Of a stretch of DNA of 64,000 nt, positions 1 through 64,000 are shown piece after piece. The DNA comes from Anaeramoeba ignava BMAN. Taxonomy: Eukaryota; Protista; Anaeramoebae. Position numbers and translations under genes: made by a program. The stretch is from assembly GCA_028826165.1 (NCBI GenBank), contig JAPDFW010000127.1, positions 1-64,000 on the forward strand, read 5' to 3'. Within the stretch, counting starts at the first letter, position 1. Every line of letters starts with the position of its first letter. The notes beneath the pieces were generated by a model. That model worked only from the letters and a program-made list of their open reading frames with translations, did not search any database and was not told the origin of the DNA.

Positions 1-2285
1 ATTTTCAAAATGATAATTCAAAGTGTTGAATTTATTGACAATACACAACTTGAACCATTTCGGCTTTTATTTTCATCTGATCTTTTATTTGAAGTTGGAG
101 AATCACAATTAAAACAAGAAATACTTGAAAAATTATATTGGCCATCAATGGGATCACATCCATTTCAACAAGAATTTGAAAAAGAAAAAAGTTATTGGAA
201 ATTTTGTGAAAAGGGACATTTAAATTTTGTGAAATCTTCTCATATTAAATTACAAAATTGGTGTGAATTTTGTAAATCAAGTTTAAAAGAAAATGAAATT
301 GATTCAGAATTTTTTGAAAATGTTTTATCTTATTCAGTTTCTAAAATACCAAATTCAAATCCATTATTAACATATCGAAAATTACATCCAATAACTTTTA
401 GAATTATTAGATTATTAATTCATTCATCAATTCTTCCTTTTTCAATTATTTCTGAAAAATTTTCAAATCATTTCATTTCAATGATTAATAATTGTGTTTT
501 TAAACCAAAAAATCAAAAAGAATTAATCCAACAATTAATTTCTCATATTGGAAATGATTTATTGATTATATCCAAATTAACAAATCTTACAAATTATCAA
601 TCAATACTTTATTATTATGAAACATTAAAATTATTTTCCAAAAAGAGAATTCCAAATTTTTTATTAAGAAAAGATAATTTCAAAGAAGTTGAAACAAGAA
701 ATAAATTGGAAGAAATATTTTCTGATGTTTTCAAAGAAAATCATGAAAAAATAATTGGAAATATTAAAAGAAAATATAAAATCAACAAAAAACTACAACA
801 ATCCAAAACAAAAATAAATTTATTTGATTTATCAAAACCAAATTTATATCCAATTATTAATTTATACATTCAAAAAAAAGAAAAGAAGATTTTGAAAAAT
901 ATCCATTAATTAAATTTATAATTGAAAATTATCCAAAATTAGAAATATTAAATTTATTTGAAGGATTTATTAAATTTACAAGTTTAATAATGAAAAAAAT
1001 GAATGGAAAAATTTCAAAAGAAGAAGCAAAAGTAATTCAAATTCAAAAATTTATTGAAACAGAAAACAATCCAATAATCAATAAATTATATTTACAATTT
1101 GAAGAATTTTGGAAATTAAGTTCAAAAGAAATTAAATATTTACAAATTACAAAAGAAATTAATGATGATAATTTCAAAGATGAAATTAAAAAAGAAGATA
1201 TAATTGATTTTTGTTTAACAGGAAAAGAAAATTATAATTTAATGATTCCAATATTAATTGAACATTCAATTAATCTACATAATGAATTAATTAAATCTCC
1301 ATTTCTAAAATCTATTTTCCAAGATTCACAACATAATCAAAATAATGAAAATATTGAAAATAATGAAAATATTCAAGGATTTAAAGAATCAATTCTTCAT
1401 TTCCCAAAAATATTAAATTCAGATTTTATTAAAATTATCAAATTTAATATTCAAGAATTTCAAGAATTTATAAATTATAATAATTTAATTCAAAAATTAG
1501 ATTATATTGAAGAATTTATTAGAAAAAAATTAAATTATTTAAAAGAAACAAATATTTTCAAAATTGAAATTGAAACTTTTAATTATTATGGAAAACAAAT
1601 TGAAATCAAAAAAGAATTTCTTGAAATAGAAATAAAATGGGAACAAGAAGAATTATATGAGTATCAATGGAAACAAATTAAAGAAGAATTAGAAAGGAAT
1701 AATTTGTTTGCAACTTTTGAAAAACTTATTGAATATGTAATTTTGGGATGTCAAAATATTAAAAATGAAAATGAAAATAAATTTTCAAAATTAAAAGATT
1801 TACCAATAATAGAATTTATTAAAACAAAACTTGAATTTCAATTTAAATTTGAATTTAAAAATTTGGAAGATATTGAAAATGATTTACCAGCATTTAAACG
1901 ATTTGCTAAAATGAAACATCTTTTATTTATTCATAAACAATTTAAAGATGATTTTGAAAATGTTTTGGAAAATCTTGATAAAAAATTCAAATGGGAAATG
2001 ACTTCTTTCCAAATTTCATTATTGGAAAATTCATTAGAAAAAATTACAAAAAATATCCCAATATTTGATTTTATTTGTGTTTTGAAAGATTTTATTAGGA
2101 AACTTAAAGGAAATTTGAATAATAATTATCCATTTAAAAAATTATTTCTTTTTTCAATTAAAGATAAAACAACAATTATTTATAAAGAAATTGAAGAAAA
2201 TTTTGATAATGATGAAGGTATTTTATTAGGAAACAGTTCTCATGTTTATCAATTTTGCTCAGATATTTTTAATGGAAGAAATTAA
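1..2285 (+). CDS. 3' part of an RNF213/mysterin-like giant E3 ligase (RZ-finger region and C-terminal domain); 5'-truncated, with a frameshift in the poly-A at ~870-890
   Basis: Frame is open from base 1. LYWPSM..YWKFCEKGH..WCEFC resembles the RNF213 FLPTM..WYTCPNGH..CxxC RZ finger, and YRKLHPITFRIIRLLIH resembles the following RNF213 motif. ORFs 10-909 and 990-2285 join via EDFEKYPLIKFII in the shifted frame. Confidence 0.65.
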
Positions 2286-2990
2286 AATTAAAATTAAAAT
2301 CAAAATTAAAATAAAATTAAAATTAAAATTAAAATTAAAATTAAAATTAAAATTAAAATTAAAATTAAAATTAAAATTAAAATTAAAATTAAAATTAAAA
2401 TCAAAATTAAAATTAAAATCAAAATTAAAATTAAAATTAAAATTAAAATTAAAATTAAAATTAAAATTAAAATTAAAAATTAAAATTAAAATTAAAATTA
2501 AAATTAAAATCAAAATTAAAATTAAAATTCAAAATCAAAATTAAAATCAAAATAAAAATTAAAATTAAAATTAAAATCAAAATTAAAATTAAAATTAAAA
2601 TTAAAATTAAAATTAAAATTAAAATTAAAATTAAAATCAAAATTAAAATTAAAATTAAAATTAAAATTAAAATCAAAATTAAAATTAAAATTAAAATTAA
2701 AATTAAAATTAAAATTAAAATTAAAATCAAAATTAAAATTAAAATTAAAATTAAAATCAAAATTAAAATTAAAATTAAAATTAAAATTAAAATTAAAAAT
2801 TAAAATTAAAATTAAAATTAAAATCAAAATTAAAATTAAAATTAAAATTAAAATAAAATTAAAATTAAAATAAAAATTAAAATTAAAATTAAAATAAAAT
2901 TAAAATTAAAATTAAAATTAAAATTAAAATTAAAATTAAAATTAAAATTAAAATAAAAATTAAAATTAAAAATTAAAATAAAAGAAAAAA
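2282..2990. repeat. (TTAAAA/TCAAAA)n hexamer satellite, intergenic
   Basis: Directly visible; generates the spurious IL/KI/NF ORFs. Confidence 0.95.
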
Positions 2991-3113
2991 AAAGAAAATT
3001 AAATTTCTTCTTTTAATTTTTAATTTAGGAAAAAAGTGGAACAAAAAAATTTCTTTTGTTTTCTTTTTTTGTTTTTTTGTTTTTTTTTGTTTTGTTTTGT
3101 TTTGTTGTTTTGA

Positions 3114-6100
3114 TTAAATTTTGGAAATTTCTTTTAAAGGAGAATTTTTAGAATTTTCATTTAATAAATACATCCAATAACTATGTTCTTCATGATTTTC
3201 ACAACGAATATATAAATGAATTTTTGAAGGTTTTTCACGAATTAAAGAGAAAGTATTTTTTCCACGATATTTTGAAGAAGTAGTTTCATAAATCTGAACA
3301 TTATTATCAATAAAAATTATTTCTCTTGGAGAAGAATCAGTTGAATTTCTAAAAATTCCTAATTGATTTGGTTTAAAAACAATGTACCATTTTTTCCATT
3401 CTTTTGAATTTCCAGTTTTGATTAAAACCCAACCTTCTTTTTTAGTTGGATTTGATTTCGTTTTATTCCATTCATTTGAAATTTGTTCGTCAGTATTTGA
3501 AGAGATTGAATAAATATTTTGATTTTCTTTTCTTGAATTTTCTGAGTTTTCTGATTCACTTTTGATTTCTGAAGTATTTTCAGTTTTTGTTTCTAAATCT
3601 TTTGATTTATTATGTAATTCAGATCTGGTTTCATTTGTAATATTATCATCATTTTCTGTTTGTGTTGTTAATCCTTGAATAATTGAAACAAATATATTTT
3701 TAAATGAATCCATTGCTTGATTTGTTTTTTGAACTTCAGTTTCAAATTTTCTTATTTTGTTTTTTAATATATGAAGTCTTTCCATTCCAAGTATTGAAAA
3801 AAAATCTTTCTTGTTTTTTTCTGTTAATTCAAATAAAATTCCTGCAAGAAATAATGATATTTCTTGTATGTTTTGTGTATGTGTTTGAAATAAAAGATGC
3901 ACATGATTTGGAAGCATTGATTGTTGTTTTTCATTTGATTTTTCATTTGAATTTTTTTGATTATTTTGAATTTTCTAAATAAAAAATAATTTAAATTTAA
4001 AATTTAATATTTAAAATTTAAAATTAATATTAAAAATATTTTACACAAATTGATTCTAAAAAATTCATCTTTCTATTCGATAAATTATTCAATTCCGAAT
4101 TCATAAATTCTAAATGATGTTCTGATTTATCAAAATTTTTTGAGTTTCCAAAAGTTGAAATGATTTCAGAAATTAATTTTAAACCACGATCAGAATTATC
4201 ATTTGGGGAGAAATCAATCACATCAAATTCTATTGGAGAAGAAATTGCAGGACTTATAAAAATAGTGAAAAATAAAGAACTAATTGGATCAAGAGCGCCA
4301 CTAATAAATTTTTGTTCCATTTCATTTTTGATATGATTAAAAATGACTCTAAATCCATGAGGTATATTTTCAGGATGCTGAAATAATGCGTTGATAAATT
4401 CCCTGAAAAACGAGTGCAGATTCTTTGTGTTTTCTGAGTAATCGTCTGAGAAAAAAGGATCAACTTCAAAACATAAGTTACTTTTCGCCAATTTATTTAT
4501 TGTTTGATTCAAAGTCTCATACAAATATTTTGATCCGTGATATTTAAATAAAAGACGAATTGAAGTCATTGCCAATTCATCCTTAATAAGAGAATCAGTT
4601 GATTTTGCGCGAATTATGTGGCAAGAAATGGCCATTTTGATGAATGATAAAGACAAGTCAAATTGTTCCAAAAAGAAAAATATTGATTCCGTTAATGGAG
4701 TTACAAAATTTCTACAAATATCTGGATCTATGATTGATGTTAATAAATATATTTCGTCTGGAAATAAAAATTCTTTAAAAAATTCTTGATTTTTTTCTGC
4801 GCTGATATAAAATACACTTTGGTTATCTATTTTTCCTTTTTCTGACATTTGATTTGCTAGTTCAAGTAAATTTTCAGGAAAAATTGATTCGATAATTATT
4901 CTTATAATTTTAGAAAATGCTGTTTTTTTAGCAATTGAAACAACATCATTTGCTTTCTAAAAAATTAAAAATTAAAAATTAAAAATTAAAAATTAAAAAT
5001 TTAAAAAATATATTCACTTTTTCTGGTTCTTCAATTCCTAAATAATAAAATGATTGATGTAAAATTTGGATCAATTTTTCAAAATCAATATGACCAACTA
5101 AAACTTGATTTAAAGAACGGAAAATTTCAAATTGATTTTGATCTTAAAAAAAAATATATAAATATATAAATTTCAAAATTTAATTAATAAAAAATAATTA
5201 TTTTTTTTATACCTGATTGAAATATTAAATTTGAAATGCTATTTGCTAATTTTTCTTTAAAAAGAAATGAGAATAAGAAAATAAAAAATAATATTTCAAT
5301 TGAATGTTCTAATTCTGTATCAATTTGTTCATTTTCATCAATAAAAAATTCAAGAACTCTTTCTTTTGAATTAAGAATAATTTCTTCATGATAAATTGGT
5401 GAAAAAATAACTTTTTGTAAAGCTTCAGTTAAATCAACATTAATTGGAATATCTGTTAATATTTGTAATATTGAGATGATTCCATTAAAAATCAAATTTA
5501 CATCTCCATTTAATAACTTTTTTTTAATTTTCAAAATGAATTTTAATTTTCAAAATGAATTTTAATTTTTATTCAAAATGAATTTTAATTTTTAAAATGA
5601 ATTTGTTTAAATTAAAATGAATTTTAATTTTCAAAATGAATTTTAATTTTTTAAAATGAATTTTAATTTTCAAAATGAATTTTAATTTTTTAAAATAAAC
5701 CTGTGAATTAAGTTTGCAATTTTCATGAATATAAGAACCAAATAAAGAAAATAAATGATCCATTTTTGTTTGTAAAGTAAGAAAATTATTTAATGTTTGA
5801 ATATTCTTGTTTGCTAAAGAAATTAATTTAATCATTTGAGGAGAATCTGGAATTTTAATATCTCCAATTTGTTTATTTAAAAATTGATAATTTTTAAGTG
5901 AATCAAATTGGAAAATATCTTCTCTATTTTGATTTTGATTTAATAAAATATCTCTTCTTTTTTGTGATAATTTTGGAATTAAAGGTGATTCATTTTCATT
6001 TGTATTTTGAATATCATTTTGTGAATTTTCTTTTTGTTTTAACCAACTTTTATCTTTTAAATTAATTTCTTTTTCATTTTTTGATTTCATTTGAGAAACT

Positions 6101-7434
6101 AATTTAGAAATATCCTTTTTATTAGAAAAAGAAAGTGATCTTTTTCTTTTATCTTGAATTTCTTGTATTAAAACTTCTACATCATTTGATACTTTTCTCT
6201 TGAAATTTAAAAAATGAATTTAAAAAATGAATTTAAAATAAAATTGAAATGAGTTATAAATAAAGTTAAAATAAGTTATAAATAAATTGAAATAAATTGT
6301 AAATAAGTTATAAATAAGTTATAAATAAGTTGTAAATAAGTTATAAATAAGTTATAAATAAGTTATAAATAAGTTATAAATAAGTTATAAATAAGTTATA
6401 AATAAGTTATAAATAAGTTATAAATAAGTTATAAATAAGTTATAAATAAGTTATAAATAAGTTATAAATAAGTTATAAATAAGTTATAAATAAGTTATAA
6501 ATAAGTTGTAAATAAGTTATAAATAAGTTATAAATAAGTTGTAAATAAGTTATAAATAAGTTATAAATAAGTTATAAATAAGTTATAAATAAGTTATAAA
6601 TAAATTGAAATAAGTTATAAATAAGTTATAAATAAGTTATAAATAAGTTATAAATAAGTTATAAATAAGTTATAAATAAATTGAAATAAGTTATAAATAA
6701 GTTGTAAATAAGTTATAAATAAGTTATAAATAAGTTGTAAATAAGTTATAAATAAGTTATAAATAAATTGAAATAAGTTATAAATAAGTTATAAATAAGT
6801 TATAAATAAGTTATAAATAAGTTGTAAATAAGTTATAAATAAGATATTACTTCATCCATTTTCTTTTCTTCTTTAACTTCTTGTTTTTCAGAAACATTAA
6901 CTGTTGGATTCCATAAAAAAAGATAACAACAAAATTGAATAATTTCAAGAATATCTCCCTAAATAAAAATATATTATATTAATAAAAGAAAAATAATTTT
7001 AATTTTAATTTTAATTTTAATTTTAATTTTTACATTTTGAATTTTTTCTGATGAACAAATTGTTCCTTGAAAACCATTTTTAATTAAAAATACAATTAAA
7101 GATTGAACAGTTAATTTTTCTTTTGAAAATAGATTTGTATCTAAATTAATTGAATTAATTAATTCAAGAATCATTTCTGGATTCTAAAAAAAAAACAATA
7201 AATGTTTAATTTTATTTTAAATTTTATTTTTTTTTTTGCTTTTTTTCTTTTTACTTTTAATTCACTAAAATTTGTAATTTTATTTTTTGTTTGATTTTTA
7301 ATCCAATAAAGAAGCATATCTTCTGGTTTTTTAGATTGTGTTGAATCTTCTTCTTGTAATTTCATTAATTCTTTCATTTTTGGATGAAATCTTACTCTGT
7401 AAAGTAAAGCTCTAATTTCAATTGGAAAATCCAT
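3114..7434 (-). CDS. Multi-exon protein: N-terminal CH-like domain, RasGAP-like domain, C-terminal PH domain
   Basis: LLYWIKNQ..ITNFSELK|DSRMILELINSI is CH-like; FEVDP..FISPAISSPIEF..RGLKLISEII is RasGAP-like; KEGWVLIK..WKKWY..EHSYWMYLL is PH. GT-AG introns lie between the ORF pieces. Confidence 0.75.
6240..6842. repeat. Intronic 11-bp satellite (AAATAAGTTAT)n
   Basis: Tandem copies inside an intron of the RasGAP-like gene. Confidence 0.95.
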
Positions 7435-7499
7435 TTATTAAAAAAAAGAAAAAAAATGAAATTTTATTTTTTCATTTTTTTTTTCATTTTTTTTTTAAA

Positions 7500-10273
7500 A
7501 TGTCTCATAACTTTAAAGATAATTTGTTTTAATCATGAAAATGATTTAATTTGTTGTTCTCATCAAAGTGGATTTACAATTTTTAATTGTGAACCTTTTG
7601 AAAAAAAGATGAATAGAGGTTTTTTTCTATTTGAAAATAATTTTTAATTTTAAAACAAAAATTTTTTTAATTTATTTTTATCATTAATAAAATGAATAAA
7701 GTATTTGAACAAACAGGAATTTCAAAATGTCAAATTTTAAATCGTTCAAATATTTCAATATTTTTTGGTGATGGTTCAAGTAATTTTGTCAAGAATGATG
7801 AAGTAAAAGAAAGCGAAATATTTTTAATTTAATTTAATTTAATTTAATTTAATTTAATTTATCAAGTTTAATTTAATTTAATTTAATTTAATTTAATTTA
7901 ATTTAATTTAATTTAATTTAATTTAATTTAATTTATCAAGTTTAATTTAATTTAATTTAATTTAATTTAATTTAATTTAATTTAATTTTTAATTTAATTT
8001 ATCAAGTTTAATTTATATTTTAATTTATAAAGTTTAATTTAATTTAATTTTTTTAATTTAATTTAATTTAATTTATCAAGTTTAATTTAATTTATCAAGT
8101 TTAATTTAATTTAATTTAAAGTTTAATTTAATTTATCAATTTAATTTAATTTAATTTAATTTAATTTAATTTAAATTTAATTTAATTTAATTTAATTTAT
8201 CAAGTTTAATTTAATTTAATTTAATTTAATTTAATTTAAATTTAATTTAATTTAATTTAATTTAATTTAATTTAATTTAATTTAATTTAATTTAATTTAA
8301 TTTAATTTAATTTAATTTAATTTTAATTTAATTTAATTTAATTTAATTTAATTTAATTTAATTTAATTTAATTTAATTTAAGTTTAATTTAATTTAATTT
8401 AATTTAATTTAATTTAAGTTTAATTTAATTTATCAAGTTTAATTTAATTTAATTTATCAAGTTTAATTTAATTTAATTTAAGTTTAATTTAATTTATCAA
8501 GTTTAATTTATCAAGTTTAATTTAATTTATCAAGTTTAATTTAATTTAATTTAATTTAATTTAATTTAATTTAATTTAATTTAATTTAATTTAATTTAAT
8601 TTATCAAGTTTAATTTAATTTAATTTAATTTAATTTATCAAGTTTAATTTAATTTAATTTAATTTAATTTAATTTATCAAGTTTAATTTATTTAATTTAA
8701 TTTAATTTAATTTAATTTAATTTAATTTATCAAGTTTAATTTAATTTAATTTTAATTTAATTTAATTTAATTTAATTTAATTTAAATTTAATTTAATTTA
8801 AAGTTTAATTTAATTTAATTTAATTTAATTTAATTTAATTTAATTTAATTTAATTTAATTTAATTTAATTTAATTTAATTTAATTTAATTTAATTTAATT
8901 TAATTTAATTTAATTTAATTTAATTTAATTTAATTTAAATTTAATTTAATTTAATTTAATTTAATTTAATTTAATTTAATTTAATTTAATTTAATTTAAT
9001 TTAATTTAATTTATTTAATTTAATTTAATTTAATTTAAATTTAATTTAATTTAATTTAATTTATCAAGTTTAATTTAATTTATCAAGTTTAATTTAATTT
9101 AATTTATCAAGTTTAATTTAATTTAATTTATCAAGTTTAATTTAATTTAATTAATGAATAAATATTTATGTAAAAATAATAAATAAATAAGGTATTCGTT
9201 TGGGATGATGATATGTTTCAATGTGTACATAAATTTTCTGTTGGAGAACCTGTTTTAAATATTGGGATTCAATTAACATTCATTTATATTGTAACTCAAA
9301 GTAAAATATTTGCTTATGAAACTCAAAATGGAAAACTTATTCATGATATTGAAACATATCTTAATCCAAAAGGTTTATTAAGTCTTTGTGGAAATTCTTC
9401 ACTTTCTATTATAGCTATTCCTGGTAAAAAATCAGGAAATGTTAGAGTAATTGATTGCGCTGCTTTAAATAAACTTGATCAAGAATTCACGTAAAAAAAA
9501 ATTTAATTAATAATAATAATAATAATTGAATATTTTTGTTAATTTATTAATTAATTAAAATTTTTGTTTAGTGCATTTGATCATGAAATTCAACAAATTA
9601 AATTAAATTATGATGGAACTAAAGTAGCAACAGCTTCTGAAGAGGTTTTATTTCAATTTATTTTTTTAATTTTTTTTGTTCCACTTTTTTTTTAATTGAT
9701 TTTTTTTGTTCCACTTTTTTTAAATTTTTTAATTTTTTAATTTTATTTTTAAATAGGGAACTTTGGTTAGAGTTTTTGATACAAGTACTGGAAAACAAAT
9801 TAAAGAATTTCGAAGAGGAACACAAAAAAGCTACCATTTATTCAATTTCTTTTGATTTAAATTCACATTATATTGGAATTACTTCTTCTTCAAAAACAAT
9901 TCATATTTTTGAATTACCTGATTTTAATCAACAATCAAATATAAAAAAAAGGTTTTTTTTATTTAAAATTTAAAATTTAAAATTTAAAATTTTTATTGTT
10001 TTCTTTTTTAAAATTTTTTAGAAAAGAAGGAACAGATAGAAGTATAATGAAAGTTAAAATTCCAAGTCAAGAATATTCAATTTGTGGTTTTGATAAAAAA
10101 GGATATTTTTATAGTAAATTTTTTAATTTTAAATTTTTTAAATTTTTTAATTAATTTTTTTTTTAATTTTAGTTGTTACAAAAAGTGGAAAATTTTATCA
10201 ATTCCAAATTGATTTTCAACAACAAAAAATGACAAAAAAATCTTCATATAATTTACATTCAAAATCCGATTAA
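7500..10273 (+). CDS. ATG18: Atg18/WIPI (PROPPIN) WD40 autophagy protein, multi-exon
   Basis: Exons encode CFNHENDLICC..GFTIFNCEPF, VFVWDD, NPKGL, LNYDGTKVATASEE|GTLVRVFDTSTGKQIKEFRRG and SSSKTIHIF. Apparent 1-nt frameshifts near the start and at ~9825. Confidence 0.88.
7826..9150. repeat. Intronic (AATTT)n satellite with interspersed TATCAAGTT units
   Basis: Fills the intron ~7803-9191. Confidence 0.95.
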
Positions 10274-10434
10274 ATTTAAAACAAAATTTATTTTTCATTT
10301 ATTCCACTTTTTTTTTTTTGCTTTTTTTTAAATTTAAAAAAAAATAATTTAAATGAATTTTGAATTTTTAAATTTTATTTCCTTTCCGTTTCAATTTTTT
10401 TATCAAAAAAACAAAAACAGAATTTAAAATCAAA

Positions 10435-13400
10435 TTAATTATTATTGTCAAAAAAGTTTGATAATTGTTTAATAAGCGCTTTTAATTTTTCATCTTCTAA
10501 TTCCTTTTCATTAAACAATTCTATAACTTTATTTCCAAAATTTTTATTTTGGACATTTTGAAAATTCTGTTTAAATTCTATTGATAAATGATGAGAAATT
10601 TTAAAGAAAATTGCAAGAAGATTATTTAGAAAAATAGTTTTTTTCTGATAAGAATCTTGACGAGAAATATTCCAATTCAAATCAAGGAATTTGAGAAAAA
10701 GATTCTGAGAAAATATTTCATTTTCATTTTCATTTTCATTTTCATTTTCTTTTTCACTGTTAAACAAGATGAATGTTGAAAAAAAATCAATAAATATTTG
10801 AGAAAGGAAATTTGAATTAAACAAAACGGAATTATCAAGAAGAAGATGCAAATATTTTCCCAGATCTTCTTTTAAATTGGTAAATTTTGATAATGAAAAC
10901 TTTGGAAGTTGAGAATTCCATTTTGAAATGAATTTTTGGAAATGGCGAAATAATTGATTTTTTGGATCAAAAGAAATTCCATAAAACTGAATAAATAGTA
11001 GAATGATGAAATGAAAAAAATTGATGAATATTTTTTGTCTTGATTCAAGATCAATCGAAGTGTCTTCAAAAAATAGGCAAATTTTATCTGATAGAGAAGA
11101 GAACACATCGGAAAATTCTTTTGTCAAAATTATTTTTGTAATGTTGTTTTTGTTGTATTTTCCTTTTTTGTTGCGTATTTTCATGTGTTCTTGATATATA
11201 ACTTCGAAAATATAATCTGTATTTGCGATTTGAAATTCTGTTATTGATTCTTTTGTGATTACAAGAATTGCTTTTAAAATATCGATTTTGAATAATTTTG
11301 AATTTTGAAGAACAGCTTCCGAATAAATAAACAAGAGAAGATTTTCTACAAGAAAACAAACATAACGCCGCCATTTGGCTTGCGAAATTGGTCCTTCTTT
11401 TCGTATTGAATACTCTATTTGAGAAAATATTTTGATAAAATATCCTGAAGAATCAATGATTTTCTGGATTTCTGAAATTTCGATCTGTTGTTCCATTTCT
11501 ACGTTTTGATTTGGAGAAGAATTGATTTGCTCTGAATATTTTTTTAATGGAGTAAATAGTTTGCCATAATATCCCAATATGATATCTTCGCCATTCAAAG
11601 AAAGAAATTCTGTGCAGTCCTTTTCAGATTGCAAACATATTTTCAATATTTTTAGTCGATTCAATATTTGGAAAAAAGGTTCATTTTTTTCTGGGTTTTC
11701 GTGTAAAGAAAGTTTAATAAGAAAAAGTCTGATTTTCTCGTTTTGCAGTGATGATTCGCAAAAGTTATCAATGATAAATTGCAATTCCTCATCTGAAACT
11801 ATTTTGGGAATGAAAATAATTGAAGGCATCACTTCTGAACTCAGTTGTGAATCAAGAAATATATCACAAACTTGGCCCGATTTTTTGCAAATAAAACTCC
11901 AAATTTTGAGGTATAAAACAATTTGATTTTTGTTTTGCAAAATCTTTTGTTTTTCAATGGAAGATGATAAGTTATATTTTGTGTATTGAGAAACAACAAA
12001 TTGCAGAAATTCTAAAAGTGAATCTTGTGCGTTATCTATAATCATTGTTTGGTCTTGAATTTGCAAGAATAGTTTCCAAAAAGTTGCTAATTTTGTGTTG
12101 TAAAATTCCAAGGATTCCAAATCAAATATCATTTTAGTCAAAAATGGAGCAAGCTCTGTAAGCCTATAAATTTCGTAATCCGATTGAAATTTAGGCATCC
12201 AAATATCAACAGTTTTAATCCACGAAATTCTCTCTTCTTGAGTTATGCCCGATCTCGATATTTGTAATATTATACTGTTTGTTTTTTCTCGGATTGTCTT
12301 TGAAGACGAGTAGAAATATCCAAACAAATAATTTTTTTTTTCAGTGAAAAAACTTGAAACATATTGGTTCATTTTGATTGATTTTTCCAATTCTTCAAGA
12401 TATATTTCATGAATAACACCAGGTATAATTGTTGTAAAATTCTCTAATAGTTTGTATGTTCGTAATTTTTGGAGTGAATCGTTCCAATAAATCATATTGA
12501 ATACAAATCCCAAATGATTTTTGAATTGAGTTATCGATATGATTTTTTTGGTTGTTTTAATCAGAATATTAATCAATTTTTCTGTTAGTTCTGTGTTGTT
12601 GTATGCAAATATAGGAAGAATTGTTGTGAAAAATTTCTGATCAAATTGATAAAGAATGTATTTTTTCAAGAATTTTGATTCCAGTAGCATTTTTCTATCT
12701 AAAACAGATAATTTCAATTCATCTTCATTATTATTATTATTTTCATTATTTTCATTATTTTCATTATTTTGATTTTCATCTTCATTTTCATCTTGAAGAT
12801 TTACATCCTTTAATAAAGTAACTATAAATTGTGTTATAAAATTTGATTGTCTAATAACCTTTTCTTGAATCGTTTTCTTTCTTGAGATTTTTGTTTTAAT
12901 AGGAGAATCATTTCCAAGAAATGTGTGAATCACTTTAGATATAAAGTTTGTTGAAAGAAAAAAATATTTTATGGTGATATTCAATTGAATCAAATAATTA
13001 ATAATATAAAAATAGAAAGCAATGTTATCCCATTCAGAAACATATAAAGGAATCTGAAAAATCATAAATTTGAGGAAGCGAAACAAACAAGATTCTTCAT
13101 CAGACTCCTCAGAAACTGAAGAGTTGATTAAATCTTTTAAAATTGGATTTTGTGAAGTCAAATCAGAATCATCTTGATCTCGAATTTGATCCTCAATAAT
13201 TTTTCTTTTTTTCGTTCTCGAACTCCTTTTCAAATCATTTATTTTTTCTCGATACTTTTTCCACAAAACAGAGAAATCAGAAGAATAAGGAAGAGAATTC
13301 AAAGGATAAAATAATATAATAACATTAAAAACATTCTGATTTAATTGAGATTCTTCAAGATCAAGTAATTTTGCAAAAGAATATTGTAAAATTTTCAAAA

Positions 13401-16400
13401 CAGTTTCATGGACCCAATCAACTTTGCAATCCCAAAATATACTTTCAAACCAGTTGTTATTTGTGTTCATCATTGTATTTAAAATCCAGCGGGAAAGTTT
13501 TCCTGTGTCTCTTTGGTAAATTGTTTCAAGAAGAGATGTTGTAATTGGGCTTGAAATAGAATTTGGAATGTGTGAAAAAATTGCAAGAGTAAAAGTTGTT
13601 AAGAATTTCCCAAAAAGAAAATCTGTATTTGGTGTTGAAGATTGTTGTGTTGTGAATCTATCATATCCTAGAGAAATAGATTCAACAAAACTAACCATTT
13701 CAAAATCAAAAAAGTATTTTCTTGTTAATAATTGAATATTATCATCCCAAACTTCTTTTTGCAAAGTTTTCGGATATTTGATTGGTTTTGTATTATTTTG
13801 ATTTTTGATTTGCTCTGATTTTTCAATTCTCTGATATAAAAGCATATATGCTGAAAATATTTTTTTTGATTTTGTTTTTTGATTTGTTTTTGGGTTATAA
13901 ATTGTTTGTGTTCCTCCAAAGGATTGATATTTCAGTTCTTTCATAGATAGGAGTGAACAATTACTATCATCAAATCTTAACCATTTTGTTATTTTTGTAT
14001 TCCATCTTGGGTTTTTTTCTTTGATAAAAGAATAATAATGTCCTGATTCTGTGTTTCCTAAATGAACTATAATTCCTACGAGTTGGTATTGATAACTTTT
14101 TTCGATTTCTTTTTTATTTTCAATTTCAATTTCATTTTGATTTTCAATTTCATTTTGATTTTCAATTTCAATTTCATTTTGATTTTCAATTTCAATTTCT
14201 TTTTGATTTTCCATTTTAATTTCATTTTCAATTTCGATGTCATTTTGATTTTTAATTTCAATTTCTTGATTTTCAATTTTAATTTCATTTTGATTTTCAT
14301 TTTGATTTTCTTTTTGATTTTCATTTTTAATTTCTTTTTGATTTTCAATTTCAATTTCATTTTTATTTTGATTTTCATTTTTAATTTCATTTTGATTTTC
14401 CATTTCAATTTCATTTTGATTTTTTATTTCAATTTCATTTTGATTTTCCATTTTAATTTCATTTTGATTTTCATTTTTAATTTGATTTTCATTTTGATTT
14501 TCATTTTGATTTTGATTTTGATTTTGATTTTCAATTTCAATTTTCATTTTTATTTTCATTTTGATTTTGATTTTCAATTTCATTTTGATTTTCAATTTTA
14601 ATTTGATTTTGATTTTGATTTTGATTTTGATTTTGATTTTGATTTTGATTTTGATTTTGATTTTGATTTTTCATTTTGATTTTTGATTTTCATTTTTGAT
14701 TTTTTTATTTTTATTTTCATTTTGATTTTGATTTTGATTTTCATTTTCAATAGCATTTTCATTTGTATTTGGACTTGCTTTCATTTTTCCTTCTTTTGTA
14801 AAACTTTCCATATCAAGAGTCATTGGAAATACACATTTACTATTAATTTTATATCTTCTTTGAGTTTCTAAGTTATATTTAAATCGCTTCAAATGAAATA
14901 TTAAAATTTTAGGTAATTCAGTAAAAGAAATACTTTTCACAGCATCAACTTTCTTTTTCAATTCCTCACAATAATATTGATTATCTCTAACAAGCAATTC
15001 ATCTTCAGTATATTGCTTTAAAGATTCTTCAATTGTTTTATTTTTTGCAATATCTAATGAAATTGTATAAAAAGGTTCTTCACGTTTAGAACAGTAATTA
15101 TATTGTTTAACTGAGATTTTATTTTCCACTTTTCCACCGAAAATTTCCCTGAAGTAATTTTCTTGATTTGTTTTCTTCACATATTCTTCCAATTTATCGA
15201 ACAACCTATTTAAAAACTCTTCAGCATCCATTTGAATATTTGTATCCAAGGGTTCCCCATCCCAATCTTTGAAATTTTTAGAAAATTTACGAGGACTAAT
15301 ATCCGATCTTATGCTCTGATCCAAATATGTCAAAATTCTCTGGAAATGATAAAACAAAGGATCACTTTTGGTAGTGCATTCTATTTGCAAAATTCCTCGA
15401 CGAAATTCTTCAACCATATATAATTGTTGCATAATCGAATTTAAATAGCATGTTGCACCAAGATTACGCAATCCGATATATTTTGGTCGTGAGAAATAAG
15501 GCGCCCGACAATTGTAATACCAATTTCCTGAAAAAATTTCAATTTTTTCTTGCAAAGGATCAAGAAATTTGACTACATCAATTATGCTTGAGAAGTTTTT
15601 GAAACAAAATTTTTGCAATAGTTTATATGCTGTATGGCGAGTTTTTTGAGTCAAACATTTTGAGTATTTTTGGTTCTTTTGAGAGGGAATTGTGAACAGA
15701 CAAATTTTTAATACTGCTTGTAATAAATTTGAGTTGATCTTTGATTTTATTTTTGATTGTGAAAATTTGATCACAATTTTGTTGCAAATTTCAAGATAAT
15801 TCAAAAGAACAAAATCGATTTGGAAATTAGTTTCAATACGTTTGCGATTCAAGATTAACTGATGGATTGAGTTGTAAATTTTGTTTATCATCTCTACAAT
15901 TACTGTTCTAAAATTAGGCATTTTAGGTATCAATTCAATGCAATAAAAAATTAAATAATCAAAAATGGCAAAAAAATGGTGATATTGAGCTGTTATTTCC
16001 ACTTGAGTTACAGAATCAATTTCCTCCAATTTTGAAAAGAAAACTCTCAAACAAAAAATACCAAAAGGTTCTTGTTTTTGTGTATTTTCTTTTTGAGAAA
16101 TTTCTTGATCTTTAGAAATACAATCTAAGTATTGTTTTAAAATGTTAGAGATATTATTGTAAATTTGGGCATGAATAAGAGCACTGTTTTGTATAATGAG
16201 TGTTTTTGTTATCCAATCGGAAAATGAGGGGAATTCTTGTAGATAATGAATCCAAATAAGATTTTGAGAAGAAATTAAAATATGCATAATTTGGGAACAC
16301 AAAGTAATTAAATCTGTTAGTTGAATTATATCATTTGAGTTTTGTGTGTTATCCGAAAATTCCATAATTGTATCATACATTCTGTGTACAAATTGTTTTG

Positions 16401-19400
16401 GTGTGTATGGTTGGAAATTTTTAATAGTGTTAATTACAGTACTAGTGATAGAATCATCACTCATAATATCATATATAATTTTTAATGTCATGACAATAAC
16501 TTTTTCTGTAGAGTTTTTTAATATTTCTTGTTGTTGTGTTTGTTTTAATTTTTCTTTTTCTGTAAAATAGAAAAATAATTTGAGAACTTGATGTAATCCG
16601 TTTGTTTGAATAAAAGATGTATTCCAAGAAAAAGAAAGTTGATTTTCATTTTCAATTTGAATATTTTGATTTTGATTTTGATTTTGATTTTGATTTTGAT
16701 TTTGATTTTGATTTTGATTTTGATTTTGATTTTGATTTTGATTTTGATTTTGATTTTGATTTTGATTTTGATTTTGATTTTGATTTTGATTTTGATTTTG
16801 ATTTTGATTTTCTTTTTCATTTTCATTTATAATCTCAATTTGAATATTTTCATTTTGATTTTCTTTTTGATTTTCATTTATAATTTGAATATTTTGATTT
16901 TCATTTTGATTTTGATTTTGATTTTATATTTTGATTATTTTCATTTTCATTTTCATTTATAATTTGAATATTTTCTTTTTCATTTTCATTTATAATTTGA
17001 ATATTTTGGTTTTCTTTTTGATTTTGATTTTGATTTTGATTTTGATTTTGATTTTCATTTTCATTTTCATTTTGATTTTCATTTATAATTTGAATATTTT
17101 CTTTTTCATTTTCATTTATAATTTGCATATTTTGGTTTTCATTTTCATTTTCATTTTCATTTATAATTTGAATATTTTGATTTTCTTTTTCATTTTGATT
17201 TTCATTTTGAAAACGTTCAATTTTTCCAACTGAAATGGAATTTGAAATGGAATTTAAATTTAATTTATAATTTGTTTTCATTCCTTGATTCAAAATGTAA
17301 TAATCAATTACTCGAAGAAAATATAAAATTTTGAAAAATGATTCTGAAGAAATCATCTCATCTGTAATTAATTGTTGAATAGGAAAATTTTTTATATCAT
17401 TAATAGAATGAAATTGTCTCAAAACTTGTTCATTAGTGGGAATCAAAAGAAGCAATTTCCAAATATTTTGACCGATTCTAGTTTCATCAAGATTATCAAG
17501 AAGAGCTCCTGAATATTCTGATAAAATAAAACTTGGCAAATCTTGAGATTTTGGGATTATTGGGTTTTTTTCATGGTGAATATTTGAAAGTTGAGCATTT
17601 TCTAGAATTTTAAGATTAATTCTTCTGGAAAAGAAAAAATTTGTTTCACTCAATATTTTTGCTGTTTCAGGAATATCTCCAAAATCCAATTGATTTTTGC
17701 AAATAAATTTTTGCTGTATTTGGTGGAGGATTGATTGTTTGAAATGATGGATAGTATCATTCAAATAAAATTTCATAGTAAAATTTTGATCTGCGATATA
17801 AATTGTAATGTCAAAAGGTGATTCTTTTAATAAAAATAAATGTCTTTGGAATTCCAAAAAATCAGGATCAATAAATTTCTCAGTTTTTTCAATAAATTTC
17901 AATATAATAAATAAACTTCTATATTTGATTTCTTGGTCAGACACTTGTAAAAAATAGCGCATGCAACGATCTAAAAATTCTTTTCTTTTTTGATTTAAAC
18001 AAAAATTTGGATATTTTTGAAATTGAATTAAAAATGAGGCTGCTTTTGTTAGAACTTGTTGGTCATCGCAATGCAAACAAATTTCCCAGATTTTCTCAAC
18101 ACTTTGCAAAAATGTTTTGTCAGGAATTCCAACAACAATAAATTGTTCTAAATCTCCTTGAATGATTTTGTTGTTAAAATTGACAGAAAAAGAAAAGAAT
18201 TTGAAAAACTCATATTGATTAATAGTCATTGTTTTTTCTTCTAGTTTTAAAGATTTATCAAAAAGAAGGTATGTAATTTCAGAATTTAATATAAATTGTT
18301 GAATCGAAAGAATCCATTTGAGGAAATTATCTTTTTCTTCTTGATTTTTTGTATTTTCAAAAAAGATTTCATAAAGTTTTTGTACAAGATTTTTGGATTC
18401 TTGAATATTTCTTAAGGAAAGAAATTGTTTGAGAATTGTAAATAGAAAATCGAGCTTTATCAAGATGATATTAAATAAATTTTTAAATTTTTAAATTTTA
18501 AATAAATTTTAAATAAATTTTAAATTAATTTTTAACTTTTGTCTTACTTTTAAAGATCGTGAGCAATCCTCTAAAAAATCAATATTTTGAATATTTTTTT
18601 TGTTTAAATTTTCCATGTTATTCTTTTCATTAATTTCAATAGATTTTTCAAAATGACTCAAAATTGTAGAAAGAAATTTCATTTCTTTTTCATGAAAAGG
18701 GAATTTTTTCATAATATTAATAATAAATACAAAACTAAAAGTAGCAGCTTTTTCACTTTGAATATTTTGCAAACAATAAATAAAAATGTTTTGGCAAACT
18801 TTTTGAGAACAATTATCATCAATAAAACTTGAAAAATTCCCAAACAACAAAATTCTCAAATTTTGATCCAAAAATTTATCATTAAGTAAATTCCATACTT
18901 TCTGAATAGGTTTAAAAGAGCATTGCTTTTTTCTTTTGCACATCTGAGTTGCAAACTGGAAAACAAATGAAACATTTTGTTCATTCCACTCAGTAATTTG
19001 GTTAATCTTCTGGAAAAGATCTTCTTTTAACTCCAATGAAATTTTTGGAGTGATCCACAAAAGTGAATCAAAAACTGCTTCATTTGTTGATTTGTCTCCC
19101 TAAAATAAGTCATATTTATTTGATATAAAAAAAATTTTTTTTTCATTCTAAGTTGATTTGTTTTGATCAAGTTGAAAAAATTTCAACTAAAAATTTCAAA
19201 TAAAAATTTCAATTATATGAAGACAATCTAATTGAAATTGTTCACACAAACATGAGTTGCATTCCAAATTTGGTTCAATTCTTTCTTTCCAATGTAACCA
19301 TTTTCGGCGAGGAATTGTAATGTATAATGGGATCTTTTTACTAGTTCTGCATGCAATGTTTTTCCGAATAAAATATCCATAATATTATTTTCTTTCATTT

Positions 19401-20605
19401 TTTTAAAAAATTCACTATTTTTATAAATGAATTTTATAAATGAATTTTATAAATGAATATTAATTTTAATTTTATAAATGAATATTAATTTTAATTTCAT
19501 AAATGAATATTAATTTTAATTTTATAAATGAATTTTTATTTTAATTTTATAAATGAATATTAATTTTAATTTTATAAATGAATATTAATTTTATTTTTAT
19601 AAATGAATATTAATTTTAATTTTATAAATGAATATTAATTTTAATTTTAATTTCAATTTCATAAATGAATATTAATTTTAATTTTATAAATGAATATTAA
19701 TTTTAATTTTAATTTTAATATTAATTTTAATTTTAATTTTATAAATGAATATTAATTTTAATTTTATAAATGAATTTTAATTTCAATTTTAATTTCAATT
19801 TTAATTTCAATTTTAATTTTAATTTTATAAATGAATTTTAATTTTATAAATGAATTTTAATTTTATAAATGAATTTTCATTTTAATTTTATAAATGAATT
19901 TTAATTTTAATTTTATAAATGAATATTAATTTTAATTTTATAAATGAATTGTAATTTTAATTTTATAAATGAATTGTAATTTTAAATTTCATAAATGAAT
20001 TTTAATTTTAATATTTTTTTTTTCAAAATAACACACATTTTTGATAAATGTATTATTTTTTTCTTTGTTCGGGAAATATCCCTTGAAATCTCAGAAATTT
20101 CATTAATTCCAATAACTTTCATTTCCAAAAATGGAGAATTTAAATAACGAAAAGAAAAAGTAATTTTTGCATTTTCAAATTGTTTTTTTGAATCTGAATT
20201 AAAAGGAGATTGCATTTCAAAAACAATTTTAATAATTTCATCCAAAGATTGTTTTGATTGATTTCGAAGTTGTTCATATTTTTCATTGATTATCATGTCT
20301 GTTAATTCAATTAAAGGAAGTAAATATTGAATTTGAAGTGATTCATCAAAATATTTATAATTAAAATAAATTGGTTTTAAAAGCATTTTTATTCTTATTG
20401 CTGAAACTGCTTGTGTTTTATCTAAAAGTCTTGAAATTAATCCTTGAAATCCATTAATAGAATCAAAGAATTCAAGATTTTCATCAAAAAACTGATATTT
20501 TGTTTCTCGAAATGACTAAATTTATTTGGGTTTTTCAAAATCAAATTATTAAAAAATTTTTTTTTGATTTTTAATTATTCTTACAGATTTTATTTGATTT
20601 TCCAT
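10435..20605 (-). CDS. Large ubiquitin-specific protease, USP9/USP24/USP34-like, multi-exon, with N/Q/E low-complexity inserts
   Basis: Cys box GLRNLGATCYLNSIMQQLY, QMDAEEF, LIFHLKRF, His box YQLVGIIVHLGNTESGHYYSFIK..WLRFDD, and SPFLEMKVIGINEI (USP24/34 N-terminal motif). Probable start ATG at 20605. Confidence 0.9.
19420..20010. repeat. Intronic ~25-bp AT-rich satellite (ATAAATGAATATTAATTTTAATTTT)n
   Basis: Tandem copies in an intron of the USP gene. Confidence 0.9.
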
Positions 20606-20816
20606 TTAAAAATTATTTATAAAAATTATTTTTATAATTATTTTTATAATTTTTTTGTATATTTTGTCTTTTTAGGAAATGAAAAAGAAAAATGAAAAAA
20701 AAAATGAAAAAAAAATTAAAAAAAAAAGAAGAAAAATTTTTTTTTTCGCTTTTTTTAAATCAAAAAGATCATTCATTCCACTTTTTATCTCTTTTAAAAC
20801 AAGACTTTTCTAATTT

Positions 20817-22606
20817 TTATTTCCTTTTTCTTTTAATTTTTTGATTATTAAATTTCTTAATTAATAAATCAAATAAATTTGGATTTGTTTGATTTAATTG
20901 AAAATAATCAATTCCAATTTTAATTTCATCAATTATTTCTTGTGTAATTTTCATTCCTTCTTGAATTTGATTTGAATAAATCCAATATTCTAATATTTGA
21001 AATGATTTATCACTTAATTCACTATAATCTGTAACTTTATTTGAAGTATCATTTGTTACAGATAAAAACATTCCTCGATATAATTCACTTCTCATTATTA
21101 ATATTAATTTAGGAAATTTATATTGTTTTTCTTTTCTTTCAATAATAAAATCTTTTTCATTTTCATTTAAATAAATTCTTTCAATTGTTTCTTCAATTTT
21201 TTCATTTGAATTTATAATTTCTTTAATTTCAGAATATAATTTTGGATTTATTTTTCTGTTTGAATAAATCATTTCAAATATTTGATTTGATTCTTTAATT
21301 GATTTTTTTGAAATAATTTCTTGAAGTTTTTCAATTTGGATTTGTTTTTTTAATCTATATTTCAATATTAATTTATGAGCTTCAATTATTTCTCCATTTT
21401 CTATGTTTTAAATGAAATATCACAAAATTCTTTTCTTCTAAATAGTTTTATCAAATCTTCTTCAAGATTGGAAAAAGAAAGAGGAGAATAATAAAGAAAT
21501 GAAGTGTTTTCTCCACAAGAAATGTGATAATTAGAAATTTCTTCATTAAATCTTAATTCAGGAATTTTAATTTGAAATGGAATTGTTTTATGATATTCTT
21601 CTTGTCGATTTGCTAATTGTCCATAGTAGCTTATTCCAAATCCAATTAATTTCCCTTTTTTTGTTAAAATCAAAGTATGAGAAGCTCCAACAGAAATTTC
21701 AAGAATATTATCACCATCATTTTTAAATAAAGATAATTTGATTTCAGTAAATTCATAAGTATTTTGGTTTTTGTTAAGTCCAGTAAATCTATAATCTCCA
21801 GTTGAATAAAGTTTTCTTTTTGGATTTTCATTTTTATTTTGATATTCTTCTTCAATTAACATTATTGAATGAAAATTTCCACATTGAATATCAATTATTT
21901 TGCCTTGTGGAATTTTGATTGTGGTTAATTTTTGAATCTTTGTGTATTTTGGTGATTTTTTTGATTTTCCTAATCCAAGTTGATCATTTTCATTATTTCC
22001 GCAACCAAATAATTTTTGATTTGAATTCAAAAGAAAAACAGAATGTGAATCAGTCCCTGAAAATATTTTAGAAACATTTTTCATCATTAAAATTGGTTTT
22101 TCTGTTTGTATTGGTAATTTTACACCAAATTGACCATAATAATTTGAACCAATTCCATAAACATTTTGATTTGAAGTTAATAAATAAATTGAACTCAAAC
22201 CACAAACAATATCTTCAATTATTCTATCATTTTTATCTTCAATTAATGATGAAATATTGATAAATTCTTTTGGATTTTTTGAATTAATATAAGTTCCTTT
22301 GGCAAATACATTTCCTTCTTTTGTTAAAATAGCTTCATTATGAACACCAACAGATACTTTTTGAATATTTTCAATTTGGATTTTTTCAGGATTTTGATTT
22401 GAATTTGAATATTCTTCATTTAAATATTCTATTGCTTTTCCATTTTCAAAAAGGAAAATTGTTGAAAAATAACCTGATGCAATTTGTTTAATTTGTTTTT
22501 CATTTTCATTTTCAAATTTAAATTGAATTGGTTTTATTATTATTTCTTCTTCATTTTCGAAAAGAATTATTGGAAAATTTGAACCAAAAAATAAACAATC
22601 ATTCAT
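20817..22606 (-). CDS. RCC1-repeat plus tandem BTB/POZ-like protein, paralogue 1 (frameshift ~21400)
   Basis: RCC1 motifs (GSNYYGQFG, CGNNENDQLGLG, ISVGASHTLIL) followed by FCDISF..AHKLIL and KLILIMRSELYRGMF. Confidence 0.85.
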
Positions 22607-23309
22607 TTTTAAAAAGAAAAAAAATGAAAAATGAATTTTGATTTTGATTTTAATTTTGATTTTAATTTTAATTTTAATTTTAATTTTAATTTTAATTTTA
22701 ATTTTAATTTTAATTTTAATTTTAATTTTAATTTTAATTTTAATTTTAATTTTGATTTTAATTTTAATTTTGGATTTTGATCTTATTTAAATTTAATTTG
22801 ATTTTAATTTAAATTTTGGATTTTGATCTTATTTAATTTTAATTTTAATTTTGAATTTAAATTTTAATTTTAATTTTAATTTTAAATTTTCCTTGGAATT
22901 TTAATTTAAATTTTAATTTGATTTTGGATTTTGATCTTATTTAAATTTTGATAATCATTTTAATTTTGATCTTTAATTTTAATTGAGTTTTTTTTTTTTG
23001 AATTAGAAAATAAAATTTAATAATAAATTTTTCAAGAGGTAAATAAGAATAATTTTTTTTATTTAAAAAAAAAACAATAAAAAAAATAAATAAGAATTGA
23101 GACATCAAATAAAATTTTTAAATTAAATTTTTGTTTGCAAGGAAGGCTAAAAAAAAAACGTCATACTATTTTTTTGAAGTTAAAAAGAAACACAAAATCA
23201 AATTAAAACTCTTCATTTTTCTTTTTTGAAAATTTTAATTTTTTTATTGAAAAAATTAATTTAAATTTTATTCTTTTTCTCTTCTTCTTTTTTATTTAGC
23301 TTTTCAAAA

Positions 23310-23661
23310 ATGGACTTTCAAGAAAAGACTTTTCAGGGATTAAGTTCTCATCTTTCTGTTTTTGATAATTCTCCCAAGCTTCTTTTTGATGTTAATGATT
23401 CAAGAAATTATTCTCAAGTATTTAATATTCCAAATGGATCTCCTCCTTATTCTATTGATGGTTTTTCTCGTTTCAATATGAATCACAAACTTGGAGATGC
23501 TATAGAATTAATTAGTGATATTGATGATTATGATAAGGTTTCTGTTAATCTTGATGATACTGATTATACTGGTGATAATGATAATAATGATAATGATAAT
23601 GATAATAATAATGATAATAATGATAATGATAATAATAATGATAATAATAATAATGATAATA

Positions 23662-23705
<44 letters not shown>

Positions 23706-24012
23706 AATAATGATAATAATAATGATAATAATAATGATAATAATAATGATAATAATGATAATGATAATGACAATGATAATGATAATAATAATGATAATGA
23801 TAATAATGATAATGATAATGATAATAATAATGATAATAATGATAATGATAATGACAATGATAATGATAATAATAATGATAATGATAATAATAATGATAAT
23901 GATAATAATAATGATAATGATAATGATAATAATGATAATGATAATAATAATAATAATGATAATGATAATAATAATAATAATGATAATGATAATAATGATA
24001 ATAATGATAATG

Positions 24013-24059
<47 letters not shown>

Positions 24060-24069
24060 GATAATGATG

Positions 24070-24104
<35 letters not shown>

Positions 24105-25385
24105 GATAATGACGATAATGATGATGGTGATACTGATGATGATGATAATGATAATGATGATAATGATGATGATGATGATGATACTGACGATGATAATGAG
24201 GCTCGTTTTGTTAAACTTATTGATAGTGATGATGATGATGAATTTTTTGTTAATCCTAATGATAATGGAAATGTTAGTGGAAATGTTAGTGGAAATGTTG
24301 GTGGGAATGTTGGTGGGAATTTTCACGAGTTTTGGAATTATTTTCCAGGATTAGATCTGGGAGATGGATCTCCTCCTCAATCCAGTAATGGTTTGTTTGA
24401 TTTAAATGTGGATCACAAATTTAAAAATGTTTCTCGTTCTAATTCCCCAAAATTTCTTTTTGATGATAATGATCCAGGAAATTATTCTCAAGGATTTAAT
24501 ATTCCAAATGGATCTCCTCCTTATTATGGTGATTCTTTAGATTATTTTAATCTGAAAAATTATAATTCTGATAATATTCAGAATTCAGAAAACTCAAAAT
24601 ATTACTTATTTCACTTTTTAAATCAAAATTCACAACGACCTAATACATTATCAAAAAATGTTTCTCTTTCTTCACTAACAGCTCAAGTTAGTTTGATTGA
24701 AGAAGAAACAACAACCTTTAAATATCTTTCAGATTTTGATTTAAATGTGTTTAGGTATCAAGAAAAAAACAAGAATGATTTTCAAGTTAGTGGAAATAAC
24801 ACTAATTTCATTTCTGATTTAAATTCAGAATTAATTTCAAATTCAAATCAAAACTCAAATCCAAAATGCAATCTAATTCCAAAATTAAATTCAGTTTCAA
24901 TTTCAAACTCAAAACAAATTTCCAAGAATAAAAATCGAAATAAAAAAAGAAAAACATTAACAAATCTTGATCAAGATGATTCAAAGAAAATAAAACAAAG
25001 AAACACATTAAGATTCAAAAAAAGGAATAATTCACAAGCTAAATTTTATAAAAATCAACCTATTCAAGAAATATTAGATATTTGCAAATTACATCATCCA
25101 GAATATCTTGTAGGATGGACAGAATCAACTTGGATTAATAAACTAAATGGGATTCTTCCAAAAAAAGTTCGAGTTGATAGAAGAATTTTCAAATTTATTG
25201 TTCAAAACACAAGATATAAATCCAAAAATCTAAAAAGTAAAAAAAATAAGAGAATTTATGATAGAAGAAATATTATTAAAAGATTTTTCCGTAAAGCAAT
25301 GAAAATGGAATATTGCAAAAAAAATAACCATCACAACCAAGATCTTATTTTCATTGATCCAAACTCAAAAAAAAAGGATAAATAA
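23310..25385 (+). CDS. Uncharacterised protein with a ~200-aa Asp/Asn tract and a basic C-terminal domain
   Basis: 691-aa ORF with unique N- and C-terminal parts; (GAT/AAT)n coding microsatellite at ~23575-24198. Confidence 0.7.
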
Positions 25386-25430
25386 ATTAATCCAAAAATT
25401 TTAATTTTAATTTTAATTTTAATTTTAATT

Positions 25431-27212
25431 TTAATTTTCGTTTTGATTAATAAATTGGTTAATTAATAAATCTAATAAATTTGGATGTGTTTGATTTAAT
25501 TGAAAATAGTCAATTCCTGTTTTAATTTCATCAATAATTTCTTCTGTAATTTGAATTTCTTCTTGGATTTCATTTGAATAAATCCAATATTCTAATATTT
25601 GAAACGATTCATCACTTAATTCACTATAATCTGTAACTTTATTGGATGTATCTTCAGTTACAGATAAAAACATTCCTCGATATAATTCACTTCTCATTAT
25701 TAATATTAATTTGGGAAATTTAATTTGGTTTTCATTTCTTTCAATTATAAAATCTTTTTCATTTTCATTTAAATAAATGCTTTTTATTGTTTCTTCAATT
25801 TTTTCATTTGAATTTACAATTTCTTTAATTTCTGAATATAATATTGGATTTATTGTGAAATTGTTTGAATAAATCATTTCAAATATTTGATTTGCTTCTT
25901 GGATTGATTTTTTTGAAATAATTTTTTGAAGTCTCTCAATTTGATATTCATAATGATTTAATCTATATTTCAATATTAATTTATGAGCTTCAATTATTTC
26001 TTCATTTTGAGCTTTAAATGAAATGTTGCAAAATTCTTTTCTTTGATAAAGCTTAATCAAATCTTCTTCGAGATTGGAAAAACGGAGGAGGAGAATAATA
26101 AAGAAATGATTTCTTTTCTCCACAAAAAACATGATAATTAGAAATATCATCTTTAAATCTTAATTCAGGAAGTTCAATTTGAATTGGAATAAATTGCTTT
26201 TCTCGATTTCCATTTCCTAATTGGCCATAAGGATTACTTCCGAATCCTATCATTCTCCCCTTTTCTGTTAAAATCAAGGTATGAAGATTGCCAACAAAAA
26301 ACTCACGAATATTATCATTTTCAAATAAAGGTGATTTGATTTCAGTGAATTTATAAGTAACTTGATATCTGCCAAGCCCATTAAATTCATTGAATCCACA
26401 CGAGTAAAGTTTTGTTTTTGGATTTTGGTTCTCATCTTCATCCTCAATCAACATTAATGAATGTAAATTTCCCATTTGAATATCAATTATTTTGCCTTTT
26501 GGAAGGTTTTTGATTTGAGTAAAATTGATGATGCTTGTGGGTTCATTTCTCGATTCTATTAACCCGAGTTGACCAAAAAGATTATTTCCGCAACTAAATA
26601 ATTCTTCGTTTGAATCCAAAAGAAAAACGGAATAAGAAAAAGTATTTGTGAAAACTCTTGTTATATTGCTCATCATAAAAATTGGCTTTTTTGCTGTTTT
26701 TGGATCTTCAAAACCAAATTGGGCATGAGAATTTAAACCGATTCCGTAAACATTTTGATTTGAAGTTAGTAAGAAAATTGATTCTGCACCAGAAACTACA
26801 TCTTCAATTATTCTGTCATTTGGGTCTTCAATTAGTGATGAAATTTTGATAAATTCATTTGGATTTTTTCGATTGATATATTTTCCTTTTGCAAATACTT
26901 TTCCTTTTGAAGTTAAAACGGCCTCATTATCAGAACCAAGAGTTACTTTTTCAATATTTTCAATTTGGATTTTTTCAGGATTTTGATTTGAATCATTTTC
27001 TGTATATTTTATTGCTTTTCCGTTTTGAAAAAGGAAAATTGTTGTGGTTTGATTTGCTGAGATTTGTTTAATTCGTTTAATTTCATTTTCATTTTCATTT
27101 TCAATTAGATTTAGATTTGGAAAATTAAATTTAATTGGTCTTGTTATTTGGTATGGTTCATTTACGAAAAGTTTTGGAAATTCATTTTTACCGAAATATA
27201 AAATTTCATCCA
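25431..27212 (-). CDS. RCC1-BTB protein, paralogue 2 (frameshift ~26080)
   Basis: Same architecture as paralogue 1; an extra T in a homopolymer at the RCC1/BTB boundary. Confidence 0.85.
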
Positions 27213-27263
27213 TTTTTGAAAAAAAGGAAAAAAATGAAAACAAAAAAAAAAAGGAAAAAAAAA

Positions 27264-29022
27264 TTATTTCCTTTTTCTCTTTATTTTTTGATTATTAAAT
27301 TTTTTAATTAATAAATCTAATAAATTTGGATTTGTTTGATTTAATTGAAAATAATCAATTCCTCTTTTAAGTTCATTGATTATTTCTTGTGTAATTTGAA
27401 TTCTTTTTTTAATTTGATTTGAATAAATCCAATATTCAAAAATTTGGAATGATTTATTACTTAATTCACTATAATCTGTAACTTTATTGGATTTATCATT
27501 TGTTACAGATAAAAACATTCCTCGATATAATTCACTTCTCATTATTAATATTAATTTGGGAAATTTAATTTGATTTTCTTTTCTTTCAATTATAAAATCT
27601 TTTTCATTTTCATTTAAATAAATGCTTTTCATTGTTTCATTTATTCGTTCTTCATTTATAATTTCTTTAATTTCAGAATATAATTTTGAGTTTATGATTA
27701 TGTTTGAATAAATCATTTCAAATATTTGATTTGATTCTTGAACTGATTTTTTTGAAATAATTTTTTGAAGTTTTTCAATTTTGATTTTGATCTTTTAATC
27801 TATATTTCAATATTAATTTATGAGCTTCAATTATTTCTTCATTTTGAGCTTTAAATGAAATATCACAAAATTCTTTTCTTCTAAATAGTTTTATCAAATC
27901 TTCTTCAAGATTGGAAAAAGAAGGAGAAGAATAATAAAGAAATGAATTGTGAAATCCACAACAAATATGATAATTAGAAATATTAGACGATATTTCTGGA
28001 ATTTTAATCTGAATTGGTTTTGGTTGATCTCTTGTATTTCCAATTCCTAGCTGGCCATGACTATTCCATCCGAATCCGATGAGCTTTCCGTTTGCGGTTA
28101 AAACCAAAGTATGATTCCATCCAACAGAAAAATCAAGAATATTATCATTTTTAAATAGAGGTGATTTGATTCCAGTAAATTCAGAAGTATTTTTCTTTTT
28201 GCCTAGACCTGTATATTCATAATTCCCGCATGAATAAAGTTTTCTCGTTCCTTTTTGCTCGATTAACATGATTGTGTGATAAAATCCTGATTGAATATCG
28301 ATTATTTTGCCTTTTGGGATATTTTGTATTTTGGTTAATTTTTTAACTTCTTTTTCTTTAATTTTGCCCAATCCAAGTTGGCTATAATCGTTATTTCCGC
28401 AAACAAATAATTCTTGATTTGAATTGAGAAGAAAAACATGATTTGCAAATTTCCCTGAAAATATTTTAGAAACATTTTTCATCATTAAAATTGGATTATT
28501 AAAAACTTGTTGAGAATCAAAACCAATTTGACCGAAAATATTTGAACCAATTCCATAAGCATTTTGATTTGAAGTTAGTAAATAAATTGAAATTTGACCG
28601 CAAACAATGTCTTGAATTATTATCTCATTTGGGTCTTCGATTGAATCTGATAAATTATTAAAAATATCGGGATTTTTTGTATTGACATATTTTCCTTTTG
28701 CAAATGCTTTTCCTTCTTTTGTTAAAATTGCTAAATGAAAAGCGCCAACCGACACTTTTTGGATATTTTCAATTTCGATTTTTTGAGGTTTTGGTAAATT
28801 TTGTGAATATTCTATTGCTTGATAATTTTGTTCATGAATTATTATTACAAAATTCGTGATTATTATTTTCTCAATTTCAGTTGTTTGATGGAAATTATTT
28901 AACTGAATTGGTTTGATTATATTTGGATGATAATCGTATATCATCATAAATGCAAAATTATTTTCTCCAAAAAACCAAATATCATTATTTTGTTTTTTAT
29001 TTTGTTTTTGATAATTTTGCAT
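27264..29022 (-). CDS. RCC1-BTB protein, paralogue 3 (frameshift ~27778)
   Basis: Same architecture; an extra A in CAAAATTGAAAA. Confidence 0.85.
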
Positions 29023-29161
29023 TTTAGATCAATTTAAAATTTTAAATTAAAAAAAAAAGAAAAAATAAAAAATAAAAAAATTAATTACGTTTCAATTAAA
29101 ATTTTTTTTTTATTGATCATTTTTTCATTTTTTTCTTCTTTTCTTTTTCTTTAATTTGCAA

Positions 29162-30707
29162 ATGTTTTCACAATTTATTCTTTTATTATCTTTATTCAGT
29201 TTAATTTTTTCTTGCAGGTTTTTAATTTATTTTTAATTTGTTTTTAATTTGTTTTTTGATTAATTCAAAAAAAACAAAAACAAAAACCAAAAAAAAGCAA
29301 AAAAAAAAAAAAATTTAAATAAAAAAAAAATAATAATAAATTTATAAATAAATAGTGAATATTCTTCATGTACATCATGTGTTGATGACTGGGACTGTTA
29401 TTGGTGTGAAGATGATGATTCTTGTTACGGTTCCACGTAAAATAAAAAAAACAAAATAATTAAAAAAATTTATTTAATAATTTAAAAAAATTAATTAACA
29501 AAATAATTTAATAAAAATAACAAAATAATTTCAGTTACTATTATTCGTGCAGTAATTGGGATTATTCAAGGAGTGATTGTCCTGGTTATGTTGGAATGGT
29601 AATCAATTAAAATTAAAATTAAAATTAAATTAAAAATTAAAATTAAAATTAAAATCAAAATCAAAATTAAAATTAAAATCAAAATCAAAATTAAAATTTA
29701 AAATTAAAATCAAAATTTAAAATTAAAATTAAAATTAAAATTAAAATTAAAATCAAAATTAAAATTAAAATTAAAATCAAAATTAAAATCAAAATTAAAA
29801 TCAAAATTAAAATTAAAATCAAAATTAAAATTAAAATTAAAATTAAAATTAAAATTAAAATTAAAATTAAAATTAAAATTAAAATTCAAAAATCAAAATC
29901 AAAATCAAAATCAAAATCAAAATTAAAATCAAAATCAAAAATTAAAATTAAAATTAAAATCAAAATTAAAATTAAAATTAAAATCAAAATTAAAATTAAA
30001 ATCAAAATCAAAATTAAAATCAAAATTAAAATTAAAATTAAAATTAAAATCAAAATCAAAATTAAAATTAAAATTAAAATTAATATTTAAAATTAAAATT
30101 TAAATTAAAATTAAAATTAAAATTAAAATCAAAATTAAAATCAAAATTAAAATCAAAATAAAAATTAAAATTAAAATTAAAATTAAAATTAAAATTAAAA
30201 TTAAAATCAAAATCAAAATCAAAAATCAAAATTAAAATCAAAATCAAAATTAAAATCAAAAAATTGGTTCTTTTTAATTTTAGGTTGTTGGATCTGTTAT
30301 TGCATCAATCGTTTTTATTCTTCTTGTAGTTTGGTGTTGTGTTTGGTATAGCAGAAGAGTAAATAATCCAAAAAGCAACAAAGAAAATTTTAAATTCAAA
30401 TCAAAATGAATTTTAATTTTAATTTTAATTTTAATTTTGATTTAAACAGCAAAGAAGAATTAGAGTTTATGTTTCTCAAACAAGTGATATTAAACAACCA
30501 TTAGCAAAAGAAGAACCAAATCAAACAGGATTCAATATGCCAAATCAAAATTATCAACCAATGTATCAACCAAATGTTCAACCAACTTTCCAACCAAATT
30601 ATCAATATAATACTCAACCTAATTTTCAACCTAATTATCAACCTAATTTTCAACCTAATTATCAACCTAATGTTTTTTCTCCAAATTTAAATTCTCAAAA
30701 TAATTGA
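29162..30707 (+). CDS. Small type-I membrane protein: signal peptide, PSI-like Cys domain, TM helix, QPNF/Y-rich tail (5 exons; missed by the ORF track)
   Basis: Spliced reading: MFSQFILLLSLFSLIFSCS|EYSSCTSCVDDWDCYWCEDDDSCYGST|YYYSCSNWDYSRSDCPGYVGM|VVGSVIASIVFILLVVWCCVWYSRR|QRRIR..QPNFQPNY..*; all junctions GT-AG and in phase. Confidence 0.85.
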
Positions 30708-30954
30708 TCAAAACTTTTTTTACTCAAAATTTTTACTCAAAATTTTTCCATTTTCTTTTTCCATTTTTTCTTTCAAATTCCTTTTTATTTTCTTTTTCCA
30801 TTTCATTTTGGATTAAATTGATTTCAATCTTTTTTTTAATTTTAATTTTTTAATTTAAAAAAAACAAGAAAAAATAAAAAAAAATTTAATTACGTTTTAA
30901 ATTAAAAATTTTTTTTTGTTGATCATTTTTTTCATTTTTTTCATTTATTTGGAA

Positions 30955-32244
30955 ATGCTTTTACAATTTATTCTTTTATTATCTTTATTCAGTTTAATTT
31001 TTACTTGCAGGTTTTTAATTTATTTTTAATTTGTTTTTAATTTGTTTTTAATTTATTTTTGATTAATTCAAAAAAAAAAGCAAAAATTGATTTAAAAAAT
31101 TAATTGAAAATAAAAAATAAATAATAAATTTACAAATAAATAGTCAATATTCTTCATGTACATCATGTGTTGGTGACGTGAGTTGTTATTGGTGTGAAGA
31201 TGATGATACTTGTTATAATTCAGAGTAAAATCCAATTAATTTAAAATCCAATTAATTTAAAATCCAATTAATTTAAAAAATTTATTTAATTTAAAAAATT
31301 TAGTTGGGAATATTCATGTAGTAATTGGGATTATTCAAAAGGAGGTTGTCCTGGTTATATTGCAACTGTAATTCAAATTAAAATTAAAATCAAAATTAAA
31401 ATCAAAATTAAAATCAAAATTAAAAATTAAAATTAAAATTAAAATTAAAATCAAAATTAATTTTAAAATTAATTTTAGGTTGTTGGATCAGTTATTGGAA
31501 CAATTGTTGTTGTTACAATAATAATTTGGTGTTGTATATTTTGCACCAGAAGAGTAAAAATCAAAATTAAAATTGAAATTAAAATTAAAATTAAAATTAA
31601 AATTAAAATTAAAATTAAAATCAAAATTGAAATTAAAATTCAAATAAAAATTAAAATTGAAATTAAAATTAAAATTCAAATTAAAATTAAAATTAAAATT
31701 CAAATTAAAATTAAAATTAAAATTAAAATTAAAATTAAAATCAAAAATAAAATCAAAATTAAAATTCAAAAATCAAAATCAAAATCAAAATCAAAATTAA
31801 AATCAAAATCAAAATTATTAGCAAAGAAGACTTCGAATGTATGCATTGAACAAAAACAGCCTAGAAAAAACACCATTAGCACAACAAGATAGAATAAATC
31901 AAACACCATATATTCCAATTCAACCAAATTATCAATCAAATTATCAATCAAATTTGGATTCAAATTTCCAACCTAATTTCCAACCTAATTTCCAACCAAA
32001 TTATCAACCAAATTTCCAACCAAATTTCCAACCAAATTTTCAACCAAATTTCCAACCTAATTTCCAACCAATTTATGAACCAAATCAATTAAATCAACCA
32101 AATCAACCAATTTATGAACCAAATCAATTAAATCAACCAAATCAACCAATTTATGAACAAAATCAATTAAATCAACCAAATCAACCAATTTATGAAGGTC
32201 CTTATAATCCTTTTAAACCAAATGAAGATTCTCAAAAAAATTAA
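30955..32244 (+). CDS. Tandem paralogue of the PSI-like membrane protein
   Basis: Same 5-exon layout (QYSSCTSCVGDVSCYWCEDDDTCYNSE; WEYSCSNWDYSKGGCPG; TM segment; QPNF and QPIYEPN repeats). Confidence 0.82.
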
Positions 32245-32588
32245 ACATTTTCTTTTAAATTTTTTCATTTTCTTTTGAATTTTTTGATTGAATTTTTTTT
32301 GAATTTTTTGAATTTAGTTTCTTTTCTTAATAAAAAAAAAATTCCAGTTTTTAAAATGAAAAAAAATTTTTATCCGAATTCTAATTTTGTTTTAAAAAAA
32401 GAAAAGAAAAGAAAAAGAAAAGAAAAGAAAAGGAATGATTGATTTTTGATTTTTGATTTTTGATTTTTGATTTTTGATTGATTTTTGATTTTTGATTTTT
32501 GATTGATTTTGATTTTTGATTTTTGATTGAATTTTGATTTTTGATTGAATTTTTCAATTAAAAAAATTAAAAAAGAAATTTAATTGAA

Positions 32589-37146
<4,558 letters not shown>

Positions 37147-37286
37147 TTAAAATTATAAAAATTATAAAATTAAAAATTATTTTAATTTAATTTTTGATAT
37201 TTCAATTTTTTTGAAAAGAAAAAAATGAAAAAAAAAATTTGAAAAAAAAAAAAATTTTTTTTCTTGTTTTGTTTTAGTTTTCTTTC

Positions 37287-38149
37287 TCATTTTAAAGTAA
37301 TTTTTGTTGAAATATCCTTATCTAATTTTGTTAGATATTGTAAACGAATAATATTTTTTTTAGCTTGATTAAAATTTTTTTGATTAAAATTTTGAATCAA
37401 ATTTTGTTCCACTTTTTTAATTTCAAGAGAATTTTCATCTTTGATTTTTTTCAATTCTTCTTGGCTCGTCATATTTTCAATTTCCTCTCTTTTCTCCATA
37501 ATTTCCATTAGCAAAGCTGGGTCTTTCTCTGTGTATTCATCGAAATTAAAGCCATTAAGATGAAGTAAATATCTTGCTCTCAAATTAAAATTTTTCAAAA
37601 TATAATAAGCTTGATTAATTCTAGAAGAATGCTCAGATGAATATTCTTGTTCTTGAGATGATTTTGAAAAGAATTTATCGGGATGAAGCATCTTTTGTAG
37701 TTCCTCATATTTATCTTCAAGTTGTTTTAAATCAATATCAATTTTTTTTTCTAATCCAAAAATTTCAAAATGATCTTGTTTAAACGGTTCTTGTAATTTA
37801 TAACATTTTTGACAAAATAATGTATTGTGATCCTTTCTGTATTTACAATTCCAACAACAATTATCTGACTCACAACATGGTTTTGTTGGGCAATCTTCGC
37901 ATTTATTTGGATCTAAAAATTTCTTTTTGATATTTTAAATGTTCTTTTTAAAATTTTAACTTGTTTTTTTATTATTGAATTTTCTTCATTTATTTCTATT
38001 TTTTTATTTATTTTCTTATTTGTATTGTTTTGTATTGTAAATGCTATTGTTTTAATTGCAGTTTTTGATAAATGATTTTGTAAATGTTTAAATGTTGAAT
38101 TTTGAATATTTGAAAATTTATTCAAAGAATTAAAAGGAATCATCATCAT
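37287..38149 (-). CDS. hscB: HscB/Hsc20/Jac1 J-domain co-chaperone of ISC Fe-S assembly, with presequence and Cys-rich N-terminal domain (frameshift ~37918)
   Basis: CWNC..FCQKC, DHFEIFGL, LQKMLHPDKF, SSRINQAYYIL..RARYLL, LLMEIMEKRE. Confidence 0.9.
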
Positions 38150-38257
38150 TTTTTTGTTTTTAAATTGAAAAAAAAAAATGAAAAAAAAAATTTAAAAAAA
38201 AAATAAATTTTTTTAACTAAAAAAAATAAACAAAAAAACAAAATAAATTCTTTTTCT

Positions 38258-40043
38258 TTAACAACAATTTTCTTTCTTTTTTTCTTTTTCATTATTTTGT
38301 ACAATTTGAAAATGAATTTCTTGTTCTTTTTGATTTAAATTTTCATTAGATAATCTAAAATTAAAATTTAAAATTAAAATTAAAATTCAAATTAAAATTA
38401 AAATTAAAATTTAAATTAAAATTTACTTATTAAATTGTTCAAAACCAAGAAGTTCAAAAGCTTCTTTAATATTTTCTCCAGTTTTTGCACTTACTTCAAT
38501 AAATCCACTATTATAAGAATCAGCTAAATCCTTTTTAAAACAAAAAAATAATAATCAAAATTTTAAAATTAAAATTAAAATCGGATAAAAATTTTTGTTT
38601 AATTTACTTTTCCTTGTTGATATGTAATAACTCTATGTTTTTCTTGATCTTTTTTATTTCCTACTAATAATTTAGATATTTCTTTTGGTGCATATGTTTC
38701 AGCTTCATTAAACCAATATACTACTTGTTCAAAACTTTTTTCATTTGTTATATCATAAACAATCATAATAGCATGACTTCCTCTATAATATGAATTAATA
38801 ATAGTTCTAAATTGTTCTTGACCTAATTTTATTTCAATTTATTATATTTATAAATTAATTTTATATTTTGATTTTAAAAATTGAAGTTGTAATCTTCTTT
38901 GCTTTAAATTTAAAAAAGTTTTCAAAATTTAAAATAAATCAAATTTACCTGCTGTATCCCACTAAATAAAATTAAAATTAAAATTAGAATTAAAATTAAA
39001 ATTAAAATTAAAATTAAAATTAAAATTAAAATTAAAATTAAAATTAAAATTAAAATTAAAATTAGAATTAAAATTAAAATTAAAATTAGAATTAAAATTA
39101 AAATTAGAATTAAAATTAGAATTAAAATTAAAATTAAAATCAAAATTAAAATTATAATTAAAATTAAAATTAAAATTAAAATTAAAATTAGAATTAGAAT
39201 TAGAATTAAAATTAGAATTATAATTAAAATTAAAATTAAAATTAAAATTAGAATTAAAATTAGAATTAGAATTAAAATTAAAATTAGAATTATAATTATA
39301 ATTAGAATTAGAATTATAATTAGAATTAGAATTAGAATTAAAATTAAAATTAAAATTAGAATTAGAATTAAAATTAAAATTAAAATTAAAATTAAAATTA
39401 AAATTAAAATTAAAATCAAAATTATAATTAAAATTAAAATTAAAATTAAAATTAAAATTAAAATTAAAATTAAAATTAAAATTAAAATTAGAATTAAAAT
39501 TAGAATTATAATTAAATTAAAATTAAAATTAGAATTAAAATTAGAATTAAAATTAGAATTAGAATTAAAATTAAAATTAAAATCAAAATTAAAATTAAAA
39601 TTAAAATTAAAATTAAAATTAAAATTAAAATTAGAATTAGAATTAAAATTTAAATTAAAATTAGAATTAAAATAAAAATTAGAATTAAAATTAGAATTAA
39701 AATCAAAAATAAAATTAAAAATAAAATTAAAATTAAAATTAAAATTAAAATTAAAATTAAAATTAAAATTAGAATTAGAATTAGAATTAAATTAGAATTA
39801 AAATTAAAATTAAAATTAATATTAAAATTAATATTAAAATTAAACAAAACAAACAATTTGTAAACCAAAATGTCTTCCATTTTTTTGAACAGAAACATAT
39901 CTAAAATCAACACCAACTGTAGCTTCAACAGAATCAATAAATTTATTATCACAATAACGAATCATAATACTACTTTTTCCAGTCATACTATCTCCAATAA
40001 TTAATTGTTTAATAATAAATGTACTAACAGAATTATTATTCAT
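38258..40043 (-). CDS. Rab-family small GTPase (5 exons, including a 13-nt exon at 38961-38949 that carries the WDTA(G) motif)
   Basis: IGDSMTGKS, TVGVDF, WDTAGQEQF, YYRG, GNKKD, EVSAK, C-terminal CC. Confidence 0.93.
38970..39840. repeat. Intronic (AATTAA/AATTAG)n hexamer satellite
   Basis: Fills Rab intron 1. Confidence 0.93.
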
Positions 40044-40153
40044 TTTTTTAAAAAGAAAAAAGAAAAAAAGAAAAATGAAAAAAAAATATTTTTGAAATTT
40101 TTTAATTTCATTTTTTTCCCATTTTTATTCCCTTTTTTTTTATTAAGAATTAA

Positions 40154-41604
40154 ATGACTACTTCAATTATTCAAGTTGATGATGGTTCAATTCCTGGAAA
40201 AACTCAACAAGAAAAAAAAGCAAATTATCAATATTGGTCTCAATTTAATCTTGAAAAATATTATCAAAAAATTAAACCTTTTACTTTTTATACTGAATTT
40301 ATTCCTCTTAAAAAATTTCAAATTGAAATTCTTTTAAAAACTTTAACAGATAAAAAAATCAATCAAAATGAACAAATTATTATTGATAAAATTTATCAAG
40401 ATTTAAAACAATCAATTTCTAATGTTAAAAAAATTTGTAATTGTGATAAAGTTTTTGCTAAATTATCAACTAGAAGTCCTAAAGATGCTGTTGATAAAAT
40501 TCAATCAAAAATCATTTCAAATCTTAAAAAAGAAAAGGAAAAAGAAAATAAACATCAAATCCAAATCCAAAATCAAAATGAAAATCAAATTCAATTTGAA
40601 ATTCAGATTCCAAATCAAAATCAAAATCAAAATCAAAATCAAAATCAAAATTTAAATGATGATTTAAATCTAAAATTAGTTCAAATAAGAAAAGCATTTT
40701 TTCAAACAATGGCTTTTGATTCTGTTGAAGAAGTGATGGAATTTTTCAAATGGTCTTTTAGAATAATTTCAGATTTAAGAAGATTTATTGAATTTCAAGA
40801 TGAAAGTTTAAATGAAAATCAAAATCAAAATCAAAATCAAAATCAAAATGAAAATGAAAATGAAAATGAAAATGAAAATGAAAATCAAAATCAAAATCAA
40901 AATCAAAATCAAAATCAAAATCAAAATCAAAATCAAAATCAAAATCAAAATCAAAATGAAAATGAAAATGAAAATCAAAATCAAAATCAAAATCAAAATG
41001 AAAATCAAAATCAAAATCAAAATCAAAATCAAAATCAAAATCAAATTGAAAATCAAAATCAAAATCAAAATCAAAATAATTTAGAATTTGATGACTCTTT
41101 ACAAATTGTAATTCGAGAATTTGTTGATTTCTCAATTTCAAATGAATTTAGAGGATTTGTTTATCAAGGAAAATTAAATGCAATATCTCAATATTATTCT
41201 CATTGTTTCTTTCAAGATCTTGTTCAAAACAAAGAATCAATCCAAAAACTTATTTTAAATTTTTTTGAATCAATAAATGAAACAATAGAAAAGAAATGTG
41301 GATTTAAAAATTATATTATTGATTTTGTTGTTCTGAATAATTTAGATGTGAAAATTATTGAACTTAATCCATTTTGTGAACAAACTGGAAGTGCTCTTTT
41401 TTCATGGAATATTGATAAAAATATTATTGAAAATGGTCCATTTACTTTTAGAATTAGAGAAAACAAAGAAGATGATAAAATTATTCAAGCAATTTTAAAT
41501 CAATGGAAAGAAATTATTGAAAAAAAGAAAAAAAAGAAGAAAAAGATCAAAAAGAAGAAGAAAAAAATTTAAAGAAAAAAGATTCAAAATGTTTTTTAAT
41601 GTGA
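40154..41604 (+). CDS. Cdc123/R2K-family ATP-grasp protein with N/Q inserts; probable true C-terminus ..KKDSKCFLM*
   Basis: VFAKLSTRSPKDA, EFRGFV, AISQY, IIDF, IIELNPF..GSALFSW. Confidence 0.85.
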
Positions 41605-41860
41605 AGAAAAAAACACTTTCTTTTTTCAATAAATAAAAAATAAAAAATAAAAAGAGAAAATTCTATTTTTATTCCACTTTTTATTTTTAATTTTAATTTT
41701 AGAATAAATTTTGAATTGATAAATAATTAAAATTATAATTTGATTATTATTAAAAAAAAAAGCAAAAACAAAAAGGAGAAAAATTAATTAAAAAAATTTT
41801 TTTTCATTTTTTAATTTTTCATTTTTTTTTCCTCATTTTTTTTTTCACACTTTTTCTTTC

Positions 41861-44240
41861 ATGTCAAAACAAACAAATAATAAAATTGAAGAATCACAAC
41901 AAAAATTATCAACATCACCCAATTTTTTATCATATATAACAACACAAAACCCACAAACATACATTCCTAATAATATGAATAATAATAGAATGTTTCAATC
42001 AAAAACCACAATGTTTCGACCTTTAAGTAATTCAACAGCATATTCTCCACCAAATCAAAGTATAAGTCCAAATCAAAACCACATAGATCAAGTTCCTTTT
42101 GTTTTTTCAAATCCTGATCAAAACCAATTTGCTAATTCAAATCCTTTATATCAATCAGCTTTGGATAATTTTAGAAGTTTAAATCTTGATCCTTCAAAAC
42201 AAAATTCAATTAAAAAAGAAAATCGAGAACAATATAATTATGGTATTATTTTAATAAATTTTAAGAGGAGAATAAAAACAAAAAAAATTTGGAATTAAAA
42301 ATAAATTAATTTAAAAAATTTAATTTAAAAAATTTATTTTAATAAAAAAAAGAAGCAAATCCAACAAAATCTCCAAAACATACAATATTTCAACCTCCTT
42401 CTCCAATAGATTTACTTATTGATGATAAAGAAGAAACAAATCCACAAAATAATCTTCAAGAAAATTTACAAAAAACTCAAAATAATCAAAATTTACCAAA
42501 TAATTCAATGAATCAAATGAATTCTTTCAATCAAAATGGATTTAATCCAAATGAAACAAACATATATCCTCAAAGAAATGGAATTGATAAAACATCACAA
42601 GAAAAACAACAATATAATTTTCAATCTCCAGATTTTTTATTACAAAGAAATACAAAATTTAATTTTGATCCAAATCAATTCCCAAAATTACCTCAAAATT
42701 TTATGTCACTTTCACTTGATCAGAACAAATATAATAATAATCTTAATATAAATCGAACACCTTATGGTGTTTCTAATGCTTATGTTAATCCAAATTTTCC
42801 TAAATATTCTTCTTTTGAGTTTGAAATGTTACAATTTGATAGACAAAATTATCCCTATTTCCAACAAAATCAACAAAATAATCAACAAAATAATTTACCT
42901 GAAGAAAATATTGATGATTATAATCCAAGAATGCGTTCTGGTCATAGGCGAGCACTTTCATATGATGTAGATTAAAATTTATTTATAAATTTAAAATTAA
43001 AATTCATTTATAAAATTAAAATTAAAATTTATTTATTAAATTAAAATTAAAATTTATTTATTAAATTAAAATTTATTTATTAAATTAATAAATAAAAAAG
43101 CCACCACATAGTTATTCCAATTTTCAAAACACTATGAATGTATACCCAAACTATCAAATAAATCAACAACAATATTACAAACAACAAGAAATGGGAAACG
43201 AACCAGTAAATAGAATGTATCTAATAAGTCGAGATCAACAACAATGCAGACTATTGCAAAAACAAATTGAAGAGACAAAAGACAAGCAGTTAATAACAGC
43301 AGTATTAGGAGGAATATATCCTTATTTAAGCGAGCTTATCATTGACCCATATGCAAGTCACCTGTGTCAAAAGGTGATGGAATATTGCACAACAGAAGAA
43401 AGTCTAATGCTGATCCACAAGATCGCACCAGATCTCTCCACAATATCAGTGGATATGTACGGAACAAGAGCGATCCAAAAATTGATTGATTCACTCACAA
43501 CTCCTCAACAAATTGATTACTTTGTAAATGCAATATCTCCTCATATTGCAGATCTCGCAAATAATCCAAATGGAAATCATGTGATCCAAAAATGTTTGAC
43601 TAAATTCACATCCGAATCAAATGCACCAATCTTCCAAGAAGTGGCAAATAATTGCATTCACATTTCAAAAACACAAGCACGGTTGCTGCGTAATGCAGAG
43701 ATGTATGATTTCTCAAGCGGAATACAAAAGATCACAATTAATTTCATCAATTGTCGAAAATTCAGTGAATTGATGCAAGATCCTTTTGCAAACTACGTGA
43801 TTCAATACATTCTTGATCTTGATTCAATGCCTATCGAATTTGTTGAGAAAGTTCGAGATAATATTTTCGATCTTTCAATGCAGAAATTTTCTTCAAATGT
43901 TGTTGAAAAATGTCTTCGTTCAAAAAATACTCAAATGAAGGATGAATTATTAAATGAATTGATTCGAAATCAAGATAAAATCTCACAACTTCTAACTGAT
44001 CCTTATGGAAACTATGTTGTTCAAACTGCTCTTAAAGTTGCCGAAAAAGAAAAGCATAAACAACTTTCTGAAGTTATTAAACCTCATTTACAATTAGTTA
44101 GAAATTTACCTTATGGAAAGAAAATCCAAAATATGATATTTCCAAATAATGATAAAAATAGAAATGGAAATACTCCAACTCATTCTCGAAATAATAGTTT
44201 TGGTCACAGAAGAAAGAAAAGTGGTTCTCAACGCAAATAA
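41861..44240 (+). CDS. Pumilio/Puf RNA-binding protein (Puf4/5-like); exons 41861-42242, 42353-42966, 43101-44240
   Basis: DQQQCRLLQK, GTRAIQK, NGNHVIQKCL, ANYVIQY, SSNVVEKCL, GNYVVQTAL; repeat 5 (HKHGCCVMQRC) reads in an alternate frame at ~43670-43750. Confidence 0.92.
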
Positions 44241-44539
44241 TTTTTATCCAAGTATTTTAATTTTTAATTCAAAAATTTTTTAATTTTAATTTATTTAAAA
44301 TTTATTTAAAATTTAATTTAGGATTTTCTCCTTTAATTATTTCTTCCTTTTCCTTTCTCTCTCTCTTTTTTTCTTTTGGGTTTCACTTCTGTTGAATTTT
44401 TTTTTTGGAAATTTTAATACAAAAAAAGAAAACAGTTTGTGAATAATTAAAACAATTTTTTTCTTTGGATTTGATTTGATTTGATTTGATTTGAGTAAAA
44501 TGAAAAATTTGAACAACAAAACAATTTTCTCAATTTTTG

Positions 44540-45700
44540 GATTTTAAAAAAGATTTTATTATTATTTTACAATAAAATTAATTAAGAAATAATTTTAAAA
44601 AAGAATTTATTATTAATATTAAATTATTATTATTAAAAATAAAGAAATAAAATTATTAAAATATTTTATTTATTATTTTATTTAATTTTTAATTACAATT
44701 TATTTATTATTTTACAATAAAATTAATTAAGAAATAATTTTAAAAAAGAATTTATTATTAATATTAAATTATTATTATTAAAAATAAAGAAATAAAATAA
44801 TTAAAATATTTTATTTATTATTTTATTTAATTTTTAATTATAATTTATTTATTATTTTGCAATAAAATTAATTAAAAATAATTTTAAAATTTATTATTAT
44901 TAAAATAATTAAAATATTTTATTTATTATTTTATTTAATTTTTAATAACAATTTATTTATTATTTTACAATAAAATTAATTAAGAAATAATTTTAAAAAG
45001 AATTTATTATTAATATTAAACTATTATTATTAAAAATAAAGAAATAAAATTAATTAAAAATATTTTTATTTATTATTTTATTTAATTTTTAATTACAATT
45101 TATTTATTATTTTGCAATAAAATTAATTAAAAATAATTTTAAAAAGAATTTATTATTAATATTAATTCAAAACTATTAAAATAATTAAAATATTTTATTT
45201 ATTATTTTATTTAATTTTTAATTACAATTTATTATTTTACAATAAAATTAATTAAGAAATAATTTTTAAAAAGAATTTATTATTAATATTAAATTAAAAT
45301 TATTAAAAATAAAGAAATAAAATTATTAAAATAATTTATTATTTTAATTTTTTAAAAATTATTATTTAAAAAAGAATTTATTTATTAATATTAAATTAAA
45401 ATTATTAAAATATTTTATTTATTATTTTATTTAATTTTAATTATAATTTATTATTTTGCAATAAAATTAATTAAGAAATAATTTCAAAAAGAATTTATTA
45501 TTAATATTAAATTATTATTATTAAAAATAAAGAAATAAAATTATTAAAATATTTTATTTATTATTTTATTTAATTTTTAATTACAATTTATTTATTATTT
45601 TGCAATAAAATTAATTAAGAAATAATTTTAAAAAAGAATTTATTATTAATATTAATTCAAAATTATTAAAAATAAAGAAATAAAATTATTAAAATATTTT
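44540..45700. repeat. AT-rich tandem repeat, unit roughly 130-150 bp, upstream of kinase gene A
   Basis: Recurring ACAATAAAATTAATTAAGAAATAATTTTAAAAAAGAATTTATTATTAATATTAA; related units occur at ~55270-55450 and ~59950-60130. Confidence 0.85.
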
Positions 45701-45816
45701 AAAAAAAAAAAAGGAAAAAAGCAAAAAAATTTTTTTTATTGAATTTAAAAAGAAAAAGAGAATAAAAATAAAAAAAATTTAATTTATTTTTAATTTCATT
45801 TTTTTATTTTTTAAAC

Positions 45817-48800
45817 ATGAAAGAACCAGAAATTTGTCCAATTTGTTTTAAAAATTATTCAAATGAAAGAAAACCAATGATTATTTGCAAAAAAAGTCAC
45901 AATATTTGTTCTCTTTGCACAACAAAAATGGATCATTGCATTTTTTGTCAAAGTTCATTTAATCATTTCAAACCATTTGTGAATGAATCTTTATTGAAAT
46001 TTATTAAATCAATTCAAAAAAAAGCAAATGAACAAATTATTCCATTTATTCCAATTTCAGAATTAGAAATTAAATCAGAACCTTTTGCTACAGGAGGAAC
46101 TGCTCAAATGTTCAAAGCAAAATGGAAAGGAAAAGATGTTGCTATCAAAAGATTAATGTTTCTAAATGATCCAAAAAAAAATCAACAATTTGAAAACGAA
46201 ATTAAATTAGGAATGAAATTAGATCATCCTCATATTATCAAAACGTATGGAAAAACTCAAATGGATACTGTTTTGGGGATTATAATGGAATATGCAGAAC
46301 AAGGAGATTTATCTAAAAAAATTCCAAATTTAAAATATGAAGAACAAATTGAATATTCTTTACAAATTATTGAAGGAATTGAAGTTTTACATTCAAATTT
46401 AATTATTCATCGTGATTTGAAACCTGAAAATATCTTAATATCAAATAATCAAGCAAAAATTACTGATTTTGGAATTTCAAAAGTAAGAGAACACACTTTA
46501 CAAGTTACTTCAGCTATAGTTTCACTTGGTTATTCTGCTCCAGAAATGTTTGAACAAGGAAAAAAATATGATAATTCTTGTGATATTTTCAGTTTATCAA
46601 TGATTTTATATGAAATTTTCTCAAAGAAAAAAGCTTTTGAAAATATAAAACCTGTAATGATTCCACTCAAATTAATACAAGGAGAAAGACCTGAATTTCC
46701 AAATAATTTCCCAAAAGAATTAAGTGAATTAATTAAAAAAGGATGGAGTTCAAATCCAAAAGAAAGATGTTCATTAAATGAATTTACTGAATGTTTAAAT
46801 ATGATGAAAAATAGAAGTAATTTTTAATTTTTAAATCAAAATAATTTCTTTTCCAAATCTCATCATTTTTTTTTTCAATTTAATTCATTCAAAAAAAAAA
46901 AATCAAAATCGAAATCAAAAAACCAAAACTATTTTTTTCACAAATTTGTTTACAAATACAAACTAATCAAAATCAAAAAAAACGAATCAAACACAAATAT
47001 TTCATCAATTACTTTATTTTAATCAAATTTCTAATAATAATTTTGGGAATCAATTTCAAGAAAATCAAAATGTATTTATAATTTTATTTCCAAAAATAAA
47101 TAATCAAATAAATTATTTAATAATAACAAAAATATCTAAATTTAAAAATATAAATTAATTTATAATTTGATTTTAAAAAAATTTTTTAGATTTCAAAATT
47201 ATCTCAAAATGAAAACCAAGAAATTTGTCCAATTTGTTTTAAAAATTATTCAAATGAAAGAAAACCAATGATAATTTGTCAAGAAAGTCATAATATTTGT
47301 GTTCATTGTGTCAAAACACTTAACAGTTGTCCTTTTTGTAAAAGTTCATTTAATCATTTCAAACCAATTGTGAATGAATCTTTATTATCCTTTATTAAAT
47401 CAATTCAAAAAAATACAAATGAACAAATTATTCCATTTATTCCAATTTCAGAATTAGAAATTAAATCAGAACCTTTTGCTACAGGAGGAACTGCTCAAAT
47501 GTTCAAAGCAAAATGGAAAGGAAAAGATGTTGCTATCAAAAGATTAATGTTTCTAAATGATCCAAAAAAAAATCAACAAATTGAAAATGAAATTAAATTA
47601 TCAATGAAATTATCACATCCTCATATTATCAAAATGTATGGAAAAACTGAAATGGATAATAAGATGGGGATTATAATGGAATATGCAGAACAAGGAGATT
47701 TATCTAAAAAAATTCCAAATTTAAAATATGAAGAACAAATTGAATATTCTTTACAAATTATTGAAGGAATTGATTATTTACATTCAAATTTAATTATTCA
47801 TCGTGATTTGAAACCTGAAAATATCTTAATATCAAATAATCAAACAAAAATTACTGATTTTGGAATTTCAAAAGTAAGAAAACACACTTTACAAGTTACT
47901 TCAGCTATTATTTCACTCCATTATTCTGCTCCAGAAATGTTTGAACAAGGAAAAAAATATGATAATTCTTGTGATATTTTCAGTTTATCAATGATTTTAT
48001 ATGAAATTTTCTCAAAGAAAAAACCTTTTGAAAATGAAAATTTTGCGATGATTTCACTCAAATTAATACAAGGAGAAAGACCTGAATTTCCAAATAATTT
48101 TCCCAAAAGAATTAAGTGAATTAATCAAAAAAGGATGGAGTTCAAATCCAAAAGAAAGATGTTCATTAAATGAATTTACTGAATGTTTGAATATGATGAA
48201 AAATAAAAGTAATTTCAATATTTAATTAAATGAAAAACTAAACAAAATTAAAATTAAAATTAAAATTAAAATTAAAATTAAAATTAAAATTAAAATTAAA
48301 ATTAAAATTAAAATTAAAATTAAAATTAAAATTAAAATTAGGACCAAAACCAAAAATAAAACGAGAACTGAAACCAATAATAGATTCAATAATAGATTCA
48401 AAACAAAAAATAAAAACAGTCGATTTGAGTGTAAAACATTGATATTTAAAAATATGAAAAAAAAAAAGAATTAAATTTTCAATAATTTCCATTTCAAAAA
48501 AATAATACAATAAAATCAGGATTCTCAAAAAACACTCGATGAACTAATAACAACAGTACGAACTTTGGAAATCCAAAAAGAAAAAAAACAAAAATCTCGA
48601 GAAGCAAAAAAAAATGCATTCAAAGAACTTAAACCTTATTTTCAAAAACTTCGAGATTCAATTCGCAAACATGATGAAAGTAAATATTTATCCATATTGT
48701 TTAAATCAAATGAAAAAATGTGTAAAATGAATTAATTCAATCCATTTCATTTTTTTTAATTAAAAGATAACTTAGAAAAATTAGAAGAAATTGATATTGA

Positions 48801-51800
48801 TTTTATTTTTCAATCTATGAATGCTTTTCCAATATATCAATTTATTCAAGAAAGTTGTTGTATGGCTATAAGAAAATTCACTGAAACCGAAACAAGTACA
48901 AATTGTTAAATCCATTTTAATTTTCAAAATTCTATTAATTTTTCTTTCCAAAAAAAAAAAAAAAGGAATTTCATTTGATTTTTCAGATTTTAATGGATTT
49001 GATTTAGTTATCAAAGCAATGAATAATTTCCCATTCAAAAGATTTCTCCAACTTCAATCTTTGTTAATTTTTATTCAAATGGGAAAATCAAGTTGTAAAT
49101 TTAATTTTAATCCAAAAAACAAAAAATTTAATTAATCCAAAAAAACAAAAAATTAATCCAAAAAACAAAGCAAATAGAAGCCAAATTAAACGCTATTCTG
49201 GACCTGATACAATATTTTCAACAATCACTAATTTTCCACAAGATAATGATATTTTTCGTACAGGATATGAAGCTTTAAAAACTTTAGAATTTGGTCAAAA
49301 TCGTAAATTTACATTTTTCAATTAAAAAACAAAATAAATAATTCAATCTTTTTTTTCTTTTTTCATTTTAATAATTAATTTTCCTTTCTTTTATTTTAAT
49401 CAAATTATTTGAAAAACAAATAGATATTACTTACAACCTTAATTTAAAGAAAAGTACAAATTTTATTTCATTTTTCCAAAACCAAAAACAAAAAAAAATT
49501 ATAATTTGAAAAATTATGAAATTATTTTTATTAGATCATGTGGAAAAAAGAGAACGAGAGAAATTAAAATCATTACAAACAGAATTTGATAAAACAAAAT
49601 ATGTAAATCACATATTTTTAACAGGAATTTATTCATTTATTTATTCATTTATCATTCATTTTTCTTTCTTTTTTTTAAATAGTTTTTTGATTTTTGGTCA
49701 CAAGTAAACTTCCTTTCTTCCAAATAATTTGATTAAAATAAGAGGAAAATTCATTTAATCAACATTTCAAACAATTTTTGTTTTTTTTTTTTGATTTATT
49801 TTTGATTAAAAATTTTAGGAATCTTTATTTCATTTCTATGCAAAAAAGAACGAAGAACTTGATTTTGGAATTTTACAAATTTTTTTGAAAAAAAAATCAG
49901 ATATCACTAAACTCGATGTATAAATTATTTTATCCAAATTTCTAAAACAAAACATAACAATTTTTTTCTTATTAAATTTTAATTCCTTTTTTTTTAAAAA
50001 AAAATATTAAAATTATAAAAATCTAGAAAGTAATTCTAAATCAAAAAAATAAATACTTGACTAAATTTTTCAACTCATTTTAATCTCTTTTATTTATTTT
50101 GTAGACTATATTCCAAAAAAAAGCAGATGTACAAAAAGCAATTTTATCAAAATATTTTCTTGAATTTATTTGAATTTATTTATATTGTTTTTTTTAGAAA
50201 GTAATTCATATTTTAATTTTATTTAGAAAGAAAATTCTCATTTTTTCTTTTATTTTTCTTCTTCTTTAAATATTTAAAAAGAATACACCAATTCATTATT
50301 TATGTCAAAATGAATCAATTAATTTGAGGATAATAAAATTAATGTGCGATTATAAGGCTAATTTTAATTTGAAAGGAGTAAATTTTGGATTTTATTTTTT
50401 TTTCTTATTAATCCTAAAAATATTCATTTCTTTCTTTCTTAAAAAAAAATTAAAAATTTTTAGACAGTAAAATATAAATATCATTAAAAAATTGAAATAA
50501 CAAATAATCTAAAACAAATTGAAATCAAAACAAAAAGAATGTAAAATTAAAAAATATTTATAAATTGAATTGAATGAAAAATTTATACATTTATAAAATG
50601 ATTGAGATAGGAAGTAAAAAATAAAATAAAATAAAATAAAAATTCAATTATTTATCTCAAATTCTTTTCAATTAAATTATTTAAAAAATCAAAGTTAACA
50701 CCATTACATTATTTATGCCAAAATCCATCAATAAATTTCAAAATCATTAGATTATTAGCAAATCATAAAGCCGATTTTACTTTTAAAGGAGTAAATTTAT
50801 TTTTAATTAATTTTTAATTTATTTTTAATTTATTTTATTAATAATTGAATAGAAAGTAATCTCATTAATTTAAATTAACAAAATTCCTTTATTATTTTCT
50901 GAAATTCCAAAAAAAAAATTTAAAACAAATTGAAATCAAAACAAAAAGAATGTAAAATTAAAAAATATTTATAAATTGAATTGAATGAAAAATTTATTCA
51001 TTTATAAAATGATTGAGATAGGAAGTAAAAAATAAAATAAAATAAAATAAAAATTCAATTATTTATCTCAAATTCTTTTCAATTAAACTATTTAAAAAAT
51101 CAAAGTTAACACCATTACATTATTTATGCCAAAATCCATCATTAAATTTGGAAATCATTACATTATTAGCAAATCATAAAGCCGAGTTTACTTCTAAAGG
51201 AGTAAATTTATTTTTAATTTATTTTTAATTCATTTTTAATTTATTTTATTAATAATTGAATAGAAAGTAATCTCATTAATTTAAATTAACAAAATTCCTT
51301 TATTATTTTCTGAAATTCCAAAAAAAAAAGGATGTAAAAATATTCTTTTTTTTTTTTTTGCTTCTTAAAATCTTAAAAAAAAATTCATAAAAAAAAAAGG
51401 AAGTAAAAATATAATAAAAATAAAAATAATAGAAACTAAATTTACAAAAAAAAATAAACAAAAAAAAGGATACACCAATACATTACCTTTTTCAAAATCC
51501 ATCAATAACAACAGAGATTATTAAATTCTTCATTGAAAAAGGATATAGTTTTGATACTCAAAATGTAAGTAAATAAATATTTAATTTACACTTCTTTTGA
51601 AATAAAGTTTTTGATAAATTTTTCAAAATTATTTCCCAAATAGAGTGTAAAAAATATCATTTCAAGATGATCAAAAAAAAGTTCATTTTTCTTTTCATTC
51701 CATTTTTTTATATGGGAAATAGTTTGTAAAAATTTAACTATTTTTAAATTCAAAAAAAAAATGAATTAAAATTAAATTTGAATTTGAAATTTAATTGTTT

Positions 51801-54669
51801 CTTTTCCTCAAAACTCATTTTTAGCAAGTAATTCATTTTTTTCTTCATCTTCACATAATTTTTCAATAATATTAATTTAACATTTCTCATATAATTCCAA
51901 AAGATGTCTCCTATTCATTATTTGTGTAAAAACCCATCAATTACATTTGAAATGATTTATGCATTAGTTCAAAGTGGAGTAATTAATTGGAATTTAGGTG
52001 GAGTAAGTTTTTATTTCTTAAATTTTTATTAAAAATAATAAACACATCATTTAATAACAAAATAATTTTAGCAAGTAAACTATTTAAAGAGGAAAAAAAA
52101 TGGTTTTTCTCTAATAATATTATTAAAATATAATTAAATGTATTAGCAAGTAAATACTCTTTCAAAATTTCATTCCTTTTCATTCCTTTTTATTTTTCAA
52201 TCCAAAAAAAAATAGGATGTAAAAATTATTTTTATTAATAAATAAATTCTGTTTTTATTTTCTAAATGATAATAAAAATAATAAAAATAACAATAGAATG
52301 TAAATCATTTAAATTTATTCCTTCTTCTTTTATGTTAAATATTAATTTGTTTTTGAAATGATTTTTTTTGTTTTAATAAAATAGCATGTAAATAATTTAT
52401 CGAAAATTACTTATTAAACATCAATTATAATTTCCCCTATAAAAAAAATAATAAAATTTAAAATTAGTTTGTAAAAAAAATATATATAATTAAACATTTT
52501 TTTTATTGATAAAAATTTTGAATTAATTAATTATTCCAAAAAATAAACAAATAGGATGTAAAATAAAACAATAGAAAAACATTTTTTTTAATTTATTCAA
52601 TATTAAAATTATTTTATTATTTTTTTTTACATATAAAAAAGCATACACCTTTACATGATTTATGTATCAATACTTCAGTTACCAAAGAAATTATTAAAAT
52701 ATTAATTAATAATGGAGCTGATTTTCATATTCAATGGGTAAAAATTTATAAAAAACAATTTAAAATTATATTAAATTTTGATTTAATTTTTATATAAATT
52801 AAATAGAAAGTAAATTATTTATATCATCTCAATATTTTTTATATTTTTGTTATTAAATCCTTTTTCAATCTTCTCTTTTGCTTTTTTCTTGAAAAATAAT
52901 AACAAATAGATTGTAAAATAATTAATAAAAATAAACAAAAATAAATTTAAAATTAATCATAAAATTTGTTTTTCTGATTAATTTTTATGAAACAGAAAGT
53001 AAATTAAAAATTATATAAAATTTTTTTTGGAATGATTTCTTTGTATTTAATAGAATATTTTAACAAATAGGAAGTAAAATTAGAAATTTTTAAAGAAAAA
53101 TTTAACTAAATTAAAATTTATAATAGAATGTAAATAATCTTTTTTTTTTTGATTTAATAATTAATTTAATTATTTTTTCTTTATAAATAATCAGGCAGTA
53201 ATCATTTAAAATTTTAATTAAAATGGAAAAGAAAAATCTTATTTAAGATTAAAAATTAAATTGAAATCAAGTTAGTACGTAAATCAAATTAATAAAAAAT
53301 AATGATACAATATTTATTTTTCTTACTTAAATTCTAAATAAAATAGTTTGTAAATTTTGATTTATTTTTTAATTTTGAGCAATTATTGAAAAATAAAAAT
53401 ACTTAAATTGAATCAATAGAGAGTAATAAATTATATTTAAATCATTTTCCTTTTTTCTTTTCAATAAAAAAAATTAAATAAAAAAAATTTAGGGAGTAAA
53501 TAAATTCAAAACAAAAACAAAAATAATTTCAAATAACAATAATTTAAATAATTTTCTTCATATTTTTTTTAGTATTCTCCACTTCATTTTTTATGTTTGA
53601 GCCACGTAATTACAACAGAAATAATTGATATTTTGATTCAAAATCAAGCAAATTTCAATTTACAAATTGTAAAAATCAATTTAATTATTTTCCTTTGATA
53701 ATTATTCAAATTTTTTATTTGGATTGAAAATTATTAAACAGATTGTAAATAAATCCTTTATTAATTAAAAAAAAATTTTTTAAAATTGAAGTTTAAATCT
53801 CATTTAAATTCTAAATTCTAAAATTAAATAGGATGTAAATAAATATTATTTCCAAAACAAAAACTTCAAGTTTTCACTAAAATTTAACTTTAAATTTCAA
53901 TTTAATAAATAGGAAGTAAATAAATACAAAAATAAATTGATATTTTTAAATTTTCTTTTTCTTTTTTCTTAAAATAATTCTTTAATAGGAAGTAAAAAAA
54001 ATTTATTTAAAATTAATCTTGTTTTAATTGATTGTAAACATTTTAATTTGAAATTTTTCCAAAAATAAAAGGGAGTAAATGATAAATTTATTTAATTCTT
54101 TTTTTTAGAACAAATTAATTAAATTCATTTTTGATTTCAAAATAAATAATGAATAATTGATTAAATAGCAAGTAAATCAATTTAAAAAATTAAATTTTGG
54201 TTTACTTTTTATTATTAAATCCAATTATTTAGCCTGTAAATAATAAGATAAAATTTCCAAATAATAAATGAACTAATATTTAGATAATTTGAAAATTAAA
54301 TAGGGAGTAAATTTAATCTAAAAAAAAATAATCTAAAAATATCTTAAAATAATCTTAAAAATATCTAAAAAAAATATCTAAAAAAATATCTTAAAAAAAT
54401 AATCTAAAAAAATAATCTAAAAAAATAATCTAAAAAAATAATCTAAAAAAATATCTAAAAAATATCTAAAAAATAATCTAAAAATATAATCTAAAAAAAT
54501 ATATCTTTGTTTTTAGGCAACTGTATTGCATTGTCTTTGTCAAAATCCATTAATTTCAGAAGAAATGATCAAATTATTGAAAGGAAGCAATGCTGATTTT
54601 TCTATAAAGAGTTCTTATGGAACAACACCAAAAGATTTTCTTCCTAATCATCTTCAGAAACTGATTTAA
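45817..54669 (+). CDS. Gene A: RING-kinase-RING-kinase, ARM-like repeats, 9 ankyrin repeats with 3-nt microexon arrays
   Basis: Phase-compatible GT-AG exons: 45817-46816, 47061-47071, 47190-48208 (1-nt frameshift ~48100), 48342-48430, 48520-48679, 48767-48895, 48966-49094, 49171-49302, 49424-49453, 49535-49602, 49683-49703; ankyrin exons 49819-49917, 50282-50377, 50695-50790, 51106-51201, 51469-51564, 51904-52002, 52642-52737, 53573-53668, 54517-54669(stop). TPLH-type motifs in each ankyrin exon. Confidence 0.8.
50027..54306 (+). other. Eight arrays totalling 39 single-codon (3-nt) microexons between ankyrin exons
   Basis: AG|NNN|GTA units mostly ~60-110 nt apart. Arrays read K,(24-nt TIFQKKAD),K / T,N,E / K,N,E / K,D,E / S,F,Q / Q,Q,D,N,H,F,D / K,I,K,E,N,A,Y,F,R,G / I,D,E,E,G,Q,P,G. 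None is a stop codon. Confidence 0.85.
50500..51320 (+). repeat. 411-bp tandem duplication of one ankyrin exon plus its microexons
   Basis: Constant 411-nt offsets: 50538/50949, 50611/51022, 50695/51106, 50853/51264. Confidence 0.92.
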
Positions 54670-54764
54670 AAACAAAAACAAATGATTTTTCTTTTCATTT
54701 TTTTTGGCACATTACAATTTAATTAATTTTTTTCCTTTGAATTTTGTTGGATTGGAAATCAAGT

Positions 54765-55130
54765 TCAATTTCAATTTCAAATTCAATTTCAATTTCAAAT
54801 TCAATTTCAAATTCAATTTCAATTTCAAATTCAATTTCAATTTCAAATTCAATTTCAATTTCAATTTCAATTTCAAATTCAATTTCAAATTCAAATTCAA
54901 TTTCAATTTCAATTTCAAATTCAATTTCAAATTCAAATTCAATTTCAATTTCAATTTCAATTTCAAATTCAATTTCAATTTCAATTTCAATTTCAATTTC
55001 AATTTCAAATTCAATTTCAAATTCAAATTCAAATTCAAATACAAATTCAATTTCAATTTCAAATTCAAATTCAAATACAAATTCAATTTCAATTTCAAAT
55101 TCAAATTCAATTTCAATTTCAATTTCAATT
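54765..55130. repeat. (AATTTC/AAATTC)n hexamer satellite, intergenic
   Basis: Directly visible; source of the NF/KL/SI ORFs. Confidence 0.93.
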
Positions 55131-55208
55131 AAGAAGAAGATTTTCCAATTTTTTTTACTAAATTTTTCTTTTTATTCTTCTTTTCTTCAAATTCAAAGAA
55201 GAATAAAA

Positions 55209-56034
55209 AAATTTCAAAATTCAAAAACACAAAATTATTTTCTAAATTTTTGGATTAAATTATTTTTGAATTTTAAAAAAGAATTTATTATTAATATTAA
55301 ATTAAAATTATTAAAAATAATGAAATAAAATTAATTAAAATATTTTATTTATTATTTTATTTAATTTTTAATTATAATTAATTTATTATTTTACAATAAA
55401 TTTAATTAAGAAATAATTTTAAAAAAGAATTTATTATTAATATTAAATTAAAATTGATTTAAAAATATAAATTTAAATTGAAAAAAAAATAAAAAAAGAA
55501 AATAATTGTAAATTATAAAAAGATTTTATATTCTTAAATTAATAAGAAAATTAATTATAAAAATATAATTATATGTAAATATATTATTTATTATTTACAA
55601 TAATATTATTTATTATTATATATTATTTATCATTTAAAAAAAGAAAATTGATTTTTAATTGATTAAAAATTTGATATTATTTTTTTTACTCTTTTAAATT
55701 TACAAAAAAATAACAAAAATAAAACAATTTAAATTATTCTTTATATTTTATATTCATTCCATTTATTTTATTTATTCCACTTTTTTTTTTTTTAATAAAT
55801 TTTGATCTAAAAATAAAAATAAAAAAGGAGAAAAAATAAAAAAAGGAGAAAAAAAATAATTTTTTTTTTTGGGATTTTAAAAAAAAAACAAAATTTTAAA
55901 TTAAAATTAAATTTAAAAAAAATGAAACATTCATTTTCCCTTTTTATTTTCATTTAATTTTTATTTCATTTAATTTTTATTTCATTTTCATTTAATTTCC
56001 TCTTTTTTTTTGTGTTTTTTTTTAATTTTTAAAC
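55209..56034. repeat. Upstream block duplicated near-identically at ~59889-60716
   Basis: The same ~830-bp sequence precedes ATGGAAGAACCAGAA at both 56035 and 60717. Confidence 0.9.
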
Positions 56035-59000
56035 ATGGAAGAACCAGAAATTTGTCCAATTTGTTTTAAAAATTATTCAAATGAAAGAAAACCAATGATG
56101 ATTTGTCAAGAAAGTCATAATATTTGTGTTCATTGTGTTAAAAAATTTAACAGTTGTCCTTTTTGTAAAAGTTCATTTAATCATTTCAAACCAATTCCAA
56201 ATTTAATTTTATTGAAATTTATTGGATCAATTCCAAAAAATACAAATGAACAAATTATTCCATTTATTCCAATTTCTGAATTAGAAGTTGAATCAAAACC
56301 TTTTGCTTCAGGAGGAACTGCTCAAATTTTCAAAGCAAAATGGAAAGGAAAAGATGTTGTTATCAAAAGAATAATGTTTTTGAATGATCCAAAAAAAAAT
56401 CAAAAATTCGAAAATGAAATTAAATTAGGAATGAAATTATTACATCCTCATATTATCAAAATGTATGGAAAAACTGAAAAAGATAATATGATTGGAATTG
56501 TAATGGAATATGCAGAACAAGGAGATTTATCTCAAAAAATTCCAAATTTAAAATATGAAGAACAAATTGAATATTCTTTACAAATTATCAAAGGAATTGA
56601 TTATTTACATTCAAATTTAATTATTCATCGTGATTTACAACCTGAAAATATCTTATTATCAAATAATCAAACAAAAATTGCAGGTTTTGGAATTTCAAAA
56701 GTAAGAGAATATAGTTTAAAAGTTTCTTTGTCTATAGTTTCACTTGGTTATTCTGCTCCAGAACTTTTTGAAAAAGGAAAAAAATATGATAATTCTTGTG
56801 ATATTTTCAGTTTATCAATGATTTTATATGAAATTTTCTCAAAGAAAAAAGCTTTTGAAAATGAAAATCAAATGCTAATTATTTACAAAGTAACGAAAGG
56901 AGAAAGACCTGAATTTCCAAATAATTTTCCAAAAGAATTAAGTGAATTAATCAAAAAAGGATGGAGTTCAAATCCAGAAGAAAGATGTTCATTAAATGAA
57001 TTTACTAAATGTTTAAATATGATGAAAAATAAAAGTAATTTTTAATTTTTAAATCAAAACAATTTCTTTCCAAATCTCATCATTTTTTTTTTCAATTTAA
57101 TTCATTCAAAACCAAAAACCAAAAAAAAACGAATCAAACACAAATATTTCATCAATTACTTTGTTTTAATCAAATTTCTAACAATAATTTTGGGAATCAA
57201 TTTCAAGAAAATCAAAATGTATTTATAATTTTATTTCCAAAAATAAATAATCAAATAAATTAGTTAATAATAACAAAAATATCTAAATTTAAAAATATAA
57301 ATTAATTTATAATTTGATTTTAAAAAATTTTTTAGATTTCAAAATTATCTCAAAATGAAAACCCAGAAATTTGTCCAATTTGTTTTAAAAATTATTCAAA
57401 TGAAAGAAAACCAATGATAATTTGTCAAGAAAGTCATAATATTTGTGTTCATTGTGTTAAAAAATTTAATAGTTGTCCTTTTTGTAAAAGTTCATTTAAT
57501 CATTTCAAACCATTTGTGAATCATCCCTTCTTGAAATTTATTGGATCAATTCCAAAAAATACAAATGAACAAATTATTCCATTTATTCCAATTTCTGAAT
57601 TAGAAGTTGAATCAAAACCTTTTTCTTCAGGAGGAACTGCTCAAATTTTCAAAGCAAAATGGAAAGGAAAAGATGTTGTTATCAAAAGAATAATGTTTTT
57701 GTATGATCCAAAAAAAAATCAACAATTCGAAAATGAAATTAAATTAGGAATGAAATTATTACATCCTCATATTATCAAAATGTATGGAAAAACTGAAAAA
57801 GATAATATGATTGGAATTGTAATGGAATATGCAGAACAAGGAGAATTAAAACAAAAAATTCCAAATTTAAAATATGAAGAACAGATTGAATATTCTTTAC
57901 AAATTATCAAAGGAATTGAAGTTTTACATTCAAATTTAATTATTCATCGTGATTTGAAACCTCAAAATATCTTAATATCAAATAATCAAGCAAAAATTAC
58001 TGATTTTGGAATTTCAAAAATAAGAGAATATAGTTTAAAAGTTTCTTCAGCTATTATTTCACTTGGTTATTCTGCTCCAGAACTTTTTGAAAAAGGAAAA
58101 AAATATGATAATTCTTGTGATATTTTCAGTTTATCAATGATTTTATATGAAATTTTCTCAAAGAAACAACCTTTTGAAAATGAAAATGAAATGCTAATTA
58201 TTTACAAAGTAGTGAAAGGAGAAAGACCTGAATTTCCCAATAATTTTCCAAAAGAATTAAGTGAATTAATCAAAAAAGGATGGAGTTCAAATCCAAAAGA
58301 AAGATGTTCATTAAATGAATTTACTAAATGTTTAAATATGATGAAAAATAAAAGTAATTTTTAATTTTTAAATCAAAACAATTTCTTTCCAAATCTTATC
58401 ATTTTTTTTTTCAATTTAATTCATTCAAAAAAAAAATCAAAAATCAAAATCAAAAAACCAAAACTATTTTTTTCACAAATTTGTTTACAAATAGAAATTC
58501 CAAAACTGAAAAAAACGAATCAAAGGCAAATCTCAGGAAAGAAAAAAGAATTTTATCCATCAAAACTTTCAATTAATCAAAAAAGCAATGAAACGAATCT
58601 TCAACAAGGAAATAGATCAAATTTGGGTGACTCTTATGATCAATCAGAAAAATTAACAATATCAAAAACTCCCACAAATCCAACAGGAAATACACGCCAA
58701 AATTTAAGTTCAAATCTAAAAGGAAACGGAAGATTAAGTCGAAGAGCAAATCCAAGAGCAAATCCAAGAGCAAATCCAAGAGTAAGTCCAACAGGAAATA
58801 GAATCAATCCAAGAACAAATCCAAGAACAAATCCAACAGGAAATAAAATCAATCCAAGAACAAATCCAAGAGGAAGTCCAATGAATATAAGAACAAATAC
58901 AAGAGGAAGTCCAAGAGTAAGTCCAACAGGAAATAAAATCAATCCAAGAGGAAGTCCAATGAATATAAGAACAAATACAAGAGGAAATCCAAGAGTAAGT

Positions 59001-59747
59001 CCAACAGGAAATAGAATCAATCCAAGAGGAAGTCCAATGAATATAAGAACAAATACAAGAGGAAGTCCAAGAGTAAGTCCAACAGGAAATAAAATCAATC
59101 CAAGAACAAATCCAATGAATATAAGAGCAAATCCAAGAACAAGTCCAAGAGTAAGTCCAACAGGAAATAAAATCAATCCAAGAGCAAATCCAAGAACAAA
59201 TCCAACAGGAAATAAAATCAATCCAAGAACAAATCCAAGAACAAATCCAAGAACAAATCCAAGAACAAATCCAATGAATATAAGAACAAATACAAGAGGA
59301 AGTCCAAGAGTAAGTCCAACAGGAAATAGAATCAATACAAGAGGAAGTCCAAGAGCAAATCCAACAGGAAATAAAATCAATCCAAGAACAAATCCAAGAA
59401 CAAATCCAAGAACAAATCCAAGAACAAATCCAATGAATATAAGAACAAATACAAGAGTAAGTCCAAGAGTAAGTCCAACAGGAAATAAAATCAATACAAG
59501 AGGAAGTCCAAGAGCAAATCCAACAGGAAATAAAATCAATACAAGAACAAATTCAAGATCAAGTTCAAGAGGAAATACAACAAGTCCAAGAATTAGTCAA
59601 AATTCACATTTAAGAACAAATTCAAATCTAAGAACAAGTCCACAAATTAGTACAAATATCAATCCAAGAGGAAATCCAACAGGACGACCTAGAGCAAATA
59701 CAAACATAAGATTTTCCAAATTCTCGAACAACATTCACAAAAAATAA
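56035..59747 (+). CDS. Gene B: RING-pseudokinase-RING-kinase with an Arg/Asn/Pro-rich repeat tail
   Basis: Exons 56035-57034, 57208-57218, 57336-58353, 58495-59747, all phase-compatible. Domain 1 has HRDLQPEN and AGFG; domain 2 has HRDLKPQN and DFG. Confidence 0.78.
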
Positions 59748-60716
59748 GAATCCAAGCAAATGTTTTTTTCATTTAATTCTCGTTTTCTTTTTTTTGAATT
59801 TTTTTAATCCAGAAAAAAAATAAAACTCTCAATTTCAGATTTTCTCATTCCAATCCAAAAATTATTCGAAAGAAAATTACTCTAAAAAAATTTCAAAATT
59901 CAAAAACACAAAATTATTTTCTAAATTTTTGGATTAAATTATTTTTGAATTTTAAAAAAGAATTTATTATTAATATTAAATTAAAATTATTAAAAATTAT
60001 GAAATAAAATTAATTAAAATATTTTATTTATTATTTTATTTAATTTTTAATTATAATTAATTTATTATTTTACAATAAATTTAATTAAGAAATAATTTTA
60101 AAAAAGAATTTATTATTAATATTAAATTAAAATTGATTTAAAAATATAAATTTAAATTGAAAAAAAAATAAAAAAGAAAATAATTGTAAATTATAAAAAG
60201 ATTTATATTCTTAAATTAATAAGAAAATTAATTATAAAAATATAATTATATGTAAATATATTATTTATTATTTACAATAATATTATTTATTATTATATAT
60301 TATTTATCATTTAGAAAAAGAAAATTGATTTTTAATTGATTAAAAATTTGATATTATTTTTTTTACTCTTTTAAATTTACAAAAAAATAACAAAAATAAA
60401 ACAATTTAAATTATTCTTTATATTTTATATTCATTCCATTTATTTTATTTATTCCACTTTTTTTTTTTTTAATAAATTTTGATCTAAAAATAAAAATAAA
60501 AAAGGAGAAAAAATAAAAAAAGGAGAAAAAAAATAATTTTTTTTTTTGGGATTTTAAAAAAAAAAAGAAACAAAATTTTAAATTAAAATTAAATTTAAAA
60601 AAAATGAAACATTCATTTTCCCTTTTTATTTCATTTAATTTTTATTTCATTTAATTTTTATTTCATTTTCATTTAATTTCCTCTTTTTTTTTTGTTTTTT
60701 TTTTTAATTTTTAAAC

Positions 60717-63700
60717 ATGGAAGAACCAGAAATTTGTCCAATTTGTTTTAAAAATTATTCAAATGAAAGAAAACCAATGATGATTTGTCAAGAAAGTCAT
60801 AATATTTGTGTTCATTGTGTTAAAAAATTTAACAGTTGTCCTTTTTGTAAAAGTTCATTTAATCATTTCAAACCAATTCCAAATTTAATTTTATTGAAAT
60901 TTATTGGATCAATTCCAAAAAATACAAATGAACCAATTATTCCATTTATTCCAATTTCAGAATTAGAAGTTGAATCAAAACCTTTTGCTTTTGGTGGATT
61001 TGCTCAAATTTTCAAAGCAAAATGGAAAGGAAAAGATGTTGTTATCAAAAGGTTAATGCTTATGGATAATCCAAAAAATAATCAACAATTCGAAAATGAA
61101 CTTAAATTAGGAATGAAATTATCACATCCTCATATTATCAAAATGTATGGAAAAACTGAAAAAGATAATATGATTGGAATTGTAATGGAATATGCAGAAC
61201 AAGGAGATTTATCTCAAAAAATTCCAAATTTAAAATATGAAGAACAAATTGAATATTCTTTACAAATTATTAAAGGAATTGAAGTTTTACATTCAAATTT
61301 AATTATTCATCGTGATTTGAAACCTGAAAATATCTTAATATCAAATAATCAAGCAAAAATTACTGATTTTGGAATTTCAAAAGTAAGAGATCACAGTTTA
61401 CAAGTTACTTCAGCTATTATTTCAATTGGTTATTCTGCTCCAGAACTTTCTGAAAAAGGAAAAAAATATGATAATTCTTGTGATATTTTCAGTTTATCAA
61501 TGATTTTATATGAAATTTTCTCAAAGAAAAAAGCTTTTGAAAATGAAAATCATCTGCAATTATTGGGATCATTAATGAAAGGAGAAAGACCTGAATTTCC
61601 CAATAATTTTCCAAAAGAATTAAGTGAATTAATCAAAAAAGGATGGAGTTCAAATCCAAAAGAAAGATGTTCATTAAATGAATTTACTAAATGTTTAAAT
61701 ATGATGAAAAATAAAAGTAATTTTTAATTTTTAAATCAAAATAATTTCTTTCCAAATCTTATCATTTTTTTTTTCAATTTAATTCATTCAAAAAAAAAAT
61801 CAAAAATCAAAATCAAAAAACCAAAACTATTTTTTTCACAAATTTGTTTACAAATAGAAATTCCAAAACCGAAAAAAACGAATCAAACACAAATATTTCA
61901 TCAAATAGACAATTCTAATCAAATTTCTAACAATAATTTTGGGAATCAATTTCAAGAAAATCAAAATGTATTTATAATTTTATTTCCAAAAATAAATAAT
62001 CAAATAAATTATTTAATAATAACAAAAATATCTAAATTTAAAAATATAAATTAATTTATAATTTGATTTTAAAAAATTTTTTTAGATTTCAAAACTATCT
62101 CAAAATGAAAACCCAGAAATTTGTCCAATTTGTTTTAAAAATTATTCAAATGAAAGAAAACCAATGATAATTTGTCAAGAAAGTCATAATATTTGTGTTC
62201 ATTGTGTTAAAAAATTTAACAGTTGTCCTTTTTGTAAAAGTTCATTTAATCATTTCAAACCAATTCCAAATTTAATTTTATTGAAATTTATTGGATCAAT
62301 TCCAAAAAATACAAATGAACCAATTATTCCATTTATTCCAATTTCAGAATTAGAAGTTGAATCAAAACCTTTTTTTATTGGTGGATTTGCTCAAATTTTC
62401 AAAGCAAAATGGAAAGGAAAAGATGTTGTTATCAAAAGAATGATGTTTTTGTATGATCCAAAAAATAATCAACAATTCGAAAATGAAATTAAATTAGGAA
62501 TGAAATTATTACATCCTCATATTATCAAAATGTATGGAAAAACTGAAATGGATAATATGATTGGAATTGTAATGGAATATGCAGAACAAGGAGAATTAAA
62601 ACAAAAAATTCCAAATTTAAAATATGAAGAACAAATTGAATATTCTTTACAAATTATCAAAGGAATTGATTATTTACATTCAAATTTAATTATTCATCAT
62701 GATTTGAAACCTCAAAATATCTTATTATCAAATAATCAAACAAAAATTGCAGGTTTTGGAATTTCAAAAGTAAGAGATCACAGTTTACAAGTTTCTTCAG
62801 TTATAGTTTCACTTGGTTATTCTGCTCCAGAACTTTTTGAAAAAGGAAAAAAATATGATAATTCTTGTGATATTTTCAGTTTATCAATGATTTTATATGA
62901 AATTTTCTCAAAGAAAAAAACTTTTGAAAATGAAAATGCAATGGAGATTACATTCAAATTAATGAAAGGAGAAAGACCTGAATTTCCCAATAATTTTCCA
63001 AAAGAATTAAGTGAATTAATCAAAAAAGGATGGAGTTCAAATCCAAAAGAAAGATGTTCATTAAATGAATTTACTAAATGTTTAAATATGATGAAAAATA
63101 AAAGTAATTTTTAATTTTTAAATCAAAATAATTTCTTTCCAAATCTTATCATTTTTTTTTTCAATTTAATTCATTCAAAATCAAAAACCAAAAACGAATC
63201 AAACACAAATATTTCATCAAATAGACAATTCTAATAAGATTTCTAATAATAATTTTGGGAATCAATTTCAAGAAAATCAAAATGTATTTATAATTTTATT
63301 TCCAAAAATAAATAATCAAATAAATTATTTAATAATAACAAAAATATCTAAATTTAAAAATATAAATTAATTTATAATTTGATTTTAAAAAATTTTTTTA
63401 GATTTCAAAACTATCTCAAAATGAAAACCCAGAAATTTGTCCAATTTGTTTTAAAAATTATTCAAATGAAAGAAAACCAATGATAATTTGTCAAGAAAGT
63501 CATAATATTTGTGTTCATTGTGTTAAAAAATTTAACAGTTGTCCTTTTTGTAAAAGTTCATTTAATCATTTCAAACCATTTGTGAATCATCCCTTCTTGA
63601 AATTTATTGGATCAATTCCAAAAAATACAAATGAACCAATTATTCCATTTATTCCAATTTCAGAATTAGAAGTTGAATCAAAACCTTTTTTTATTGGTGG

Positions 63701-64000
63701 ATTTGCTCAAATTTTCAAAGCAAAATGGAAAGGAAAAGATGTTGTTATCAAAAGAATGATGTTTATGGATAATCCAAAAAATAATCAACAATTCGAAAAT
63801 GAAATTAAATTAGGAATGAAATTATCACATCCTCATATTATCAAAATGTATGGAAAAACTGAAAAAGATAATATGATTGGAATTGTAATGGAATATGCAG
63901 AACAAGGAGATTTATCTCAAAAAATTCCAAATTTAAAATATGAAGAACAAATTGAATATTCTTTACAAATTATCAAAGGAATTGATTATTTACATTCAAA
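60717..64000 (+). CDS. Gene C: RING-kinase-RING-pseudokinase-RING-kinase..., 3'-truncated by the window
   Basis: Exons 60717-61716, 61858-61967, 62086-63103, 63225-63283, 63402->64000 in frame. Domain 2 has HHDLKPQN and AGFG. Confidence 0.8.

Follow-up and report, generated by a model that had tools for sequence, protein, structure and literature searches.

Gene organization at the locus

The window, by which we mean the whole 64,000-nucleotide stretch analysed on contig C128 of Anaeramoeba ignava BMAN, carries on its forward strand three gene units that contain seven copies of one head, a RING followed by a kinase. The first unit opens with exon A1 (45817-46816), which holds the start ATG, a C3HC4 RING and a complete kinase and ends at a phase-1 donor, A/GTAATT (the slash marks the splice boundary); exon B1 (47190-48208) encodes a second RING and kinase and ends at an identical phase-1 donor. 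Against a gathering cut-off of 31.7 bits for Pfam Pkinase (PF00069), A1 reaches 173.6 and B1 170.6 bits, and the head kinase is closest to TAK1-type kinases. The VAIK lysine, HRD..K..N, DFG and APE are all unchanged in A1, B1 and A3; B2 keeps the HRD aspartate, the catalytic-loop lysine and DFG, with KPQN replacing KPEN; A2 (DLQ, GFG), B3 (HHD, GFG) and B3' (DLQ, DFR) are motif-deficient. The regular expression C-x2-C-x(9-39)-C-x(1-3)-H-x(2-3)-C-x2-C-x(4-48)-C-x2-C matches all seven heads, and because Pfam RING profiles stay below cut-off on them (Sina_RING 20-23 bits versus 29.3, zf-RING_5 about 21 versus 27.9), the RING assignment rests on this Cys/His pattern.

The initial annotation had described every complete kinase reading frame as ending at the phase-1 donor, with a stop shortly beyond, and this holds for 7/7 cluster copies: the donors lie at 46816 (A1), 48208 (B1), 57034 (A2), 58353 (B2), 61716 (A3), 63103 (B3) and about 64419 (B3'), and a stop follows 2-5 codons on (46825-46827 in unspliced A1). 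A ciliate-type genetic code for these stops was ruled out, the 336-codon frames being free of TAA and TAG in DNA of 18% GC, with glutamine written as CAA. Among 24 distinct family copies compared genome-wide (55-95% identity), 19 carry NGT-AA[T/A] exactly at the seventh codon past a conserved CL motif, and the sequence past the donor is unrelated among these 19; the remaining five are intronless and read straight on into linker sequence. Conservation of the donor in the cluster is partly a matter of paralogy, yet exceeds it. The public models of paralogues splice at this donor and reach Pfam-significant tails.

Beyond B1, the predicted tail begins with E1 (48342-48430, +), which has a phase-1 acceptor, a basic linker and no ATG, and continues with the coiled-coil-like E2 (48520-48679), also without ATG. 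Three ARM-like exons follow, E3 (48767-48895), E4 (48966-49091) and E5 (49171-49302), the first methionine of the tail lying inside ARM repeat 1; an earlier description of three such exons of 129-132 nt was right in number, but the lengths are really 129, 126 and 132 nt. Domain scans were made with Pfam on single exons, the queries reaching as far as 50790, or on the public models of paralogues, and for ARM_LRRK2 (PF23744, cut-off 26.2 bits) they give 14.1 bits for E3, 24.8 bits for the collinear paralogue P0002 and 97.9 bits for the more distant P0003. The connecting exons E6 (49424-49453) and E7 (49535-49602), the degenerate ankyrin-like E8 (49819-49917) and the connecting E9 (50105-50128) lead to the ankyrin array (50198-54669), with eight repeat exons at 50282, 50695, 51106, 51469, 51904, 52642, 53573 and 54517 and the stop TAA at 54667-54669. 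The connecting loops of the ankyrin repeats would be spelled by three-base exons, of which there are 38 in runs of 1, 3, 3, 3, 3, 7, 10 and 8, each of the form AG/NNN/GTAA. The pattern AG-NNN-GTAAA has 37 matches against 5.25 expected, and 32 of the 37 fall in the ankyrin array on the + strand. Single ankyrin exons score 15-20 bits with Pfam Ank (cut-offs 21-22), and paralogue arrays, once joined, reach 58-69.5 bits. The phase-compatible, stop-free path that had been proposed from 48208 to 48342 and through all later exons could be followed to the TAA, so that the tail comprises about 1.8 kb of coding sequence in 55 exons, with zero stops and every GT and AG retained. The absence of a transmembrane segment, claimed previously, was also borne out: no transmembrane-like stretch occurs, and the maximum Kyte-Doolittle 19-residue mean is 0.85.

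Neighbouring units and related genes

Unit 2 (56035-59747, +) consists of A2, whose catalytic motifs are lost, then B2, an in-frame intron of 141 nt (58354-58494) and a tail (58495-59747) of repeats rich in proline, arginine, threonine and asparagine. The spliced junction of B2 resembles the uninterrupted sequence of an intronless paralogue in L031, and the B2-to-linker acceptor is homologous to the 48342 acceptor of the first unit. Unit 3 (60717-64000, +, running past the window) comprises A3, B3 and B3' followed by a Ser/Gln-rich tail, and is represented in the public annotation by a single protein of 1316 aa with three kinases (P0164). A likeness of the unit 3 tail to a p21-binding (CRIB/PBD) domain was not upheld, Pfam giving no hit at E 0.001. 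A motif in the 3' flank (55252-55300, +) is present again at 59931-59979 and, by reading, around 65530; it has two exact matches in the window against zero expected, and is common to the three gene units, where it follows tails only and never a kinase.

The heads are members of a lineage-specific family that numbers at least 60 copies. P0002 (KAJ5069233.1), annotated as a RING-kinase with an ARM-type tail, shares with the first unit the head, the donor, the linker logic and the coiled-coil-ARM-ankyrin tail, but has one head only; its C-terminal half is collinear with the tail described here, E2-E8 corresponding to its residues about 400-660, with E3-E5 aligned by tblastn. P0164 likewise shares the first three of these features, together with the head-to-head joints, but has three heads and the Ser/Gln-rich tail, and neither model contains three-base exons. 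In sister genes the same head carries RhoGEF-PH, SH3-MyTH4-RhoGAP, SH3, ubiquitin-like or TLDc tails, which points to a general signalling module on interchangeable adaptor tails, not specifically to the cytosolic receptor that the initial annotation had proposed, with the ankyrin array as putative sensor and the RING/kinase part as putative effector. About one in eight family matches contains internal stops, so real decay is common in the family. The one transcriptome-derived relative, EukProt P0012, is chimeric, combining paralogues and an unrelated kinase, and is therefore uninformative on the joints.

Head and tail as a probable single gene

We consider it probable that positions 45817-54669 (+) form a single transcription unit in which the head is joined by splicing to the tail, because E1 and E2 lack methionine codons, the shared 3' flank follows tails only, KAJ5069233.1 is collinear, and the B kinases are free of stops while having no start. 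The reading of the kinase frames as front exons of larger genes, not as separate genes, is supported, and so is the assignment of the ARM-like/ankyrin part and the kinase head to the same gene, since the donor is family-wide and a paralogue with both parts is annotated as one gene, in addition to the Met-less tail exons and the tail-only flank. The public gene models are themselves predicted and could have been built on the same open-reading-frame logic. An arrangement in which every kinase frame is an independent gene, transcribed by itself and closed by its SNF stop, with the ARM/ankyrin part separate, has in its favour that the A-type copies are complete frames from ATG to stop and that GTAATT could be just conserved Ser-Asn codons; but the donor is conserved where the residues after it are not, the B copies lack a usable start, E1 and E2 stay open and conserved though Met-less, the kinases lack the shared 3' flank, and the public annotation has no stand-alone 336-aa model in the 185-588 aa range searched. 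This arrangement is very improbable.

The organization that we propose for the single gene is thus an N-terminal head, made of a C3HC4 RING and a TAK1-like (TKL) kinase in one exon, which would be joined across a conserved phase-1 intron directly behind the kinase to an interchangeable C-terminal tail, here probably a basic linker and a coiled-coil segment followed by three ARM-like and eight ankyrin repeats. A tandem duplication of the head exon inside the gene would have given A1 and B1. We infer that the locus is spliced as modelled, and that its product acts as a cytosolic scaffold taking putative E3 ligase and kinase activity to the partner of the ankyrin/ARM tail.

The second head

In the B copies the open frame starts at the TAG of the acceptor and the first methionine comes after the first RING CxxC; in B1 a TTTTTTAG acceptor lies just upstream, and no in-frame ATG precedes the CxxC. 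The B1 copy would thus have lost its in-frame start codon and come to lie behind an acceptor site, so that it could be translated only as an internal exon. The B copies contain no stops against 8.9 expected (P about 1e-4), and all seven heads none against 12.5 expected (P=2e-6); indels number zero across 987 nt of the B copies and several in the spacers. By these counts the B copies are shown to be under selection against stops. Amino-acid constraint on the heads is weak, because dN/dS among the seven is 0.7-1.1, and gene conversion from the A copies could keep the B frames open without translation.

Two in-frame routes lead from A1 to B1, and the splice sites leave the choice ambiguous. The public model KAJ5067456.1, which consists of A1 and B1, uses an alternative acceptor at 47220/47221 (46816>47221), whereas the initial annotation had proposed 46816>47061-47071>47190. 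The candidate 11-nt mini-exon of that route (47061-47071, +) does exist and restores the frame (KNQN), taking phase 1 to phase 0, and between the A1 donor and that point no AG occurs other than its acceptor. Its donor, CAAAAT/GTATTT, and the next TTTTTTAG acceptor are also used in P0164, which joins its three heads by exactly the exon and intron derived independently here. Homology-supported introns here lack a second AG within 36 nt of the acceptor, and 31 nt upstream of the public acceptor there is one; as a means of choosing between the two acceptors, the spacing from the preceding AG is suggestive, not decisive.

The locus had been read as one RING-kinase-RING-kinase-ARM-ankyrin protein, and while head and tail probably do share a gene, the two-head frame is broken as assembled. 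A 1-nt insertion in a T4C3 run at 48098-48104 (+) produces a TGA at 48117-48119, where KAJ5067456.1 ends; the site reads TTTT-CCC in B1, TTT-CCC in A1 and TTTT-CC in the other five heads. With the frame stopping at 48119, only a form that skips B1 is open from the ATG to the final stop, and because of the insertion the product may contain either one kinase or two: a full-length product would have either two heads and about 1260-1275 aa, if the extra base is an assembly error, or one head and 932 aa, if B1 is skipped. We sought a second haplotype copy of B1 for comparison and found none. An unrelated tandem family near 26080 in the window has a frameshift too, likewise +1 and within a T run that precedes CC.

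The assembly is of Nanopore reads, corrected by Racon, Nanopolish and two Pilon rounds (PMC11550330), and the insertion lies at a T/C homopolymer junction within a stretch 95% identical to A1, where short reads can be prone to mis-mapping. It is in this light that a 1260-1275-aa protein containing both heads and the tail deserves consideration, the extra base then being erroneous: the B exons remain stop-free, B1 retains all catalytic and RING residues, two and three heads are already joined in public models, and a similar T-run frameshift occurs near 26080. Against this stands the frequency of decay in the family, and we regard the two-headed product as possible but doubtful. A single gene in which the B1 cassette is dead or skipped, with 46816 spliced to 48342 to give a RING-kinase-coiled coil-ARM-ankyrin protein, is to be viewed with the same reserve. 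Both sites are phase 1 and, as assembled, this path has no stop between ATG 45817 and TAA 54669, the closest head-plus-ARM paralogue, P0002, is single-headed, and skipping is frame-neutral because the cassette without the extra base is a multiple of three in length; it nevertheless requires an intron of 1525 nt, where the gene's other introns measure 53-216 nt, and must bypass two good acceptors in between. We think it improbable that the locus is truncated and decaying, with a real frameshift, B1 always included, the publicly annotated two-head protein of 632 aa as the only product and the ARM/ankyrin part an untranslated relic. The public model does end at 48119 and dN/dS is near 1, but 55 tail exons without a stop or a lost GT/AG would be odd for a relic unless the lesion were very recent.

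Significance and comparison with known systems

These results correct gene structure in a large, unstudied family of proteins from a deep-branching anaerobic eukaryote, which public records label 'palmitoyltransferase' or 'aardvark', with the present locus split at a possible sequencing error and the three-base exons omitted. Bringing kinase, RING, ARM and ankyrin together in one protein would by itself be ordinary domain shuffling. If the joints are true, the family provides RING-kinase proteins with one, two and three heads as a natural series, on tails that are interchangeable, as well as a test of how the spliceosome handles 11-nt and 3-nt exons.

Arabidopsis KEG (KEEP ON GOING) has RING, kinase and ankyrin repeats in one polypeptide, a region designated 'RKA' in constructs (PMC3697954), and resembles the A. 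ignava gene in this architecture alone. KEG is cytosolic and binds partners through its ankyrin repeats; it differs in having HERC2-like repeats after the ankyrin repeats, one kinase and no ARM-like segment, and the A. ignava kinase is nearest to TAK1-type kinases. HERC2-like repeats had no Pfam match in the scanned exons of the A. ignava gene, which ends at 54669 right after the last ankyrin repeat. LRRK2/ROCO proteins likewise combine ARM and ankyrin repeats with a TKL-type kinase, and of the Pfam families ARM_LRRK2 alone matches the ARM-like exons, although below cut-off for this tail type. In contrast to them, the A. ignava gene has no LRR or WD40 and the order is reversed, with the kinase first; ROC GTPase and COR domains were absent in Pfam scans from every exon scanned and from the paralogue tails. 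RIPK4, ANKK1, TNNI3K and ILK fuse a kinase to an ankyrin array, a likeness of architecture, but unlike the A. ignava gene they have no RING, ARM or tandem head.

Plant tandem kinase proteins (RPG1, WTK, Pm57 type) are cytosolic and contain at least two kinases, often one active and one degenerate, with an 'integrated' domain (PMC11153570, PMC13478195). Units 2 and 3 are similar to them in pairing intact kinases with motif-deficient ones, whereas both kinases of unit 1 keep their motifs, unlike many plant pairs. It could be imagined that the cluster represents a fast-diversifying family of receptor-like proteins in a free-living protist, convergent with the tandem-kinase immune receptors of plants, with intragenic head duplication, some heads decaying to pseudokinase 'decoys', a hypervariable helix-alphaG docking surface, tails swapped between units and three-base-exon ankyrin loops, which would recognise varying ligands such as those of prey, viruses or the amoeba's sulfate-reducing symbionts; we hold this to be quite improbable. 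The head series, if true, would be useful for the origin of tandem kinases and pseudokinases, a current question for the plant receptors. In the plant proteins the kinases are not each preceded by a RING, and in A. ignava the tandem appears, unlike theirs, to be a recent exon duplication in one protist lineage.

Kinase copies and their shared donor

Seven RING-kinase copies, collinear across 332 codons, lie on the plus strand in three groups: A1 and B1 (starting at 45817 and 47190), A2 and B2 (56035 and 57336), and A3, B3 and B3' (60717, 62086 and 63402, the last extending past the window end). As the initial annotation had claimed for every complete kinase ORF, all seven close on the phase-1 donor A|GTAATT, which splits a codon after its first base and is followed by a stop 2-5 codons on. 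Within the cluster alone, this agreement could reflect the common ancestry of the codons for Ser-Asn-Phe, and we therefore examined family copies genome-wide (24 distinct copies, 55-95% identity). In 19 of the 24, NGT-AA(T/A) stands exactly at the 7th codon past a conserved Cys-Leu motif, while the base preceding GT and all sequence past GTAA vary freely; the other five have no GT there, and their frame continues directly into linker-like sequence. Read from the sequences, this pattern is the signature of a putative conserved phase-1 intron, lost in some copies. To compare the donor with a copy that lacks the intron, we used KAJ5067461.1, a minus-strand paralogue on a piece of DNA that reaches past the window end (L031:6106-7674 (-), i.e. 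C128 about 65700-70674), whose kinase ORF runs without an intron into a linker of Arg-Thr/Ile-Ser-Pro-Asn (RxSPN) repeats and then into an ankyrin array with three-base exons.

The window (C128:1-64000) belongs to a 42.8-Mb assembly of 147 contigs, built from Nanopore reads and corrected with Racon, Nanopolish and two Pilon rounds (PMC11550330), and its G+C of about 18% agrees with the 80.65% A+T published for the BMAN genome (PMC11550330). The public annotation already implies that kinase heads are fused by splicing, as it contains one two-head model and one three-head model; the sequence of KAJ5067456.1 (GenBank, Anaeramoeba ignava) is exactly that of A1 and B1, the first two kinase ORFs, put together. 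The genome paper (PMC11550330) does not mention this fusion, and the words 'kinase' and 'ankyrin' are absent from it. The public RING-kinase proteins P0001, P0002, P0005 and P0156 are called 'palmitoyltransferase', 'aardvark', 'ulk3' and the like, apparently through mistaken transfer of names; a Pfam scan shows no palmitoyltransferase domain in them.

Linkage of heads and tail

Several independent lines of sequence evidence indicate that the kinase ORFs and the ARM/ankyrin tail of unit 1 (45817-54669) are one gene. The acceptor 48341/48342 and every later exon are phase-compatible with the donor at 48208 and stop-free to the TAA at 54667-54669, as initially annotated. The first two tail exons, E1 (48342-48430) and E2 (48520-48679), are open and lack an ATG, and the first Met of the chain falls inside the first ARM-like repeat; the three ARM-like exons have lengths of 129, 126 and 132 nt, of which the second lies outside the 129-132 nt first reported. 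Residues ~400-660 of KAJ5069233.1 (P0002), annotated as a single protein in which one RING-kinase head ends at the same splice donor, are collinear with E2-E8, exon by exon. Unit 2 has an in-frame 141-nt intron (donor 58353, acceptor 58494/58495), the acceptor of which aligns with the one preceding E1, and its spliced junction resembles the unbroken sequence of the intronless minus-strand paralogue just past the window. A 49-nt 3'-flank motif lies behind two of the tails, at 55252 in unit 1 and at 59931 in unit 2, and reading of the sequence shows it behind unit 3 as well; it was never found behind any individual kinase, and hence the duplicated unit consists of heads, tail and flank. Further paralogues have public models that splice at the same donor and run into tails in which Pfam domains score as significant: RhoGEF-PH, SH3-MyTH4-RhoGAP, SH3, ubiquitin-like, TLDc, SH3 with ARM_LRRK2 (97.9 bits), and linker with ankyrin. 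Of the RING-kinase-RING-kinase-ARM-ankyrin structure initially proposed, the head-tail linkage is supported, but the two-head frame stops at 48119 as assembled.

Intergenic tandem repeats of 145-146 nt occur upstream of the A-type heads (44360-45692, 55254-55472, 59933-60134) and have a motif in common with the shared 3' flank; long AATTTC-type microsatellites occupy 54700-55250.

One head or two

Every B copy starts at a TTTTTTAG acceptor, the TAG of which is an in-frame stop. A one-base deletion common to all four B copies has put their ancestral ATG out of frame, and the first in-frame Met comes only past the first Cys pair of the RING, so that no complete RING could be made from B alone. 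Despite at least 138 substitution events, the B copies contain 0 stops vs 8.9 expected (P about 1e-4), and all seven copies together 0 vs 12.5 (P about 2e-6); B1 has the only indel among the B copies, and the spacers have several. The open B frames favour translation, presumably as internal exons; gene conversion from the A copies could keep them open as well.

A1 can be joined to B1 in frame by two routes. The one first proposed (46816>47061>47190) passes through an 11-nt exon at 47061-47071 to the acceptor 47189/47190, and the public one (46816 to 47221) preserves the frame equally. The acceptor of the mini-exon is the first and sole AG past the A1 donor, and the intron after it is the one used in P0164, the public three-head model of unit 3. 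All head donors and linker acceptors have phase 1, and the length of the B cassette, minus the extra base of B1, is divisible by three; the frame is therefore kept also when A1 is spliced past B1 (46816 to 48342). This B1-skipping path of 932 codons is the sole path open from ATG to final stop as assembled, and the two-head form ends at 48119, the exact end of the public 632-aa model.

That end is set by the 1-nt insertion flagged initially at ~48100, which is present in the assembly: 48098-48104 in B1 reads TTTTCCC, where A1 has TTTCCC and the other five copies TTTTCC, and the extra base brings in a TGA at 48117-48119. The odds that it is an assembly error or a real lesion are about even. An error would fit a homopolymer junction inside a segment 95% identical to A1, and a second frameshift in the window, in an unrelated tandem family at ~26080, also arises from one additional T where a T run meets CC; a lesion would fit the internal stops found in about one in eight family matches. 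This second frameshift, in an RCC1/BTB tandem paralogue (26053-26150 (-), compared with its neighbour at 27880-27930), is of the same kind as that of B1 and points to parallel decay or else to homopolymer errors made systematically in the assembly.

Domains

Domain scans covered single exons and public paralogues. Pfam Pkinase matches the kinase significantly; among solved structures, TAK1/MAP3K7 comes closest to it (E 2e-34), ahead of NEK1, CTR1 and ZAK. The C3HC4 spacing of the RING fits in all copies, with scores under the Pfam cut-offs; single ankyrin exons score slightly under theirs, and the ARM-like exons match ARM_LRRK2 weakly. No hydrophobic stretch suggests a membrane-spanning segment in the protein, in keeping with the initial annotation.

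The catalytic motifs are all unchanged in A1, B1 and A3, and B2 keeps the HRD Asp, the catalytic-loop Lys and DFG, with KPQN where KPEN is expected. The DFG Asp, HRD Arg or catalytic-loop Lys has been lost in the motif-deficient A2 (DLQ, GFG), B3 (HHD, GFG) and B3' (DLQ, DFR). Unit 2 (56035-58364) and unit 3 (60717-64000), both on the plus strand, thus pair a motif-keeping kinase (B2, A3) with motif-deficient ones; no public model for unit 2 was found in any length range searched.

Between the ankyrin exons of unit 1 lie 38 three-base exons (AG|NNN|GTAA; 50198-54306, plus strand) in runs of 1, 3, 3, 3, 3, 7, 10 and 8; every one of them has a separate intron of 53-100 nt. Across the window we count 37 occurrences of the pattern vs 5.25 expected, 32 of them in 50198-54306. 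The last codon ahead of two repeats is GGA (Gly), which fits the ankyrin motif G-x-T-P-L-H.

Evolution of the heads

The heads of the cluster have dN/dS of 0.7-1.1, and between units their coding sequence differs 2-8x more than the adjacent spacers: the non-coding spacers between heads (46817-47189, 57035-57335, 61717-62085, 63104-63401) differ by 1.4-5%, vs 5-12% for the flanking kinase exons (dS 0.06-0.16). Exons changing faster than spacers suggest diversifying selection or patchy gene conversion. Residues 275-288 (46639-46680 in A1) are hypervariable, with up to 7 different residues among the 7 copies; these 14 of 297 sites hold 30 of the 127 extra amino-acid states (permutation p<5e-5), a quarter of the total amino-acid variation among heads. 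By comparison with protein kinase A, we take this patch to be, probably, the docking surface of helix alphaG.

Function and comparison with known systems

Going by known domain roles, we would expect a cytosolic scaffold protein: its ankyrin/ARM tail would bind a partner, and the head would phosphorylate and/or ubiquitinate that tail-bound partner or the protein itself. The varied tails carried by the same head argue for a general signalling module, with ties to adaptor and small-GTPase functions, rather than for a receptor in particular, as proposed initially with the ankyrin array as sensor and the RING/kinase tandem as effector. New points here are the connection, across the frameshift, between heads and ARM/ankyrin tail, the conservation of the donor family-wide, a cassette logic permitting one-head and two-head products, and the evolutionary pattern of the heads. 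This pattern, and the pairs of active and degenerate kinases, recall the plant tandem kinase immune receptors (PMC11153570, PMC13478195); by analogy, a reading akin to theirs is possible but unproven. RING, kinase and ankyrin modules are likewise found in one protein in Arabidopsis KEG (PMC3697954).

What the first reader, a model, noticed from the sequence alone, without database searches (positions are those of the whole stretch)
49819..54669. Arrays of single-codon microexons encode the ankyrin beta-hairpin loop: candidate combinatorial receptor-diversification system
Seen: a region with no useful ORF holds nine phase-0 exons, each one ankyrin repeat (96 or 99 nt, e.g. [32 protein letters not shown]), separated by 39 regularly spaced AG|NNN|GTA units starting at 50027, 50198; 50464, 50538, 50611; 50853, 50949, 51022; 51264, 51331, 51400; 51644, 51723, 51825; 52072, 52147, 52216, 52297, 52385, 52468, 52555; 52807, 52910, 52996, 53071, 53127, 53195, 53276, 53347, 53420, 53493; 53742, 53832, 53913, 53989, 54072, 54169, 54233, 54304. 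Each is exactly one sense codon and none is a stop, despite the AT bias. My rough estimate is that only a few such motifs would arise by chance in this much G-poor DNA. Established: the xxG residues before xTPLH form the beta-hairpin tip, a main ligand-contact surface and among the positions randomised in DARPins. Inference: any subset of these exons can be included or skipped without a frameshift, so splicing could vary loop sequence and length residue by residue (up to 2^7 x 2^10 x 2^8 options for the three big arrays), a Dscam/MEG-like system at one-codon resolution. I do not know of a described equivalent.
Basis: partly seen in the sequence, partly recalled or inferred. Interest (0 to 1): 0.97.

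Follow-up and report, generated by a model that had tools for sequence, protein, structure and literature searches.

The report
Protein loops built from one-codon exons
In the amoeba Anaeramoeba ignava, variable loops of ankyrin and other recognition-type proteins are encoded one codon per exon, in runs of up to about 30 three-letter exons; the one transcript I could check splices all of them in, so the loops seem to diversify between gene copies rather than by mix-and-match splicing.

Summary
Observation confirmed. The region holds 40 AG-NNN-GTA units on the + strand, none on the - strand, against 1-2 expected; spacer median 76 nt equals the published intron mode of Anaeramoeba ignava, the source genome. 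Tandem 3-nt pairs occur 502 times genome-wide versus 26, 6 and 4 for 2, 4 and 6 nt. A transcriptome-derived protein of a paralogue (EukProt c20457_g1_i1.p2) contains every residue of its 14-unit and 8-unit arrays in genomic order. So the units are real exons, and that isoform includes all of them: no 'pick a few' rule. Short arrays (2-3) supply the ordinary ankyrin hairpin residues; long arrays make long loops that differ between paralogues. Similar arrays occur, out of codon phase, in a TLDc loop of BTB genes. Best reading: jointly spliced single-codon exons, diversified by duplication, loss and mutation of units in the genome. Other first readers noted ankyrin arrays elsewhere in this genome; I found no paper describing them.

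The parts
47268..48209 (+). RING-like finger plus protein kinase exon, probably the 5' part of the same gene; one extra base near 48100 breaks the frame in this assembly
   Evidence: Pfam Pkinase E 4.6e-50; NCBI model KAJ5067457.1 starts in the kinase tail (48193-48207) and splices to 48342; extra base versus sister copies; neighbour KAJ5067461.1 is RING-kinase-ankyrin
48342..49703 (+). ordinary exons encoding an ARM-like/helical region
   Evidence: mapped from NCBI model P0126; weak ARM_LRRK2 hit E 8e-05, below cut-off
49819..49917 (+). ankyrin exon 1 (99 nt, phase 0, cap-like repeat)
50027..50200 (+). array 0: units at 50027 and 50198 (both Lys) around an odd middle unit at 50105-50128
   Evidence: NCBI reads the middle as a 24-nt exon
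50282..50377 (+). ankyrin exon 2 (96 nt)
50464..50613 (+). array 1: three single-codon exons (T, N, E)
50695..50790 (+). ankyrin exon 3 (96 nt)
50853..51024 (+). array 2: three single-codon exons (K, N, E)
51106..51201 (+). ankyrin exon 4 (96 nt)
50510..51271 (+). recent tandem duplication, period 411 nt, of repeat exon plus its three units
   Evidence: near-identical alignment
51264..51402 (+). array 3: three single-codon exons (K, D, E)
51469..51564 (+). ankyrin exon 5 (96 nt)
51644..51827 (+). array 4: three single-codon exons (S, F, Q)
51904..52002 (+). ankyrin exon 6 (99 nt)
52072..52557 (+). array 5: seven single-codon exons (long loop A)
   Evidence: homologous arrays of about 6-10 units in paralogues
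52642..52737 (+). ankyrin exon 7 (96 nt)
52807..53495 (+). array 6: ten single-codon exons (long loop B)
   Evidence: the homologous 14-unit array of paralogue L044 is fully included in transcript protein P0223
53573..53668 (+). ankyrin exon 8 (96 nt)
53742..54306 (+). array 7: eight single-codon exons ending in Gly (long loop C)
   Evidence: the homologous 8-unit array of L044 is fully included in P0223
54517..54669 (+). terminal ankyrin exon with an uninterrupted last loop and the stop codon

Best explanation
This is an A. ignava gene (probably RING-kinase-ARM-ankyrin) in which each ankyrin core is one phase-0 exon and each residue of the beta-hairpin loop between cores is its own 3-nt exon, separated by ordinary ~76-nt GT-AG introns. 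The introns are removed one by one, so the main mRNA includes all units in order (shown for a paralogue; inferred for this gene). Arrays of 2-3 give the normal hairpin; arrays of 7-14 or more give long protruding loops (modelled). Diversity arises in the genome: a unit of one codon plus one intron is duplicated, silenced or mutated, changing loop length or sequence one residue at a time without frameshift, so paralogues share cores but differ in loops (inferred from comparisons). The likely role is ligand recognition by intracellular sensor or ubiquitin-ligase adaptor proteins (inferred from RING, kinase and BTB partners; ligand unknown).
For: Transcript protein P0223 holds all 14 + 8 residues in order. 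Spacer median 76 nt equals the published mode of 76 (PMC11550330 supplement). All-included repeat lengths 35,35,35,35 match intronless relatives at 35-38; most other ankyrin genes have two units per junction, filling the x-x of D-x-x-G. AlphaFold model of P0223: mean pLDDT 90.8, intact helices, inserts as loops. Homologous long arrays vary from about 4 to 14 units between paralogues. The intron-free last loop also varies in length. L021 shows 32 units with alike introns (20 nt downstream 82% identical), unlike triplets (39%) and units with lost GT donors. Two C61 copies, 83-84% identical to the window over 3.7 kb, keep the units seen in order, with some changed codons.
Against: Only one transcript, from a paralogue, at protein level, and a Trinity contig shows the dominant path only. 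The window gene's own transcript was not found and the gene has two blemishes (extra base near 48100; odd unit at 50105-50128). No selection test with independent lineages was possible. In phase-1 TLDc arrays almost no skip combination makes a stop (4 of 1074), which skipping-tolerance would also predict.
Confidence: 0.62

Rival explanations
1. The units are real and the all-included form is common, but stochastic or regulated skipping yields a working repertoire of loop variants from one gene. In phase-1 arrays skipping would also create new codons at the joins.
For: Every unit is frame-preserving, and strictly 3 nt genome-wide. In TLDc arrays only 2 of 93 units begin with AA, AG or GA, against 36% of codons in the host ORF, so skip joins are nearly stop-free. 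Isolating each codon costs about 75 nt, which suggests some benefit.
Against: P0223 includes 22 of 22 units. Array size equals the structural need at most junctions. The TLDc bias may reflect common descent of units or a preference for Tyr/Asp/Phe in the loop.
Confidence: 0.25
2. Neutral or selfish expansion: codon-plus-intron units spread by tandem duplication in an AT-rich genome and survive only where an extra residue is tolerated (loops, linkers) and frame is kept; no recognition function is selected.
For: Minisatellite-like arrays with dead units in L021; arrays also in linkers (L032-L034); four A. flamelloides ankyrin-BTB genes do without them.
Against: Triplets diverge far faster than flanking introns; long TLDc loops read Tyr/Asp/Phe/Trp-rich; arrays sit at the same loop in dozens of genes, and window introns are old and unlike each other yet keep intact sites.
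Confidence: 0.11
3. Chance motifs, satellite DNA or an assembly artefact.
For: Very AT-rich genome; the reversed-pattern control for one search gave 134 matches, which I did not inspect.
Against: 40 versus 1-2 expected, one strand only; 502 versus 4-26 for other sizes; 22 residues matched in an independent transcriptome protein.
Confidence: 0.02

Closest known systems
Schistosoma micro-exon genes (MEGs)
   Same: Runs of very short, mostly frame-preserving exons in variable proteins (bioRxiv 10.1101/2023.06.21.545858).
   Different: MEG exons are 6-81 nt in that paper's main text (3-81 in its abstract), mostly 15, with introns up to 5 kb, in secreted proteins, with many spliced isoforms. Here units are uniformly 3 nt, introns about 76 nt, the units fill loops of folded ankyrin/TLDc domains, and the known transcript includes all.
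Brown algal ROCO-LRR and NB-ARC-TPR genes
   Same: One repeat per exon, repeat-exon duplication, fusion to signalling domains, candidate immune receptors (PMC3341825, PMC11378527).
   Different: Whole repeats are shuffled or skipped there; the abstracts describe no single-codon loop exons. Different repeat fold and lineage.
Dscam1 mutually exclusive exon arrays (own knowledge)
   Same: Tandem arrays of exons at binding-specificity positions.
   Different: Dscam picks one exon per array; here all units of an array are joined.
Isolated 3-nt exons such as RPS24 (PMC12207440) and NCAM AAG (own knowledge)
   Same: Single-codon exons spliced by the normal spliceosome.
   Different: These are single units; here up to 14 consecutive ones are confirmed, up to 30 predicted, hundreds per genome.
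Loop-extended ankyrins / LoopDARPins and antibody CDR-H3 (own knowledge)
   Same: Conserved scaffold with long variable hairpin loops.
   Different: Analogy of shape only; no binding or somatic rearrangement shown here.

Membership tests
Ankyrin repeat proteins | Ank profile match and helix-turn-helix plus hairpin fold | tested here: met
   Pfam Ank_2 E 3.9e-18 on P0126; model of paralogue P0223
Spliceosomal microexons | 3-27 nt exon between GT-AG introns, present in mRNA | tested here: met
   for paralogue L044; window gene by homology only
Schistosoma MEG | many short frame-preserving exons in a row | tested here: met
Schistosoma MEG | microexons make up most of the coding sequence, with long introns | tested here: not met
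   39 of roughly 600 or more codons; introns median 76 nt
Schistosoma MEG | secreted protein with signal peptide | not tested
   no predictor run; RING, kinase and BTB partners suggest intracellular proteins
Schistosoma MEG | many isoforms by exon skipping | tested here: inconclusive
   one transcript, all included; no reads
Dscam-type arrays | mutually exclusive choice within an array | tested here: not met
   22 of 22 units co-included in P0223
Brown algal ROCO / NB-ARC-TPR | one repeat per exon with repeat duplication | tested here: met
Brown algal ROCO / NB-ARC-TPR | ROC-COR or NB-ARC domain with LRR/TPR repeats | tested here: not met
   Pfam finds ankyrin, kinase, RING-like and weak ARM only
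Immune receptor repertoire | variant-specific ligand binding | not testable with these tools
   needs biochemistry

The most novel reading that the evidence does not exclude
A free-living protist makes a recognition repertoire by splicing at one-codon resolution: each gene gives an all-included main isoform plus many loop variants by skipping, and phase-1 arrays in BTB-TLDc adaptors create new codons at skip joins, a junctional diversity without DNA rearrangement.
Probability: 0.2. Interest if true: 0.97.

Novelty: categorically new. Interest (0 to 1): 0.86.

Why it matters
Even in its conservative form this is, to my knowledge, an undescribed gene architecture: 14 consecutive one-codon exons spliced correctly, and hundreds of such units in one genome. 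It is a natural test of how small an exon can be and how a spliceosome handles back-to-back introns. It offers a frame-safe way to evolve loop length and sequence residue by residue on a fixed scaffold. It also means public A. ignava gene models lack these residues (32-residue repeats, truncations), so its recognition families are mis-annotated. The skipping question can be settled with reads already deposited.

Tried and rejected
The look-up of sequencing runs listed no RNA run; I did not try run ids from elsewhere. Ten literature searches found no description; the genome paper's main text has no microexon passage among its exon/intron hits and its held supplements have no 'microexon', though subscription papers are not covered. 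Homologue searches found no transcript protein of the window gene and only one family transcript, P0223. Cluster look-ups gave no isoforms. Metagenome scan with P0223: nothing confirmed. Rejected: 'choose three of N'; my first reading of L022/L023 arrays as a hydrophobic helix (they are phase 1); NCBI's direct exon joins as evidence of skipping (gene finders and aligners miss 3-nt exons; own knowledge). In-order readings of TLDc arrays were made only inside a local script and never searched.
Full report
Source. The window is contig C128 of a 42.8-Mb, 147-contig eukaryotic assembly. Contig C24 has the length (774,986) of the contig carrying Anaeramoeba ignava M0811_04330, and the locus itself is annotated as A. 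ignava KAJ5067457.1. [quoted passage not shown]

Observation. In 49819-54669 there are 40 AG-N3-GTA motifs on the + strand and none on the - strand; N2, N4, N5 and N6 give 4, 2, 2 and 1. Markov nulls give 0.9-2.1, maximum 8. Nine phase-0 ankyrin exons alternate with arrays of 2(+1 odd), 3, 3, 3, 3, 7, 10 and 8 units. Spacers run GT to AG, median 76 nt, the published modal intron length for this species. Across 178 clustered units from ankyrin loci there is 1 stop triplet against 12.4 expected. Genome-wide, a strict tandem pattern matches 502 times for 3 nt (overlapping pairs, reversed control 134) against 26 for 2 nt (24 from one satellite), 6 for 4 nt and 4 for 6 nt.

Are they exons? A profile of the window's exons, given by reference, retrieved P0223, an EukProt protein from an A. 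ignava Trinity transcript (c20457_g1_i1.p2). Its gene, G000:C73 (L044), is a paralogue of the window gene's last repeats. Between its ankyrin exons lie arrays of 14 and 8 AG-NNN-GT units, and the protein contains exactly those 14 and those 8 residues in genomic order. One unit has a GTG donor. This shows that such units are spliced exons, and that in this isoform all are joined. It is one transcript of one paralogue, at protein level, and an assembler reports the main path only.

What they encode. In most other ankyrin genes sampled (L027-L031, L035-L040) a 96-nt exon is followed by two units, the two variable residues of the D-x-x-G-x-T-P-L-H hairpin. An automated tally gave 43 distinct arrays of two, 18 of three and 29 longer, with some chaining errors. 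In the window's family exons start one residue later, so three units are needed: all-included repeat length is 35, like intronless Anaeramoeba ankyrins (35-38). NCBI models skip the units and show 32-residue repeats, an annotation gap. The last three junctions carry long arrays whose size and sequence differ between paralogues, about 4 to 14, with one run of 21. AlphaFold on P0223 gives intact cores (mean pLDDT 90.8), with the inserts as loops, the 14-residue one less certain (about 60). The last loop, inside the terminal exon, also varies in length between paralogues, so long variable loops are a trait of these proteins however they are encoded.

Whole gene. The NCBI model begins in the tail of the upstream kinase ORF and splices into ARM-like exons; a neighbour is RING-kinase-ankyrin. 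The gene is therefore probably RING-kinase-ARM-ankyrin. The kinase exon has one extra base near 48100 relative to sister copies, and the middle unit of array 0 is irregular; either may be an assembly error or decay. Many other array-bearing ankyrin genes appear to end in BTB-like exons (not profile-checked).

Beyond ankyrins. Tandem BTB-BACK-TLDc genes (Pfam) carry arrays of 7-30 units in phase 1 inside one TLDc loop, so each codon spans two units. Read in order they contain no stop and are rich in Asp, Tyr and Phe. Only 2 of 93 units begin with AA, AG or GA (36% in the host ORF), and 4 of 1074 possible skip joins would be stops. This is the best hint for tolerated skipping, but units share descent and loop preference could explain it; no transcript was available. 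A BTB-like gene at C1:409-413 kb has about 32 units with alike introns, unlike triplets (39% identity against 82% for the 20 nt downstream; the upstream figure is inflated by the anchor motif) and some units with lost donors: birth, change and death of units by tandem duplication. The window shows a 411-nt duplication of a repeat with its array. Four A. flamelloides ankyrin-BTB genes show no excess of 3-nt units, and the three that could be mapped encode their repeats in long exons, so the architecture may be specific to A. ignava; the sample is small.

Mechanism. Shown: the motifs, their spacing and phase, their use as exons in a paralogue, joint inclusion in that transcript, and variation between paralogues. 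Inferred: that each short intron is recognised and removed on its own, which makes exon size unimportant and skipping (a doubled intron) disfavoured; that the window gene behaves likewise; that gain, loss and mutation of units drive loop evolution; and that the loops bind ligands for sensor or ubiquitin-ligase proteins. I put this at 0.62, a working skip repertoire at 0.25, neutral expansion at 0.11, artefact at 0.02.

Comparison. Schistosome MEGs have runs of short exons but larger ones, long introns and many isoforms. [quoted passage not shown] Dscam-type exclusive choice is contradicted. Single 3-nt exons are known (RPS24), long runs of them were not found in ten searches. The parts are ordinary spliceosomal introns; the architecture fits no family I could test, hence 'categorically new', subject to the library's limits.

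Limits and rules. No RNA run was listed, so no reads were laid.

Noticed in passing
L022/L023 (G000:C1:1055000-1075000, - strand), L025: Tandem BTB-BACK-TLDc genes with phase-1 arrays of 7-30 three-nt units inside one TLDc loop; in-order reading is stop-free and Asp/Tyr/Phe-rich; almost no skip join gives a stop.
   Followed up: partly
L021 (G000:C1:409-413 kb, - strand): BTB-like gene with about 32 units with alike introns, varied triplets, several dead donors, and a 1-kb TTA repeat inside the array.
   Followed up: partly
L032-L034: Six-unit Pro/Lys/Glu array in a linker between a coiled-coil and the ankyrin region, some introns about 150 nt.
   Followed up: partly
window 50105-50128: Middle unit of array 0 looks like an Asp unit with an altered acceptor; NCBI reads a 24-nt exon there.
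   Followed up: partly
window 45817-48209 and 56035-63114: Six near-identical RING-kinase ORFs in tandem; a splice from the first (46817) to the second (47190) is out of phase by one base as assembled, so the proposed double-kinase fusion is not confirmed.
   Followed up: partly
G000:C61:332209-335885 and 391793-395458: Two copies 83-84% identical to the window gene over 3.7 kb, in opposite orientation; ideal for measuring codon versus intron change.
   Followed up: no
G000:C87:271.8-277.2 kb: Further long arrays with 85-nt period and alike introns, host gene not examined.
   Followed up: no
L046 (G000:C104:965245-968406): Run of 21 units before a terminal ankyrin exon, the longest ankyrin array seen.
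   Followed up: no
window 54760-55130; 54330-54500: Simple repeats downstream of the gene and a short tandem repeat that lengthens the last intron to 210 nt.
   Followed up: no
NCBI models P0125, P0126, P0132, P0137, P0124: Public A. ignava ankyrin models show 32-residue repeats because the 3-nt exons are missed.
   Followed up: yes
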